Assembly (NCBI GenBank): GCA_047601445.1
Contig: JASGJH010000001.1
Span: 1,856,001-1,920,000, forward strand
DNA length: 64,000 nucleotides
DNA from: Myxococcales bacterium
Lineage (GTDB): Bacteria > Myxococcota_A > Polyangia > Polyangiales > DASUME01
Direction: 5' to 3'
Made by a program: the position numbers and the translations under genes. Every line of letters begins with the position of its first letter. Position 1 is the first letter of the stretch. Below the pieces are notes generated by a model. The model made no database searches, was not told the origin of the DNA, and saw nothing but the letters and a program-made list of their open reading frames with translations. Below are positions 1 through 64,000 of the stretch, piece by piece.

Positions 1-1
1 G

Positions 2-112
2 GGGATCACGATCGAAGAAGCGGGCGCTCGGCTCGGACTCTCCAAGTCGTGGGCGAGCCGCCTGCACGCCAAGGCCCTGGACCGCATGCGCAAGCAGCTG
101 GAAGCGCTGTAG
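2..112 (+). CDS. 3' end of a sigma-70 family RNA polymerase sigma factor (FliA/WhiG-like region 4), truncated by the window edge
   Basis: Frame 2 reads GITIEEAGARLGLSKSWASRLHAKALDRMRKQLEAL*, a region-4 helix-turn-helix typical of FliA/WhiG-type sigma factors; not in the ORF track. Confidence 0.75.
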   Translation, partial: GITIEEAGARLGLSKSWASRLHAKALDRMRKQLEAL

Positions 113-120
113 AGGTGCGA

Positions 121-774
121 ATGTTCCGAGCATGTGTCGTGTGTTGGCTCTGGCTCGCGTCGTTCGCGGTGCTCGGGGTCCTGGCAAGTGGCGTCTCCGC
201 GCAGCCCGCGCCAGCCCACGCCGACCGCGTCGGCGAACTCGTGGCACGCGGGCTAGCGTACGAGCAGCGTGGCGACCCCAGCAGCGCACTCGGCTTCTTC
301 CGCGACGCGGTGACTGCGGGCCCGCGCGACGAACGGGGCTATGCGGCGCTGGGCGCCGGCTACCTCGCGCTCTCCGAGTGGAGTCGCGCGCAGGAGACGT
401 TCGAGGCCGGCGTCCGAGCCGTGCCGAGCAGCGAAAAGCTATGGTTCGGACTGTATGAATCCGAGCGAAACATGAACCGGAGCCCGCGCGCGCTCGCCGC
501 GCTACGTGCCGCGCGCAGCGCACAGCCGAGCTCCGTGCGTGTCCTGACCGCACTCGCCGATCTGGCCTCCGAGCTCGGCTTGTGGAGCGATGCGCTGGCC
601 GCCACGCGCACACTAGCGGCACTGGCCGTCACCCGTCCGAACGAGCTCGACGCGAACACATGGCGGCTCCGCACACGCGCCCTCGAGCTCATCCTCGGCA
701 GCAGCGAGCGCGTGCATCATCAAACCTGCCCTGCCGCGACCGCCGTGCTGAGCGCGCTCGGGCGTTGTCCCTGA
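121..774 (+). CDS. Secreted tetratricopeptide-repeat (TPR) protein
   Basis: ATG at 121 after GAGG; hydrophobic signal peptide (WLWLASFAVLGVLASGVSA-Q); TPR-like helices (GLAYEQRGDPSSALGFFRDAV, YAALGAGYLALSEWSRAQETFEAGV). Confidence 0.7.
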   Translation: MFRACVVCWLWLASFAVLGVLASGVSAQPAPAHADRVGELVARGLAYEQRGDPSSALGFFRDAVTAGPRDERGYAALGAGYLALSEWSRAQETFEAGVRAVPSSEKLWFGLYESERNMNRSPRALAALRAARSAQPSSVRVLTALADLASELGLWSDALAATRTLAALAVTRPNELDANTWRLRTRALELILGSSERVHHQTCPAATAVLSALGRCP

Positions 775-784
775 GCTGACCTTC

Positions 785-3700
785 GTGCGCCGCCTCGCCT
801 ATCTCGCCTTCTTCCTCTCGGGTGCGTCGAGCCTGATCTTCCAGACGCTGTGGACGCGCATGTTGCACCACACGTTCGGCGCCACCAGCGTCGCCATGAG
901 CTCAGTGCTCACGGCCTTCATGGCGGGCCTCGGACTTGGGGCACATCTATTCGGCAAGCGCGCAGCTCGCATGAAGCGTCCTCTGGTGGCCTATGCCCTG
1001 TGCGAGCTGGGCGTGGCCGCGTGTGCGCTGGTGATCCCCGAGCTGGTGCGCGCCGACGGCTTTCTGGCGGACATCAACTCCTCGCTGCGAGCGACGCTGG
1101 GTGAAGGTAGCCTCGGCTTCATGTTGGCGCGCTTCGGTTGCGTCTTTCCCATCTTGATCGTCCCCACCACTTTGATGGGCGGTAGCTTGCCCTTGCTGGC
1201 GCAGCACTTCGTGCGCGGCTCCGACGACTCGGCCTCGCTGAGCGCCGAGGTCGGCACCCTCTACGCAGTGAACACCTTCGGCGCCGTCGCCGGCACGGTG
1301 GCGGGCAGTTTCCTGCTGATGCCGGCATTCGGGGTCCAGCTGACCAATTGGTTCGCGGTAGGAATCAACGCCTTGCTCGGCGTCGGCATCGTGACGGTTT
1401 TCTCCGTGCGTGCAGGCGCGGCGCGCGGAGCGCCTGCGGCCGCCGCAGAAGCGGGCGCGGCCCCCGATGCGGCGCGCGAGCCCGCTAGCGTCCCGCATCC
1501 GTCGAGCATGCTGGGGAGGAAGCTCGCGCTGTGGGGCTTCGCCATCTCTGGCGCCTGCGCGATGACCTACGAAGTCGTCTGGTCGCGCGCGCTCTCGATG
1601 GCCATCGGCTCGTCGATGCAGGCCTTCGCGCTGATCCTGGTCACGTTCCTGGTGGGCATCGCCCTGGGCAGCGCGGTGGCCTCGCGGCTGCTCCTGTTGC
1701 CCACGCTCTCGTCGGCCGCGCTCACGTTGTGGGGACTCGTCACCTGCGCCTTGAGCCTGCTCGCGCTGGCGCCCTGCTTCGCCCTCGCCAGCGCCGCGCT
1801 CGCATCGACCATCTGGCTCTGCCTGTGCGCGAGCATCGGCATCTACCTGACCCTGGCTTTCCGGCGCGCTGCACAGCTCGAAGCCGCCGACGACGAGCTC
1901 GAGCGTGAAGCCGAGAGCGTCCGCCTGGACGCCGCCGAGCGCGTCCTGCTGTTGCCCTGCGCCACCTCACTCGTGAGCTTGGCCTACTTCACCTTGCGCC
2001 ACAGCCAGCTTCCCGCCGTCTCGGTGCACGGCTATCTACCGCACGTGACGGGGAGCGTGGTGCTGTGCGTCGCGGGTCTGTTGTGGTTGTTGCTGCGACT
2101 GCGAAACGCGAGCTGGCTATTGGCCGGTTCCATTCAGCTCTCCATCGCCATCTCGACCTTCGCCAGCTACCTGTTCCAGGACGAGATCCCTTACGGGTTC
2201 GCGCGCCTGGTGAGTTCGCTGGGAAGCCTATCGGACCACGTCGGCACCGTTCGCTTCTTCATGTTGCTGTCGGCGGGCCTCTGTACGTTGCCTGCCACGC
2301 TCGGCATGGGTGCCATGTTCCCCGTGACGCTCGAGCTCGCGCGCCGCGGCCAACGCAACGCGCTCGGGCAAGACGTGGGCAACGTCTACGCCGCCAATAC
2401 GCTGGGATCCATCGCGGGCTCCTGGTTGCCGGGCTTCGTGCTCTTGCCGCGACTCGGCATGGAGCCGACACTGCGATTGGCCATGCTGCTCAACGCCGTG
2501 ATGGCCCTGGTCATGCTGGGGAGCGCGCCCGAGCGTGGCACCGCCAAGCGCTTGCTCTCCGGCCTCGCCGCGCTCGCCGCCGCCGGCTTGATGACCTTGC
2601 TGATCTTGGGTCGCACACCGCTCGACTGGGATCTCTCTCACATGACGCTCGGGGCCTTTCGCGTCTCGCTCGCGCGCGAGGTGCTGGATCCCACCTCGTG
2701 GGGCCAGCCCGACCTCGTCTACTATCGCGACGGAGTTTCCACCACCGTGTCGGTCGAGCGCTGGGGCCGCCACCTCTCGCTCAAGAACAACGGCAAGGTC
2801 GACGCCTCCAACGGCGACGACATGCCCACGCAGATCATGGTGTCGGCCTACCCGCTCCTGCTGCACCCGAAGGGCCCGCGTGGACTCGACGTGGCCATCG
2901 TGGGCTTCGGCTCGGGCGTCACCGTGGGAGCCGCGCTCGAGTTCCCCGTGCGCCACGTGGAGGCCATGGAGCTCGAGGAAGCCGTGGTGGAGGCGGGCGT
3001 GGAGTACTTCTCGGACGTCAGCCACTTGTCGCGCAAGAGCGCGCGCTTTCCCTATGTTCGGCACCCGCGCCTCACGCTGCACAACGACGACGGACGTAAC
3101 TTCTTGGCATCCACCAAGGCGCACTACGACGTGATCGTCAGCGAGCCCTCCAACCCCTGGATTACTGGCGTGTCCGACCTCTTCACGGTCGATCACTTCC
3201 AGCTCACCAAGCGTCGACTCAAGCCCGGCGGTGTGTACTGCCAGTGGGTGCAGCTCTACGAGATGAGCCCCGAGAACATCAAGACCATCTATCGCACCTT
3301 CGCATCTCAGTTCCGTTACGTGCTGGCCTTCGCAGCCGAAGAGCTCTCGAGCGACACCATCCTGGTCGGCTCCGACAGCCCGCTCCCACTCGATTTGGAT
3401 CACGTGGCCCGCTCGATGGCCATTCCGAGCGTGAACGCCGAGCTCGAGCGCGCCTACGTGCACTCAGCCTACGACGTGTGGAGCCGCATCCTGTTCGCCA
3501 GCCGCGAAGAGCTGATGCAGTTCACGCAGCGCGAAGAGCGGCTTTCGAAGGGGCACTGGCAGGAGGTCATGCGCGCCACCGGTGGGGCCCCCTGTGAGCC
3601 ATCGAACTGCCGCCGCGTGCCAGCCCGGCTGAACACCGACGACAACATGTTGATCGAACTGCGGGCCCCCTCCGACCTGATCGGCTTCTCGCGTTACGAA

Positions 3701-4333
3701 GGTTACCTCAGTGTCTTCTACGGCGAGGATTGGCCGTACGCACAGCTGGAGCGCAGCTTGCGCGGCGCGGAGTCGAGCGCGGACAAGGTGGCGATGGCCC
3801 TGTCGCTCCTGGCCCACGGTCGCAAGCGCGACGCGCGCACCTACGTGCGTTCCCTCCCCAGTGCGCCGCCACCCGAGCTCGAGGCCGACGTGCGCGCCGC
3901 TCAGTTCTTGCTCGGGGATCTACCCGAACCACAGCCGGACATCGAACCTCCGCTCCCGAGTCCGCAGCTCGATCCCGCGGCGCGCCGTACCTTCGACCTC
4001 AGTTACGTCGAGATCGAGCGCGCGCTGCAGAATGGGAACCCCAAGTTGGCGCTCGCCATCTTCGAGCGCCTGCCGACGCTCTTGCGCACCCTGAGCGGAC
4101 CGAGCTTCCGCTTCCTGCATGCGTTGGTGCTGCTGCGCGCGGCGGGGTCCGACCGTGCGCTCCTCAAGGAATCCGTGCTGGAGTTCGAGGACCTGATTCG
4201 GAAGGACGAGACCTACGCCCGCGCCCATCCGGAGCTGTACTACTTCCTGGCACGTGCCCAGGAGCGCGCCTCCAACTACGACAAGTCGGTGCGCAACATG
4301 AGAGCCTTCGCGGTCCAGACGGCGCCGAACTGA
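785..4333 (+). CDS. Fused multi-TM (MFS-like) / spermidine-synthase-like protein with C-terminal TPR region
   Basis: N-terminal FFLSGASSLIFQTLWTRML...FGAT and repeated LYAVNTFGA/VYAANTLGS motifs; LKNNGKVDAS, VGFGSGVT (SAM/dcSAM-binding), DDGRNFL, DVIVSEPSNPW; TPR-like C-terminus. Confidence 0.85.
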   Translation: MRRLAYLAFFLSGASSLIFQTLWTRMLHHTFGATSVAMSSVLTAFMAGLGLGAHLFGKRAARMKRPLVAYALCELGVAACALVIPELVRADGFLADINSSLRATLGEGSLGFMLARFGCVFPILIVPTTLMGGSLPLLAQHFVRGSDDSASLSAEVGTLYAVNTFGAVAGTVAGSFLLMPAFGVQLTNWFAVGINALLGVGIVTVFSVRAGAARGAPAAAAEAGAAPDAAREPASVPHPSSMLGRKLALWGFAISGACAMTYEVVWSRALSMAIGSSMQAFALILVTFLVGIALGSAVASRLLLLPTLSSAALTLWGLVTCALSLLALAPCFALASAALASTIWLCLCASIGIYLTLAFRRAAQLEAADDELEREAESVRLDAAERVLLLPCATSLVSLAYFTLRHSQLPAVSVHGYLPHVTGSVVLCVAGLLWLLLRLRNASWLLAGSIQLSIAISTFASYLFQDEIPYGFARLVSSLGSLSDHVGTVRFFMLLSAGLCTLPATLGMGAMFPVTLELARRGQRNALGQDVGNVYAANTLGSIAGSWLPGFVLLPRLGMEPTLRLAMLLNAVMALVMLGSAPERGTAKRLLSGLAALAAAGLMTLLILGRTPLDWDLSHMTLGAFRVSLAREVLDPTSWGQPDLVYYRDGVSTTVSVERWGRHLSLKNNGKVDASNGDDMPTQIMVSAYPLLLHPKGPRGLDVAIVGFGSGVTVGAALEFPVRHVEAMELEEAVVEAGVEYFSDVSHLSRKSARFPYVRHPRLTLHNDDGRNFLASTKAHYDVIVSEPSNPWITGVSDLFTVDHFQLTKRRLKPGGVYCQWVQLYEMSPENIKTIYRTFASQFRYVLAFAAEELSSDTILVGSDSPLPLDLDHVARSMAIPSVNAELERAYVHSAYDVWSRILFASREELMQFTQREERLSKGHWQEVMRATGGAPCEPSNCRRVPARLNTDDNMLIELRAPSDLIGFSRYEGYLSVFYGEDWPYAQLERSLRGAESSADKVAMALSLLAHGRKRDARTYVRSLPSAPPPELEADVRAAQFLLGDLPEPQPDIEPPLPSPQLDPAARRTFDLSYVEIERALQNGNPKLALAIFERLPTLLRTLSGPSFRFLHALVLLRAAGSDRALLKESVLEFEDLIRKDETYARAHPELYYFLARAQERASNYDKSVRNMRAFAVQTAPN

Positions 4334-4490
4334 GGACGCTACCGGCAGTTCGCTGCGTAGGGAGTTACGCACTCGTTCTCGCCCCAGGTGCGTACGACAC
4401 GTTGCACCCGGTTCGTGAAAAGCCTTTTGTAAAATTAGTTTTTCTATAGCTTTCGGGCACTTGTGAATATGGCATTACAACTAGAGCAGT

Positions 4491-4506
4491 GGGCACAGAA
4501 GCTGCT
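4491..4506 (+). promoter_or_regulatory. Candidate sigma54 (-24/-12) promoter for the 60-aa ORF
   Basis: GGGCACAGAAGCTGCT has GG-N10-GC spacing and lies downstream of an AT-rich tract (about 4418-4450). Confidence 0.4.
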
Positions 4507-4518
4507 TAACGCGGCCGC

Positions 4519-4701
4519 ATGACCAAGCAGGAAGCTCAGCGCTCGATCGACATCTTCGCCAAGACCGTGTACCGCGACCTCAAGCAGAACGGTTACTGCC
4601 GCGCCGACATCGTCTCGTTCGCCAGCTGCATCCTCGAGCAGATCACGAGCGACGCCAAGGCTTCCGGCGTCACCGCCGAGACTCGCGAAACCACCGTCTG
4701 A
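4519..4701 (+). CDS. Small hypothetical protein (60 aa)
   Basis: Strong GC3 codon bias; amphipathic helices (IFAKTVYRDLKQNGY...IVSFASCILEQIT) resembling small myxobacterial hypothetical proteins. Confidence 0.65.
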   Translation: MTKQEAQRSIDIFAKTVYRDLKQNGYCRADIVSFASCILEQITSDAKASGVTAETRETTV

Positions 4702-4824
4702 AGGTCGGTACGCCGCGAGTGCCCGCGAGGATCGACAGAGCGCGCCGACCACTGGCCCGCTACGAAACCTCGAGTCACGCTGCATAAACAGAGGAAACCG
4801 GGCCGAAAACGCCGGTGGTTTCGC

Positions 4825-4853
4825 TTGACCACCCGTGTAGGCAGGGGTAGACC
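4825..4853 (+). promoter_or_regulatory. Candidate sigma70 promoter of the gap operon
   Basis: TTGACC-N17-TAGACC, about 230 bp upstream of the gap ATG. Confidence 0.45.
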
Positions 4854-5082
4854 ACAGCCGCGTCTCAGCTCCTAGTTCGAGCGCCGAAAGCTCGCGGAAG
4901 CTGATGAGCGAGGTCGCAGGGTCTGCACTGCCCGTGCTCGTTCACAGGAGCAGCACGGCACAGCGCGGGCACAGCGCGCAACGAAGGCGCCTGGTCGAGA
5001 AATTTTAGCGGCGCGAACCCGGGTGAAGCGCACAGCTCTCCCGGTTCTTCCGCCTCAGCGGTGAAAGAGGACAGGAGAGCAC

Positions 5083-6096
5083 ATGGCTACGAAGATTGCG
5101 ATCAACGGCTTTGGGCGAATCGGGCGCTGCGTGGCACGCGTGCTCTTCGACGGCACTCAGAGCGACCTCGAACTGGTGGCGATCAACGACCTCACCGACG
5201 CCAAGACCCTGGCGCACCTCCTCCAGTTCGACTCGGTGCACCGCACCTTCAAGAGCGAAGTCAAAGCCGAGGGCAAGGGCATCGTCATCGGCGGCAAGCA
5301 GATCCCGATCTTCGCCGAGAAGGACCCAAGCAAGCTGCCTTGGAAGGACCTCGGCGTAGAGATCGTCCTCGAGTGCACCGGCATCTTCCGCAGCAAGGCC
5401 GCGGCCACCGCGCACCTCAACGCTGGCGCCAAGCGCGTGATCATCAGCGCGCCCGGTGAGAACGACGTCGACGGCACGTTCTGCGTCGGCATCAACAGCA
5501 ACGAATACGACCCGGCCAAGCACACGGTGTTCTCCAACGCCTCCTGCACCACCAACTGCCTGGCGCCCATGGCCAAGGTCATCCAGGACACCTTCGGCAT
5601 CGTGAAGGGTCACATGGTCACGGTGCACAGCTACACCAACGACCAGAACCTGCTCGACCTGCCCCACAAGGACCTGCGTCGCGCCCGCGCCGCCGCGCTC
5701 TCCATGATTCCCTCGAGCACCGGCGCCGCCAAGGCCATCGGGCTCGTGCTGCCCGCCCTCAAGGGCAAGCTGAACGGGACCTCCATCCGCGTGCCCACGG
5801 CCGACGTGTCCATCACCTGCCTCACGGCCCTGGTGTCCAAGAGCACCACGAAGGAAGAGGTCAACGCCGCGCTCAAGGCCGCCGCCGAGGGGCCGCTCAA
5901 GGGCGTCCTTGGTTTCGAGACGCGCCCGCTGGTGTCGAGCGATTTCATCGGCGACCCGCGCTCTTCTATCGTGGACGCCGAGCAGACCGACGTGGTCGGC
6001 GGCGACTTGATCGAGGTCCAGGCCTGGTACGACAACGAGTGGGGCTTCTCGAACCGCATGGTCGACCTCGCCCGCTTGGTCGCGAAGAAAGGCTGA
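5083..6096 (+). CDS. gap: Type I glyceraldehyde-3-phosphate dehydrogenase
   Basis: INGFGRIGR, ASCTTNCL, WYDNEWGFSNR; SD AGGAGAG. Confidence 0.98.
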   Translation: MATKIAINGFGRIGRCVARVLFDGTQSDLELVAINDLTDAKTLAHLLQFDSVHRTFKSEVKAEGKGIVIGGKQIPIFAEKDPSKLPWKDLGVEIVLECTGIFRSKAAATAHLNAGAKRVIISAPGENDVDGTFCVGINSNEYDPAKHTVFSNASCTTNCLAPMAKVIQDTFGIVKGHMVTVHSYTNDQNLLDLPHKDLRRARAAALSMIPSSTGAAKAIGLVLPALKGKLNGTSIRVPTADVSITCLTALVSKSTTKEEVNAALKAAAEGPLKGVLGFETRPLVSSDFIGDPRSSIVDAEQTDVVGGDLIEVQAWYDNEWGFSNRMVDLARLVAKKG

Positions 6097-6102
6097 TCGT
6101 CG

Positions 6103-7287
6103 ATGAGCTCGCCCGTTCGCACTCTTGGTGATCTCGATGTCGTGGGCCGCGTGGTGTTCGTCCGCGTGGACTTCAACGTGCCGCTCGATGGCAGCAAAGT
6201 CACGGACGACACGCGCATCCGCGCCGCCATTCCCACCATCAAGCAGATCATGGAGCGCGGCGGGCGAGTGCTGTTGGCCTCGCACCTCGGCCGTCCCAAA
6301 GGTAAGCCGAAGCCCGAGTTCAGCGTGGAGCCCGCCGCGGCTCGCCTGGCGGAGCTGATGGACACCGAGGTGCTGCTGGCCGACGACTGCATCGGTGACA
6401 GCGCCAAGAAGGTGGTCACCGACCTGCGCGAGGGGCAGATCGCGATGCTCGAGAACCTGCGCTTCCATCCGGAAGAAGAGCAGGACGATGAGGGCTTCGC
6501 GCGCGAGCTCGCCAAGCTGGCCGAGATCTACGTGAACGACGCCTTCGGCTGCTCGCACCGCGCGCACGCATCGGTGCACGCGCTGCCCAAGTTGATGCCG
6601 CAGCGCGCCGCGGGCCTTTTGGTGCAGAAGGAAGTGGCTGCGCTCGAGAAGCTGCGCACGGACGCAGAGCGGCCCTTCGTGGCGGTGCTCGGCGGCGCCA
6701 AGGTGAGCGACAAGATCGAGGTCATCGAGGCGCTGATGGAGCGCGTCGACGAGATGTTGATCGGCGGCGCCATGGCCAACACCTTCCTGGCAGCCCAGGG
6801 GCTCAACGTCGGCAAGAGCCGCATCGAAGCGGACAAGTTGGCGCTGGCTCGCACGCTCATCCAGAAGGCCGACGAAAAGAAGGTCAAGCTGCTGTTGCCA
6901 GTCGACGTCGTGGTGGCCGAGTCGCTGCAGGCCGAGCGCGGCAAGGCGACCGACGTCGCCGCGATCCGCCCCGAAGAGATGGCGCTCGATATCGGTCCGC
7001 GCACGGTGCAGAACTTCGGCGATCGGCTGCGCCGCGCCAAGAGCGTGCTGTGGAATGGCCCGATGGGTCTGTTCGAGAACCCTGGCTTTGCCGAAGGTAG
7101 CTTCGGCGTGGCGCGTGCCATGGCCGATTGCCAGGGCTTCACGGTGGTGGGCGGCGGTGACAGCGTGGCCGCGGTGCATGCCGCAGGACTCGCCGATCGC
7201 TACAGCCACGTGTCCACGGGTGGCGGCGCTTCGCTCGAGTTGATCGAGGGCAAGAAGCTGCCTGGCGTCGAGGTGTTGCGAGCATGA
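6103..7287 (+). CDS. pgk: Phosphoglycerate kinase
   Basis: RVDFNVPL, SHLGRP, LENLRF, NDAFG, GGAKVSDK, HVSTGGGASLE. Confidence 0.98.
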   Translation: MSSPVRTLGDLDVVGRVVFVRVDFNVPLDGSKVTDDTRIRAAIPTIKQIMERGGRVLLASHLGRPKGKPKPEFSVEPAAARLAELMDTEVLLADDCIGDSAKKVVTDLREGQIAMLENLRFHPEEEQDDEGFARELAKLAEIYVNDAFGCSHRAHASVHALPKLMPQRAAGLLVQKEVAALEKLRTDAERPFVAVLGGAKVSDKIEVIEALMERVDEMLIGGAMANTFLAAQGLNVGKSRIEADKLALARTLIQKADEKKVKLLLPVDVVVAESLQAERGKATDVAAIRPEEMALDIGPRTVQNFGDRLRRAKSVLWNGPMGLFENPGFAEGSFGVARAMADCQGFTVVGGGDSVAAVHAAGLADRYSHVSTGGGASLELIEGKKLPGVEVLRA

Positions 7288-8039
7288 GCCGCCGCCAACT
7301 CATCGCCGGAAACTGGAAGCTCCACAATACGCTGGCCGAATCCGTCGCGCTCGCGCGCAACGTGGTGGCCGGCGCTGCGCAAGCCAAAGCCGAAGTCGTG
7401 GTGGCCCCGGTGTTCACGGCGCTGAGCGCGGTGCGCGAAGCCCTCGGACAGAGCGCGGTGGGTCTGTCGGCCCAGGACGTCTATTGGGAGAAGAAGGGCG
7501 CGTTCACGGGCGAAGTGAGCGCGCCTCTCCTGCGGGACGTGGGCTGCTCCTATTGCATCGTGGGCCACTCGGAACGCAGGCAGTTCTTCGGAGAGACCGA
7601 CGAGAGCGTGCGCCGCAAGGTGCGAGCGCTGCTCGACGCGCAGCTCAAGCCCATCGTGTGCGTGGGCGAGTCCCTCGAACAGCGTGAGCAGGGGGCAACC
7701 CTGGGCGTGGTGGTCGGGCAGGTCTCGGCCGGGCTCGCAGGCTTCACCAACGAGGCCCTGGCAGAGGTGGTCATCGCCTACGAGCCGGTGTGGGCCATCG
7801 GCACGGGGAAGACGGCCACCCCCGAGGACGCCCAGGCGGTCCACGCGGGCATTCGGGCCCACCTGAAGGCTGAGCGTGGGGCCGCTTTCGCGGACCGTGT
7901 GCGCATCTTGTATGGCGGCAGTGTGAAGGCGGAGAACGCCGCGCAGCTCATGGCCCAACCGGACATCGATGGTGCCCTGGTGGGGGGTGCGTCGCTGGTG
8001 CTCGAGCAGTTCATGGCCATTGTGGCCGCCGCGCGCTAA
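7284..8039 (+). CDS. tpiA: Triose-phosphate isomerase
   Basis: AGNWK, GAFTGEVS, GHSERR, AYEPVWAIGTG, LVGGASL; ATGA overlap with pgk. Confidence 0.98.
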   Translation: MSRRQLIAGNWKLHNTLAESVALARNVVAGAAQAKAEVVVAPVFTALSAVREALGQSAVGLSAQDVYWEKKGAFTGEVSAPLLRDVGCSYCIVGHSERRQFFGETDESVRRKVRALLDAQLKPIVCVGESLEQREQGATLGVVVGQVSAGLAGFTNEALAEVVIAYEPVWAIGTGKTATPEDAQAVHAGIRAHLKAERGAAFADRVRILYGGSVKAENAAQLMAQPDIDGALVGGASLVLEQFMAIVAAAR

Positions 8040-8119
8040 AGCTAGGCGCCCAAAAGCAAGGCAGGCCACACCAGGTGCGTGGCCGCCGAGCTTGACCCGG
8101 CTCCGCCGAAAGAAGCGCC

Positions 8120-8767
8120 ATGTACACGTTCTTGTCGATCCTCTACGTCCTGGTTTGTTTGTTCCTCATCCTCGTGGTGCTGCTGCAGCCCGGTCGCGGA
8201 GGCATGGGCGGCGCGTTCGGAGGTGGGTCGAGCCAGACCGTGTTCGGCGGCTCGGGAGCCGGCAACTTCCTCACGCGGCTCACGTCCATCAGCGCGGCGC
8301 TGTTCATGATCCTGTCGGCCTCCTTGGCTTACATGTCCTCGAGCAGCGATAAGTCCCTGCTGCGCGCGACGGAAGCAGCGAAGGCCAAGCAGGAGGCGAA
8401 GGCCAAGCGCGAAGCCGAGAAGAAGACGGCCGAGCCCAAGGCGGAAGACGACGAGGGTGCCGCTCCGGCGCTCGAGCTCGCTCCCCCCGCGCCGATTGAA
8501 GAAGCGCCCGTGGCACCCGCGCCCGAGCCTACCCCTGAGCCCAGCGGTGCCGCCGCGCCGGAGCCGAGCGAGCAGCCGGCCCCCGCGGCGAAGCCCACGC
8601 CCGCTGCCCCGGCCGCCAAGCCCGCCGCCCCGGCCCCGGCACCGCGCGCCAAGAAGCCGGCCGAGGCCGCGCCGAGCGGAGAGACCACACCCGCACCCGC
8701 GGAAGCGCCTGCTGCAGCCCCGGCCGAGGCTCCCAAGCCTGCAGAGCCCGCCCCCGCCGCGCCCTGA
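8120..8767 (+). CDS. secG: Preprotein translocase subunit SecG with long Pro/Ala-rich C-terminal tail
   Basis: LILVVLLQPGRGGMGGAFGGGSSQTVFGGSGAGNFLTRLT signature; canonical position after tpiA. Confidence 0.92.
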   Translation: MYTFLSILYVLVCLFLILVVLLQPGRGGMGGAFGGGSSQTVFGGSGAGNFLTRLTSISAALFMILSASLAYMSSSSDKSLLRATEAAKAKQEAKAKREAEKKTAEPKAEDDEGAAPALELAPPAPIEEAPVAPAPEPTPEPSGAAAPEPSEQPAPAAKPTPAAPAAKPAAPAPAPRAKKPAEAAPSGETTPAPAEAPAAAPAEAPKPAEPAPAAP

Positions 8768-8921
8768 CCCCTGACGGATGGCGCTCTTCGAGCGCTGTTC
8801 CTGCTTGCTCCGCCCTGCGCGGGGACGCTCGCGCTGACGCCCTGCCCTCCCCGGTCGGGCGCGCAGCCCGCGAACCGAAGACCCGGCGCTACCGTGGCTC
8901 GCCCGCAGCGACGAGTTGGCC

Positions 8922-11900
8922 TTAGCTCGGAAGCGCGATGGGCTGCCCGCGCTCGAGCGCGCGCTCGGCCTGGGCGGCGTCGATGCCCATGCGCCGATGA
9001 CCATGGCGCTCAGCCAGCTCGCGCACGTGCCTCAGGGCGAGACTCGCGGCCTGCGCGCTACCCACTCGCTGCTCCGCGATGGCCAGCAGGTATTGCCCGT
9101 TGATGGAGTCCCACACATAGCCGTGATCGCCGGCGTAGCGCAGGGCCTCCCGCATGCGCTTCAACCCTTCTTCGGCGCCGAAGCTCAGGACGTCGAGAAA
9201 GCCGAGCAAACACACGTTCAACCAGTGCACCCGTGTGAAGCCGTGTTCCGTGGCGATATCCGAGCTCGAGCGCAGGGCCGCGAAGGCGCGCTTGTCTTCG
9301 TCCCCACGCAAGTAGAACTCGCCCAGCATGTGCGCCGCCACGGCGGCCTCGTGAGGCAAGCCGTACTCCTTGGCGAGCTCGAACGCCTTGCGGGCCGATT
9401 CGATGCGACCTTCGTGATCACCCGCCTGGTAGGCCACCAAGGCGCGCACGCGTTCGGTCTCCACTTCGAGGCGCTGGTCCTGGCGCGAAGCTGACAGCCG
9501 CTCGATCTCGGCCAGCGCTCGCCGCGCGTCCGCTTCTCGCCCCACGGCGGCGTAGGCCGGAGCCACCACCAACAGGCAGCGGAGCTGCGCCCCCGCGTCC
9601 TGGCTGGTGCGCGCGAGCTCGAGGGCGTGCCCCACGTGACGCAGTACGCTGTTGTATTCGCCACTGCGCGCGTGGGCCTCCGCCGCCGCCAAGGCCACGT
9701 CGCGCTCGAGCTCGCCGTCACCGCGCTTGCGCGCCACCCCCTGCGCACGCTCGAGCCAGGCGCGACCCTCTTCGGCGCGAGCCACCTTGAGGTAAAGGCG
9801 CCCGCGCATCATCGAGAAGCGCGCCACCAAGTCGTCCCGCCCTGCCTTGTCGGCCAGCTCGAGCGCGCCGGCGAGTCGCTCGGCCACGCCCTCCGCGGTG
9901 CGCGAGCGGTAGGCGAGCTCGCCCAGACGCGTGTAGAGGTCGAGCAGCAAGTCACCGTCGGAGGTACCGCTGCGGGTCAGCAAGTCCAGCGCCTCCAAAT
10001 AGGCATCCACGGCCGCGTCCGAGGCCTGCTCGGACTCCAGGCGCTGGGCAGCGCGCACCAAGAACGTGGCGGCGCGCTCGGCCTGCCCAGCCTCCCGATG
10101 GTGATAGGCGAGTCGGTCGGCGGCGGCCTCGATCTCGTTCGGGCGCAGGGCCTCGATGGCCTCGGCCACCGCCGCGTGCAGCGCCGGTCGCTCGTCGTGG
10201 GGGATCGAGTCGTAGAAGATCTCGCGCGCCAGGTCATGCGCGAAGGTGTACTCACCGGGTCCCAACGGCCGCACGATACCGCGCTCGTCCAGGACGCTGA
10301 GCGCCTGGCGCACACTGGCTTCGTCCTGCTGCGCGGCGCGCGCCAGGAGCTCGGGCGAGAAGCGCGGACCGCATGTCACGGCCAACTGCAGGATCACGCG
10401 ATGCGCGGCGTCCAGCTTGCCCACGCGCGAGGTCACCAGACCGCGCAGCGTGTTAGGTAGCTCCGAGACGTCGGCCGGGCGCGCGAACTCCACCACTCCG
10501 TCGCGCACCTCGATGGCGCCTAGCTCGCGCATGGCGGCCACGAGCTCCTCGAGATACAGCGGGTTGCCGCCGGAGCGCTGGCTCAGCTCGCGCACCAGCT
10601 CTTCGGGCACTTCATGAACGACCAAACGGTGGCGGCAGAAACGCGCCACGTCCTCGGCACTCAGCGGGCGCAGCACGAGCTCCGTGTAGGCAGGCGCCGC
10701 GTTCCAGGGGGTCTCGTCGGTGGGGCGATAGGTGAAGAGCGCCACCGCCTTCACGGGGAGCGGCGTGAGCACCATCTTGCCGAGCAGCTCGCGGCTCGGC
10801 GTGTCCATCAGCTCGGCACCATCCCAGGCGAAGACGGTCAGGCGATCCTGAGCCAACTTGTACGAGATGCGCACGAGCGCACCCATCAACATGGTGGTGT
10901 TGGTGACCGACGACGTGTGCAGACCAAGGCCCAACACGCGCCCCACGGCCTCGCGCTGAGGCGCCGAGAGCCCGAGCAGACGCAGGCGGTCGACCTTCTC
11001 GCGCAAGCGGCCCTCGGGCTCCATCTCCTCGATGCCGAGCACCACGCGCAGGATCTCCTGCACCGCATGGAAGGGGATGGTGCGCCCTTCGGGCGAGCAG
11101 GTGGCCACGTACAGGCCCACATCGTGGCCCGCATGGCTCAGCCGGCGCGCGGTCTCGGTGATGAGGCGGGTCTTGCCCGAGCCGGCCTCTCCGCGCACAC
11201 CCACGACTACCAGGCGCCCCTTGTTGGCCAGCGCCAAACACTCGCCCAAGAGACGCAGCTCCTGACGTCGGCCCACGAACTTGCCGTTGCCCTCGTCGGC
11301 CCGCCGCTCGCGCTCGATGACGCGCGGTCCGTCGGCCTGGGCAGGCGCCAGCTCGAAGCGACCACGCAGCAGCTTCGTGGCGGCGGGCGATGCGGCCACC
11401 TGCCCTTCGCTCACGCGCGCCAACCACTTGCGCGATTCCGTCCGCAGCGCCTCCAGCGGCGGGCCCACACGCAACTTGCCCTCGGCGTCGAGCAGGACCC
11501 GACCGCTGTGCACGATGGCGCGCACGCGCGCGGCCGTGTGAGTGCGCAGGATGCGCAGCGCACAGCGTGCCGCTCCTTGGGCGTCGCGACCGTCGGCCTC
11601 CGTGAGTCCGAACAGGACGAGCGTGGGTTCACTCGCGGAATTGCCCGGGAAAGCCGCACCGCCGAAGCGAGTTGCAAAGGACATCACCTCCGACCGAGGC
11701 AGACCGTCGAACGCCAAGAGCGAGACCTCGCGCCATTCTGAGCGCGGTGGGATGCCCGAACGCGCTGCGACGGGCACGCTGGAGGTGGTGCTGCGCGAGG
11801 GCACGCGCACGGGTGTGACGCCGCGCGCCGAGCTGACACCCGTGTTGGTGGGCTCGGAGAAGATCTCTTCGAGTCCACTGATGGGAGGCAGCTCCTGGAC

Positions 11901-12842
11901 CTCGGTCTTCTCGGTGGCCGCGAAGTGGCTGAGCTCCTCGATGAAGGCGGAGAGGTCGTGGGAGCTGATGCGCCGACCGCTGGCGTAGAGGAACTGGATC
12001 AAGTCCTCGTAGAGGTCGCCTGCATTCGCGTAGCGAACATCCCGATCCTTGGCCGTGGCCTTGCTCACGATGGCTGCGAGCTCCGGGGACACTCCCGGCA
12101 GAACCTCGCCAAGGGGCGCGAAAGAACCCGACTTGGCACGCTCGAACGTGCCTTCGGCCGTGAGCTCCTCCAGCGGACGTTTCCCGGTCAGGGCCTCGTA
12201 GAGGATCATGCCCACCGAGAACAAATCGGCACGCGCGTCCACCTCTTCGCCCCGCGCCTGCTCCGGCGAGAGATAGGCGAACTTGCCAGGCGGAACCTCC
12301 CCCTGGAGCGCGAGCTGCTCGCGCGAGCGGGCGATGCCGAAGTCGGTCAGCTTCACCTCGCCTTCGAAGCTGATCAAGACGTTCTCGGGCGACACGTCGC
12401 GATGCACGATGCCGAGCGGCTTGAGATCGGCGTCGCGGCGCCGGTGCGCGTAGTCGAGCCCCTTGGCCAGCTCGCTCACCACGTACACCGCGAGCTCCTG
12501 CGGGATGGCGCGCCCGCGCTCCGCGCAGAACGCCAGCACCTTGCCGAGGTCGAAGCCCGGCACGTACTCCATCGCGATGAAGTAACAGCCCTCCGCACGC
12601 CCGAGGTCGAACACCTGCACGATGTTGGCGTGGGTCAGCGTGACGGCGGTCTTGGCCTCGTCGATGAACAACTCGACGAAGTTCGGATTGCGGCTGAGCT
12701 CGGGGAGGATGCGCTTGATGACCAGGGTCTTCTCGAAGCCCTCGATGCCGTGCGAGCGCGCCTTCCAGACCTCTCCCATGCCGCCGCGGGCGAGCAGCTC
12801 GAGCAACTGGTATTTGCCGTAGAGATTTGGGTCTGAAGCCAC
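8922..12842 (-). CDS. Ser/Thr protein kinase fused to a degenerate cyclase-like segment, AAA/STAND-type ATPase and TPR domain
   Basis: LARGGMGEVWKA, VIKR, HRDVSPEN, DFGIA, YLSPEQ; FVGRRQEL, Walker A GEAGSGKT, GGNPLYLEE, YTFAHDL; helical TPR-like C-terminus. Confidence 0.9.
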   Translation of the reverse strand: MASDPNLYGKYQLLELLARGGMGEVWKARSHGIEGFEKTLVIKRILPELSRNPNFVELFIDEAKTAVTLTHANIVQVFDLGRAEGCYFIAMEYVPGFDLGKVLAFCAERGRAIPQELAVYVVSELAKGLDYAHRRRDADLKPLGIVHRDVSPENVLISFEGEVKLTDFGIARSREQLALQGEVPPGKFAYLSPEQARGEEVDARADLFSVGMILYEALTGKRPLEELTAEGTFERAKSGSFAPLGEVLPGVSPELAAIVSKATAKDRDVRYANAGDLYEDLIQFLYASGRRISSHDLSAFIEELSHFAATEKTEVQELPPISGLEEIFSEPTNTGVSSARGVTPVRVPSRSTTSSVPVAARSGIPPRSEWREVSLLAFDGLPRSEVMSFATRFGGAAFPGNSASEPTLVLFGLTEADGRDAQGAARCALRILRTHTAARVRAIVHSGRVLLDAEGKLRVGPPLEALRTESRKWLARVSEGQVAASPAATKLLRGRFELAPAQADGPRVIERERRADEGNGKFVGRRQELRLLGECLALANKGRLVVVGVRGEAGSGKTRLITETARRLSHAGHDVGLYVATCSPEGRTIPFHAVQEILRVVLGIEEMEPEGRLREKVDRLRLLGLSAPQREAVGRVLGLGLHTSSVTNTTMLMGALVRISYKLAQDRLTVFAWDGAELMDTPSRELLGKMVLTPLPVKAVALFTYRPTDETPWNAAPAYTELVLRPLSAEDVARFCRHRLVVHEVPEELVRELSQRSGGNPLYLEELVAAMRELGAIEVRDGVVEFARPADVSELPNTLRGLVTSRVGKLDAAHRVILQLAVTCGPRFSPELLARAAQQDEASVRQALSVLDERGIVRPLGPGEYTFAHDLAREIFYDSIPHDERPALHAAVAEAIEALRPNEIEAAADRLAYHHREAGQAERAATFLVRAAQRLESEQASDAAVDAYLEALDLLTRSGTSDGDLLLDLYTRLGELAYRSRTAEGVAERLAGALELADKAGRDDLVARFSMMRGRLYLKVARAEEGRAWLERAQGVARKRGDGELERDVALAAAEAHARSGEYNSVLRHVGHALELARTSQDAGAQLRCLLVVAPAYAAVGREADARRALAEIERLSASRQDQRLEVETERVRALVAYQAGDHEGRIESARKAFELAKEYGLPHEAAVAAHMLGEFYLRGDEDKRAFAALRSSSDIATEHGFTRVHWLNVCLLGFLDVLSFGAEEGLKRMREALRYAGDHGYVWDSINGQYLLAIAEQRVGSAQAASLALRHVRELAERHGHRRMGIDAAQAERALERGQPIALPS

Positions 12843-12992
12843 TGTCCAAGCCGTCCGAGTGCGCGCCGACGGCCCCGGCCGCCAGCACGCGTCGCTACCG
12901 GGTCATCCCCGGCAGGGGTGGCCATCATACATGGTTTTCTGCCCCGGTAGATGGCTCATGTGGACCGACATGGATCGGCGTTGTGAGCGTGA

Positions 12993-14921
12993 CTACAGCG
13001 GATTCTGGGATCCGGCGGCAAGCTCACCCGGTTGGGTGGCCACGGCGTCGGGCGGCTCGGGCGCCGAGGCGAATTGGAGCTCGTAGAGACGCGCGTAGAC
13101 CCCGCCTTGCTCCAGGAGCTCAGTGTGGCTCCCCTGCTCGACGATGCGGCCGCGATGAAACACCAGAATCCGGTCGGCGCGCCGCACGGTCGAAAGGCGG
13201 TGCGCGATGATCACCGCCGTGCGGCCCACCAGGAGCGCGTCGAGAGCGCCCTGCAGGCGTGCCTCGGTCTCGCTGTCGATGCTGGCCGTGGCCTCGTCGA
13301 GGATCAGCACCTGAGGGTCCCGATAAAGGGCCCGCGCGAAGGCGACCAACTGACGCTCGCCCGAGCTCAGGTTGGTGCCGCGTTCGCTAATGCGCAGCGC
13401 GAGTCCGCCACGGGGCTCCAACATCGCCAGCGCCCCCACCTGCTCGAGCGCGCGCGCTGCGCGCGCAGGGTCGGGCCGCTCGTCCCCCAGGGCCACGTTC
13501 GCCAGTAGGTCCCCCGCGAACAGGAAGACATCCTGTTGCACCAGAGCGAAGCGCTCGCGCAATTCCTCGCGCGCGTAGCTGCGCACGTCTCGCCCATCCA
13601 CGCGCACGGCGCCCGCCGACACGTCGTAGAAGCGCTGCGCCAGCGCGGTGACGGTGGTCTTGCCGGCGCCGGTGGCGCCCACGATGGCGATCGTCTCTCC
13701 CCGCGCGACCGCGAAGGAAACGTGCTCGAGCACCAGCGGCGCGCGCGTGTGGTAGCGGAAGTCCACGTGGTCGAACGCGATCACCGGGAGCACCTCGACC
13801 GGCGTCTTGGGCAACGGCGCCGTGGGCAGCTCGGCGCGCTGCTCGGGTAGGCTCGCGGCGGCGTCGAACTCGCGCACCGACAGCAAGCCGAACACGCGTT
13901 CGGCCGAAGCAAAGGCGCTCTGGATCATGGTGTACTTGCTGCTGAGCTCGCGCAGGGGCACGAAGAAGAGCTGGATGTAGGCGTAGAAGGCGATGAAGGT
14001 GCCCTTCTGAGCCTCGCTCTCGGTGCCCGCCATGCCGAGCCTTCGCGCCGCGTAGAACAACACCATGCCCACGCAGATGGCCGCGATGGCCTCCACCACC
14101 GAGAACATCATGGCGTCCGCCGAGATGGAGCGCCGGAAGGCCTCACGATAGGCCTGATTGATCTCGCGATAGCCCGCCGCCGACTCGGCCTCGCGCGAAA
14201 AGGCCTGCACTACCTGTATGCCTTGCACTTGTTCGTTGAGGTAGGCGTTGAGCTGGGCGATGCGCGCGCGGATCACGCGCTGCACGTGACGCAGCTTGCG
14301 ACGGAACATCTCCACCGCGAACACCAGCGGCGGCACGGCCGCGAAGGCCACCAGGGCCAGCTCGTGGTCGAGCACCAACATCGACACCACGATGCCGAAC
14401 AGTAAGAGCAGGTCCCCCAGCGCCGTGACCGCGCCGCTCGCGAACAGCTCGCCGAGCGAGTCGATGTCGTTGGTGACGCGGGTGACGATGCGCCCCACCG
14501 GAGTCTCGTCGAAGTAGCGGATGGAGAGCCGCTGGATGTGAGCAAAAACCGCGCCTCGCAGGCTGGCCATGGTGCGCTGACCCGCCAGTTGCATGAGATA
14601 GGTCTCGCTGAAACCCGCCAGGAAACGCAGGGCGATCACGCCACCGAACAGGAGCGACACCTTGCCCAGAGCGGCCTGCGATTGGCCCACACCGACCGCA
14701 TCGACGGCCCGTTGCAACAGCCGCGGCTGCACCAACATGCAGGCCACACCGACGGGCATCAAGAGCAGCGATCCGATGTAGTACTTGAGGAAGGGGCGCG
14801 CGTAGGGGTACAGGTCGCGCAGCATTTGCCAGTCGAGTGCCTGCGAAGCGATGGGGCGCTCCTCGTGGAACTCGGCCAGCAAGCGCTCGGCGCGCGAGGA
14901 CGATTTGGGCGCCGTACTCAT
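12993..14921 (-). CDS. ABC exporter, fused permease/ATPase (second subunit of a heterodimer)
   Basis: Start MSTAPKSS at 14921 overlaps the upstream stop (ATGA); GATGAGKT, LSSGERQ, LDEAT, IAHRLST; the 1170-aa track ORF is over-extended. Confidence 0.92.
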   Translation of the reverse strand: MSTAPKSSSRAERLLAEFHEERPIASQALDWQMLRDLYPYARPFLKYYIGSLLLMPVGVACMLVQPRLLQRAVDAVGVGQSQAALGKVSLLFGGVIALRFLAGFSETYLMQLAGQRTMASLRGAVFAHIQRLSIRYFDETPVGRIVTRVTNDIDSLGELFASGAVTALGDLLLLFGIVVSMLVLDHELALVAFAAVPPLVFAVEMFRRKLRHVQRVIRARIAQLNAYLNEQVQGIQVVQAFSREAESAAGYREINQAYREAFRRSISADAMMFSVVEAIAAICVGMVLFYAARRLGMAGTESEAQKGTFIAFYAYIQLFFVPLRELSSKYTMIQSAFASAERVFGLLSVREFDAAASLPEQRAELPTAPLPKTPVEVLPVIAFDHVDFRYHTRAPLVLEHVSFAVARGETIAIVGATGAGKTTVTALAQRFYDVSAGAVRVDGRDVRSYAREELRERFALVQQDVFLFAGDLLANVALGDERPDPARAARALEQVGALAMLEPRGGLALRISERGTNLSSGERQLVAFARALYRDPQVLILDEATASIDSETEARLQGALDALLVGRTAVIIAHRLSTVRRADRILVFHRGRIVEQGSHTELLEQGGVYARLYELQFASAPEPPDAVATQPGELAAGSQNPL

Positions 14922-16732
14922 AGCGTCGAGAGCTCCTGCTCCAGCGTCTGGCGAGCGCACAGCCGGGCGTAGAGTCCGCCGCGCTTGAGTAGCTCGGCGT
15001 GACTGCCGAACTCCGCGACGCTGCCGTGATCCAGCACCAGGATGCGATCGCAGTGGGCGGCCGCGGCGGTGCGATTCGTGATCAGGAGCATCGTGCGTCC
15101 GACCGCGGCTTGGTCGAGCGCGTCGAGAATGATCCGCTCGGTGCGCGCGTCGACTGCGCTCAGCGGGTCGTCGAGGATCAACACCGAGGGATTGTTCAAC
15201 ATCGCGCGTGCCAGAGCGATGCGCTGCTTCTGGCCACCCGAGAGCTGCACGCCGCGCTCGCCGACCACCGTGTCGAGGCCGTCCTTCAGCTGCTCGATCT
15301 CCTGCAAGATCGCCGCTTCCTGCGCCGCCCCGCGCACGGCGGCCATGCCCGCATCGCTGTCCGGGTCGGGCAGGCTGAAGCCGATGTTGCGCGCCACCGT
15401 GGTGGAGAATAGGAACGGATCCTGGGGTGCATACCCTACCGCCTTGCGCAGCTCGCCGAGGCGAAGGCTGGTGACGTCGGCGCCATCGAGAAACACGCTG
15501 CCAGCCGGGGTCGGGGAGAGCCGCGCCAACAGCGCCGCCAACACGCTCTTGCCGCTGCCCGTGCGACCCATGATGGCGAGGGAAGAGCCCGCCGGCACCT
15601 CGAACGAGACGTCGCGCAGCAGGGAGCGACCTTCGATGGCGTAGTTCAGGTGGCTGACCGTCACGTGCCCCTCGCCAAACCGCCCGTTCTCGCGGCGGGG
15701 GATGGCGCGCGCGTCGCGGGGCTCCGGGATCACCGGTTCGGCGTCCAAGATCTCGCGCACGCGCGCATAGGATGCACGGCCGCGCTGCACGATGGAGAGG
15801 ATGTAGCCCGCCGCCATGGTCGGCCACACGAGCTGCGTCAGATAGGCGTAGAAGGCCAGGAGCTCGCCCTTGGTCAGCTCCCCTGCGTTCACCATCACGC
15901 CGCCCGCGTAGAGCACGATCAGCGTACCCGCCGTGCTCAAGCCCATCAGCACGGGCGTCATCGACGCGCGCAGCATCACCAGCGACATGGTGCGCTGAAC
16001 GGCCTCCTGGTTGGTCGCGTCGAAGCGCTTGGCCTCGAACCCGTCGGCCGCGTAGGCACGCACCACGCGCACGCCGCTCAGGTACTCCTGCACGCGCTCG
16101 GCGAGCTTGCCGAGCACTACCTGGTTTTCCTGGCTCACGTGGAAGAGCTTGCGCACGAAGGCGCGCGCCGCGAGCACGAACAGGGGATAGGGAATCAGGG
16201 CGTAGAGCGTGAGCTTGGGGGAGATGGCCACCATCAACGCCAGCGCGCTCAGGTAGGCCACCACCGCGTTCACCAGATTGAGCGAACCGAAGCCCAACAG
16301 GAGCCGTACTTGCGCGAGGTCGTTGGTGGCGCGGCTCATCACGTCGCCCGTCGGCATGCGCGTCAGGAACGCGGCCCCCAGCCGGTGCAGCTGGTCGAGC
16401 AGCGCGGTGCGCAGGTCGAACTCGATGTCGCGGCCCACGTTGAAGATGGCGATGCGCGAGATGGTGCGCGTGACCATCATGGCGAGAGCGCACAGGACCA
16501 CCCATGCGGCGGACCAGGTGACGCGGTCCAGTGCCTCGGCGCTGAAGGCGTCGACGCCGCGCTTGAGGAACCAGGGAATGGCCTTTTCGAGCGCGTTGGT
16601 GGCAAGCAGCGTCAGGCCGCCGAGCGCGAGCGCCCCCAGGTGGTCCCGGAGCAGCGCGAAGAGGCCACGGCCTTTGACCATCTGGCTCCCAGTCGCCGGT
16701 CCGGCTACCACCGTTACGGTGCGTTTTGTCAC
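14918..16732 (-). CDS. ABC exporter, fused permease/ATPase (subunit with degenerate catalytic motifs)
   Basis: GRTGSGKS, LSGGQKQR, Walker B LDDP (D for E) and ITNR (N for H), as in heterodimeric exporters of the TmrAB/YheIH type. Confidence 0.92.
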   Translation of the reverse strand: MTKRTVTVVAGPATGSQMVKGRGLFALLRDHLGALALGGLTLLATNALEKAIPWFLKRGVDAFSAEALDRVTWSAAWVVLCALAMMVTRTISRIAIFNVGRDIEFDLRTALLDQLHRLGAAFLTRMPTGDVMSRATNDLAQVRLLLGFGSLNLVNAVVAYLSALALMVAISPKLTLYALIPYPLFVLAARAFVRKLFHVSQENQVVLGKLAERVQEYLSGVRVVRAYAADGFEAKRFDATNQEAVQRTMSLVMLRASMTPVLMGLSTAGTLIVLYAGGVMVNAGELTKGELLAFYAYLTQLVWPTMAAGYILSIVQRGRASYARVREILDAEPVIPEPRDARAIPRRENGRFGEGHVTVSHLNYAIEGRSLLRDVSFEVPAGSSLAIMGRTGSGKSVLAALLARLSPTPAGSVFLDGADVTSLRLGELRKAVGYAPQDPFLFSTTVARNIGFSLPDPDSDAGMAAVRGAAQEAAILQEIEQLKDGLDTVVGERGVQLSGGQKQRIALARAMLNNPSVLILDDPLSAVDARTERIILDALDQAAVGRTMLLITNRTAAAAHCDRILVLDHGSVAEFGSHAELLKRGGLYARLCARQTLEQELSTL

Positions 16733-18066
16733 GGGGAGGGCGTGCCGGAAGGGAGCAAGCCCTGCTTCAGCGCGACGCGCTCGATGCCGCCCCAGGCCTG
16801 GTGGGCCTTGCCGGCCGCCGGCGTATCCCCGAGCAGCTCGTACAGCTTCGGCATGGCCAGCGTGAGCCCCGCGCGGGTCCGCAGGCCTTGCTCGAGCCGC
16901 TCGCGAACCTGACGCAGGTCCGTGGCCGCGGGGACGATCAGCTTGCCGTAGAACAGGTTGGAGCTGCCGTCGCTGCTCGAGCGCTCGTCGAACACCACGG
17001 CGTGCACATCGCTTCCGAGATCGGCCGCCAGGGCCTGCACCATGCCGCGCTGCTTCTGCATACCCACGAAGCGCAGACGACGCTCATCCCCCGGGCGCAG
17101 GATCGAGAGCAGCGGAAACACCGGCACCGGACGCCCTTCCACGGTGTTCACACGCACCGGCGCGCCGTCCCACAACACGACGTCGCCCCAGTCCACGTTG
17201 GCCTTGCGCACGGTGGGGGTGTGGACCACGCCGTGGCACGGGGAGAGCGGCTCGACCCACAGCACTTCGAACGTCACCACGTGGGGCGGCAGCGGGTCAT
17301 TGCGGCCGACGTCTTCGCCAAGCGTCGCCACGCGCACCTGCATGGGCGGCACGCCAGGCACGCTGGGCATGCCCGAACTGGAAAGCTCTCCCTTGATGCC
17401 CAGCTTGTCCCAGGCTTCGAGCGCGAGTCGTCCTTCGCCGAGGGCCGTGGCGCAGATGGCCAAGTTCCACACTACCGGCTTGTGCGCCCCGAGCCGGGCG
17501 TAGGCCTTCTGGTTCGCGTCCAGCCCCTCCCGAAAGCGCCCCCTCCACTTGTGGAAGAGACCGAGGTGGAACCACCAGTGGCCGTTCTTGTCGTCGATGG
17601 TCAGCGCCAGCTTGTAAGCCTTGAGCGCATCCTCATCGTACTCGGGGCCCATCATGCGTAGCCCGTCAGCCATGTTGAGCTGGAGGTACCCACCCAAACG
17701 GGGGTCGGTGCGCTGGGCCGAAGAGAGCCCCTCGAAGGCACGCTGGCAGGCTCCCGCGGCGAGGTGCGCGGGGCCCTGAACGAAGGGTGGCTCGTCGCCA
17801 GGGCGTTGCTCGGCCACCCGCACCAGAGCGGCCGACAGTCGGATCACCAGCTCGGCGTCGTTGCCGAAGGCAGACACGATGCGTTCACTGACCGGGAGCG
17901 CATCGCTGTAGTTGGGGTCCTGAGCCAGGAGCTCTGCGAACGCGAGCGCCGCTTCTCGATCGGTGCCGACCGCAGGGACGAAGGCGTCTGCCACCTTCCA
18001 TGCCTGGTCGGAGCGACCGGCGGCTAATTTTTCGAGGGCTTCCTTCAACACGGCAGCGCAATTCAT
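16729..18066 (-). CDS. TPR-containing hypothetical protein
   Basis: ALKAYKLALTIDDKNGHWWFHLGLFHKWRGRFREG TPR motif; stop overlaps the ABC gene start; ATG at 18066 chosen, start uncertain. Confidence 0.75.
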   Translation of the reverse strand: MNCAAVLKEALEKLAAGRSDQAWKVADAFVPAVGTDREAALAFAELLAQDPNYSDALPVSERIVSAFGNDAELVIRLSAALVRVAEQRPGDEPPFVQGPAHLAAGACQRAFEGLSSAQRTDPRLGGYLQLNMADGLRMMGPEYDEDALKAYKLALTIDDKNGHWWFHLGLFHKWRGRFREGLDANQKAYARLGAHKPVVWNLAICATALGEGRLALEAWDKLGIKGELSSSGMPSVPGVPPMQVRVATLGEDVGRNDPLPPHVVTFEVLWVEPLSPCHGVVHTPTVRKANVDWGDVVLWDGAPVRVNTVEGRPVPVFPLLSILRPGDERRLRFVGMQKQRGMVQALAADLGSDVHAVVFDERSSSDGSSNLFYGKLIVPAATDLRQVRERLEQGLRTRAGLTLAMPKLYELLGDTPAAGKAHQAWGGIERVALKQGLLPSGTPSP

Positions 18067-18232
18067 GGCGGCGTGTTGTAGCAGCTCCTGGGCCCAGGTC
18101 GCGGGTGCGCGCGCACCTACTCGACCGGACACGGGTGCGGCCGAATCCCAAGAAATACTTATGGGTTAGCCAAGCCCCCGCGCGTTCCCGCCTTGCGCCA
18201 AGTACGCCTCTTTACGTACTCTGGCCGAGTCC

Positions 18233-19072
18233 GTGACGGTGTCCGTTCCACCCACCCCTGTGCTCCTTCGCCGAAGCGCTGGACTCACCGACGTGGGCCG
18301 ACGCCGCGTCAGCAACGAGGACAGCTACTTCTTCGACGACGCCATGGGTCTGTACGCCGTGGCCGACGGAATGGGCGGCCACGCTGCAGGCGAAGTCGCG
18401 AGCCAGGAAGCCATCGACACCATGCGCGGCATGGTTCGCCAGGGTGCAGGACTCTTGAGCGCGGTGGAAGCCGGCGATCATTCGGCGCAGACCTTGTGGC
18501 GCATGGGTCGCTTGCTGGAGAGCGCCGTGCAAGCCGCCACGTACATGGTCTTCGGCATCGCGCAGAACGATCCGGAGCAAGCCGGTATGGGCACCACGAT
18601 CTCCGCGCTCTTGCTGTGCGGTCCCTTCGGCGTCACGGCGCAGGTGGGGGACAGCCGCGTGTACCAGGTGCGCGACGGGCGCGTGTCCCAGCTGACCGAA
18701 GATCACACGCTGATCGCCTGGCAGTTGAAGCAGGGCATCATCTCGGAGCGCGAGGCGGCCATGTCGCCCCACAAGAACGTGATCACGCGCGCCGTCGGCA
18801 GTCGCGAGTACGTGCAAGTGGACACGACCTTCTTCCAGACCGAGCCCAACGATCAGTACCTCGTGTGCTCGGACGGTCTGCACGGCTACCTGCGGGAAGA
18901 CGAGATCGCGGCCATCACCGCGCTTGGCCCGCAGGCTGCGGTGCGACGCTTCATCGACACTGCGAATCTGCGCGGTGGACGCGATAACATCACGGCCATC
19001 GTCGTCGAGGTCGAGCCGGGTAGTCCCAGCGTTCCTTCTCCTGCGAGCCGGCCACCTTTCCCAGGGCGATGA
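18233..19072 (+). CDS. PP2C/PPM-family Ser/Thr protein phosphatase
   Basis: TDVGRRR..NED, VADGMGGHAAGEVAS, GMGTT, VGDSRVY, CSDGL, GGRDNIT. Confidence 0.95.
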   Translation: MTVSVPPTPVLLRRSAGLTDVGRRRVSNEDSYFFDDAMGLYAVADGMGGHAAGEVASQEAIDTMRGMVRQGAGLLSAVEAGDHSAQTLWRMGRLLESAVQAATYMVFGIAQNDPEQAGMGTTISALLLCGPFGVTAQVGDSRVYQVRDGRVSQLTEDHTLIAWQLKQGIISEREAAMSPHKNVITRAVGSREYVQVDTTFFQTEPNDQYLVCSDGLHGYLREDEIAAITALGPQAAVRRFIDTANLRGGRDNITAIVVEVEPGSPSVPSPASRPPFPGR

Positions 19073-19515
19073 GCAGTTTACCCCCCATCGCAGGCGGCAC
19101 GATCGAAGTCTCCTCGGCACGTTGGCCCCTGATCAAGGTGCGCTTCGTGGGCCAAGCCGACGACGTCACCGTCGACAACTACCTCGAGGAGTTGAGCCGC
19201 GCGATCAGCCGGCCCGGCCGGCGCACCCTACTGATGGACGCCACCGAGTGCGGTTACGTCAGCTCCTACGCGCGCAGGCGGCAAGCCGAGTGGATGCGCC
19301 AGCAGGAGCCCACGATCCGCAGGGAGACCGTGGGCATTGCGTTCGCGCTCACGGCCCCGCTGGTACGCGGCGCGCTGACTGCCATCCTGTGGCTCGAGCC
19401 CCTCTCCTGCCCCTACGCCGTGGTGCGCGACGAGGCAGCAGCCCTGTCGCGCTGCCGCGCCTGGCTCGAGCCCTACGGACTCGCGATTCCCGAGCGCACG
19501 CGCGTTCCCGCCTGA
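19069..19515 (+). CDS. STAS/SEC14-like small protein
   Basis: RWPLIKVRF...LLMDA...RRRQAEW...LVRGALTAILWL pattern common in myxobacterial STAS/SEC14-like proteins; ATGA overlap with the phosphatase. Confidence 0.6.
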   Translation: MSSLPPIAGGTIEVSSARWPLIKVRFVGQADDVTVDNYLEELSRAISRPGRRTLLMDATECGYVSSYARRRQAEWMRQQEPTIRRETVGIAFALTAPLVRGALTAILWLEPLSCPYAVVRDEAAALSRCRAWLEPYGLAIPERTRVPA

Positions 19516-19581
19516 TCTGCCTGTGCCAGACCGGGCGAAGCCGCTGAACTGCGTGGCGCCGAGTGCGCTCTCGCGCGGCCC

Positions 19582-20850
19582 TTGCGGCGCGGGCACGCAG
19601 GTTGCCTTTGCAGCAGCGTGGCCACGCACGCGCATCCCCCTAACCGACCGATCCTCGAGAGCCTCACCGATTTCTCGCTCACGCGAGGCGGGCTGTTCTT
19701 TCGGCTAGCCGGACGCTTCAAGCTCCTCCCACGCAGCGGTCAGCTGGGCACGCGCCTGGTGCTTGGTGCCGCCGGATTATGCTGGATTCCCGTGGTGCTG
19801 CTGGTCCTACTGGAGCACTTCACCACCGGTAGCTGGGACCCGCTCTTCACGCGCACCGAGCTCCACGTGCGCATGTTGTTCTCGCTGACGCTGCTGCTGT
19901 GGGGCGAGTGGTTCTTCGAGCAACGAGTGCGCAGCACGAGCCGCCACTTGCTCGACCACGACTTCATCCCCGAGGCCAAGCAGGCCAGCTGGCGTGAGGT
20001 GATCATCAAGGTGCTGCGTGTCCGCGATTCGTGGGCTCCGGAGATCACGCTGCTCGTGTGCGTCTATGCGATCTCGCTGATCGCGTACATGGGCTACCTG
20101 GAACCGCACGTCCTGCGCTGGCTCGCGCCCACCATCCACGAGGCCGGGGTGCACTGGGAGAAGGCCACACCTGCCTGGTGGTGGTACATGTTGATCAGCC
20201 AGCCGCTCTTCCTGTTCGTGCTCTTGCGCTGGATCTCGCGCTGGTTCCTGTACACCAACTTCATGTGGTCCCTGGCGCGGATGCCGCCGGCGGTTCAACC
20301 GCTGCACTCGGATCGCGCTGGAGGTCTGCTCTTTTTGGCGGAGCCGCTGCTGGCCCTACGCTTCTTCGCCCTGGCCACCTCGGGGGCGCTGATGTCCGTG
20401 TGGCTCGACGAGCTCGACCGCAGCAAGGCACAGCCCGCCATCTTCGCGGCCGACATTATCGTCTTCGTGGCGATCTCGATGGGCCTGGCGGTCCTGCCCT
20501 ATCTGCCGTTCACCAGGGTCCTGGCCGAGGGCAAGCACCGCAGCTTGCTGGCCTGCTCGGCGGTGATGGACCGCTACACACGCCGCTTCGAAGATCGCTG
20601 GTATCCGCTCGACGAGGCACGCGATGACGAGCGCATGCTGGGCAACGAAGACTTCTCCGGGCTCGTGGATTCGGGATCCAGCTACGCCGTCCTCGAAGAC
20701 ATGCGCATCACGCTGCCGGGCCCGAAGTTCCTCAAGGCCCATTTCGTCGCCGCCGTCCTTCCCTTCGTGGTGATCATGGTGATCTACGGTCCGCCTGCCG
20801 CGGATGTCCTCAAGGCCATCTTGGGACGCTTGGTGGAGGGAGGGGAGTGA
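19582..20850 (+). CDS. Multi-pass membrane protein of unknown function (start may be GTG 19618)
   Basis: Several hydrophobic segments; DFSLTRGGLFFRL, WWWY..ISQPLFLF, LHSDRAGGL motifs; GC3 bias. Confidence 0.7.
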   Translation: MRRGHAGCLCSSVATHAHPPNRPILESLTDFSLTRGGLFFRLAGRFKLLPRSGQLGTRLVLGAAGLCWIPVVLLVLLEHFTTGSWDPLFTRTELHVRMLFSLTLLLWGEWFFEQRVRSTSRHLLDHDFIPEAKQASWREVIIKVLRVRDSWAPEITLLVCVYAISLIAYMGYLEPHVLRWLAPTIHEAGVHWEKATPAWWWYMLISQPLFLFVLLRWISRWFLYTNFMWSLARMPPAVQPLHSDRAGGLLFLAEPLLALRFFALATSGALMSVWLDELDRSKAQPAIFAADIIVFVAISMGLAVLPYLPFTRVLAEGKHRSLLACSAVMDRYTRRFEDRWYPLDEARDDERMLGNEDFSGLVDSGSSYAVLEDMRITLPGPKFLKAHFVAAVLPFVVIMVIYGPPAADVLKAILGRLVEGGE

Positions 20851-21774
20851 ATGGGCACGGACACAACGCGAGGTTGGCTGAGGGGGCTCTGTGCACTCGG
20901 ATTGGGGCTTGCCGCCTGCTCGAGCTCCCACGACAACGAAGCACCCACGCCGGTTCGCGGCACCTTCAGCGTGCTCACCTACAACGTCGCGGGCCTGCCG
21001 GAGGGCATCTCGGGCTCCCACCCCGCGGTCAACACCGCGCTCATGAGTCCGCTGCTCGACGACTACGAGGTGGTGCTAGTGCAGGAGGACTTCGCCTACC
21101 ACCAGGAGCTCGTGCACAGCGCGACGCAGCTCTACCAATCAGCACCCGACAAGGCCCAGGACTCCCTCGGCGACGGCCTCAACATCCTCTCCGACTTCCC
21201 CTTCGACGGCCCGGTTCGGGCGCACTGGAAGGACTGCAACGGGCAACTCGACGCGGGCAGCGATTGCCTGACGCCCAAGGGATTTTTCGTGGTCCAGATG
21301 CAGGTGGCCGAGGGAGCCATCATCGACGTTTACAACCTGCATGCCGACGCCGGTCGCTCGCCGGCGGACGCGGCCGCACGACAGGGTAACTTCGCACAGC
21401 TCCAGGCGGCCATCCTGGCCAACTCCCAGGACCACGCCGTGATCGTCGCCGGTGACTTCAACGAGCGCTACAGCTACGTGGACCAGCACGTGTCCGGCCT
21501 GCTCAGCGGGGCGGATCTGAAGGACGTCTGGGTCGAGCTCGAGCGGGGCTCGGTATTGCCACCCTCCCCCAGCGGGGAAGCCCCCGAATGCGCGAACGAC
21601 GAGGCCAATCTGATGTGTGAGCGCATCGACAAGATCCTCTATCGCAGCAGCGCCAGCGTGACCCTGACCCCCACTGGATACCGGGTGGACAGCCAGCGCT
21701 TCACGGACGCGGATGGGCGGCCCCTCTCGGATCATCCGCCGGTGGTGGCGACCTTCGATTTCGTCGCCCAGTGA
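20851..21774 (+). CDS. Endonuclease/exonuclease/phosphatase-family lipoprotein
   Basis: Lipobox LAAC; LTYNVAG, VQEDF, NLHADAG, AGDFN, IDKILY, LSDH. Confidence 0.85.
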   Translation: MGTDTTRGWLRGLCALGLGLAACSSSHDNEAPTPVRGTFSVLTYNVAGLPEGISGSHPAVNTALMSPLLDDYEVVLVQEDFAYHQELVHSATQLYQSAPDKAQDSLGDGLNILSDFPFDGPVRAHWKDCNGQLDAGSDCLTPKGFFVVQMQVAEGAIIDVYNLHADAGRSPADAAARQGNFAQLQAAILANSQDHAVIVAGDFNERYSYVDQHVSGLLSGADLKDVWVELERGSVLPPSPSGEAPECANDEANLMCERIDKILYRSSASVTLTPTGYRVDSQRFTDADGRPLSDHPPVVATFDFVAQ

Positions 21775-21796
21775 GCCGTGCTAAACATGCGGGCCT

Positions 21797-23380
21797 ATGC
21801 GTCGCCCGGGTGTGAAGGACGCGATCGGCACCTTCGCTGCATTCCTGTATTCCCTGCCTGCCTGGAGCTATCCCTTCGGCAACGACCAGTCGCTTCACTG
21901 GTACATCGGCGACAACTGGCTAGACGGCACCCTGCCCTTCGTCTCGGCCATCAGCAGTAAGCCCATCGGGATGTTCGCGGTGCACGCGCTGTCGACAGCG
22001 CTGTTCGGCAGCGGCATGTGGCCCATTCGCGTGACCGAGTCCCTCACGGTGCTTTTGGTGGGCTGGCTCGTGGCCTTGAGCGCCCGCCGCCTCGGCGAAC
22101 CCGGGCAGGACGGCGAGTGGGGCCTCGGGGCCATGCTCTTCTCGGGCATTTACTACACGTTCTACGACTACTGGGACACCGCCCATCCCGAGCTCTGGAT
22201 GTCCACCTGCGCCCTCGCCGCCTTCGTGGTGGCGCTGCGCGCACGCACACCCTGGACGCGCGACGCCGGGGCCGGCGCGCTGGCCACCGCGGCCTTCATG
22301 TTCAAGTACCCAGCGGCCCTGCCAGCACTCGGGGTCTCCGCGTTGTGCGCGCTGCGTGCGTACTCGGAGCGCGAGCCTGGTGAGGGCCTCGCGGGCCAAG
22401 TGCGCGGCGGTGCCAAAGCGGTGCTCTGGGCGGCCGGTCGCTTCCTGTGCGGCGTGCTGCCCGTGGTGCTGCTGGTCCTGTTACCGTTCGTCCTCGGCGG
22501 TGGGCTCAAGCCGATGTGGGAGATCCTCGGGGTCTACATCTTTCACTACGCCGAGCAGGCGCCGCCGGTGCGCGGACTGCCCGCCTGGTTCCGTATCGAA
22601 CGTGGCGGTCTGTTGTTCCTTTTGACCTTCGTGCTCACCAGCATGGCAGCGGTCACCGTGCGCGAACGTCGCGACCGCGACGGCCTGTGGCGGCTGTCGT
22701 GGGTCGCCGTGGGCGCCGTGCTCGCGCTCCTGTCCGTGATCGCGCAGAAGCGCTATTTCCCTTACCACTTCGTGGCCATCGGCAGCTTCTGCGCCGCCTT
22801 GTGTGCGATCGCCATCCGGATCTTCCCGCGCACCCACGGCGCACCGTCGTGGACCACGCTGGGTGTCAGTGCGCTCGTCATCGCCGGGGTCTTCTACTTT
22901 GCGCCCACCAGCGGGCTCGGCCAGAGCTATCGCGGCTACGTGAAATCCCTGATCGCCTACCGCACTGGCGAGACCGATCGCGACGCCATGTTGCGCGGCA
23001 TCAACAACCCGCGCAGCCTCGACTCGCCACTCTTCGTCGAGCACGTGGCGGCCAGGATCAACGCGCTGAAGAAGCCCGGCGACACCCTGTGCGCGCGCGG
23101 CTTCCTCACGCCACTGCACCCACTCACCGGGCTGCGCTGCCCATCGCGTCACATCGTGGAGGAGAACGTCAACACGGGTCTTCCCGATTGGCGGCGCGAG
23201 TACCGCGAGACGCTCGAGAAGCATCCACCGACGTTCATGGTCACCTTCAGTGATCGGCCCCGCGATGTGAAGTACCTCCAGGACCGCGGCTACATCCTCG
23301 TCTACCAGGAGCACATCTTCCGGGTCTTCAGCACCCGACCGGCGCCTGCAGGCTTCGACACGGGCGCCCCTCGGCGCTGA
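21797..23380 (+). CDS. GT-C fold (ArnT/PMT-like) membrane glycosyltransferase
   Basis: GNDQSLHWYIG...G.LPF...SKPIG loop after TM1, many TM helices, AFMFKYP, QKRYFPYH, soluble C-terminal domain. Confidence 0.6.
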   Translation: MRRPGVKDAIGTFAAFLYSLPAWSYPFGNDQSLHWYIGDNWLDGTLPFVSAISSKPIGMFAVHALSTALFGSGMWPIRVTESLTVLLVGWLVALSARRLGEPGQDGEWGLGAMLFSGIYYTFYDYWDTAHPELWMSTCALAAFVVALRARTPWTRDAGAGALATAAFMFKYPAALPALGVSALCALRAYSEREPGEGLAGQVRGGAKAVLWAAGRFLCGVLPVVLLVLLPFVLGGGLKPMWEILGVYIFHYAEQAPPVRGLPAWFRIERGGLLFLLTFVLTSMAAVTVRERRDRDGLWRLSWVAVGAVLALLSVIAQKRYFPYHFVAIGSFCAALCAIAIRIFPRTHGAPSWTTLGVSALVIAGVFYFAPTSGLGQSYRGYVKSLIAYRTGETDRDAMLRGINNPRSLDSPLFVEHVAARINALKKPGDTLCARGFLTPLHPLTGLRCPSRHIVEENVNTGLPDWRREYRETLEKHPPTFMVTFSDRPRDVKYLQDRGYILVYQEHIFRVFSTRPAPAGFDTGAPRR

Positions 23381-23407
23381 GCGAGCGCGACCCACCGATG
23401 CCGTCGG

Positions 23408-23490
23408 CGTGAGCGAAGCGAACCTCGCGGCGGGGTGGGTCCCGGCGCGGCGTTGCCCCGACGGGCGGGGAGGTCGCGTGACCTCCCCGC
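23408..23490. repeat. Dispersed intergenic repeat family A, copy 1 (REP-like, ends in an 11-bp hairpin)
   Basis: Aligns by eye with 51547-51624; hairpin GCGGGGAGGTC-GCGT-GACCTCCCCGC at 23465-23490. Confidence 0.8.
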
Positions 23491-23746
23491 GAATGAAGGG
23501 CTCGCTTGGCTCGCTGTGCTCCCAGTCCTCACCTCTCCTCTGACTCCATCTCGACCCGTTCGGCGCACGCTCGTGCCCATGAGCGCACGCGTCGCGTAGT
23601 CCATCCGCGGGCTTTCACCGAGCTTCCCAACTTCGCTACGGCCGGGCCGCGACTCGGCAGTTAGGGTGCCCATCCCCTTTCACGGCAAGCGCGCTGCGTC
23701 GCCTCACGGGTGAGCGCACGAGCCTGCATTTTCTGGAGGATGACGA

Positions 23747-24745
23747 GTGTCCGTTTTTCAACGTTGGTTCCCCATCGCGCTCGGCGCAGCTTGCTTACTC
23801 GGTTGCGGCGACGACTCGAATACGTCGCCCTCCGATGACGGCGGCACGGTGCTCGACTCGTCGATCAACCCCATCGAAGGCGATGGCGACGGCGATGTGG
23901 GCGACGGTGACTCCGGAGACGGGGACGTAGGCCCCGGCACCGACCATGACGCCAGCAACACCGACGCGGGCGCTCACCACGACGCTTCCGTGAATCCGAA
24001 GCCGCCCCATGACGCGGGCACTCCGACCCCCCCCGACGCGGGCAAGCCCGACACCGGAACGCCGAAGGGTACCCCCGTGTTCGTGGCCGTAGGCTACGCC
24101 GGCCGGCGCGTGCGCTCCACGGACCTGGGCGTGACCTGGACCGACGAAGAGTTCCTCGACCCGGCGCAGCGCGGCGGCGACGACGAGTACCTGCTGCGTG
24201 GAGTGACCTACGCCAAGGGCGTGTTCGTGGCGGTGGGCTGGAAGATCATGACCTCCAAAGACGGCCGCAAGGGCACCTGGACCGACCACACGATCCCCGG
24301 GCAGCAGTGGTTGGCGGGCATTCAGTTCGGCAACGATCGCTTCGTGGCGACCGGCGGCTACGGCTACTCGGCGCGCTCGAGCGATGGCTTGAGCTGGACC
24401 AAGGCGGGCGATTTGAACACGCAGGCCAGCCGCTCGCTCGCGTTCGGCAATGGCAAGTTCACGTCGGCCACCGATCAAGGCAACTGGTGGACCTCCACCG
24501 ACGGTGCAACTTGGACGCAGGCCAGCGGCGGTCACACCAACCAGGTCGCATACTGCAGTGACTTCAAGAACTACGATGACTGCAGCGGCACCTTCTCCGC
24601 CCGCAACCGCGCAGTCGGCGAAGGGGTCACCGTGCGCATCAACAGCAGCGGCCGCCTGGAGCGCTCCACCAATGGCGTGAACTTCACGACCGTCCTGAAT
24701 TCGGGCCTGGGATTCGAGGGAGTTTCGTTCGGCTACGTCGAATAA
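23747..24745 (+). CDS. Lipoprotein with Gly/Asp- and Pro-rich linker and BNR/Asp-box beta-propeller-like domain
   Basis: SD GGAGG; lipobox LLGC; repeated S-x-D-G-x-x-W motifs (STDLGVTW, SSDGLSW, STDGATW, STNGVNF). Confidence 0.75.
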   Translation: MSVFQRWFPIALGAACLLGCGDDSNTSPSDDGGTVLDSSINPIEGDGDGDVGDGDSGDGDVGPGTDHDASNTDAGAHHDASVNPKPPHDAGTPTPPDAGKPDTGTPKGTPVFVAVGYAGRRVRSTDLGVTWTDEEFLDPAQRGGDDEYLLRGVTYAKGVFVAVGWKIMTSKDGRKGTWTDHTIPGQQWLAGIQFGNDRFVATGGYGYSARSSDGLSWTKAGDLNTQASRSLAFGNGKFTSATDQGNWWTSTDGATWTQASGGHTNQVAYCSDFKNYDDCSGTFSARNRAVGEGVTVRINSSGRLERSTNGVNFTTVLNSGLGFEGVSFGYVE

Positions 24746-24827
24746 CGTCGCCTTGCGCGTGCGCCCAGCGAACCTCCGGTGGTAAACCGTTGCTGAGACG
24801 GAGCATCACTTAAAGGCGGAGGTTCGC

Positions 24828-26230
24828 ATGGGCATGGCGCAGATCGGCGTCCTGGGACTCGGCGTGATGGGGCAAAACCTGGCCCTCAACCTGGCCGAGA
24901 AGGGATTTCGAGTAGCAGGTCACGACGCCTGGCCCGAGCCCGTCGACAAGCTGAATGCGCTGGCCACGGCGGCCCTCGACGTGCAGGGCTTCAAGGAGCT
25001 CGAGCGCTTCGTGACCGCCCTGGAGCGCCCGCGCCGTATCATCTTACTGGTGAAAGCCGGCGACGTGGTGGATGCCACGCTGGCGCGCCTGGTGCCGCTC
25101 TTGTCTCCCGACGACATCGTAATCGACGGAGGCAACGAATTTTACCGCAACACCGAGCGCCGCTCGGGTCAGCTCGCCAAGCAGAACCTGCGCTACTTCG
25201 GCATGGGAGTCTCTGGCGGTGAGGAAGGTGCCCGTCACGGGCCCTCGCTGATGCCAGGTGGCGATCGCGCGGCCTACGACGCGCTCGCGCCCATCCTCGA
25301 CAAGATCGCGGCCAAGGCCGACGGCTCGTGCGTGACGTACGTGGGCCCCGGCGGCAGCGGCCACTACGTGAAGATGGTGCACAACGGCATCGAGTACGGC
25401 GACATGCAGCTGATCGCGGAGGCCTACGACGTGCTCAAGCACATCGGAGGCCTCGACAATCGCGAGCTCGCCGACACCTTCGATGAGTGGAACCGCGGCG
25501 AACTGCAGTCCTTCCTGATCGAGATCAGCGCGCACATCTTGCGTAGGGCCGATCCCGAACTCCCCGGGCGCGACCTCATCGATAGCATCGCCGACGCGGC
25601 CTCCATGAAGGGCACCGGCAAGTGGACGGTCCAGGAAGCGGCCGAGATCGGGGCACCGGTCCCCACCATCGCGAGCGCGGTGGACGCCCGCGTGCTCTCG
25701 TCGAACCGCGAAGAACGCAAGCTCACGCGCGTGCTGCCGGGTCCCACACCGAGCGTGCAGCGCGATCCCACGCTGGTGAGCGACGTGCGTGCTGCCCTCT
25801 ACGCCGCCAAGGCCTGCGCCTATGCCCAGGGCTTCGCGCTCTTGAGCAAGGCCTCGCAGGTGCACGGCTGGAACCTGAATCTCTCCGAGCTCGCGCGCAT
25901 CTGGACCGGGGGCTGCATCATCCGCGCTCAGTTCCTGGGTCGCATCAAGGAATCGTTCCTGGCGCAGCCGAACCTGGCCAACCTGCTGCTCGCCGAGGGC
26001 TTCCAGCGAGAACTCGGGGAGCGCCAGACGCCCTACCGACGCGTGTTGGCGCGCGCCGTCACGGCTGGACTGCCGATGCCAGCCCACGCCAGCGCCCTCG
26101 CCTACTACGACACCGTGCGCCGCGAGCGCCTGCCCCAAAACCTCACCCAGGCCCAGCGCGACTACTTCGGCGCCCACACCTACGAGCGCATCGACCGTCC
26201 CGGCAGCTTCCACACGGAATGGAGCAAGCC

Positions 26231-26234
<4 letters not shown>
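24828..26234 (+). CDS. gndA: NADP-dependent 6-phosphogluconate dehydrogenase
   Basis: GLGVMGQNLA, VSGGEEGA, KMVHNGIEYGDMQ, KGTGKW, AQRDYFGAH. Confidence 0.97.
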
Positions 26235-27829
<1,595 letters not shown>

Positions 27830-27831
27830 AC

Positions 27832-28581
27832 ATGCGACCTCGCATCGACGTCTTTGCCGACGCAGCCACCTTGGCCGACGCCGCCTGCACCCGTGTCGTG
27901 AGCTTCATCGAACAGGCTGTCGCGGCGCGCGGGCGCTGCGTGATCGCGCTCTCCGGGGGGTCCACACCGAAGGCCCTCTACACGCGCCTCGCCGCGCACC
28001 CCGAGTTGCCGTGGAACCGGGTGGAGCTCTGTTTTGGGGACGAGCGGCCCGTGCCTCCCGATCACGAGCAGAGCAACGCCCGCATGGTCCGCGAGGCGCT
28101 CACCCATCTCCCCTTCGTACCCGCGACGCACGTGCACCGGATCGCAGGTGAACTGCCTGGCCAAGAAGCCGCCCTTGACTACGAGTCGGTGTTGCGCCGA
28201 CTGTTCCCCGATCAGGACCTGCCACGCTTCGACTTGGTGCTATTGGGCCTGGGCAGCGACGGCCACACGGCCTCCTTGTTCCCCCACACCAGCGCGCTCG
28301 GCGAGCGCCAAGCCTGGGTCGTTTCGCACTGGGTGGAAGCGCAGCAGAGCCAGCGCATCAGCCTCACGTTTCCCGTGCTCAACGCGGCCCGACTGTGCCT
28401 GTTTCTGGTCACTGGCGCGGACAAGCGCGAAGCGCTGCACGCCGTGCTCGAAGGCACCGCGTCGATCATCGAGGTTCCCGCCAAGGGCATTCGCCCTGCG
28501 CAGGGAGAGCTCGAGTTCATGATCGACGAGGCCGCCGCAAGCCTGCTTTCGCCGGCACTTCGCGACGCGACGAACGCGTGA
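27832..28581 (+). CDS. pgl: 6-phosphogluconolactonase
   Basis: LSGGSTP, GDER.VP, LGLGSDGHTASLFP; operon with zwf. Confidence 0.95.
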   Translation: MRPRIDVFADAATLADAACTRVVSFIEQAVAARGRCVIALSGGSTPKALYTRLAAHPELPWNRVELCFGDERPVPPDHEQSNARMVREALTHLPFVPATHVHRIAGELPGQEAALDYESVLRRLFPDQDLPRFDLVLLGLGSDGHTASLFPHTSALGERQAWVVSHWVEAQQSQRISLTFPVLNAARLCLFLVTGADKREALHAVLEGTASIIEVPAKGIRPAQGELEFMIDEAAASLLSPALRDATNA

Positions 28582-28611
28582 TTTCGCACTTCTCAAGGCC
28601 CTCCGTGGGTC

Positions 28612-30039
28612 TTGTACGATCAGCGACACGTGATCGACGTCGACGCACCTGCCACGGCGACGCCCGTCCCGGCGGCGCAAGTCCCAGCGGCCAGCGCCCG
28701 TGTGAGCAGCCAGCCGTCCACCCCGCAGGCCACTCCCTCGGTGGCGCACGCAGCCGGCTGGGAGGTCGGATCCCAGTTGATGGCGATGGCGCTGCGCCTG
28801 GGCAGCAACCTCATCCTCACGCGACTGTTGTATCCCGAGGTCTTTGGCCTGATGTCGCTGCTGCACAGCGTCCTGTTCGTGCTGGCGCTGCTGTCGGACG
28901 TGGGCCTCACCCAGGCCGTCATCGCGAGCCGGCGCGAAGACCGGGAGTTTCTGGACACGGTGTGGACCATCCACGCCGTGCGGGGCCTGGGGTTGTGGCT
29001 TGCGGCGGTCGCGGTCGCCTGGCCCTGCGCGCTGCTCCTGAACGAGCCCACGCTGCTGTGGCTGTTACCGGTGGGCGGCACAGTCTCCATCTTCCAGGGC
29101 CTATCCTCGCTCAAGCCATGGCTCCTGCGGCGCCGCATGCGCGTGGTGCCATTGATCAAGCTGGAGCTGCTCTCCAACCTGGTGCTGGCAGCGACCATGA
29201 TCGCGATGGCCAAGCTCGGCTTCGGCATCGCTGCGACCGTCGTCGGGCTGTTGGCGCAGAACGTGGTGCAGATCGTCGGTAGCTATCTGCTCCCCCTCGA
29301 GCTGCCCCGCCCACGGCTGCTAATCGACGCCACGGCCAAGGCGGAGCTCGTGCACTTCGGCCGCTGGATCTTCTTCTCGTCGTGCCTGACCGCGGTGATC
29401 AACAAGGGCGATCAGCTCCTGCTCGGCAGGCTCCTCGGCGCGGCCCAGCTCGGCATTTATCAGACGGCGCTCGCGCTCTCCGACCTGCCGGAGCTCCTGG
29501 TGGGCCGCGTGATCTCCAGCGTGCTCATGCCGGCGCTCGCCCAGGCACGACACGTCGCGCCCCACGAGTTCGCTGCCCGCTACTACCGCGTGCGCTCCTG
29601 GCTCGATCCGTTGACCTTCACCACCATCGGCGGCTTGATGGGCATGTCCGACTGGGTGATCGGCGTGCTCTACGACGACCGCTACCGCGGGGCCGCCCCC
29701 ATGTTGCGCTTGCTCTGCATCCGCATCGCTCTCCACATTGCCGCCACGTTTTGTGAGACCTGCCTGTTCGTGCAGGGCCAAAGTATGTTCGGCTTTCGTC
29801 GCAACCTCTTCGTGTCCGCGGTCCTGGTGGTCGCCATCCCGCTCGGTCACTACCTGGGCGGCGTGGACGGCCTGCTGTGGGGCACCATCGCGGCCCGCTT
29901 GACCGCCTTCCCCGCCCTCTGGCCTGCCGCCAAGGAGCGCGGGCATCTTTGGCTGCGCCGCGAGCTCCTGCCGCTGCCGTGCATCGGCGCTGGATACGGC
30001 CTGGGCAAGCTGGCCGTCTGGCTGCTGCCTCCCGTTTGA
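28612..30039 (+). CDS. Oligosaccharide flippase (Wzx/MOP superfamily)
   Basis: LRLGSNLILTRLLYPEVFGLM, SDVGL, DQLLLGRLLG...LGIY, about 12 TM segments; start uncertain. Confidence 0.85.
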   Translation: MYDQRHVIDVDAPATATPVPAAQVPAASARVSSQPSTPQATPSVAHAAGWEVGSQLMAMALRLGSNLILTRLLYPEVFGLMSLLHSVLFVLALLSDVGLTQAVIASRREDREFLDTVWTIHAVRGLGLWLAAVAVAWPCALLLNEPTLLWLLPVGGTVSIFQGLSSLKPWLLRRRMRVVPLIKLELLSNLVLAATMIAMAKLGFGIAATVVGLLAQNVVQIVGSYLLPLELPRPRLLIDATAKAELVHFGRWIFFSSCLTAVINKGDQLLLGRLLGAAQLGIYQTALALSDLPELLVGRVISSVLMPALAQARHVAPHEFAARYYRVRSWLDPLTFTTIGGLMGMSDWVIGVLYDDRYRGAAPMLRLLCIRIALHIAATFCETCLFVQGQSMFGFRRNLFVSAVLVVAIPLGHYLGGVDGLLWGTIAARLTAFPALWPAAKERGHLWLRRELLPLPCIGAGYGLGKLAVWLLPPV

Positions 30040-30198
30040 GCGAACCGACTCATCGTCGTGGTCTGCTCTCGGGCGCTCTCGTGCGAGACGCAGGCCGTGA
30101 ATTCGAGCGTTACTTACGGAAAAGGGTTCTAAATTACGCTCGAGGACGGAACGCACGGACGGTTGAGACCGTCTTGTGCGGAAAGGTCCGGTTCCCGA

Positions 30199-31655
30199 GT
30201 GCAGCTTGCGCTGAAATTGACCCTGATTCTGCTGATCGTCTTCCCGTGCGCGCTGATGGCCGGCATCCGCTTTCAGCGTGACCTGGAGGTCGAGTGGTAC
30301 GAGCAGGCCCGCTCCCATGATCTCGAGTCGCTGGCCATCGCCCTGCGCTCGGGGGTCGACCTGGCCTGGCAAAACGGTGGACGCGCGGGCGCCGAGGCCT
30401 TCCTCAAGCAGCAGAATCTCCAGGCAGAGCACGAGCTCTCCCTGGTGCGACTGGACCAACTCTCGTCGGCCCGCGGTGGTCGCTTGCTCTCGGAGTCGGC
30501 GCTGCGTGCAGCTCGGCGCGGTGAGCACGTGTTCTGGTCCGACCGCACCCACAACCCGGTGACGATCCTGTCCTACGCGTCCTTGGGCCTCGCCGCCGAG
30601 CCCGACCTGGGCCTGGAGATCGTGAGCCCCATGATCGACGAGGAACCCTATGTTCGGCGCAGCTTGCTCGGGTTCGCCCAGACCACGGGAGCCATGACAC
30701 TGATCGCGGTGTTCATCGCCGCAGCCATCGGTCACCGCATCATCACGCGTCCCCTGCGGCGCATCATCACCCAGGCGCGCGCGGTGGGCACGGGGGACCT
30801 GAGTGTCACCTTCGACGTACCTCAGGGCGACGAAATCGGCGCGCTGGGCGGCGAGCTCAACAACATGGTGCGTCAGCTCGCCGAAGCACGCGTGCAAATC
30901 GCCGACGAGACCGAGCAGCGAGTGCGCGCGGTGGAGGAGCTGCGCATGTCCGATCGGCTGGCCACCGTGGGCACGCTGGCGGCAGGCGTGGCCCACGAGC
31001 TCGGCACGCCCCTCCACGTGGCTGCAGGCCGCGCACGGCGTATCGCCGCCCTGGCCGACGTACCGGCCCAGGCACGCAGCGACGCAGAGGTGGTGCGCGC
31101 CCAGTGCGAGCGCATGCGGGGCATCGTGCAGCAGCTCCTCGACTATGCGCGTCGACCCTCCGGCTCACCGAGCTCGGTGTCAATCACGAGCAGCGTGCAG
31201 CGCATCACCTCCATGCTGGAGGAGATGGCGAACCGACACAATGCACAGATTCGTCTGCAGCTGAGCGCGGACGACCTCGTGCTGCCGATCCACGCCGAGC
31301 TCTTCGAACAGGCGCTGACCAACCTGGTGGTCAATGCCTTGCAGGCCATGCCCAGCGGCGGCGCCGTCACGGTATCGGCCGCGCGCGTCGAGCGGCGCGC
31401 GCGCGGCGCAGACGAGTCCACGCCCCCGTCCAGCTGGGTCTGCGTGGGCGTGCAGGACGAAGGCACGGGCATCCCACGGGACGTGCGCGATCGCATGTTC
31501 AATCCGTTCTTCACCACCAAGGAAGTCGGTCAGGGGACGGGTCTCGGCCTCTTCATCGCCTATGGCATCGTGCAGGAACACGGGGGGTTCATCGACGTCG
31601 AAAGCTCCGTGGGCCGAGGTTCTCGCTTCGAAATCTATCTCCCCTCCGAGGTCGT

Positions 31656-31659
<4 letters not shown>
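30199..31659 (+). CDS. Membrane sensor histidine kinase with HAMP domain
   Basis: Two TMs, HAMP (PLRRI...DEIGALG), H-box AHELGTPL, N-box NLVVNA, FNPFFTTK, GTGLGL; GTG start at 30199 chosen. Confidence 0.92.
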
Positions 31660-33068
<1,409 letters not shown>

Positions 33069-33103
33069 GGCTGATCACGCATCCCGGCGCGGCGCGCCGA
33101 GCA

Positions 33104-33682
33104 TCACTTCACGCGCACCAGCGAGACGTCGATACTGATGGTGATCTCGTCGCCCACGAGCACGCCGCCTGCTTCGAGCGCCGCGTTCCACTTCATGCCG
33201 AACTCGGAGCGCTTGATCTTGGTCTTGGCCGAGGCACCGATGCGCTGATTGCCCCACGGGTCCGTGTGCTCCTCCGTGATGTCGGTGACGTTCAACACCA
33301 CGTCGCGCGTGGTGCCGCGGATGGTGAGCTCGCCCGCCACCTCGAGGGCGTCGCCCTTGCGCGTGACCTTGCGCGATTCGAACTGGACGGTCGGGTACTG
33401 CTCGGCGTCGAAGAAGTCGGCGCTGCGCAGGTGCGCATCGCGCTTCTCTTCCCGGGTGTCGATGGAGGCCACGTCGATGCTGGCGCTCAGCTTGACGGAC
33501 TCGGGACGCTTGGGATCGTACTGCACTTCGCCCGAGAACTTCTCGAACTGCCCCTTCACGTTGCTGATCATCATGTGGCGCACGCTGAACCCCACGCTCG
33601 AGTGGGACGCGTCGATCTGAAAGCGCGGGGCCACACTGGGGGAGGACTGGGTGGTGGGCTGGGTGGTGCTGGAGAGCGTCAT
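33104..33682 (-). CDS. yceI: YceI-family lipid/polyisoprenoid-binding protein
   Basis: IDASHSSVGFSVRHMMISNVKGQF, RDAHLRSADFFD, DPWGNQR, GGVLVGDEI. Confidence 0.92.
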   Translation of the reverse strand: MTLSSTTQPTTQSSPSVAPRFQIDASHSSVGFSVRHMMISNVKGQFEKFSGEVQYDPKRPESVKLSASIDVASIDTREEKRDAHLRSADFFDAEQYPTVQFESRKVTRKGDALEVAGELTIRGTTRDVVLNVTDITEEHTDPWGNQRIGASAKTKIKRSEFGMKWNAALEAGGVLVGDEITISIDVSLVRVK

Positions 33683-33791
33683 GATCGGATTCCTTTCGCA
33701 ATGAGGCGCGCCGTGCGCGCTCGAACAACCTCGATGAAGGGAATCTAGATCGTTGCGAATGAGTGGACTAGACTGACCATTTCGAACGCAC

Positions 33792-33810
33792 TGTTCGTCC
33801 ATATAGAACA
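33792..33810. promoter_or_regulatory. Probable LysR recognition site
   Basis: TGTTC-N9-GAACA dyad containing T-N11-A (33795/33807), between the divergent yceI and lysR genes. Confidence 0.55.
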
Positions 33811-33816
33811 ATCATC

Positions 33817-34743
33817 ATGAGCGAATCCACCGCCCCTGACCTCAATCGCGTCGGCATTTTCCTCAAAGTCGTGGAGGCCGGCGGCTTCACCGCGGCGGCC
33901 AAGGAGCTGGGGCTCCCCAAATCCTCGGTCAGCCGTGCCGTGGCCCTCCTGGAGCAAGAGCTGCGGGCACGCCTGCTTCGCCGCACCACGCGCAAGGTCG
34001 CGCCCACCGAAGCGGGCGCCGCCTTCTACGAGCGCGCGTCGCGCGGCATGGCGCTCCTGGGCGAGGCGCGCGAGGCCGTCGTGGAGCTCGACGCCGAGCT
34101 GCGTGGACCGATTCGGGTGACCACCGCAGTGGACCTGGCCGTGTGGCGCCTTGCACCCGTGGTCTCGGCGTTCGTCGAGCAGCACCCGGCGGTGATGATC
34201 GACGTGGTGCTCACCGGTCGGCGCGTGGACCTGCTCGAGGAGGGGTTCGATTTCGCGCTGCGGGCGGGCAACCTGCAGGACGAGAGCCTGGTGGCGCGCA
34301 GGCTCCCGCCGGCGGAGTTCGCGCTCTACGCGGCGTCCAGCTACCTCGAACGCCACGGCGTGCCCAAGCGGGTCGCCGAGCTCTCCAGGCACCGCTGCGT
34401 GGTCTTTCGCAGCCCCGGCGGCCGCACACGTTGGGAGCTCCACGGCGAAAAGGGCGCACCCGAGTTCGTCGACGTGGTGGGCGCGCTCAACGTGGACGAC
34501 TTCAGCTTCGCGACCCAGGCCGTGGTGGCGGGCGCGGGCATCGGACTGCTACCTGCCTTCGTGGCCGAGGCAGCCGGTGGCGAGCGCATACGTCGCGTCT
34601 TACCGCGCTATTTTTGGCCGGGAGGCCATGTGCACCTGGTGTATCCGGCCGAGCGCTACATGCCCCGACGCTGCGTCGCGTTCCGGGATTTCGTGGTCGA
34701 GCACGCCATGCGCTGGAGCACTCTTCGCTCCCGCGCGAAGTGA
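33817..34743 (+). CDS. LysR-family transcriptional regulator
   Basis: FLKVVEAGGFTAAAKELGLPKSSVSR...LLRRTTR HTH; VDLLEEGFDFALR. Confidence 0.95.
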   Translation: MSESTAPDLNRVGIFLKVVEAGGFTAAAKELGLPKSSVSRAVALLEQELRARLLRRTTRKVAPTEAGAAFYERASRGMALLGEAREAVVELDAELRGPIRVTTAVDLAVWRLAPVVSAFVEQHPAVMIDVVLTGRRVDLLEEGFDFALRAGNLQDESLVARRLPPAEFALYAASSYLERHGVPKRVAELSRHRCVVFRSPGGRTRWELHGEKGAPEFVDVVGALNVDDFSFATQAVVAGAGIGLLPAFVAEAAGGERIRRVLPRYFWPGGHVHLVYPAERYMPRRCVAFRDFVVEHAMRWSTLRSRAK

Positions 34744-34778
34744 GTAGGCGCGCCGCCTGGCCCTGGCGCGACGACGAC

Positions 34779-36242
34779 TCAGTGCGCGAAGCGACCTTCC
34801 ACGTGGATCCCGATCAGCGGGCCAATGGAGAAGCTCTCGTAGTGATTGCGTTGCTGGATACCCGCCACACCCGCGCTTGGGCGCAGGAACAGGCTACCTG
34901 GACCGCCGTTGCCACGGACCAGACGGCGGAACCCGAATTCGGTGAAGAAGTAGGCGGGCTCCGGCGCACCGCTGCCGCGCACCACACCCCACGAGCGCGA
35001 GCCGAGCGGGACCTGGGCGTCGCACTCGATCCAACCAAACTTCCAGCTGTCCCCCGATAGCACCACTGCCGTGCTCACGCCGAAGTGAAGCCCGTCGCGC
35101 GCGCCGAGCCGAACCTGCTGCAGCACCGAGAATTGCACGCGGCTCTCCGTGCTGAGCGGATAGCTGTCGTCGCCGTAGGCGTTGATATCGATCACCCGGC
35201 GCGAGTACAGCATGCCCAGGCCGAGCCCCAGGGAGAAGAAGGTCTGATCGTAGCCCGCGCTCGCGTAAGCTCCGGCGTAGCTCGGACTGCTGTCCTTGCC
35301 CACCAGGAGGCCGAGCGGCTTCAGCTCGAGCTTGGCGTAGGCGTCCATTTTCGGCAGCCAAGTGCCGGCCAAGTCTCCCTGGGCAGCAAACGAGATCTTA
35401 TCGACGGGCAAGAACGGGCGAATGCTGCCCTCGAGCACGAGTTGATCGCCGATGCGCTCGGGTGCCAGGCGGTTGGCGGTGCGCGGCAGCGTGGTGAGCC
35501 GCGCGTGCATGCCCGGCGCCGCGAACTCGCCGAAGCCTGCCGCAATCCGGGCACGGCTGTCACCGATGGCGCGCACCGTGCCGACCAACACGGTCTCGTC
35601 GTGCCCCCCCTCGCTCTCGAGGCCGTCCTCGAGAGGAGCTCCGGTGTTGGCGTAGATCTCGACGCGGTCCCCGAGGTTGAGACCATGCTGCTTGCCGAGC
35701 GAGATGGTGACGTCCTGGTTGTCGACCGAGGTGACCACCCCCTCGTCGCGTGCTGGCAGGCGATGCGCGACCTGCGGGACCACGGCCCCGGTCGACTCGA
35801 TGGTGGCGCTCACTTCGAGGGGAGTCTCCGAGAGCGGCTGGGCGTGTTCCTGCAAGGTCGCCACCCAGACCTGGTCGCCTTGCACGAAGAGCCCGCGCAC
35901 CTTGCCCTGGACGCGATGCCTGGCTTCCACGCGAACCTGTTGGTTCAGGTCGAAGCTCAACACCCAGATCGAGCGCTCACCGCACCCCGCGTAGTAGCGC
36001 CCCTCGCGCGCGACCAAGCTCGAGGTGACGCAACCCATTTCCCCCAGAGCCCCGGTGAGCATCCGCACCGGGTCCGCTGGGGCTCCGGGCCCCTGCGTCT
36101 CCGGGGCCGTGGGAACGGTCGTGGGGGGCGGGGATGGCGCGGTGGTGGGGACCGGCGGGGCTTCCTGGGCCTGGCTGGAGCGACTGGTTCCGAGGAGCAG
36201 AGCGAGGGCGAGCAGCAACGCGCGCCGCTGGGTCGAACGCAT
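34779..36242 (-). CDS. Secreted/outer-membrane hypothetical protein
   Basis: Signal peptide (RRALLLALALLLG...SQA-Q), Pro-rich linker, C-terminal alternating beta-strands ending GIHVEGRFAH. Confidence 0.65.
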   Translation of the reverse strand: MRSTQRRALLLALALLLGTSRSSQAQEAPPVPTTAPSPPPTTVPTAPETQGPGAPADPVRMLTGALGEMGCVTSSLVAREGRYYAGCGERSIWVLSFDLNQQVRVEARHRVQGKVRGLFVQGDQVWVATLQEHAQPLSETPLEVSATIESTGAVVPQVAHRLPARDEGVVTSVDNQDVTISLGKQHGLNLGDRVEIYANTGAPLEDGLESEGGHDETVLVGTVRAIGDSRARIAAGFGEFAAPGMHARLTTLPRTANRLAPERIGDQLVLEGSIRPFLPVDKISFAAQGDLAGTWLPKMDAYAKLELKPLGLLVGKDSSPSYAGAYASAGYDQTFFSLGLGLGMLYSRRVIDINAYGDDSYPLSTESRVQFSVLQQVRLGARDGLHFGVSTAVVLSGDSWKFGWIECDAQVPLGSRSWGVVRGSGAPEPAYFFTEFGFRRLVRGNGGPGSLFLRPSAGVAGIQQRNHYESFSIGPLIGIHVEGRFAH

Positions 36243-36291
36243 GGGCGGCGACACTAGCCGAAGCGAGCAAAGGCCGTCGAGGACCTCGGTC

Positions 36292-36846
36292 TCAGCTCAC
36301 CCTGCGCACCAGGCGAGCGGGATTCCCCACGGCCAGCATGCCCTCTGGGACGTCCGTGATCACCACGCTACCGGCACCGACCACCGCCCCCGCGCCCACG
36401 GAGACGCCGGGGCACAGGATCGCTCCCGCTCCAATCCAGGCCCCGTCTCCGATCCGAATCGGCTTGGCCATCTCCCGTCCGAGCAGGCGCACGTGGGGAT
36501 CGATCGGGTGCGTCGCTGTGAGAATCTGGACACGTGGCCCGACCAACACGTCGTCCCCGAACTCCACCGGCGCGCAGTCGAGGATGATGCAGTCGTAGTT
36601 GATGAAGAGCTTGCGACCGGCGCGGATTTGAGCCCCGTAGTCGCAACGAAAGGGCGGCTCGATCAGCGCGTCTTTGCCGAGCGCGCCGAACAGCTCGTCC
36701 AGAATGCGACGACGCTCCTGGACTTGCTGTGGCTCGGTCGCGTTGTAGCGGTGGCTCAAGGTCTGGGCCCGCAGGCGCAGGGAGACCAGCTCGGGATCGG
36801 TCGCCAAATAGAGGCCCCCTGAAAGCATCAACTCGCGTTCGGTCAC
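36292..36846 (-). CDS. maa: Maltose/sugar O-acetyltransferase (hexapeptide repeat)
   Basis: MLSGGLY, PPFRCDYG, ATHPID, IGDGAWIGAG, VGNPAR. Confidence 0.88.
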   Translation of the reverse strand: MTERELMLSGGLYLATDPELVSLRLRAQTLSHRYNATEPQQVQERRRILDELFGALGKDALIEPPFRCDYGAQIRAGRKLFINYDCIILDCAPVEFGDDVLVGPRVQILTATHPIDPHVRLLGREMAKPIRIGDGAWIGAGAILCPGVSVGAGAVVGAGSVVITDVPEGMLAVGNPARLVRRVS

Positions 36847-36898
36847 GCTCTACCCCTCTTCAGGTCCGCTCCACAGGCAGGCCCGGCGTGCGCCGCAG

Positions 36899-37510
36899 CT
36901 AGGCCTTGCCGATGGCCTTCTTCCAGCTCGGACGCCCGCTGACGCGCTCCCACCAGGCGACGACGCTCGGATACTTCTCGAGGGTGGCCTTGGCGGGCGA
37001 GAGCTGCATGTACTCGATGTAAGGCATGTAGCCGATGTCCGCGAGCGTGAACGCGTCGCCCGTGAGGTAAGGGCTCTTCGCCAGCGGCTTGGCGATGGTG
37101 GCGTAGACCGTGTCGAGCATCTTGTTGGCGCTCTCGAGCACGGCTTCGTCCTGGTTGCGCTTGAAGACGTAGTGATAGACGAACTTCATGGCGCTGGGCG
37201 AGAAGTTGCTTTGCTCCACGCTCATCCACTGGTCCATCAAAGCGCGGCGCTGCAGGTCCGAGGGGACGAGGGAGCTGCCGGTCTTGGCGCACAGGTAGCG
37301 GCAGATGGCGCGCGACTCGTAGAGCTCGAAGCCCTTGTCCTCGATGGCGGGAATCTGGCCGAAGGGCTGGCGCGTCAGGTGAGCCGCCTGCTTGTGCTCA
37401 CCTTTGCCGAGGTCGACGAGCGTAAACTCGTACGGCGTCTCGGTCTCAATCAAGGTGGTCAGGACCTTGCGCGTGCAGGTGCTGACCGGACTTCCAAACA
37501 GCTTGATCAT
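36899..37510 (-). CDS. Glutathione S-transferase (Phi-class-like)
   Basis: STCTRKV, GEHK..HL.RQPFGQIP, ESRAI.RY, YL.GD.FTLAD. Confidence 0.9.
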   Translation of the reverse strand: MIKLFGSPVSTCTRKVLTTLIETETPYEFTLVDLGKGEHKQAAHLTRQPFGQIPAIEDKGFELYESRAICRYLCAKTGSSLVPSDLQRRALMDQWMSVEQSNFSPSAMKFVYHYVFKRNQDEAVLESANKMLDTVYATIAKPLAKSPYLTGDAFTLADIGYMPYIEYMQLSPAKATLEKYPSVVAWWERVSGRPSWKKAIGKA

Positions 37511-37674
37511 GGGGCCCCCTCTTGGTGCGCGAACGAATGCGTTCGGTGTACCGCCTTTGGCGGCCTCGAGCCAACGCGGCCTCACGGGCCTCGAAACAGA
37601 GGCGGTCTAGCGCGGTAAGCGCGCGCTCTACCCTACCCGGCCTCGGTCGCCCTTGCACTCGAGCGCGCGTGGTC

Positions 37675-39156
37675 TCAGTTGCACTCGACCGTGATGGTCT
37701 CGGAGCTGCTGTACATGCATTCGGGAACGACCCCGGACAGCACCGCCGTCACGTCGTGGAAGCCGCGCTGAGTGCAGGTCCAGCCCGTGGAGAGCCCGAC
37801 CTGCGGGCTGAACGTGCCACCCTCGCCGAACCATTCCACGGTCGCGTTCGGGTCGTCACCGAAGACGTAGGCCGTGAGCTGCAGCGTGTGACCGAGCAGG
37901 ATCTCGAGCGGGATGGCGTCGATGGAGCCGACCACGGGGCACATGATGACCGTCACCGCCAGGCACGAGTTGCTGCAGTCGTCGTAGTCGATGGCGTTGC
38001 CGTCGTCGCACTCTTCGCCCGCTTGCAAGATGCCGTCGCCACACGCGGGCAGCCTGCAAGTGTTGGTGCAGCCGTCGTTCGCGACCGCGTTGCCGTCGTC
38101 GCACTGTTCGCCGCTCTGCACTACGGCATCGCCGCACTCGATGGGCATGCAGTTGTTGGGGCAAGCATCGTTGTTCACGTGGTTGCCGTCGTCACAGGCT
38201 TCGCCGACTTGCACGATGCCGTCGCCGCAGGTGGAGGTGGTGGTCGCCGCCTTGCATTGGGTCGTGCAACCGTCGTTCTCCACGGCATTGCCGTCGTCAC
38301 ACTCTTCGACGCCCGTGAAGACAATGCCGTCGCCGCAGACGTTCCACCTGCAGTCCTCGGTACACTTGTCGTTGGGCGTTCCGGGGGTGTCACACTGCTC
38401 GATGCCGGTGGCGTTGCCGTCGCCGCACCCATGGTAGTCCTCGCATTCCACCTGCATCGAGAACGAATCGGTGCATCCGGCGAGTCCCGTCACGCTGGCC
38501 GTAATAGTGATAAGGCCGTGCATCGAGCACGTGAAGGCTGTCTGATGCAAGGGGCCGGTGGTCACTGGGGACGAAAAACTGCCGGCGGATGGGTAGACAC
38601 CTTGGGAAGACGTCCACGCGATCGAGCTGACACCGTGCGAGAGCCAGGCCTCGAACTGCATGGTCGCACCAAAGGCAACAAGGGACGGAAGGGCCTGCAG
38701 CGAGGTGACCAGGGGGCATGACTTGAAGTCGCCGTTGACGATGAGGTCGGCCTGATTGTCGCTCGCCTGACAGACCAGCAGCACGCTCACGCTGGTCGCC
38801 TTGTTGTCGAGCAGCGCGAAGGGCACCGATGCATTGCACGGCTCTCCGAAGGAGGTCGTCGCGGTCACGGCGAGCGTGTAGCCGCCCTGGACGGGCAGGT
38901 TGCCCACGCGGAAGGCGAGCTTGGAGCTGTTCTGGACCGGCACACTCCCGGTGCGGGTGAAGTTGGCGGGGCCGGTGATGATGTAGTGCAGCGAGCCGAC
39001 CTCGCTGTCATCCGGCAGCGTGAGCGCCGCGGAGAGTTGACCGGACCCGTGGGGGTGGTTCGTCCGCGTGCTGGGGTCGGAGGAGGAGCCGCGCGCGAAC
39101 TCGTCCCCGGGCGAGGAACTACAGGCCACCGCCAACGTACAGACCACTGCCGCCAT
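37675..39156 (-). CDS. Lipoprotein with myxococcal cysteine-rich repeats (DUF4215-type)
   Basis: Lipobox LAVAC; five CGDG...GE.CDDGN...DGC-type repeats; start uncertain (39156 or upstream). Confidence 0.85.
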   Translation of the reverse strand: MAAVVCTLAVACSSSPGDEFARGSSSDPSTRTNHPHGSGQLSAALTLPDDSEVGSLHYIITGPANFTRTGSVPVQNSSKLAFRVGNLPVQGGYTLAVTATTSFGEPCNASVPFALLDNKATSVSVLLVCQASDNQADLIVNGDFKSCPLVTSLQALPSLVAFGATMQFEAWLSHGVSSIAWTSSQGVYPSAGSFSSPVTTGPLHQTAFTCSMHGLITITASVTGLAGCTDSFSMQVECEDYHGCGDGNATGIEQCDTPGTPNDKCTEDCRWNVCGDGIVFTGVEECDDGNAVENDGCTTQCKAATTTSTCGDGIVQVGEACDDGNHVNNDACPNNCMPIECGDAVVQSGEQCDDGNAVANDGCTNTCRLPACGDGILQAGEECDDGNAIDYDDCSNSCLAVTVIMCPVVGSIDAIPLEILLGHTLQLTAYVFGDDPNATVEWFGEGGTFSPQVGLSTGWTCTQRGFHDVTAVLSGVVPECMYSSSETITVECN

Positions 39157-39487
39157 CAAGCGCAAGACCCGCACCACAGGAGCTCCTTGCTCGGCTCTCT
39201 CGAACCGCTGGGATGGAACTCTCGTAGACCTGTCCTGTGACACGACGGTGTGCGGCGCGAGCCTTTCTGGAAGCGTCTTCGAAGCGGCCATGTGGAGGGT
39301 CCTCGCGGAGCTCGCGGCGCCGGGAGGTTCGTGCGCGAACTTCGCGAAAGCAGGCTCACCCCACGATTGGTTCGCACACGTCATCTGCCGTGATCAGACG
39401 TTACCGAGCCGTCAAGGGAGCTCCACTCCGGCTCGCTAGACGGTGAGCAGCGCGACACCACCCTGGACGGGTCGCGAGGAGCAGCAC

Positions 39488-40777
39488 ATGACGAACAGCA
39501 TGTCTCGATACGGAGTCTTGGGCCTCTGCGCCGTGCTCGGCGCGCAAGTGGCGGCCGCGCAAGACAGCGCGCCCGAAGCCAAAGCCACCCTGGTGGGCTT
39601 CGCTTCGCTGCCCGCGGACACCTTCCAGCCCGGCCCCAACGCTGGCGGCAACGACGGAACCGGCAAGCCGATCAGCGCCAATGGTCGCACGGGTCCGTTC
39701 GCAGGCCAGCCGGTTCAGGGCTTCAGCGGCGTGCAGTTCGCACCCGGTTTCGGCAACTTCTGGTTCCTCTCGGACAACGGCTTCGGCAGCCAGGCCAACA
39801 GCGCCGACTTCCTCTTGCGCTTGCACCACGCGGAGCCTGACTTCGTGCACGGGTTGCGCCTGCCGGGCAAGACCATCCTGCTCGGCAAGGGCGGGGTGAA
39901 GCTAAAGGGGTTCGTGCAGTTCTCGGATCCAGGTCACTTGGTGCCCTTCCCGCTCGTGCGCGAAAACACGCCGGAGCGCTGGCTCACCGGCGCGGACTTC
40001 GACGTGGAATCCGTGGTAGTGGGGACCCGCGACGACTTCTGGATCGGCGACGAGTTCGGCCCCTTCATCCTGCACTTCAACGCCAAGGGCGAGCTGCTCG
40101 AGGCACCCGTCCCCACCCCCAACCTGAAGGCGGACCGCACGCTCGACGCGAACGCCTTCGTGCGCGCACCACAGAACCCCTATTTGCAGGGCGCGGCGCC
40201 GAATCTGGGCAGCTCCAAGGGCTTCGAAGGCATGGCCTACAGCCCCGACCGGCGCACCCTCTACCCGTTGCTCGAGGGCACGGTGGCAGGGGATCCGGCC
40301 AACGCGCTGCGCATCTACGAGTTCGACGTGAAGAGCTCCTCGTTCAAGCGCTTCGTGGGCTGGTATTCGGCCCCCGAGGGCCGCTCCATCGGCGACTTCA
40401 CGCCCATCAACGCGCACGAGTTCCTGGTCATCGAGCGCGACAACAACCAGGGTGCGGTCGCGGTCGTCAAAAAGATCTTCAAGATCGACATCGCGTCCGT
40501 CGATGCCAATGGCTTCGTGTCCAAGGAAGAAGTGGTGGACCTGCTGAACGTGCGAGACCCGCTGGACCTGAACAAGGATGGCAGCACGGTCTTCACCTTC
40601 CCGTTCCAGACCATCGAGGACGTCCTGGTGATCGACTCGGACACCATCCTGGTGGCCAACGACAACAACTATCCCTTCTCGCTGGGACGCGGGCCTGACA
40701 TCGACAACGACGAGATGATCCTGCTGAAGCTCAACCAGCACCTGCGCATCGACCCGCGTCTCTATCTGCACCAGTGA
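39488..40777 (+). CDS. Secreted phytase-like esterase (beta-propeller)
   Basis: SD GAGGAG; signal peptide; QGFSG, SDNGFG, DVES, DEFGP, GFEGMA, NDNNYP. Confidence 0.85.
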   Translation: MTNSMSRYGVLGLCAVLGAQVAAAQDSAPEAKATLVGFASLPADTFQPGPNAGGNDGTGKPISANGRTGPFAGQPVQGFSGVQFAPGFGNFWFLSDNGFGSQANSADFLLRLHHAEPDFVHGLRLPGKTILLGKGGVKLKGFVQFSDPGHLVPFPLVRENTPERWLTGADFDVESVVVGTRDDFWIGDEFGPFILHFNAKGELLEAPVPTPNLKADRTLDANAFVRAPQNPYLQGAAPNLGSSKGFEGMAYSPDRRTLYPLLEGTVAGDPANALRIYEFDVKSSSFKRFVGWYSAPEGRSIGDFTPINAHEFLVIERDNNQGAVAVVKKIFKIDIASVDANGFVSKEEVVDLLNVRDPLDLNKDGSTVFTFPFQTIEDVLVIDSDTILVANDNNYPFSLGRGPDIDNDEMILLKLNQHLRIDPRLYLHQ

Positions 40778-40810
40778 ATTGAAGAAGAGGGAGAGGGAGA
40801 GCGGGCACGG

Positions 40811-40829
40811 GCAAGGGCACGTTACGGGG
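40811..40829. repeat. Short dispersed repeat family B, copy 1 (within GGGCAC-type hexamer tandem)
   Basis: GCAAGGGCACGTTACGGGG resembles 62568-62587; lies between convergent genes. Confidence 0.45.
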
Positions 40830-40844
40830 ACGTCTTCCCGTCCA

Positions 40845-41723
40845 TCAATCCAAGTCGATAGGACCTTCCGGTAAGACTCGCGAGAACGCGGCCGCTTGGC
40901 TCTCGTCCTCGGCCCAGCCCAGGGCGGCTTCGATGGCGCGCTGCGAGCCCTCGAGCGAGGCCTCGTAGCGCTCCGGGAAGGTCCCCCAGGACCCCCCATA
41001 GACCTCGCCGCGCATGCGCTGCTTGTCGGGCTCGGGCGCCAGCAGCTTGCCCAGCGGGCTCGACACGAGCGCCACGTACTGACGGTAGCCTTTGGACCAA
41101 CCGCGCAGCTCGTCCCAACTGGGCGCCTTGCCGAGTGCGCGCGCGAGCCCCGCGTGGAACGCCTGCGCCAGGTGAGGTTCGCGGTGCACGGCGTCGGCAT
41201 CGACCGCGATGTGCTGCCCGAGCTCGCGGCGCCCCATGAAGTCGAAGCCCAGGCGCGCTTCGTGGAAGAGCACGCTGTGGTACTTCTCGACGTCGGTGTG
41301 ATGTCGGGCCGGATCGCCGCCGACCTTTTGCGCGCGCTCACGGGCCAGCTGATTGACCAGCGGATGCAGCGCACGGTCGATCGCCAGGTGCGAGACGTAG
41401 CCAAGGCACAGCGCCAGCACCTGCTCGGCTTGCTCGCGTGAGCTCGGACGCGCCCGCAAGCGGCGCACGTGCTCGAGGAGCTCGTGGGCCACCGCCACGG
41501 GCGTGGTGAGATGCAGCGCGGCTCCCCAGGCGGATGTGGCCGTGGGGCGCTTGAGCAGATAGCGCGCCACACCCAGCGGAAAGTGCTCGAAGTAGGGGAA
41601 GTCGATTACCAGGCAGCCGAGGCGACCGAGCTCGCGCAAAGGGCCCTGCCGAAAAGACGGCGGCACCTCGGAACGCGCCAAGGAATCGAGAAAGGCCGAG
41701 ATGTGGATGGCTTCGACGGGCAT
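40845..41723 (-). CDS. Zinc-dependent phospholipase C family protein
   Basis: N-terminal MP..A.H, LG...DFPY, GYVSHLAIDRALHPLV, HTDVE metal-ligand pattern. Confidence 0.75.
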   Translation of the reverse strand: MPVEAIHISAFLDSLARSEVPPSFRQGPLRELGRLGCLVIDFPYFEHFPLGVARYLLKRPTATSAWGAALHLTTPVAVAHELLEHVRRLRARPSSREQAEQVLALCLGYVSHLAIDRALHPLVNQLARERAQKVGGDPARHHTDVEKYHSVLFHEARLGFDFMGRRELGQHIAVDADAVHREPHLAQAFHAGLARALGKAPSWDELRGWSKGYRQYVALVSSPLGKLLAPEPDKQRMRGEVYGGSWGTFPERYEASLEGSQRAIEAALGWAEDESQAAAFSRVLPEGPIDLD

Positions 41724-41852
41724 GCGCGCGCCGACCCATACCGCGAGTCTCCACGCATGGCACCTGGACGCGTCCGACTCCGCACGTTCGTTGCCCTCAC
41801 GTCACGCGCACGGCATCGTGCCTTGTGAGCCGCGCTCTGTGCGGAGCGGAGA

Positions 41853-42983
41853 TCAGCCGCCCGCGGGGATCCACTTGCCGGTCGCGCAGCCCGATCCGTC
41901 GCCCGAGCCGCTGTACGTGTTCCAGACGTACTCATCGCCCGTGCCGCACTTGAGGACGCACTGCCCCTTGAACATGCCGTCGCCGTCGAAGGTATCGGTC
42001 TCGGCCTTGCGATTGACGCAGGGTTCCGCCGAATACGTGCCGCCGCGCGCCGTGCACTTGGCCGCGCTGGTCTCGGCCGTCCAGTTCGCTCCGGTGTAGT
42101 CCTCGCAGAAATGGGTCGCCGCCACGGTGAAGAGGAAGGTGCAGCTGCCGGTGTGCGTGGCAGCGGGCGTGCAGTCCATCTGGCCAGGGTCGGGTGCCTT
42201 GGGCTCGCTGGCGAGGGGATCGGCGTCGAACGCGCGCACGCGCAGCCAGTACAGCATCTGCGCGGGGGTCCACAGCTTGCAGTACACCGCGCCCTGGGTA
42301 CCGTCGCTGAAGTCGCCCGTGCCGGGGCTCACGAGCGCGGAGCTCGCGAGCACGTAGCTGTCGCCGTTCTTGGTGAGCGTGGCGTTGCTGGCGGCCCACA
42401 TGGGGCCCACGGCATTGGCCACGTCGTCGGCGAAGCTGAGCTTGTGGCCCATCTGCTCGTAGTGCGCGAGCTCGTCCGGGGTCAGCTGCTCGCGGGCCCA
42501 GGTCCAGGCCTTCTCGTTCGCCAAGCGACAGCTCTGAGGGGTGCCGCTCGGCTGGGCTCCGAGCAGGGCTTTGACGGCCTCCTGGGTGCGCAACTTGCAC
42601 GCGATGCCGCGCGAGAGAGAGGCGCTCGCGGGGGCCACCGGGTTCGGGTAGAGCTCCACGAAGGCCTGCACCTGGAGCACGCCATTCGCCACGTCGGCAC
42701 GGCTGCTCACGAAGTCGTTCACGTTGGCCGAGGTCACCTGCTTGACGGAAGCGTCCGGCAGCCCCATTTCGTCGAAGCCGGTGACGGTGCGCTGGGCGGT
42801 CACGCACCAGGTCGCATCGAGCGCCGCAGCCGACACGAACGGATCGGCAGGAGGCTGACCCGCGTCGGAGTCCGTGTCTCCTTCGGCGTCCCCTCCATCG
42901 TCCCCACACCCACTCTGCGCCACCCCAGACAACAACAACGAGCCAACGAACACACGACGTAGCCAACGATCACGAAATGACAT
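41853..42983 (-). CDS. Cys-rich lipoprotein of unknown function
   Basis: Lipobox-like QSGC followed by an acidic linker; several Cys in the C-terminal domain; GC3 bias. Confidence 0.7.
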   Translation of the reverse strand: MSFRDRWLRRVFVGSLLLSGVAQSGCGDDGGDAEGDTDSDAGQPPADPFVSAAALDATWCVTAQRTVTGFDEMGLPDASVKQVTSANVNDFVSSRADVANGVLQVQAFVELYPNPVAPASASLSRGIACKLRTQEAVKALLGAQPSGTPQSCRLANEKAWTWAREQLTPDELAHYEQMGHKLSFADDVANAVGPMWAASNATLTKNGDSYVLASSALVSPGTGDFSDGTQGAVYCKLWTPAQMLYWLRVRAFDADPLASEPKAPDPGQMDCTPAATHTGSCTFLFTVAATHFCEDYTGANWTAETSAAKCTARGGTYSAEPCVNRKAETDTFDGDGMFKGQCVLKCGTGDEYVWNTYSGSGDGSGCATGKWIPAGG

Positions 42984-43358
42984 GGCGAAGATTGTCCGTG
43001 AGCGCGCGTCATCAGCTCAAGGGTCCGCTGCGTTCGACGCTGCATTTTGCGGGCTGCCAACGCGGCTTGCGAACTCGAGTAAGTCACTCCTACAGACCCG
43101 CGAGCGCCAGCGCGGCCGCTCGATCGCGAGCCGCCTTACAGCGCCTTCAAGTGGTCCCCGTCCTCGCGCTGCAACCAACCGAGAGCGCATGCGCGGCGCG
43201 CGAAGCGTGGACATGGCAGCGTGGCGCGAACGGAAGCCGCCAGCGCGACGCGCAGCTGGCGAGCGCGGGAGGTCAGATGGTCTGCTCTCGGGTCGCGCAT
43301 GTGGGCGCTTTCCGCGAAAGGGGATTGCGCCCAGCTCGGCTGTGGCATGCTTCGCCCC

Positions 43359-43790
43359 ATGAGCGAAGCCCCTGAGCAAGAAGAGCTGCTTTTCGAAGGC
43401 CGGCCGGCGCTGTTGCCGAGCCTGGGGCCGCTGCTGATCACCATCGTGACGCTGGGCCTGGCTCTGGCTTACTACTGGTTCAAACAACAGGCGGTGCGCT
43501 ACCGCATCACCAGCCAGCGCGTGGTGGTGGAGAGCGGGATGCTCGGCAAGCGCCTCGACCAGATCGACCTCTATCGCATCCACGACTACGTGGTGGAGCG
43601 GCCGCTGGGACAGCGCATCATGGGCACCGGCAACCTGCTGCTCTCGACCCAGGATCGCAGCACGCCTGCCCTGCGCCTGAGTGGACTCGGCACCGACGTG
43701 GTGCAGCTCTACGAGCGCCTGCGTAAGGCCACCGAGAGCGAGAAGCGCCGCCGCGGTGTGCGCGTGCTGGACGCCGACCCGGTGGGATGA
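43359..43790 (+). CDS. Bacterial PH-domain (bPH_2) membrane protein
   Basis: One TM hairpin followed by YRITSQRVVVESG, I.LYRI.D, QRIMG.G. Confidence 0.8.
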   Translation: MSEAPEQEELLFEGRPALLPSLGPLLITIVTLGLALAYYWFKQQAVRYRITSQRVVVESGMLGKRLDQIDLYRIHDYVVERPLGQRIMGTGNLLLSTQDRSTPALRLSGLGTDVVQLYERLRKATESEKRRRGVRVLDADPVG

Positions 43791-43821
43791 ACGACGACGC
43801 CTCGCCAGAGTTCGCGGGCGC

Positions 43822-43856
43822 TTAAAAGCAAACAGCCGGTTCCGTTTGGAACCGGC
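43822..43856 (-). terminator. Probable intrinsic terminator of rpsA
   Basis: Stem GCCGGTTCC/GGAACCGGC (43835-43856) followed on the minus strand by UGUUUGCUUUU. Confidence 0.65.
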
Positions 43857-43894
43857 CGTCGAGAGCGGGCGCGGGCTCGCTTTGCTGGCACGGG

Positions 43895-43924
43895 GATCAA
43901 GAGCTGGCTCGAGCCAGCTCTTGA

Positions 43925-43926
<2 letters not shown>
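43895..43926. repeat. Perfect 32-bp palindrome overlapping the rpsA stop codon
   Basis: GATCAAGAGCTGGCTC|GAGCCAGCTCTTGATC is its own reverse complement. Confidence 0.9.
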
Positions 43927-45679
<1,753 letters not shown>

Positions 45680-45904
45680 GCTTGTGTTTCTTTGTTCGAT
45701 CACACCCAGGTCGGAGGAAGTCCTGTTGGCGTCGCGCACGGGTCACCGCACGCTGGCCACACACGGTGCCCGCTCTGAAGAGAGCTCGGCATCGTTGACC
45801 CGCGGTCGCCCCTGGGTGGCCCCTCGAGAATTGGGCGGAAAAGGCGCTGCGCGGGAGCGAAGACTTAGCATTGAGGGATCCAGGCGTCCAGGTAGGCCCC
45901 GCGC

Positions 45905-46140
45905 AGGGGACGGTTCTCGCTTTTTCGCTTTCCGCGCGAGGGGACGGTTTTCGCTTTTTCGCTTTCGGGGGAGTTGCCGTCGTGAGGAGACGGCTCTCGC
46001 TTTCTCGGTCATACCAGCTGAAATTGCCGATTAATTTTAGTCGAACCTGGCAGGCGCATCCGCACCGAAACCGAAAAGCTCCAGAACCGTCCCCGGCCCT
46101 CTCCGGACGCCAAAAAGCGAAAAAACGAAAACCGTCCCCT
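45905..46140. repeat. Cluster of five ~28-bp repeats (three direct, two inverted) around an AT-rich core
   Basis: AGGGGACGGTTyTCGCTTTTTCGCTTT at 45905 and 45939, a degenerate copy at 45985, and reverse copies at about 46065-46094 and 46112-46140. Confidence 0.85.
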
Positions 46141-46151
46141 ATGCTCCGGGC

Positions 46152-48014
46152 GTGTCTCGCGAGGAACTGCCGCTGTCGTGGACCGGGCCCGTCTGGGCTG
46201 GGGCCGTACCGTTTGCTCTGTATGTGCTTACCGCGGGCGGGGTCACTTACTGGCTCGACAGTGCCGAGTTCACGGCGGCGGCCATTGATCTCGACATCCC
46301 CCATCCGCCCGGCCATCCAGTCGCGAACCTGTGGGGCAAGCTGTTCACGCTCCTGCCGTTCGGTCCCCTGCCCTTTCGGGTGGCCCTCGGCCAGGCCGCC
46401 GCCTGTGCCCTCGCGCTCGCTTGCGCGCAGCGCGCCATCGCACGCTCCCTGCGCTTCCTCGGCCTCTCCCAGCGGGCGGCGCAGTGGGTCGGCGTGGGCT
46501 CGGCATGGCTGCTCGCCGGTAGCTACGGCTTCTGGTTTCAGGCCGTGCGCCCCGAAGTCTATGCGCTGGCGGCCTTCCTGGTGTGCTTCGCGCTCGAACG
46601 CCTGAGTGTGCTGGCCACGCGCGCGCCCGAAGGCGAGCTCGACGCGCGTCCCTTCTACGCCGCCACGCTCGCCGTCGGGCTCGGCCTCGCCAATCACCAC
46701 TTCATCTCCGTGCTCGCCCTGCCGGCCTTCCTGTGGCCCTTCGTGGAGCTGACCCGTAAGCAAGGCCTGCGCGTCTTCGCGTGGGGCATGGTGACCGGCC
46801 TGCTCGGGCTCGGCGCCTACGTGTACCTGCCGCTGCGCGCCGCCCGTCTGCCTCCCATGGACCTCGGCCACCCGGTGACTCCGGGTGCGCTCGCCTGGGT
46901 GGTGACGGCCCGGGTCTATGCCAAGAAGATCGGCAGCGAAGCCATCCAACCGCTGAGCGAGCGCTTCGCCGACTTGGCGGTAATCCTGGTAGAGAACCTG
47001 CGCGTGCCGGCGCTGCTCGCGATGCTGGTGGGCAGCTACTTGCTGGCCCGCAGACAACGCACATGGCGGCTAGCGGCGCTGTGGCTGAGCACGGCCTTCG
47101 TCAACTTGGCGGGCCGCGCCTGGCTCAATCCCGTGCGCGCCAACCCCGATGTGCTTGGATACATGATGCCCGGCTTCGTGGCCGTGGTGGCGCTCGCAGC
47201 CTGCGGACTCGCGCTGCTGGTGGTGGAGCTTTCAGAGCGACTTCCGCCACGCGCCAAGCTGCTCGAAAATGGCCTCAGCGCGCTGGCCTTGGCGGCGGGG
47301 ATTTGGGCGCTCGCGCAGGGCTATGCGCCTGCGAGCCTGGCAAGCTTTCACGCACCCGACCTGTTCGATGAGATCCGCTACCGCGCGCTGCCCGAAGGCA
47401 GCCGTCTCGTGCTCACCACCCCGCAAACCGTGTTTCGTCACTTCGGAGCCGACGCCGTGGAGCACCTGCGTCCGGACGTGGCCATGGTGCCGCTGCCCTT
47501 TCTCGACTACGGTCAGGCCGGCGAGCAGCTCGCGCGCAAGCGCCCGGAGCTGGCGCGCGTCATCCGCGGCTTCAGCCGCAACCAAGCGCTGGATCGTCAG
47601 GCCCTGACAGAGCTCTCGCATGGTCACCGGCTGTTGATCGAGCTCGACACGACCTCGACGCTGCCGCTCTACCCGTGGCTCAGCCCGAGTGGTCTGTTCT
47701 ATGAGTTCCTCGCCACGCCTCCGAGCGACGAACAGGTGGAGCAGGCCGCCCAGCGACGCGCCGCGCTGCTCGATTGGTTGGGCGAAGCGATCGGCGCGGA
47801 AGCCGAAGAGCTCGAGACCAAGCGACAGCTGCTCTGGATCCACTACACGGACGCCCTCTTCCTCGCCCAGCGTGGACTGCGTGCGCAGGCTCTGCGCGCG
47901 GCGGCGCGTGGGCTCTCACTCGAGCCTCAGGCCCGTGAGCTCGCGGCGCTGGCGGAGGCACTCGAGCAGGGCCAGGGGCCGCTCGACATCAGCCCGTTCC
48001 TGGTGCGCCTTTGA
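46152..48014 (+). CDS. DUF2723 / TMEM260-like membrane glycosyltransferase
   Basis: WLDSAEF...LDIPHPPGHP, FWFQA..PEVY, GLGLANHH, Y.YLPLRA signature motifs. Confidence 0.85.
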   Translation: MSREELPLSWTGPVWAGAVPFALYVLTAGGVTYWLDSAEFTAAAIDLDIPHPPGHPVANLWGKLFTLLPFGPLPFRVALGQAAACALALACAQRAIARSLRFLGLSQRAAQWVGVGSAWLLAGSYGFWFQAVRPEVYALAAFLVCFALERLSVLATRAPEGELDARPFYAATLAVGLGLANHHFISVLALPAFLWPFVELTRKQGLRVFAWGMVTGLLGLGAYVYLPLRAARLPPMDLGHPVTPGALAWVVTARVYAKKIGSEAIQPLSERFADLAVILVENLRVPALLAMLVGSYLLARRQRTWRLAALWLSTAFVNLAGRAWLNPVRANPDVLGYMMPGFVAVVALAACGLALLVVELSERLPPRAKLLENGLSALALAAGIWALAQGYAPASLASFHAPDLFDEIRYRALPEGSRLVLTTPQTVFRHFGADAVEHLRPDVAMVPLPFLDYGQAGEQLARKRPELARVIRGFSRNQALDRQALTELSHGHRLLIELDTTSTLPLYPWLSPSGLFYEFLATPPSDEQVEQAAQRRAALLDWLGEAIGAEAEELETKRQLLWIHYTDALFLAQRGLRAQALRAAARGLSLEPQARELAALAEALEQGQGPLDISPFLVRL

Positions 48015-48163
48015 AATGAGGTCTCGAGAGAACGGACCCCCGTGCTGCTCGTGCACACGGCGTGAACGCACCTCGGCGACCTTCGTCCCACATCGAGCTG
48101 CCCGGATGGCACGCTCCGGCACAGCGCCACGGTGAGAAACACGCCAATTTAAGCGCGCTTTCG

Positions 48164-48179
48164 TGGTACACGCATTGCT
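48164..48179 (+). promoter_or_regulatory. Sigma54 (-24/-12) promoter upstream of the dikinase-like lipoprotein
   Basis: TGGTACACGCATTGCT matches TGGYAY-N5-TTGCW, about 100 bp upstream of ATG 48282. Confidence 0.65.
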
Positions 48180-48281
48180 CTCCTCTGTGGATGGATGCCG
48201 CGCCCGTTCGCCCGTTGTGTGGGCACGTCAAGTGCGGAGGCCCGGCCTGGCCGAGCGTCACAGCGGGTCCTGGTGTCACCG

Positions 48282-51269
48282 ATGCTCGCGAAACCCATTC
48301 TCCCCTGGCTTGGATGCGCGCTGATCGCTCTCTCGGGTGGGACGCTCGGCGCCTGCTCGTCCAGCTCGAAGCATCACGGTCGTCCGCTCGATGCGGGCGC
48401 CTGTGAGGCGTTGGGGCTACGCATCAACGAAGCCGCCAGCGACAACGACGGCATCAACGTCGACGAAGCGGGCGAGACCGACGACTGGGTCGAGCTCATC
48501 AACGCAGGCAGTGAGCCCATCGACCTCGGTGCGTTTCGCATCAGCGACGGCAGCGAAGATGCCCTGCGCCTGCCCCATGACACGCTGGCCCCCGGCGCCG
48601 CGGTGCTGGTGTGGGCCGACGAGGAGCCGCAGGGGCCCTATCACGCACCCTTCAAGCTGAGCGCCTCGGGTGATCGCGTGGTGCTGACCCATGATGAATG
48701 TGGCGAGGTCGATCGGCTCGAGCTGCCCGCTCTTCCCCTCAACCAGAGTCTCGCGCGACTCCCCGATGCCACCGGCACGGGCGTCGTCTGCCGCTACGCC
48801 ACGCCCGGGCGCAGCAATGGAGACCGCTGCGAGCCGCCAGCCCCGCCATCGTTGCCCGACGATGCGACCTTCCGCTCCTTCACCTGGTCGCCCGTGCTGA
48901 CCCATGCCGACGGCCCCTTGCTGATCAGCGAGCTCGCGCTCAACCCAGCCTCCTTCATCGAGCTCTACAATCGTGGCGCGGATCCGATCGCGCTCGCGGG
49001 GATGTCCTTGCGTATCGCGGCCTCGGGTCCGGGCGTGGGCCTGCCCAGCGCCGTCGAGGGGCTCGCCATCGCACTGCCCGCGCAGGAGCTCGCGCCAGGT
49101 TCGCGCCTGCTGGTGCAGGTCGACACCAGTGGTCTCGAGCCCAATGAGTTCGAGGGCGTGGTGACCCTGTTCGACGCCGCGGGCGCCCCACTCGACCGCG
49201 TCGATTTCATGCGCTGGCCTGCGGATGCGGTGTTGGCCCGCGTCCCGGACGACTCCTCGCACTTCACGTTCTGCGAGGGCGGCAGCCCTGGGGCCTCCAA
49301 CGTGACCTGTCGCCAACTCGCAGCGCGTGAGGTCGGGGATCGCACGCGGCACCTGCGCACGCCCGCCGACTTCGTGAAGCTTGCGCAGGGCGGCACCGAG
49401 GTCGCGCAGCTGGGGGTCAAGTTCGTCATCGACATGGCAGCCGGCGACACCGTGCATTTCCTCGGGACCGAGCGCTGGGCCCTGCACTACACTTTCATCC
49501 GCGAGCGCATCTACGGCGACCCGCCGCTCGATCGCTGCGACCCGGTACAGGAGCACGCGTTCAATCAGGGGTGGTACACGTTCAGCCAGAGCGAGTACTT
49601 CCGCGCCGAAGGCCGGCGCTTCTTGCTCGGCACCCTCGTGCAGCACGCGAATGGCGCGCGCACGGTGGAGTTCGCAGCGGGCGACGAGATTAGCCCCGCG
49701 CAGATGCAGCGGGCCTTGTTCGCGGTGGCAACGCACACCGAGGATCCGACCGTCTGGTCGTTGCGTCCCATCGATCAGAGCCAACTCGCACGCATGCGAG
49801 AGATCGACGGCCTCGCCCCCATCGTGGGCCCCAATGCGCCGTTTCAGAACGTGAGCTACCAGCCGCTCACTCAAACCGTGGGCTTCGGGGTGCTGCGCTT
49901 CGTGCCTTCAGATCAGCTGGAGCAGGAACCGGTGCCGCTGCACAGCCTGGTGATCACCGACGCGGTGCCCAACGATATCGCCTTCGTGGAGGGCCTGATC
50001 ACGGAGGCCTTCCAAACGCCGCTGGCGCACGTGAATGTCTTGAGCCGCGCGCGTGGCACACCGAACATGGGCCTCGCCGGCGCGCGCCAGCACCCGCGCC
50101 TCGCGCCCCTCCTGGACAAGCTAGTGCGACTCGAGGTGGGTCCCTCGGACTTCTCGATCCGGGAAGCCTCCGCCGAGGAAGCGGCTGCGTTCTGGTCGGC
50201 CCGAACCAGTTCAAGTGAGCTCGTGACACCTCCGCGCGATCTCGCGCCCCGCGGCGTGCTGCCACTGAGCGAGCACGGCCTGACCGACGTGCCCGCCATC
50301 GGCGCCAAGGCCGCTCAGTTCGCCGAGCTTTACCGGGTGAGCGAACGGCCCTTTGGTTGTCCTACGGACACCGTGCCGCTCGGGGTCCCCGCGCAGGCCT
50401 TCGCCGTCCCCTTCGCGCATTATGCGGAGCACTTCGAGCAGAGCGGCGCGCGGGCCCTGCTGGAAAGCCTCCTGGCCGATCCCAACTTCATGGCGCTGCC
50501 GGATGCCCACGAGGCGGGCCTGGCAGCGCTGCGCGACGCCATCATGCGGCAGCCGGTGGAGCCCGCACTCTTGACGAGTGTCACCGAAGCCGTGCGCGAG
50601 CGCTTCGGCAAGCAACGCGTGCGCTTTCGCAGCAGCAGCAACACCGAGGACTTACCCGAGTTCAACGGCGCCGGGCTGCACACGTCCACGAGCGCCGAGC
50701 TCGACGATCCGGAGCTCCCCGTGGCCGACGCCATGCGCACGGTCTGGGCGAGCCTGTGGAACACGCGCGCCTTCGACGAGCGGGCCTACGCCAATATCGA
50801 TCAGAGTCAGGTAGCGATGGCCATCCTGGTGCACGAGGCGAGTCGCAGCGAAGCGGCCCAGGGGGTGGCCGTAAGCCGCAACCTGATGCACGTGACGCGC
50901 GCAGACATGTACTTCGTGGACGCCCAAATTGGCGAAGCCAGCGTGACCAACCCGGCACCCGGCGTGGTCACGGAGCAGACCATCTACCAGTGGCCGCCCC
51001 GCACCCCGGAGCTCACGCGCCTCTCACACAGCAGCCTCACGGAGCGCGACGTGTTGAGCGCACAGGAACTGCGCGACGTGGCCTGCGGGCTCAAGGCCGT
51101 GCACCAGCACTTCCAACCCTTGCTCGATCCGGAGCAGACCAACCGTCTGTTCGCCATGCAGATCGAGTTCAAGCTCGAGCACGCCACACGGCGTTTGGTG
51201 ATCAAGCAGGCCCGGCCGCAGCCGTTCAGAGGCATCGACGTCCCGGCGGACTGCCGCGAGTTCGAGTAG
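48282..51269 (+). CDS. Exported lipoprotein: two lamin-tail domains + phosphohistidine-swivel-like domain + PEP/pyruvate-binding (ATP-grasp) domain
   Basis: Lipobox LGAC; LRINE...DWVELIN and LISE...FIELYN (LTD); LITEAFQTPLAHVNVLSRARGTP; IGAKAAQF, RSSSNTED...GAGL, VWASLW, IEFK, KQARP. Confidence 0.85.
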   Translation: MLAKPILPWLGCALIALSGGTLGACSSSSKHHGRPLDAGACEALGLRINEAASDNDGINVDEAGETDDWVELINAGSEPIDLGAFRISDGSEDALRLPHDTLAPGAAVLVWADEEPQGPYHAPFKLSASGDRVVLTHDECGEVDRLELPALPLNQSLARLPDATGTGVVCRYATPGRSNGDRCEPPAPPSLPDDATFRSFTWSPVLTHADGPLLISELALNPASFIELYNRGADPIALAGMSLRIAASGPGVGLPSAVEGLAIALPAQELAPGSRLLVQVDTSGLEPNEFEGVVTLFDAAGAPLDRVDFMRWPADAVLARVPDDSSHFTFCEGGSPGASNVTCRQLAAREVGDRTRHLRTPADFVKLAQGGTEVAQLGVKFVIDMAAGDTVHFLGTERWALHYTFIRERIYGDPPLDRCDPVQEHAFNQGWYTFSQSEYFRAEGRRFLLGTLVQHANGARTVEFAAGDEISPAQMQRALFAVATHTEDPTVWSLRPIDQSQLARMREIDGLAPIVGPNAPFQNVSYQPLTQTVGFGVLRFVPSDQLEQEPVPLHSLVITDAVPNDIAFVEGLITEAFQTPLAHVNVLSRARGTPNMGLAGARQHPRLAPLLDKLVRLEVGPSDFSIREASAEEAAAFWSARTSSSELVTPPRDLAPRGVLPLSEHGLTDVPAIGAKAAQFAELYRVSERPFGCPTDTVPLGVPAQAFAVPFAHYAEHFEQSGARALLESLLADPNFMALPDAHEAGLAALRDAIMRQPVEPALLTSVTEAVRERFGKQRVRFRSSSNTEDLPEFNGAGLHTSTSAELDDPELPVADAMRTVWASLWNTRAFDERAYANIDQSQVAMAILVHEASRSEAAQGVAVSRNLMHVTRADMYFVDAQIGEASVTNPAPGVVTEQTIYQWPPRTPELTRLSHSSLTERDVLSAQELRDVACGLKAVHQHFQPLLDPEQTNRLFAMQIEFKLEHATRRLVIKQARPQPFRGIDVPADCREFE

Positions 51270-51332
51270 CGCGCTCGCGCGAGGCGCCGAGCACGTGACC
51301 TCCTGCTCGCCAAACATGCTAGGAAGGCTCCC

Positions 51333-51494
51333 ATGCAATGGGATCCCGCCGCTGAGGCACGCGTCAAGAAGGCCCCCTTCTTCATCCGTCCCTTCATCAA
51401 GAGCCGGGCCGAGAAAGAGGCCAAGGCGCGCAACCTGGAGCGCGTCACCGAGGCCCTGCTCGACGAGCTGAAGTCCAAGGAACACCGCGGCTGA
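51333..51494 (+). CDS. 53-aa stand-alone PCP_red-like (BchB/ChlB C-terminal-type) protein
   Basis: MQWDPAAEARVKKAPFFIRPFIKSRAEKEAKARNLERVTEALLDELK matches the W..EA...L..P.FVR...E..A...VT pattern; below the ORF-track cutoff. Confidence 0.8.
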   Translation: MQWDPAAEARVKKAPFFIRPFIKSRAEKEAKARNLERVTEALLDELKSKEHRG

Positions 51495-51507
51495 CGCAGC
51501 GCGCGGA

Positions 51508-51624
51508 AGGTCGCGTGACCTCTTTCGAGAAGACGCGAGTGCATTTCGTGAGCGACGCGAACCTCGCGGTGCGGTGGGTCCCGGGCTTTGCCGCAACGGG
51601 CGGGGAGGTCGCGTGGCCTCCCCG
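51508..51624. repeat. Dispersed intergenic repeat family A, copy 2 plus an extra hairpin core
   Basis: 51547-51624 aligns with 23408-23490; an isolated core AGGTC-GCGT-GACCT at 51508-51521. Confidence 0.8.
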
Positions 51625-51628
51625 ATTT

Positions 51629-52057
51629 TCAAGGCAGCGTGACGTTGCCGCGTGCGTCGAGTGGCCAGAACGGGTTGAACGCCACCTCCCACAGGTGACC
51701 GTCCGGATCGGCGAAATAGCCGGAATAGCCGCCCCAGAATACCTCCTGGGCGGGCTTCAGGATCTTGGCTCCGGCGCGCTCGGCAACCTGCAGTGCGGCG
51801 TCGACCTCGGCCTTGGATCCGTAGTTCTGGGCCAGTGACACACCCGAGAAAGGCGCGGGCGGTGAAGCCGGCAGGTGCGCGTCCTTGGCGAGCTCCTCGC
51901 GGCTCCAGAGAGCGAGCACCACGGCGCCCGCCTGGATGAACACCACGTGCTCGTTGCCGGCGCTCGACGCCTGAAAGCCGAGTCCATTGCAGTAGAAGTC
52001 GCGGGCGCGGGCAAGGTCGCTCACGCCCAGGGTCACGACGCTCAGTCTTGCTTGCAT
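51629..52057 (-). CDS. VOC/glyoxalase-family protein
   Basis: RLSVVTLGVSDL..A..FY, FWGGYSGYFADPDGHLWEVA; real start ATG 52057, the track ORF is over-extended. Confidence 0.92.
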   Translation of the reverse strand: MQARLSVVTLGVSDLARARDFYCNGLGFQASSAGNEHVVFIQAGAVVLALWSREELAKDAHLPASPPAPFSGVSLAQNYGSKAEVDAALQVAERAGAKILKPAQEVFWGGYSGYFADPDGHLWEVAFNPFWPLDARGNVTLP

Positions 52058-52182
52058 GGGTTCGGGATAGCAGGCCGCCGCGCGGGTGTCCCTACACTCT
52101 CGTGTCCTCGTCCTGGAAAGACGTAGGCGTGCGCGTGCGCGGTCCGCGCCGCAGCGGTAGCTGGACCGGTTCGTGACACCCC

Positions 52183-52956
52183 CTACTGCAGATCGATTCC
52201 CGCGCGCTTCGCCAGCTCCATCTCGATCAGTTCGTGCAAAGCCCCCTCGACCTCGCGACGCATGGCGCGCACCAACTTGAAATCGCTCTGCTGCGTGGGG
52301 GTGGCGCGCGGCGCGATGGCCTCGCCGAACACGAAATGCACCTGCACGCGGTGGGGAATGGGCAGGATGCGCTTGGGCAGCGGGATGGGGAATCCGCCGC
52401 GACCCAGCCACCTGCGCCCTCTTGCATAAGGGTCGCCCACGAAGTCGAACAGCTCGTCGGTGCCCACCGAGGCCAGCGGCACGATGGGCGCCTGGTTCCG
52501 GATGGCGGCGTGGATGAAGCCATAGCGCTGGCCCCACAACAGCTGGTAGCGCAGCTCGCGGGGCTTCACGGCTTCGCGCAAGCCACCGGGAAGAACCAAT
52601 ACGAGTTCGTCGCGGGACAACAAGCGATCCACGTTCTCCTTGGTGCCATCGACCGTACCCACGCCCGAAGCCAAACGACGTACGAACGGCACCTTCCACC
52701 AGAGATGCTCGCCGAGCACCCAGACCGGGCGCCCACGCGCGCGCCAGACCGCCGCCATCGCGAACACCACGTCCCAACCGAAGGCATGATTGGCTACGAT
52801 CAGCGCGCGGCCCGAGGGCAGGTGTTCGAGCCCCTCCACGTGGATATCCAGGCGATCGGCCACGCGCTCGACCACGTCGTAGAAGCGCTCCGCCAGCGCC
52901 GGCTGGAAGGCCTGGAACGCCTGCTTGTGCTGGGACTCGAAGCCATCGATGCTCAT
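52183..52956 (-). CDS. Lysophospholipid acyltransferase family protein
   Basis: HxxxxD motif NHAFGWD, LPGG.REA, APIVP. Confidence 0.88.
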   Translation of the reverse strand: MSIDGFESQHKQAFQAFQPALAERFYDVVERVADRLDIHVEGLEHLPSGRALIVANHAFGWDVVFAMAAVWRARGRPVWVLGEHLWWKVPFVRRLASGVGTVDGTKENVDRLLSRDELVLVLPGGLREAVKPRELRYQLLWGQRYGFIHAAIRNQAPIVPLASVGTDELFDFVGDPYARGRRWLGRGGFPIPLPKRILPIPHRVQVHFVFGEAIAPRATPTQQSDFKLVRAMRREVEGALHELIEMELAKRAGIDLQ

Positions 52957-53024
52957 TGGACGACACTCTCGGGGCGAGAACTCCCGCGTCTCCAGGGAAG
53001 TAATCGCGCGCGGCGCGCCGCCAG

Positions 53025-56000
53025 TCAGTTGGTGGTCTGGGAGCCCCGCGAACGCCCCATGCCCGGCGGAAACACACTGTCGTTACGCTGCTCGCCCAAG
53101 AACACGCGCAGCAGCGCAGGCAGCAACACCAGACCCAGCAGGGTGCTCGAGACCATGCCGCCGATGACCGCGGTGGCCAACGGACGTTGCACCTCGCTGC
53201 CGGCCGACGACGACACCGCCATGGGCAGAAATCCGATGGACGCCACGGTGGCAGTGAGCAGCATCGGACGCAGCACCGCCACGGCGCCGTGCACCAGCGG
53301 CTCCTCGTCACGGCCTTCCTGCATGCGCCTGCGGATCTCGCTCGCCATCACTACGCCGTTGAGCACCGCGATACCGCACAGGGCGATGAACCCGACCGCC
53401 GCGGGAATGCTGAAGGGCATGCCCCGTAGCTTGAGCGCGACCACGCCGCCGATCAGCGCGAAGGGCACGCCCGAGAACACGGCGCCCGCATAGCGCACGT
53501 TGCCGAAGGTCATCATCAGCATCACGAAGATGATCACGAGGGCCACCGGCAGCACCACGCCCAGGCGCGCACTGGCACGCTCGAAGTTCTCGAACTGCCC
53601 TCCCCAGGTGATCCAGTAGTCTTCGGGCAACGGCACGCCGGCCGCGACGCGCTCCTTGGCGTCCTGTACGAAGCTCAATAGGTCGCGTCCTCGAATGTTC
53701 ACGTCGATGCGCAGGCGCCGCGACATGCTGTGACGGCTGATCTGCGCGGGTCCGTCCTCCTCGGCGATGTTCGCCACCTGCGCGAGCGGCACCAGCTTTC
53801 CGTCGCGCGAGCCGATGGGCAGGCGACCGAAGTCCTCGGGGCGCTGCGTCAGAGGCGGCAACATCACGCGCAGCTCGTAGCGGCGTTGATCCTCGAACAC
53901 GTAGCCTACCCGGCGTCCCTGCCGGCTGGCCTGCACCGCCGAGAGCACCTCATCGGCCGGGATGCCGAGTCGCGCCAGACGCCCACGGTCGGCGCGGATC
54001 TGCAGCATGGGCAACCCCAACGCACGCTCCACGCGCACGTCGCCCGCGCCCGGGGTTTTCTGAAGAATGCGCCCGATGCGACGGCCGAGGTCGGCAAGCT
54101 TGTGCAGGTCCGTCCCGAACAGCTGGATGGCCACGTCGGCGCGCGAGCCCGAGATCATCTCGTTGGTACGGTCCTCGATGGGCTGGGAGATGGAGACGAA
54201 GGTGGCCGGCACCTCGCGCTCGATGGCGCTCTTCATCTGCTCGCCCAGGGCGTCGAGATCGTGGGCGGTGGTCCACGTCTCCTTGGGCCGCAGCTTTACC
54301 AGCAGGTCGCTATTGTCCATGCCCACCGGGTCGACGGCGACCTCCGCGCGTCCCGTCATGGACAGGGTGGTCTCCACCTCGGGAAAGCGCTTGAGCACTT
54401 TCTGCACGGCCAGATCGAGCTTCCTGGCCTCGCCGAAGCCCACGCTCGGAATGCGCCGCATGGCGACCACGATGTCGCCCTCGTCGATGCGCGGCACGAA
54501 GTCCGCACCGAGCGACGCCCCCACCGGCACGGAGAGCAAGAGCGCCGCGCAGGCCACCGCGATCAGCAGCCCACGCCGCTCGAGCGCGCTGCGCACCAGT
54601 CGCTCGTAAGGGGCATCGAGGCGCGACAGCCAGCCGCCGTGGTGGCCCGTCTCGCGCAGCAAGCGTGCGGCGCCGGCGGGAAACGTGAACAGCGAGAAGA
54701 TCACGCTGCCGAACAGGGCCAGCGCCATGGTGGTGGCCATGGGCCGGAACATCTTGCCTTCGGTGCCCTCGAGCGTGAGCAGCGGCACGTAGACCAGCAA
54801 GATGATCAGCACCGAGAAAACCACTGGCCGCGTCACCTGCTTGAGACTGTCGCGGATCAAGGCGGGTCGGTTGTGGGAGGTCACCTGGCTCAGCGCGAGC
54901 TTGGCGATCACCGCCTCCGCCATCACGATGGGTCCATCCACCAAGAGCCCGAAGTCGATGGCGCCGAGGGACATCAAGCTGCCGGTCACGCCGAGCTGCA
55001 ACATCCCGATCAGCGCGATCAGCATCGACACTGGAATGCCCAGCGTCACCAGCAAGCTGGCGCGCCAGGAGCCCAAGAAGACCAGAATCACCAGGCCCAC
55101 CAAGAGCGCGCCCTCCACCAGGTTGGTGGCCACGGTCTTGAGCGTACGCTCGATGAAGCTCGCGCGATCATACACGGTCTCGATCCGGGCTCCCTGGGGT
55201 AGCTTCTTGCGCAGCTTCTCGATCTTCGCCTTCACGGCCTGCACCACGTCGCGCGAGTTCTCGCCCACCAGCATCAACACCGTGCCGGTCACGGCCTCGT
55301 GCGTGCCGTCCTGGGTGACCACGCCCTGCGGCAGCGCCGCTCCCAGACGTGCGTCTCCCAAGCGCTTGATCTGCACGGGGGTCCCATCGGCGTCGGAGGC
55401 CACGACCACGTCGAGGATCTCGCCGAGGTTCTTGAGCTGCGCCTCACCGCGGATCACGAGCTGCTCGCTGCCGCTCTCGATCCAGCCCCCGCCCACGTTG
55501 GCGTTGTTGCGCTCGAGCGCCTCGAGCACCTGGCTCAGCGTCAGACGGTGCGCCGCCAGCTTGGCCGGGTCGAGCACCACCTGGTACTCCTTGGCGGCCC
55601 CGCCCATGGCGTTCACTTCGATGACCCCGGGGACGCTGCGCAGCGCGGGGATCAGCTCCCACTGCAAGAGCCCGCGCAGTTCCATCGGCGAGTGTCGATC
55701 GCTCTCCAGCACGAACTGATAGATCTCACCGAGTCCCGTGGACACAGGCGCGAGCTGAGGTTTCCCGAACTCGGGCGGGATATCGGCCTCGATCTCACGC
55801 AGGCGCTCCGAGACGATCTGGCGTGCGAACCAGATGTCCATGCTCTCCTTGAAGACCACCGTCACGGCGCTCAGGCCGCTGCGGGTCACGGATCGCAATT
55901 CGTCGAGGCGCGGAAGACCGTTGAGGCCCATTTCCACCGGGAAGGTGACGAAGCGCTCCATCTCCTCGGCGGACAACCCGGGGGCCTCGGTGAGCACCAC

Positions 56001-56141
56001 CACCTGCACGTTGGTCACGTCCGGCACGGCATCGATGGGCAACGTGGGCAAGAGCAGCCCGCCGGCCACGCAGATCAATGCGCTGACCAATAGCACCAAC
56101 CCGCTGCGGCGAATCGCGAACTCAACCAGACTTTCGAGCAA
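53025..56141 (-). CDS. czcA: CusA/CzcA-family heavy-metal efflux RND transporter
   Basis: PIDAVPDVTNVQV, GAIDFGLLVDG, EGKMFRPMA, GIAVLNG, LRPMLLT, EVQRPLAT; TTG start at 56141 chosen. Confidence 0.92.
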   Translation of the reverse strand: MLESLVEFAIRRSGLVLLVSALICVAGGLLLPTLPIDAVPDVTNVQVVVLTEAPGLSAEEMERFVTFPVEMGLNGLPRLDELRSVTRSGLSAVTVVFKESMDIWFARQIVSERLREIEADIPPEFGKPQLAPVSTGLGEIYQFVLESDRHSPMELRGLLQWELIPALRSVPGVIEVNAMGGAAKEYQVVLDPAKLAAHRLTLSQVLEALERNNANVGGGWIESGSEQLVIRGEAQLKNLGEILDVVVASDADGTPVQIKRLGDARLGAALPQGVVTQDGTHEAVTGTVLMLVGENSRDVVQAVKAKIEKLRKKLPQGARIETVYDRASFIERTLKTVATNLVEGALLVGLVILVFLGSWRASLLVTLGIPVSMLIALIGMLQLGVTGSLMSLGAIDFGLLVDGPIVMAEAVIAKLALSQVTSHNRPALIRDSLKQVTRPVVFSVLIILLVYVPLLTLEGTEGKMFRPMATTMALALFGSVIFSLFTFPAGAARLLRETGHHGGWLSRLDAPYERLVRSALERRGLLIAVACAALLLSVPVGASLGADFVPRIDEGDIVVAMRRIPSVGFGEARKLDLAVQKVLKRFPEVETTLSMTGRAEVAVDPVGMDNSDLLVKLRPKETWTTAHDLDALGEQMKSAIEREVPATFVSISQPIEDRTNEMISGSRADVAIQLFGTDLHKLADLGRRIGRILQKTPGAGDVRVERALGLPMLQIRADRGRLARLGIPADEVLSAVQASRQGRRVGYVFEDQRRYELRVMLPPLTQRPEDFGRLPIGSRDGKLVPLAQVANIAEEDGPAQISRHSMSRRLRIDVNIRGRDLLSFVQDAKERVAAGVPLPEDYWITWGGQFENFERASARLGVVLPVALVIIFVMLMMTFGNVRYAGAVFSGVPFALIGGVVALKLRGMPFSIPAAVGFIALCGIAVLNGVVMASEIRRRMQEGRDEEPLVHGAVAVLRPMLLTATVASIGFLPMAVSSSAGSEVQRPLATAVIGGMVSSTLLGLVLLPALLRVFLGEQRNDSVFPPGMGRSRGSQTTN

Positions 56142-56414
56142 TTTCCTGCCGCCCTTTCGAGGCCAGCCGAGCAAATTCGACGAGGCTTCGGAAGCTGACT
56201 CCAGCTGGCGCCCGATCGCAAGTACAAGCGTTGATTGAGGCATTCGGACGGCTTGCTCTGGGACGGTCTATCAGCTCTGAAAGGACTGCCGAATTTCCCA
56301 TTGCGTTGGAGGTTTTGGCCTTGAATGCTGGCCGCACCGAGCTCGCTCCCGGTGGCGCGCGGCAGCGGTGCGCGTACCTGGGCTGCAACCTTGGCGACGA
56401 CAGGGAGGTAGCTG

Positions 56415-56777
56415 ATGGGAGAAGTGAAGGAGTACGTCGGCGGCTGTCACTGCGGCAAGGTCCGCTATCGCGTGTCGCTCGACCTGAGCGCTCCCGCCAT
56501 TTCCTGCAACTGTTCGATCTGCGGACGCACCGGCACGCTTTTGACCTTCGTTCCGGCCGACAAGTTCACGCTCGAGCAGGGCGAGGACGCGCTGACCGAC
56601 TACCAGTTCAACAAGAAGATCATCCACCACTTGTTCTGCGCCACCTGCGGCGTGCGCTCCTTCGCACGTGGCCAGATGCCGGATGGAAGCCCCATGGTGG
56701 CGATCAACGCGCGCTGCCTCGAGGGCGTGGAGGTCGACAAGCTCCCGCTGCGGCATTTCGACGGCAAGAGCCGCTGA
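56415..56777 (+). CDS. GFA/CENP-V family protein
   Basis: GGCHCG.VR, CNCSIC, FCATCG; SD GGAGG. Confidence 0.93.
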   Translation: MGEVKEYVGGCHCGKVRYRVSLDLSAPAISCNCSICGRTGTLLTFVPADKFTLEQGEDALTDYQFNKKIIHHLFCATCGVRSFARGQMPDGSPMVAINARCLEGVEVDKLPLRHFDGKSR

Positions 56778-56818
56778 GGTCGTGACCCGGAGCCGGATGT
56801 CCCCGCCACTCTAGGGAC

Positions 56819-58309
56819 ATGATCCGCAGCTACTGGTTCCTTGGGTTGACCGCACTGGCCCTTTCATCCTGCGCCCACGACCCCGCCTCTTCGGGGCGGG
56901 GCACGATGGACGACGAGGCGACCGCCGGGGACGGGGACTCCGACTCGAACGCGGGCGACGGGGACAACGCTGATGGGGACAACGGTGATGGGGACGACGG
57001 TGATGGGGACGACGACGGCGACGGCGACGGCACGAGCAACGGCGACGGAGACGGCGATGCGCCGAGCGCTGGGCCGCGAGTCGACAATCCGTTCCTGAAC
57101 GCCAAGGGGTACGTGAACCCGGAGTGGCGAGCCAAGGCCATGGGCGAGCCGGGCGGCGACCGCGTGGCCAACACGCCCACCGCGGTTTGGCTCGACCGCA
57201 TCGCGGCCATCGCGGGCACCCCGAACAGCGCATCCAACGGTCCGATGGGCCTAGCCGATCACCTCGACGCGGCGCTGGCGCAAAAGGCCGATTACGCCCA
57301 GTTCGTCATCTACAACCTGCCTGGACGCGACTGTTCGGCGCTCGCCTCGAACGGTGAGCTCGGCCCCGACGAGCTGCCACGCTACAAGTCGGACTACATC
57401 GACGCGATTGCCAGCATCATGGGCAAACCCAAGTACGCAGCCCTGCGCATCGTGAACGTGATCGAAGTGGACTCGCTGCCGAACCTGGTCACCAACACCA
57501 GCGTGGCGAAATGCGCGCAGATGAAGACCAACGGTGCCTACGTCGCGGGAGTGGCCTATGCCCTCCAAAAGTTGGGCGCCCTCACCAACGTATACAACTA
57601 CGTGGACGCCGGGCATCACGGCTGGCTCGGCTGGGACACCAACATGAACCCGTCGGCCGAGCTCTTCCATCAAGTCGCGATGCAGGCGGGCATTCATACC
57701 GTGCAGGGATTCATCACCAACACGTCGAACTATTCGGCCCTGCACGAGCCATTTTTCAGCGCCGAAACGCAGCTCAATGGGCAATCCGTACGTCAAGCCA
57801 AGTGGGTGGACTGGAACTTCTACGTGGACGAGCTGTCGTTCGCCCAGGCGTTTCGCCAGAAGCTCGTCTCCCTCGGGTTCGACGACACCATCGGCATGCT
57901 CATCGACACCTCGCGCAACGGCTGGGGCGGGGCGGCACGCCCGAGCAAAGCCAGCACCTCGACCGATGTGAACACCTTCGTGGACCAGTCCCGTATCGAC
58001 CGCCGCGTGCATGCCGGCAACTGGTGCAATCAATCCGGAGCGGGCTTGGGCGAGCGCCCGAAAGCGGCCCCCGCGGCAGGCATCGACGCCTATGTCTGGA
58101 TCAAGCCGCCCGGCGAGTCTGACGGCTCCAGCAGCGCCATCCAGAACAGCGAGGGTAAGGGCTTCGACCGCATGTGCGATCCCACCTATGGCGGCAATGA
58201 GCGCAACGGCAACAGCGCCACCGGCGCGCTTCCCAATGCCCCCCTCGCCGGGGCCTGGTTTTCGAGCCAGTTCCGCCAGCTGATGGACAATGCTTATCCC
58301 CCGCTGTGA
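56819..58309 (+). CDS. Glycoside hydrolase family 6 (cellobiohydrolase-like) lipoprotein with Gly-Asp linker
   Basis: Lipobox LSSC; AVWLDRI, YNLPGRDC, IEVDSLPN, DAGHHGWLGW, IDTSRNG, GNWCNQ, WIKPPGESDG. Confidence 0.93.
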   Translation: MIRSYWFLGLTALALSSCAHDPASSGRGTMDDEATAGDGDSDSNAGDGDNADGDNGDGDDGDGDDDGDGDGTSNGDGDGDAPSAGPRVDNPFLNAKGYVNPEWRAKAMGEPGGDRVANTPTAVWLDRIAAIAGTPNSASNGPMGLADHLDAALAQKADYAQFVIYNLPGRDCSALASNGELGPDELPRYKSDYIDAIASIMGKPKYAALRIVNVIEVDSLPNLVTNTSVAKCAQMKTNGAYVAGVAYALQKLGALTNVYNYVDAGHHGWLGWDTNMNPSAELFHQVAMQAGIHTVQGFITNTSNYSALHEPFFSAETQLNGQSVRQAKWVDWNFYVDELSFAQAFRQKLVSLGFDDTIGMLIDTSRNGWGGAARPSKASTSTDVNTFVDQSRIDRRVHAGNWCNQSGAGLGERPKAAPAAGIDAYVWIKPPGESDGSSSAIQNSEGKGFDRMCDPTYGGNERNGNSATGALPNAPLAGAWFSSQFRQLMDNAYPPL

Positions 58310-58461
58310 GGCTCCGCAGGTCCGAAAAGACAGCGGCCAGGCCCCCAAAGCCACTCGTCGAGCGCGCCGCGCGAAGTACGCCCGGCGATCGTTGTGAGCC
58401 GGCTCGCCAGCGTGCAAAAAGACAGTCGCCGCCGCTGTGCCGCGATGTAGTCTTCGGGCCC

Positions 58462-59379
58462 ATGAAGCCCCTGCTTGCACTGTCTGGACTCGGCCTGATC
58501 GCCGGCGTCGCCAGCGCCGCCTGCACCACCACGCCTCCCACGTTGCCCGGGACCTCCGACTTCGACGCGAGCGCTTCCTCCCAGGGGGACGGCGATGGCG
58601 ACGGCGATGCGGTCGAAGCCGAGTGCGAGGAAGGGGACGTCGAGACCTGCAAGTGCCCCGCTGGAAACGACGGGCCCAAGACCGGCAAGAAGGCGTGCGT
58701 GGGAGGCGAGTACACGTCCTGCAACGGTTGCTTCGACGACGAGAAGTCGAGCAGCAAGTGCGTACCGGGACGCTACGCGGGTCGTTACCAGATGACCTAC
58801 ACGCCTGGCCCGGCCGGCATCTGCGGTTTGGCCACGCTCTTCGGCGGCGCGGGCGGCGGCAACTGGTCCTTCGACATCGAGAAGAGCGACGGCGAAGAGT
58901 TCTACACGGTGGGCAACGGCTGCCTCATCGGCAAGACCGACAACGTCGATGCAGGCGTGGTGCAGGCAGGGGCCGAGGCGTTCGCCAATGGCGTGGTGAT
59001 GCGCGCTCAGATCACGGGCGTGGTGGATTGCGCCACCGGCGAGCTCAAGGGCGAGCTCCGTGGCTACTATCGCTCCACCAGCTTCTGCGGCCTCGGCATC
59101 GCGCAGGACAACTTCTTCTTCAAAGGCCCGGTCAGCGGCAAGTTCGATCCCGCGACCAGCAGCTTCAAGGAAGGTGTGATCGTCATGCGCGAACCCGAGG
59201 TGGCGCTGCCGCTGGCGGGCCAGCCCGGTGGCAAAGGCACCTGGACCGCCGAGCTCAACGGCGACGAAGGCGATTCCGGCGTGACGCTCGATGCAGACGC
59301 CAGCACGGCCGGTGGTTGCTTGAACGGGGTAATGTTCAAGGACTTCCCCCTGCCCGACTACGACGCCGGGAGCCCCTGA
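58462..59379 (+). CDS. Cys-rich lipoprotein of unknown function
   Basis: Signal/lipobox ASAAC, GDGDGDGD linker, multiple Cys; strong GC3 bias. Confidence 0.75.
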   Translation: MKPLLALSGLGLIAGVASAACTTTPPTLPGTSDFDASASSQGDGDGDGDAVEAECEEGDVETCKCPAGNDGPKTGKKACVGGEYTSCNGCFDDEKSSSKCVPGRYAGRYQMTYTPGPAGICGLATLFGGAGGGNWSFDIEKSDGEEFYTVGNGCLIGKTDNVDAGVVQAGAEAFANGVVMRAQITGVVDCATGELKGELRGYYRSTSFCGLGIAQDNFFFKGPVSGKFDPATSSFKEGVIVMREPEVALPLAGQPGGKGTWTAELNGDEGDSGVTLDADASTAGGCLNGVMFKDFPLPDYDAGSP

Positions 59380-59439
59380 GCAGACCCGAGTCGACGCGCG
59401 TGTGTCGACCTGTGCCAGGACCAAGTCTGAAAAACCGAG

Positions 59440-59800
59440 CCAGCGTGCCCGTCGCGCGCACCGCCCTCGACCGGATTCTGCGCGACGAGGTGCGGCACCG
59501 CGAGTTCGGCTGGGCGCCCTTGGCCTGGCTGCTCGAAACGCCGTTAGGCGACGCCTTTCGCGAGTGATTGCAGAGCACGCTGCCGCCGATGCTGGAGCGC
59601 GTGCGCCAGAACTACGGCGGCGTGGCGCTCGACAGGGCGGGAGCGGAAGCCCTGGCGCGTTCCGCTGCGCGCACTTCGGCGAACGCCCAAGCCTGGGGTG
59701 TGATGCCGCTCTCGGACTACGTGGCCAGCGTCGAAGAGACCTTCCAGCGTGACTACACGACGCGCTTCCGCGAGCTCGGGATCGCTGTCTGCTGCGAGGT
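59440..59800 (+). pseudogene. Remnant of a ferritin-like domain gene
   Basis: ARTALDRILRDEVRHREFGW (ExxH ligand helix) with no N-terminal half and an in-frame TGA at 59565-59567; boundaries approximate. Confidence 0.6.
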
Positions 59801-59842
59801 CGAATGGCCGCGGCGCAGCCGGGCGGGAATGTGCGCGGTGCC

Positions 59843-59858
59843 TGGTGCGAGCTTTGCA
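59843..59858 (+). promoter_or_regulatory. Sigma54 (-24/-12) promoter upstream of the BON gene
   Basis: TGGTGCGAGCTTTGCA, GG-N10-GC with TTGCA. Confidence 0.6.
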
Positions 59859-59935
59859 AACTTGGGAAGCGAACGTTCTTTCACGCCGTATCTGGTGAAA
59901 GGGACCACGCAGCTATGACTCGCAGGAACGACACA

Positions 59936-60220
59936 ATGAACGAATTGTCGCCAGCGCCCGCCACCAGTTCGATCCGTCAGGTGCACCCGGTCGGTTCCGG
60001 TGACGCCGAAATCCGCAGGCGCGTACTGCAGGAGATGCAGCGGCGCCCGAGCCTGGACATCGGGCTGCTCTCGATCCAGGTGGGCAACGGCGTGGTAACG
60101 CTGCGGGGAGAAGTGCCGAGCATCGCGGAGCTGCCCACCCTGGCGCGCGCCATCCGCAACATCCCCGCCGTGCACGAGCTGCGTTCCGAGCTCAAGGTGT
60201 TGCGGCGTCGCCCTCGCTAA
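59936..60220 (+). CDS. Single BON-domain protein
   Basis: DAEIRRRV...LSIQVGNGVVTLRGEV...IPAVHELRSEL; start 59915 or 59936. Confidence 0.75.
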   Translation: MNELSPAPATSSIRQVHPVGSGDAEIRRRVLQEMQRRPSLDIGLLSIQVGNGVVTLRGEVPSIAELPTLARAIRNIPAVHELRSELKVLRRRPR

Positions 60221-60499
60221 CCAATCGCGATGAATACGGCAAGTTGCTTCTCGCAGCCAGCCGAGATCCTCGACCGTCGCGTCGAGCCAATCCGTGAGCG
60301 TGGCCCTGGCCGTTGTCGCTCGCGTGATGTGGCCGCGCTGAGCGGGAACCAAATCGTGAAGGTGACCGATGCCGCACTCCGCTCACGGGTATTGATCACG
60401 GCCCCGGCGTCGTTCCAGCTCACGAGCGCGGCCACCATCACGGGCGCGCTCACGTCGACATCCACGGCCACGCAATGGCCTCGGCGTCCACCGGGTCTC

Positions 60500-60522
60500 G
60501 ATCGCACATTCCATGTGCGATC
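60500..60522. terminator. 10-bp hairpin just downstream of the CMD gene
   Basis: GATCGCACAT-TCC-ATGTGCGATC; no U-tract. Confidence 0.35.
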
Positions 60523-60536
60523 AGTTCGGACCCGAC

Positions 60537-60986
60537 TCATTCACTGCGCGTGGGTGGCACGTTGCGGAAGGTCACGCCGAAGCGATTCCAGGCGTTGATG
60601 GCCGCAATCGCTAGCACCAGCTCCACCAGCTGTCTGTCGCCGAACTCCGCGCACGCGGCAGCATAGATGTCGTCGGGCACACCGTCGGGCCCGAGCTGCG
60701 TCACCGCCTCCGCGAAGGCCAGGGCCACGCGCTCGCGCTGGCTGAAGAAGGTTGTCTCCTGCCAGACCGCGACCGTGTAGACGCGCTGCTCGCGCTCGCC
60801 CCGCTTGCGCAGGTCGTGGGAGTGCAGATCGACGCAATAGGCGCATCCGTTGAGCTGGGACACGCGCAGATACACGAGATCGATCAGGACGTCCCCGAGC
60901 TCCGACTTGCGGACCGCATTCTCCATGGACATCAGCGCCTTGAGGGCTTCGGGGTAAACCTCGCGGTGGTTCAATCGAGCTTGCAT
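60537..60986 (-). CDS. Carboxymuconolactone decarboxylase/AhpD-like protein
   Basis: LV.LRVSQLNGCAYCVDLH, FSQRERVAL..AEAVT, INAWNR; SD GGAGG. Confidence 0.93.
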   Translation of the reverse strand: MQARLNHREVYPEALKALMSMENAVRKSELGDVLIDLVYLRVSQLNGCAYCVDLHSHDLRKRGEREQRVYTVAVWQETTFFSQRERVALAFAEAVTQLGPDGVPDDIYAAACAEFGDRQLVELVLAIAAINAWNRFGVTFRNVPPTRSE

Positions 60987-61020
60987 CGTGTCCTCCTGCT
61001 TCTGCTTGCGGGATAGCGCC

Positions 61021-61071
61021 AAAGTGGACTATCGATAAGGTCCACTTTTCGGAACCAATACTGGACCACTT
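61021..61071. promoter_or_regulatory. Probable MocR-family operator
   Basis: Inverted repeat AAAGTGGAC-N10-GTCCACTTT (61021-61048) plus TGGACCACTT (61062-61071), between the divergent genes. Confidence 0.6.
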
Positions 61072-61074
61072 CGA

Positions 61075-62545
61075 ATGCCACCGCGCGCCAGCCTCGATTT
61101 TCCCCTGCTCGTGTCGCCGGGACGCGCGCCCTACCACCGCGCGCTTTACGAAGCTTTGCGCGCTGCCATCCTCGAAGGCCGCCTGGCACCGGGCGCGCGC
61201 CTGCCTGCGACACGCGCGCTAGCGAATCAGCTCGGCGTGGCGCGTGGCACCGTGGTGCTCGCTTTTGAGCAGCTGCACGGTGAGGGCTACCTGGAGACCC
61301 GAGTGGGTTCCGGGACCCGTGTCTCCGAGCAGCTGCCGGACAGCTGGTTCGCCGTGCCGAGCCCGCGCGAACGGCCGCGCCCCCCGCTCTCCCCGCCCGC
61401 GCTCTCGCGCTGGGCGCGCGACCTGGGGCCCACTCCGTTTCCGCTCGGCACGCCGAGCCGGCTCAAGCCGTTCATGGCGCACGTGCCAGACCTGGCGAGC
61501 TTCCCGCACGAAGCATGGAGCCGCGTGCTCGCGCGCCGAGTGCGGCGCGGAGAGAGCAGTTTGCTGACCAGCGCCGACGCAGGAGGTCTGCTGCCGCTGC
61601 GGGCACATCTGGCGGAGTACCTCAAGCGAGCGCGCGGCGTGATCTGCAAGCCGGAGCAGGTAGTGATCACGCCGAGCCTGCAGCAGACCCTGTATCTGGT
61701 GGCGCGCCTGGTGGTGGACCCCGGCGCGGCCATCTGGATGGAGGAGCCCGGCTACCAGGGAGCGCACGCGGCCTTTCGCGCCGCCTCGGCCAAGCTCGTA
61801 CCCGTCGAGGTCGACGCCCAGGGCTTGAACGTGAGCCAGGGCATCGCGCGCGCGCCCCACGCCCGGCTGGTCTACGTGACGCCGGCCCACCAGGCGCCGT
61901 TGGGCGTGACACTCAGCATGGAGCGCAGGATTCAGCTGTTGGCCTGGGCCGAGAAGGCACGCGCCTACGTGTTCGAGGACGACTACGACAGCGAATACCG
62001 TTACGAGGGGCCGCCGCTACCTGCGCTGCAGGGGCTCGATTCGAGCGGGCCTGGTGATCCACGCGGGCACGTTCAGCAAGAGCATGTTCCCGGCGCTCAG
62101 GCTCTCCTACGTGGTGTTGCCGGAGCCGCTGTGCGAACCCTTCGTGCGGGCCAAGAGCATCGTGAGCCGCTACGTGGCCTTGTTGCCGCAGGCTGCACTG
62201 CTCGACTTCATGGAGAGCGGTGAATTCGGGCGCCACCTGCGGCGCATGCGCGAGCGCTACGCGGAGCGGCACCAGGCGCTGGTGGAAGCGCTCGCCAGCG
62301 AGCTGCCGAGCGTTCGCGTGGCGGGCGGCGCGGCCGGGCTCGAGCTCAGCGTGTGGTTGCCCGAGAAACTGCAGGAGGCGCGCGCCACGGAGCTGCTGCG
62401 GCAGGCCGAGATCTACGTGCAAACACTGGGCGAACACCGCCTACGCAAGAGCGCCCAGGGCGGGCTCCTGCTCGGCTTCGCCGCGTTCTCTGCGCGCAGG
62501 ATGCGGAGTCATGTGGGGGAGATGAGGCGAGCCCTCAACCTCTAA
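61075..62545 (+). pseudogene. MocR/GabR-family regulator (GntR HTH + PLP aminotransferase domain) with a single-base frameshift
   Basis: RLPATRALA..LGVARGTV, EEPGY, YVTPAHQ.PLG, EDDYDSEYRY in the first frame; VIHAGTFSKSMFPALRL in the next frame; removing one G at 62047-62049 restores DSSGLVIHAGTFSK. Confidence 0.85.
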
Positions 62546-62567
62546 AGATCAGTCCCAAGGTCCCCGC

Positions 62568-62587
62568 GCACGGGCATGTTTACGGGG
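62568..62587. repeat. Short dispersed repeat family B, copy 2
   Basis: GCACGGGCATGTTTACGGGG within an AAGGTCCCCG/CGGGGTCCTT imperfect stem; lies between convergent genes. Confidence 0.45.
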
Positions 62588-62602
62588 TCCTTTTCCAATC
62601 CC

Positions 62603-63160
62603 TCATGCGAGTGCGAGACCCAACGCAAACACCACCATACCAACTACGATCACCAGCACGCACCTGGCAGCGAGCGGCGTGACCTGCCCGCTGCCGTCGA
62701 GGCCGCGCGTGACCAGCGCGAAGGAAGCCAAGCTCCAGCACAGCCATCCGCCCAGTGCGAGCAAGCTGAACAGCGGACTCGGATCGCCCGCTAGCGGACT
62801 GCCGAAGCCACGGGAGGCGTTTTGGGCCGAGGTTTGTCCGCGCAGCGCCACGCGCGCAGCTTCGTTGCGCCCGCGCTGGGCTTCGCGCCGCGAGAGGTGT
62901 TCGAGCATCTCGAGCGAGCGCCCGGTGTACGGACTCAAGGGCACGTGCCAGCTAGCACTGCGACGAAAGAAGGTGATGGCGAGGGAGGCCTTGCCCTCTG
63001 CCAGTGCACGCTGCCCACCTTCCCACTCGGCGCGTGCGCTGAGCAGGGACCGCGCCACGATCACCGACAACAGGAGCGCCAACACAGCCAGGCCCTGCCA
63101 GGACCAGCGCAGCAGGCGCAGCGGTCCACGCCGACCACCCACTTCGGGCTCGGCCGTCAC
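62603..63160 (-). CDS. Hypothetical membrane protein (about 3 TM), cotranscribed with cmk
   Basis: GTGA overlap with the cmk stop; hydrophobic segments. Confidence 0.65.
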   Translation of the reverse strand: MTAEPEVGGRRGPLRLLRWSWQGLAVLALLLSVIVARSLLSARAEWEGGQRALAEGKASLAITFFRRSASWHVPLSPYTGRSLEMLEHLSRREAQRGRNEAARVALRGQTSAQNASRGFGSPLAGDPSPLFSLLALGGWLCWSLASFALVTRGLDGSGQVTPLAARCVLVIVVGMVVFALGLALA

Positions 63161-63855
63161 GACATGCGGTGCTTGACCAGGGCTTCCAGCTGGTCGAGCA
63201 CGCCGTCCAAGGTGAGCCCGCTGGTGTCGAGCAGCACGGCGTCGTCCGCGGGACGCATGGGCGCGATGTCGCGCTCGCTGTCCAGCCGATCTCGCTCACG
63301 GATCTCGGCCAACACCTGCTCGCGGTCGATCTCGTGGCCGGCCTTGCGTAGCTCGGCGTGGCGCCGCGCGGCACGCGACTCATCGGAGGCGGTGAGAAAC
63401 ACCTTCACGTCCGCGTCGGGGAAGACCACCGTGCCGATGTCACGCCCCTCCAACACCACGCCGCCCGCTGCGCCGAGCCGCCGCTGCAGGTCGAGTAGCG
63501 CCTTGCGGACCTCCGGATGACGCGAGGTGCGGCTTGCCCCCGTGGAGATGTGAGGCGTGCGGATGTCCTGGGAGCGATCGACGCCGTCGATCAGCAGGTG
63601 CATTGCGCCGTCCTCGCCGCGCGCGAAGCTCAGCGCCAGCGTGCGCATCAGAGCGCCGAGGGCACCGCCGTCTTCCCAATCCACGCCACGCTCGAAGGCT
63701 GCCAGCGCAACCCCTCGATAGAGGGCGCCCGTGTCCACCAGCACGAAGCCCAGGCGCTGCGCCAGCTGGCGCGCGGCCGTGCTCTTGCCCGCCCCTGCGG
63801 GGCCGTCGATGGCGATCACAGGCTGACCCGAAGAACGTGTTTTGGATCCAGTCAT
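63157..63855 (-). CDS. cmk: Cytidylate kinase
   Basis: IAIDGPAGAGKST, DTGALYR, EGRDIGTVVFP, FLTAS, RDRLDSER. Confidence 0.97.
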   Translation of the reverse strand: MTGSKTRSSGQPVIAIDGPAGAGKSTAARQLAQRLGFVLVDTGALYRGVALAAFERGVDWEDGGALGALMRTLALSFARGEDGAMHLLIDGVDRSQDIRTPHISTGASRTSRHPEVRKALLDLQRRLGAAGGVVLEGRDIGTVVFPDADVKVFLTASDESRAARRHAELRKAGHEIDREQVLAEIRERDRLDSERDIAPMRPADDAVLLDTSGLTLDGVLDQLEALVKHRMS

Positions 63856-63998
63856 GTGAGCTCTTCCCATGCGACGTCGGCTCCCAACCTGGCGAGCGTA
63901 TCACCTAGCCCGGGGTATAGCGCGTCGAGCGTCTCAGCGTGGTCGATCCGTGTTTCGGCCTGGGCACTGAGCGACAACACGCACGCGAGCAGCAGACA
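63852..63998 (-). CDS. 3' end of an AroA (EPSP synthase)-like gene, truncated by the window edge
   Basis: Reads CLLLACVLSLSAQAETRIDHAETLDALYPGLGDTLARLGADVAWEELT*; ATGA overlap with cmk; aroA-cmk is a common gene order; the sequence is divergent. Confidence 0.55.
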   Translation of the reverse strand, partial: CLLLACVLSLSAQAETRIDHAETLDALYPGLGDTLARLGADVAWEELT

Positions 63999-64000
63999 CT

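Follow-up and report, generated by a model that had tools for sequence, protein, structure and literature searches.

By our reading of its sequence and modelled structure, and by analogy with pyruvate phosphate dikinase (PPDK), phosphoenolpyruvate (PEP) synthase, rifampicin phosphotransferase (Rph) and glucan,water dikinase (GWD), a 995-residue protein of a Myxococcales bacterium is a predicted exported, histidine-dependent dikinase that would act outside the cytoplasm, a reading to which we assign a probability of about 0.55. From the N- to the C-terminus it combines a signal peptide with a lipobox, two lamin-tail domains (LTDs), a middle domain, a swivel domain bearing the histidine and an ATP-grasp domain. 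It is encoded within a 64 kb stretch of DNA, hereafter the window, in which the features listed in Table 1 were located.

Table 1. Positions of the gene, its domains and the neighbouring genes discussed, numbered from the first base of the window
Feature	Position	Strand	Residues	Remarks
TMEM260-like/DUF2723 glycosyltransferase gene	46152-48014	+		PF11028 E 3e-24; upstream neighbour
Sigma54-type promoter motif, TGGTAC-N5-TTGCT	48164..48179	+		TGGTACACGCATTGCT; 118 nt 5' of the start codon; putative
Coding sequence	48282..51269	+	995 aa + stop	translation begins MLAKPILPWLGCALIALSGGTLGAC
Signal peptide with lipobox L-G-A-C	48282..48356	+	lipobox 22-25	predicted lipoprotein, by motif reading
Lamin-tail domain 1	48417..48719	+	46-146	Pfam PF00932 E 1.1e-19
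Lamin-tail domain 2	48918..49274	+	about 213-331	second Pfam LTD stretch; limits approximate, from AF2 beta-strands
Uncatalogued alpha/beta middle domain	49314..49853	+	345-524	predicted acceptor site; H402, Y439, R445, D468 conserved
Phosphohistidine swivel domain	49854..50216	+	525-645	predicted fold
His583 codon, CAC	50028..50030	+	583	predicted phospho-carrier; invariant or near-invariant in the family
ATP-grasp nucleotide-binding domain (PPDK_N, PF01326)	50292..51221	+	671-980	Pfam E 4.1e-24
GH6 gene	56819-58309			same window

The gene, its putative promoter and its neighbourhood

The coding sequence has a GC3 of 0.85, which suits the high-GC genome of the host and hence points to a real gene. 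A longer ORF in the ORF list opens at ATG 48195, but this codon lies too near the end of the sigma54-type motif, 16 nt past its last base (48179), and yields no signal peptide; 48282 is therefore preferred as the probable start codon. The sequence features named in the first-pass annotation, including the quoted histidine segment and its codon, were all recovered at the positions it gave. It had also credited the gene with a sigma54 promoter of its own. When both strands of the window were scanned with the strict pattern TGG[CT]A[CT]N5[TC]TGC[AT], the motif at 48164 was the sole match; it agrees with the consensus TGGCAC-N5-TTGCW, with the GG and GC ten bases apart, and no sigma70-like site was seen between 47900 and 51700. 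Strict matches within 400 nt upstream were found at 8 of 74 homolog loci, compared with roughly 0.1 expected by our own estimate. The motif is thus real, unique in the window and repeated upstream of homologs, and may be regarded as a putative promoter.

The DUF2723 glycosyltransferase and GH6 cellulase genes, which had been offered as telling context, are both present in the window, but the argument drawn from them fails: each stands beside none of 80 homolog loci searched by tblastn. The other neighbours counted at these loci were scarcely more frequent (glyoxalase 0, rpsA 0, AcrB 1, GntR 2 and DUF4215 1). Flanking ORFs were also scanned with Pfam, 115 of them from 29 loci and a further 26 from five loci (plus two ORFs near a sixth) in the genome family of a Cellvibrionaceae-labelled metagenome-assembled genome (MAG). 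In these scanned flanks and the 80 tblastn loci, assessed by reading rather than by formal tally, no broadly recurring neighbour was seen; certain families, e.g. SGL, cobW, hydantoinase and protein kinase, were noted by eye two or three times. Since neither gene recurs and no other neighbour does so broadly, the idea that the protein works in partnership with the product of either was dropped, and genomic context yields no clue to the substrate.

Domain architecture and conserved residues

The lipoprotein signal proposed earlier is apparent as an LGAC motif after a hydrophobic stretch, with Cys25 followed by serine. Lipoprotein calls in this work are motif readings of translations (pattern [LVI][ASTVIG][GAS]C), by which the trait appears to be common across the family: of 40 aligned homologs, 30 show a lipobox-like cysteine after a hydrophobic stretch under the strict regular expression and eight more do so by eye, the last two being N-terminally truncated. 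Judged by eye, the lipobox is also present in all 16 short relatives, in a paralog from the same genome, and in 3/3 loci of Cellvibrionaceae-labelled MAGs and 5/5 loci of the genome family to which one of these MAGs belongs. Relatives devoid of a lipobox open with ordinary signal-peptide-like stretches. Two other export routes were considered and set aside. Tat export of a pre-charged enzyme was dropped because the N-termini display no consistent twin-arginine motif; as for T9SS export in Bacteroidota, the Por_Secre_tail matches on a related cluster are below the cut-off and lie at residues 81-143, being N-terminal rather than a C-terminal sorting signal.

Pfam recovered the two lamin-tail domains of the first-pass annotation as two LTD stretches, the best being the first, which also matches the lamin Ig-fold structures 1ufg, 2lll and 1ifr in Foldseek. 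They would probably serve as a stalk or targeting module. Many long proteins pair an LTD with CotH (PF08757), an ATP-dependent phosphotransferase, and both these LTD-CotH kinases and the ExeM-type nucleases are likewise exported with an N-terminal LTD, though their catalytic domains are unrelated to those described here. In ExeM the LTD comes after the signal sequence and is dispensable for extracellular DNA degradation, its role there being given as unknown (PMC6085458).

The roughly 180 residues between the second LTD and the His domain form several beta-strands and helices in a confident AF2 model (sub-model pLDDT 89). In agreement with their earlier description as an unassigned region, Pfam gives no match anywhere in residues 345-660 even at E 10, and NCBIfam none in the middle domain. 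A profile of residues 345-665 drew chance-level matches only from PDB sequences, and the structure neighbours of a related cluster in the protein atlas are family members only. No solved fold was matched in the Foldseek and VIA lists, which were filled by the His domain so that the middle domain was barely probed. Among the non-gap rows of 99 distant representatives H402 is kept in 87 of 87, Y439 in 87, R445 in 82 and D468 in 86, and we infer that through these four residues the domain may hold the acceptor.

The following domain escapes detection by sequence, PF00391 giving no match in the protein at E 10 and none in a genome-wide search. Nevertheless, the AF2 sub-model and structure search indicate that the histidine segment adopts the swivel fold of PEP-utilizers, as the earlier proposal demanded, with His583 at the N-terminus of a short helix (residues 239-247 of the sub-model) and Listeria Rph as the best structural match. 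The sub-model is confident at the His loop (residues 576-592), where the full-length model has a pLDDT below 50. His583, whose conservation the same proposal presupposed, is invariant in sets of 40, 63 and 17 sequences, and its position is occupied by histidine in 95/99 and 68/71 distant representatives. In the set of 17, comprising this protein and 16 relatives at 31-40% identity, Q578, P580, R591, T593 and P594 are kept throughout along with H583.

The C-terminal domain had been described as a complete ATP-grasp, and this holds: GAKAA, RSSSNTED..GAG, VWASLW and KQARP are all found, and PF01326 scores 85.9 bits (cut-off 27) over model positions 2-309 of 328. Foldseek matches it to Rph (5hv1, E 2.6e-14), PEP synthase (2ols, 9.4e-13) and PPDK (1kbl, 1.3e-6), and its MQIEfk..KQARP segment aligns with DIEW..QsRP of PEP synthase. 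All 17 sequences of the set retain K676, R783, S785, E789, D790, E962, Q976 and R978; going by work on PPDK and Rph, we take K676, R783, E962, Q976 and R978 to be nucleotide- and Mg-binding residues. By its ATP-grasp domain, these residues and the swivel domain, the protein can be placed, on sequence and model, in the PEP-utilizer/dikinase superfamily.

Spread of the family and its relation to known dikinases

The core of middle, His and ATP-grasp domains defines a large and so far unstudied superfamily, which counts 1178 clusters at 50% identity and occurs in Myxococcota, Cellvibrionaceae, Bacteroidota, Desulfobacterales and Planctomycetes. Homologs from different families share 50-60% identity, Myxococcota genomes contain up to five matches each, and a single Planctomycetes contig carries 12 paralogs. 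Longer relatives bear FG-GAP/VCBS (48/71) or dockerin (12/71) domains, and others fn3, Calx-beta, cadherin-like or Big domains. One protein (P0290), a single sequence on one contig, has the order signal peptide-GH11-CBM2-CBM10-LTD-LTD-module, and among 48 matches it was alone in having this GH11-CBM2-CBM10 fusion. Thus, export signals or fusion partners of an extracellular type appear to run throughout the superfamily. The Planctomycetes relatives have ELSHVAVRT..RRGTPNA at the His motif, which resembles the LSHVSVRAR-type motif cited for plant GWD in the first-pass annotation.

In public records the relatives are named 'phosphoenolpyruvate synthase' or 'PEP/pyruvate-binding', labels that mislead. 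PEP synthase and PPDK (PF01326 + PF00391 + PF02896) do have the ATP-grasp family, the nucleotide/Mg motifs and the phospho-carrier fold in common with the protein described here, but they possess the PEP-utilizers_C barrel and their domain order is permuted relative to it. Pfam reports only LTD and PPDK_N in the 995 residues and no such barrel, in line with what the first-pass annotation had said. As the barrel is absent, the order permuted, PF00391 undetected and the NCBIfam PEP synthase model below its cut-off (71 bits against 598), the name 'phosphoenolpyruvate synthase' is a misnomer for these relatives. Listeria Rph (PDB 5hv1, 5fbs) is cytoplasmic and has the order ATP-grasp, substrate (rifampin-binding) domain, His domain, in contrast to middle, His, ATP-grasp here; with the NCBIfam Rph model NF041857, whose cut-off is 999, the protein scores 37.6 bits.

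The protein had also been proposed to be GWD-like, and the part of this that stands is the layout: potato GWD1, as described, has the same order of binding-type modules, central domain, His swivel domain and C-terminal ATP-grasp, likewise without a barrel (StGWD1 domain limits 11-129, 343-464, 483-926, 931-1050 and 1069-1387; PMC13553574). The same source reports the ATP domain of GWD1 to be closer to Rph than to PPDK, as Foldseek also finds for the ATP-grasp here. Where the protein falls short of GWD membership is in its binding modules and its central domain. The starch-binding modules CBM45 (GWD) and CBM20 (PWD) are absent from the Pfam matches in the N-terminal third, where lamin-tail domains stand instead, and the central domain of StGWD1 is all-helical, with 444 residues and 20 helices (PDB 9HA9/9QVI; PMC13553574), as against about 180 alpha/beta residues here. 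No match to 9HA9 appeared in the Foldseek/VIA lists, themselves filled by the His domain, and a profile search of proteins of at least 1419 residues returned bacterial fusions only and no plant GWD, which is weak evidence. GWD is furthermore located in plastids, in contrast to the lipoprotein export signal seen here. Hence, given the absence of CBM45/CBM20 and of an all-helical central domain, the protein is not a member of GWD, as judged from its layout and the published description.

The predicted reaction and its alternatives

If the protein follows the chemistry of PPDK, PEP synthase, Rph and GWD, the reaction would begin with the binding of ATP by the ATP-grasp domain, whereupon His583 would attack the beta-phosphate, freeing AMP, while the gamma-phosphate would pass to water; a pivoting of the swivel domain would next bring the beta-phosphate to an acceptor on the middle domain, the leading guess for which is an extracellular or envelope polymer. 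Counting against any exported dikinase, no ATP pool is known to be established outside the cytoplasm of bacteria, and the phosphotransfers known from the periplasm draw on donors other than ATP.

The prominence of Listeria Rph as the best structural match of both the ATP-grasp and His domains, together with weak partial NCBIfam matches to Rph and the prodigiosin ligases PigC/RedH, invites the thought that the protein is an Rph-type phosphotransferase of the envelope acting on a diffusible small molecule (an antibiotic, xenobiotic or signal) instead of a polymer; the gene is also solitary, as many resistance genes are. We nevertheless consider this improbable, for Rph has its ATP-grasp first and its His domain last, the middle domain shows no convincing match to the rifampin-binding domain, the adhesion-type and carbohydrate-binding fusions fit polymer or surface targets, and ATP would still be required outside the cytoplasm. 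That last difficulty would vanish if the histidine were charged by another donor available outside the cell (polyphosphate, pyrophosphate or a phosphorylated polymer, for example), or if the enzyme consumed or salvaged extracellular nucleotides, and the dikinase reaction of PPDK is indeed reversible. However, the adenine-nucleotide and Mg residues of the ATP-grasp do not vary within the superfamily, pointing to a nucleotide substrate, and no polyphosphate or phosphatase gene recurs beside the gene in the scanned flanks, so we rate such a donor as just as improbable.

Alternatively, an outer-membrane lipoprotein might be handed to another cell by vesicles or membrane exchange and there phosphorylate its target with the recipient's ATP, which would also solve the ATP problem. 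Myxobacterial cells do exchange lipoprotein cargo, and the multiplicity of copies in Myxococcota and on the Planctomycetes contig would suit such a role. This is very unlikely in our estimation: no adjacent immunity-like gene recurs in the scanned flanks, the sequences are conserved across families rather than polymorphic, the family extends to Cellvibrionaceae, Bacteroidota and Planctomycetes, and the GH11/CBM and dockerin fusions suggest an extracellular workplace. Least credible of all is that no enzyme works outside the cell, the protein being cytoplasmic with a misread signal or a binding-only pseudoenzyme: the export signal was called by motif reading, a longer ORF exists and relatives are recorded as PEP synthases, but the N-terminal hydrophobic stretch and cysteine are kept in every clade examined, the relatives that are not lipoproteins have signal-peptide-like N-termini, and the catalytic residues are all invariant, which is rare in pseudoenzymes.

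If the preferred reading of an exported dikinase is right, a complete ATP-to-histidine relay would lie behind export signals in at least five bacterial lineages, joined to surface and carbohydrate-binding domains. Envelope biology, to our knowledge, presumes that ATP is absent past the inner membrane; if these enzymes do work at their destination, the relay must be fed either by nucleotides present at that site or by a donor not yet recognised, and either would be new. At 650-1000 residues they would also be compact dikinases of use in structural work and in the enzymatic phosphorylation of polymers. A 2026 review describes prokaryotes as lacking any known machinery for phosphorylating glucans (PMC13666283), and a bacterial enzyme with the layout of GWD would make the question of prokaryotic glucan phosphorylation testable. 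More speculatively, and we regard this as doubtful, the superfamily could represent overlooked extracellular dikinases, bacterial counterparts of the plant starch dikinases, which would phosphorylate insoluble polymers (e.g. the polysaccharides of plant cell walls) on the outside of the cell, at its surface, and so loosen them for attack, fuelled by extracellular nucleotides. If true, this would amount to a new principle of how microbes break down polymers and would offer a candidate source lineage for GWD.

Domain architecture and predicted folds

The first-pass annotation proposed an exported, lipid-anchored dikinase resembling glucan,water dikinases (GWDs); all the sequence items it named, namely the lipobox, the lamin-tail domains (LTDs), the ATP-grasp domain (PPDK_N in Pfam), the His codon and the neighboring DUF2723 and GH6 genes, could be located. 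The stop-free translation begins with MLAKPILPWLGCALIALSGGTLGAC-SSSSK, which reads as a short charged start followed by hydrophobic residues and then a lipobox (LGAC). Pfam detected no PEP-utilizers_C barrel in the 995-aa protein, and residues 345-660 gave no Pfam match up to E 10 and none in NCBIfam.

Features of the candidate dikinase gene and its surroundings (window positions unless stated as residues)
Feature	Position	Strand	Remarks
Candidate dikinase gene	48282-51269	+	995 aa
Lamin-tail, two stretches	best residues 46-146		Pfam E 1.1e-19
PPDK_N	residues 671-980		Pfam E 4.1e-24; score 85.9 bits (cut-off 27)
His codon (His583)	50028-50030		CAC
Sigma54-type motif	48164		TGGTACACGCATTGCT
TMEM260-like/DUF2723 gene	46152-48014		upstream of the dikinase gene
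GH6 gene	56819-58309
560-aa ORF	51629-53311	-	glyoxalase domain at C-terminal end only
257-aa ORF	52183-52956	-	better codon bias than the 560-aa ORF

A full-length AF2 model with 40 homologs as input (mean pLDDT 82.5) matched lamin Ig-folds in its N-terminal domains by Foldseek, and in its C-terminal third rifampin phosphotransferase (Rph; 5hv1, E 2.6e-14), PEP synthase (PEPS; 2ols, 9.4e-13) and pyruvate phosphate dikinase (PPDK; 1kbl, 1.3e-6). As the His loop (576-592) was poorly predicted in this model, residues 345-665 were modelled separately with 63 homologs, yielding a sub-model (pLDDT 89.2) in which His583 lies on the first turn of a helix. The top seven VIA matches among 48,161 PDB representatives are all phosphohistidine swivel domains, spanning model residues 181-285/300 (525-645 of the protein), and Foldseek concurs on the His domain (Rph, E 3.6e-4, probability 1.0). 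Because both methods recover swivel domains, the His segment of the sub-model can be assigned the swivel fold expected of it. Residues 345-524 form a confident alpha/beta domain in the sub-model, to which no solved fold was matched, the match lists being filled by the His domain.

Conserved residues and relationship to known dikinases

The expected conservation of the histidine extends from close homologs to distant representatives: His583 is invariant in three alignments (40/40, 63/63 and 17/17 sequences), and among distant representatives of at least 600 aa 95 of 99 have H at this position (the remaining four show a gap, E, P and Y, once each), as do 68 of the 71 long fusion proteins. The flanking Q578, P580, R591, T593 and P594 are as constant as His583 itself. 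In the ATP-grasp domain K676, R783, S785, E789, D790, G798, E962, Q976, A977, R978 and P979 are present in 17/17 sequences, and the strands MQIEfk...KQARP line up with DIEW...QsRP of the PEP synthases, residues that serve as nucleotide/Mg ligands in PPDK and Rph. Across the 99 representatives the middle domain retains H402 in 87/87 non-gap rows, Y439 in 87, R445 in 82 and D468 in 86, and these constant residues are predicted to form the acceptor/phosphotransfer site. Four invariant cysteines (C419, C693, C935 and C991) are limited to the LTD subfamily.

This intact relay argues for a sequence of steps leading from ATP through His583 to an acceptor. ATP would bind first, His583 would attack its beta-phosphate with release of AMP, the gamma-phosphate would pass to water, and the His domain would then pivot to the middle domain, where the phosphate would be handed to the acceptor. 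In less likely rival readings the protein would be a small-molecule phosphotransferase, or would use another phosphate donor or run in another reaction direction.

Potato GWD1 (PMC13553574) has two CBM45 domains (11-129 and 343-464); its central domain (483-926; PDB 9HA9/9QVI) is all-helical and is followed by a His domain (931-1050), in which His992 sits on a short exposed helix, and lastly by an ATP domain (1069-1387) nearer to Rph than to PPDK. The studied protein has the same order and a Rph-leaning ATP domain, but bears LTDs where GWD1 has CBM45, and its middle is a 180-aa alpha/beta domain rather than a 444-aa helical one. Of the earlier designation "GWD-like enzyme" the domain order thus stands while membership does not: compared with the published description of GWD1, the protein appears to have a GWD-type relay yet to lie outside the GWDs by the tests run. 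Planctomycetes relatives display ELSHVAVRT..RRGTPNA in the His region, which resembles the LSHVSVRAR-type motif given for GWDs in the first-pass annotation. With Rph, PEPS and PPDK the protein shares parts but differs in their order, and the NCBIfam models of these enzymes score far under cut-off on it. No publication describing an exported GWD-like dikinase from bacteria turned up in our literature search, and a 2026 review (PMC13666283) describes prokaryotes as being without known glucan-phosphorylation machinery.

Family distribution, export signals and domain fusions

A word-indexed search recovered 1206 proteins at E <= 0.001; among the 120 matches listed, 112 combine LTD and PPDK_N in ~1000 aa and the remaining 8 (638-874 aa) have PPDK_N only. 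Named proteins are from Sorangium and Polyangiales and labelled 'PEP/pyruvate-binding domain-containing protein'. When residues 350-660 were searched exhaustively with HMMER against 1.84 billion representatives, 1178 clusters matched at E <= 0.001, 447 at <= 1e-10 and 67 at <= 1e-30. Among named members, Bacteroidota are represented by Aquipluma nitroreducens and by a Prolixibacteraceae MAG (810 aa, labelled 'phosphoenolpyruvate synthase'); others come from Desulfobacterales MAGs (1162 aa, LTD-bearing) and from Marinicellulosiphila megalodicopiae (991 aa). A 'Por_Secre_tail' atlas label on a Bacteroidota cluster was rejected as a T9SS signal, the match being weak and N-terminal.

Species-representative genomes contain 125 stretches coding for relatives, nearly all in Myxococcota and three in MAGs labelled Cellvibrionaceae; in a homolog from one of the latter (L081:7900-8700) the frame switches past the first LTD, reflecting a frameshift, pseudogene or assembly error. 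In the window's phylum, 401 genomes were sampled and 166 of them (118 of 255 genera) matched a profile of residues 345-665, many in shorter frames; 16 shorter relatives examined lack lamin-tail domains but possess the complete module of middle, His and ATP-grasp domains at 31-40% identity. In the genome family to which one Cellvibrionaceae-labelled MAG belongs, 16 of 151 genomes have a match, 13 of the long LTD type, among them a copy on a single contig of 5.3 Mb. Copies from Myxococcota and from Cellvibrionaceae-labelled genomes are ~49% identical, which suggests a possible transfer between phyla. The window's own genome encodes a paralog (C1:5196-5199 kb). Just beyond the window, ~27 kb from the dikinase gene, a 672-aa frame (C1:1933602-1934696, minus strand) has PPDK_N followed by PEP-utilizers, the classical order, with no barrel; it is a separate short dikinase of Rph-like or PEPS-like kind.

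The lipoprotein signal of the first-pass annotation emerges from motif reading as a probable family trait. Among 40 aligned homologs, a strict regex places a lipobox-like Cys behind a hydrophobic stretch in 30 and inspection by eye adds 8, the other 2 being N-terminally truncated calls. By eye such a Cys is likewise seen in 16/16 short relatives, where it immediately precedes the module, in the paralog (FLIAC-G), at 3/3 loci from Cellvibrionaceae-labelled MAGs and at 5/5 further loci with the gene found; at a sixth locus the filter detected no gene. The N-termini of low-GC relatives are ordinary signal-peptide-like stretches. These signals and the conserved relay residues speak against the reading as a non-enzyme or cytoplasmic protein. 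Another rival, likewise of low probability, would place the action within a recipient cell.

In the 71 matches of 1419 aa or more the module is fused to domains typical of surface or secreted proteins: FG-GAP/VCBS repeats in 48 (labelled, where a label is present, 'VCBS repeat-containing protein [Planctomycetes bacterium]'), dockerin in 12, and in others fn3, Calx-beta, cadherin-like, Big and Lcl_C domains. A single contig of 9.18 Mb harbors twelve paralogs of this fused kind. The Planctomycetes-type relatives P0305-P0357 (~1800 aa) join FG-GAP/VCBS repeats to the dikinase module, often with a C-terminal dockerin, and many have DCNGNG..ED-type repeats in their N-termini. Two giant proteins, P0289 (3327 aa) and P0263 (3227 aa), contain fn3, Calx-beta and Ig-like domains; two His motifs in the former (555 and 2033) and two Pfam PPDK_N stretches in the latter suggest two complete modules in tandem. 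One relative, P0290 (1420 aa), has the architecture signal peptide-GH11 xylanase-CBM2-CBM10-serine-rich linkers-LTD-LTD-middle-His-ATP-grasp, sharing 50% identity with the window's module along its full length. This single sequence from one contig, for which no second GH11-CBM2-CBM10-dikinase fusion was found, is a pointer toward plant cell-wall work, short of proof. In long, apparently exported proteins (P0365 and P0393-P0405) LTDs very frequently occur together with CotH kinase domains, CotH seeming to be a second kind of ATP-dependent phosphotransferase sent outside the cell. The LTDs themselves may be a stalk or targeting module; even for the ExeM nuclease their role is given as undefined (PMC6085458).

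Genomic context and the proposed extracytoplasmic relay

The glycosyltransferase and GH6 neighbors, earlier taken as a functional clue, lose this value, as glycosyltransferase, GH6, glyoxalase and rpsA genes adjoin 0 of 80 homolog loci. Pfam scans of the flanks (115 ORFs at 29 loci, and, from the Cellvibrionaceae-labelled MAG's genome family, 26 ORFs at 5 loci with another 2 close to a sixth) showed no broadly recurrent neighbor, a few families appearing 2-3 times by reading of the listings rather than formal tally. At one locus a GH11-CBM60 xylanase gene (L107:6987-8507, minus strand) lies directly downstream of an LTD-dikinase on the same strand (L107:8866-11832, minus), echoing the singleton P0290 fusion; at another, in the same genome family, a CotH kinase gene (L109:4639-6105) lies three genes from the dikinase homolog. 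The dikinase gene behaves as a unit of its own. The sigma54 promoter claimed for it holds as a motif prediction: this is the sole strict match in the 64-kb window, and 8 of 74 homologs likewise have a strict match no more than 400 nt upstream, against our estimate of ~0.1 by chance. In 47900-51700 of the window a sigma70-like site was sought and not found. Downstream, overlapping minus-strand ORFs leave the gene boundaries ambiguous. Upstream, at 37675-41723, lie clustered genes for products that are likely secreted: a protein with DUF4215 repeats, an esterase of phytase-like type (PF13449, E 4.7e-55) and an ORF with weak similarity to zinc phospholipase C.

The proposed extracytoplasmic relay would need a source of ATP beyond the cytoplasm. 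While showing nothing for this enzyme itself, the bacterial ATP release and periplasmic ATP sensing described in the literature make the use of extracellular nucleotides conceivable.
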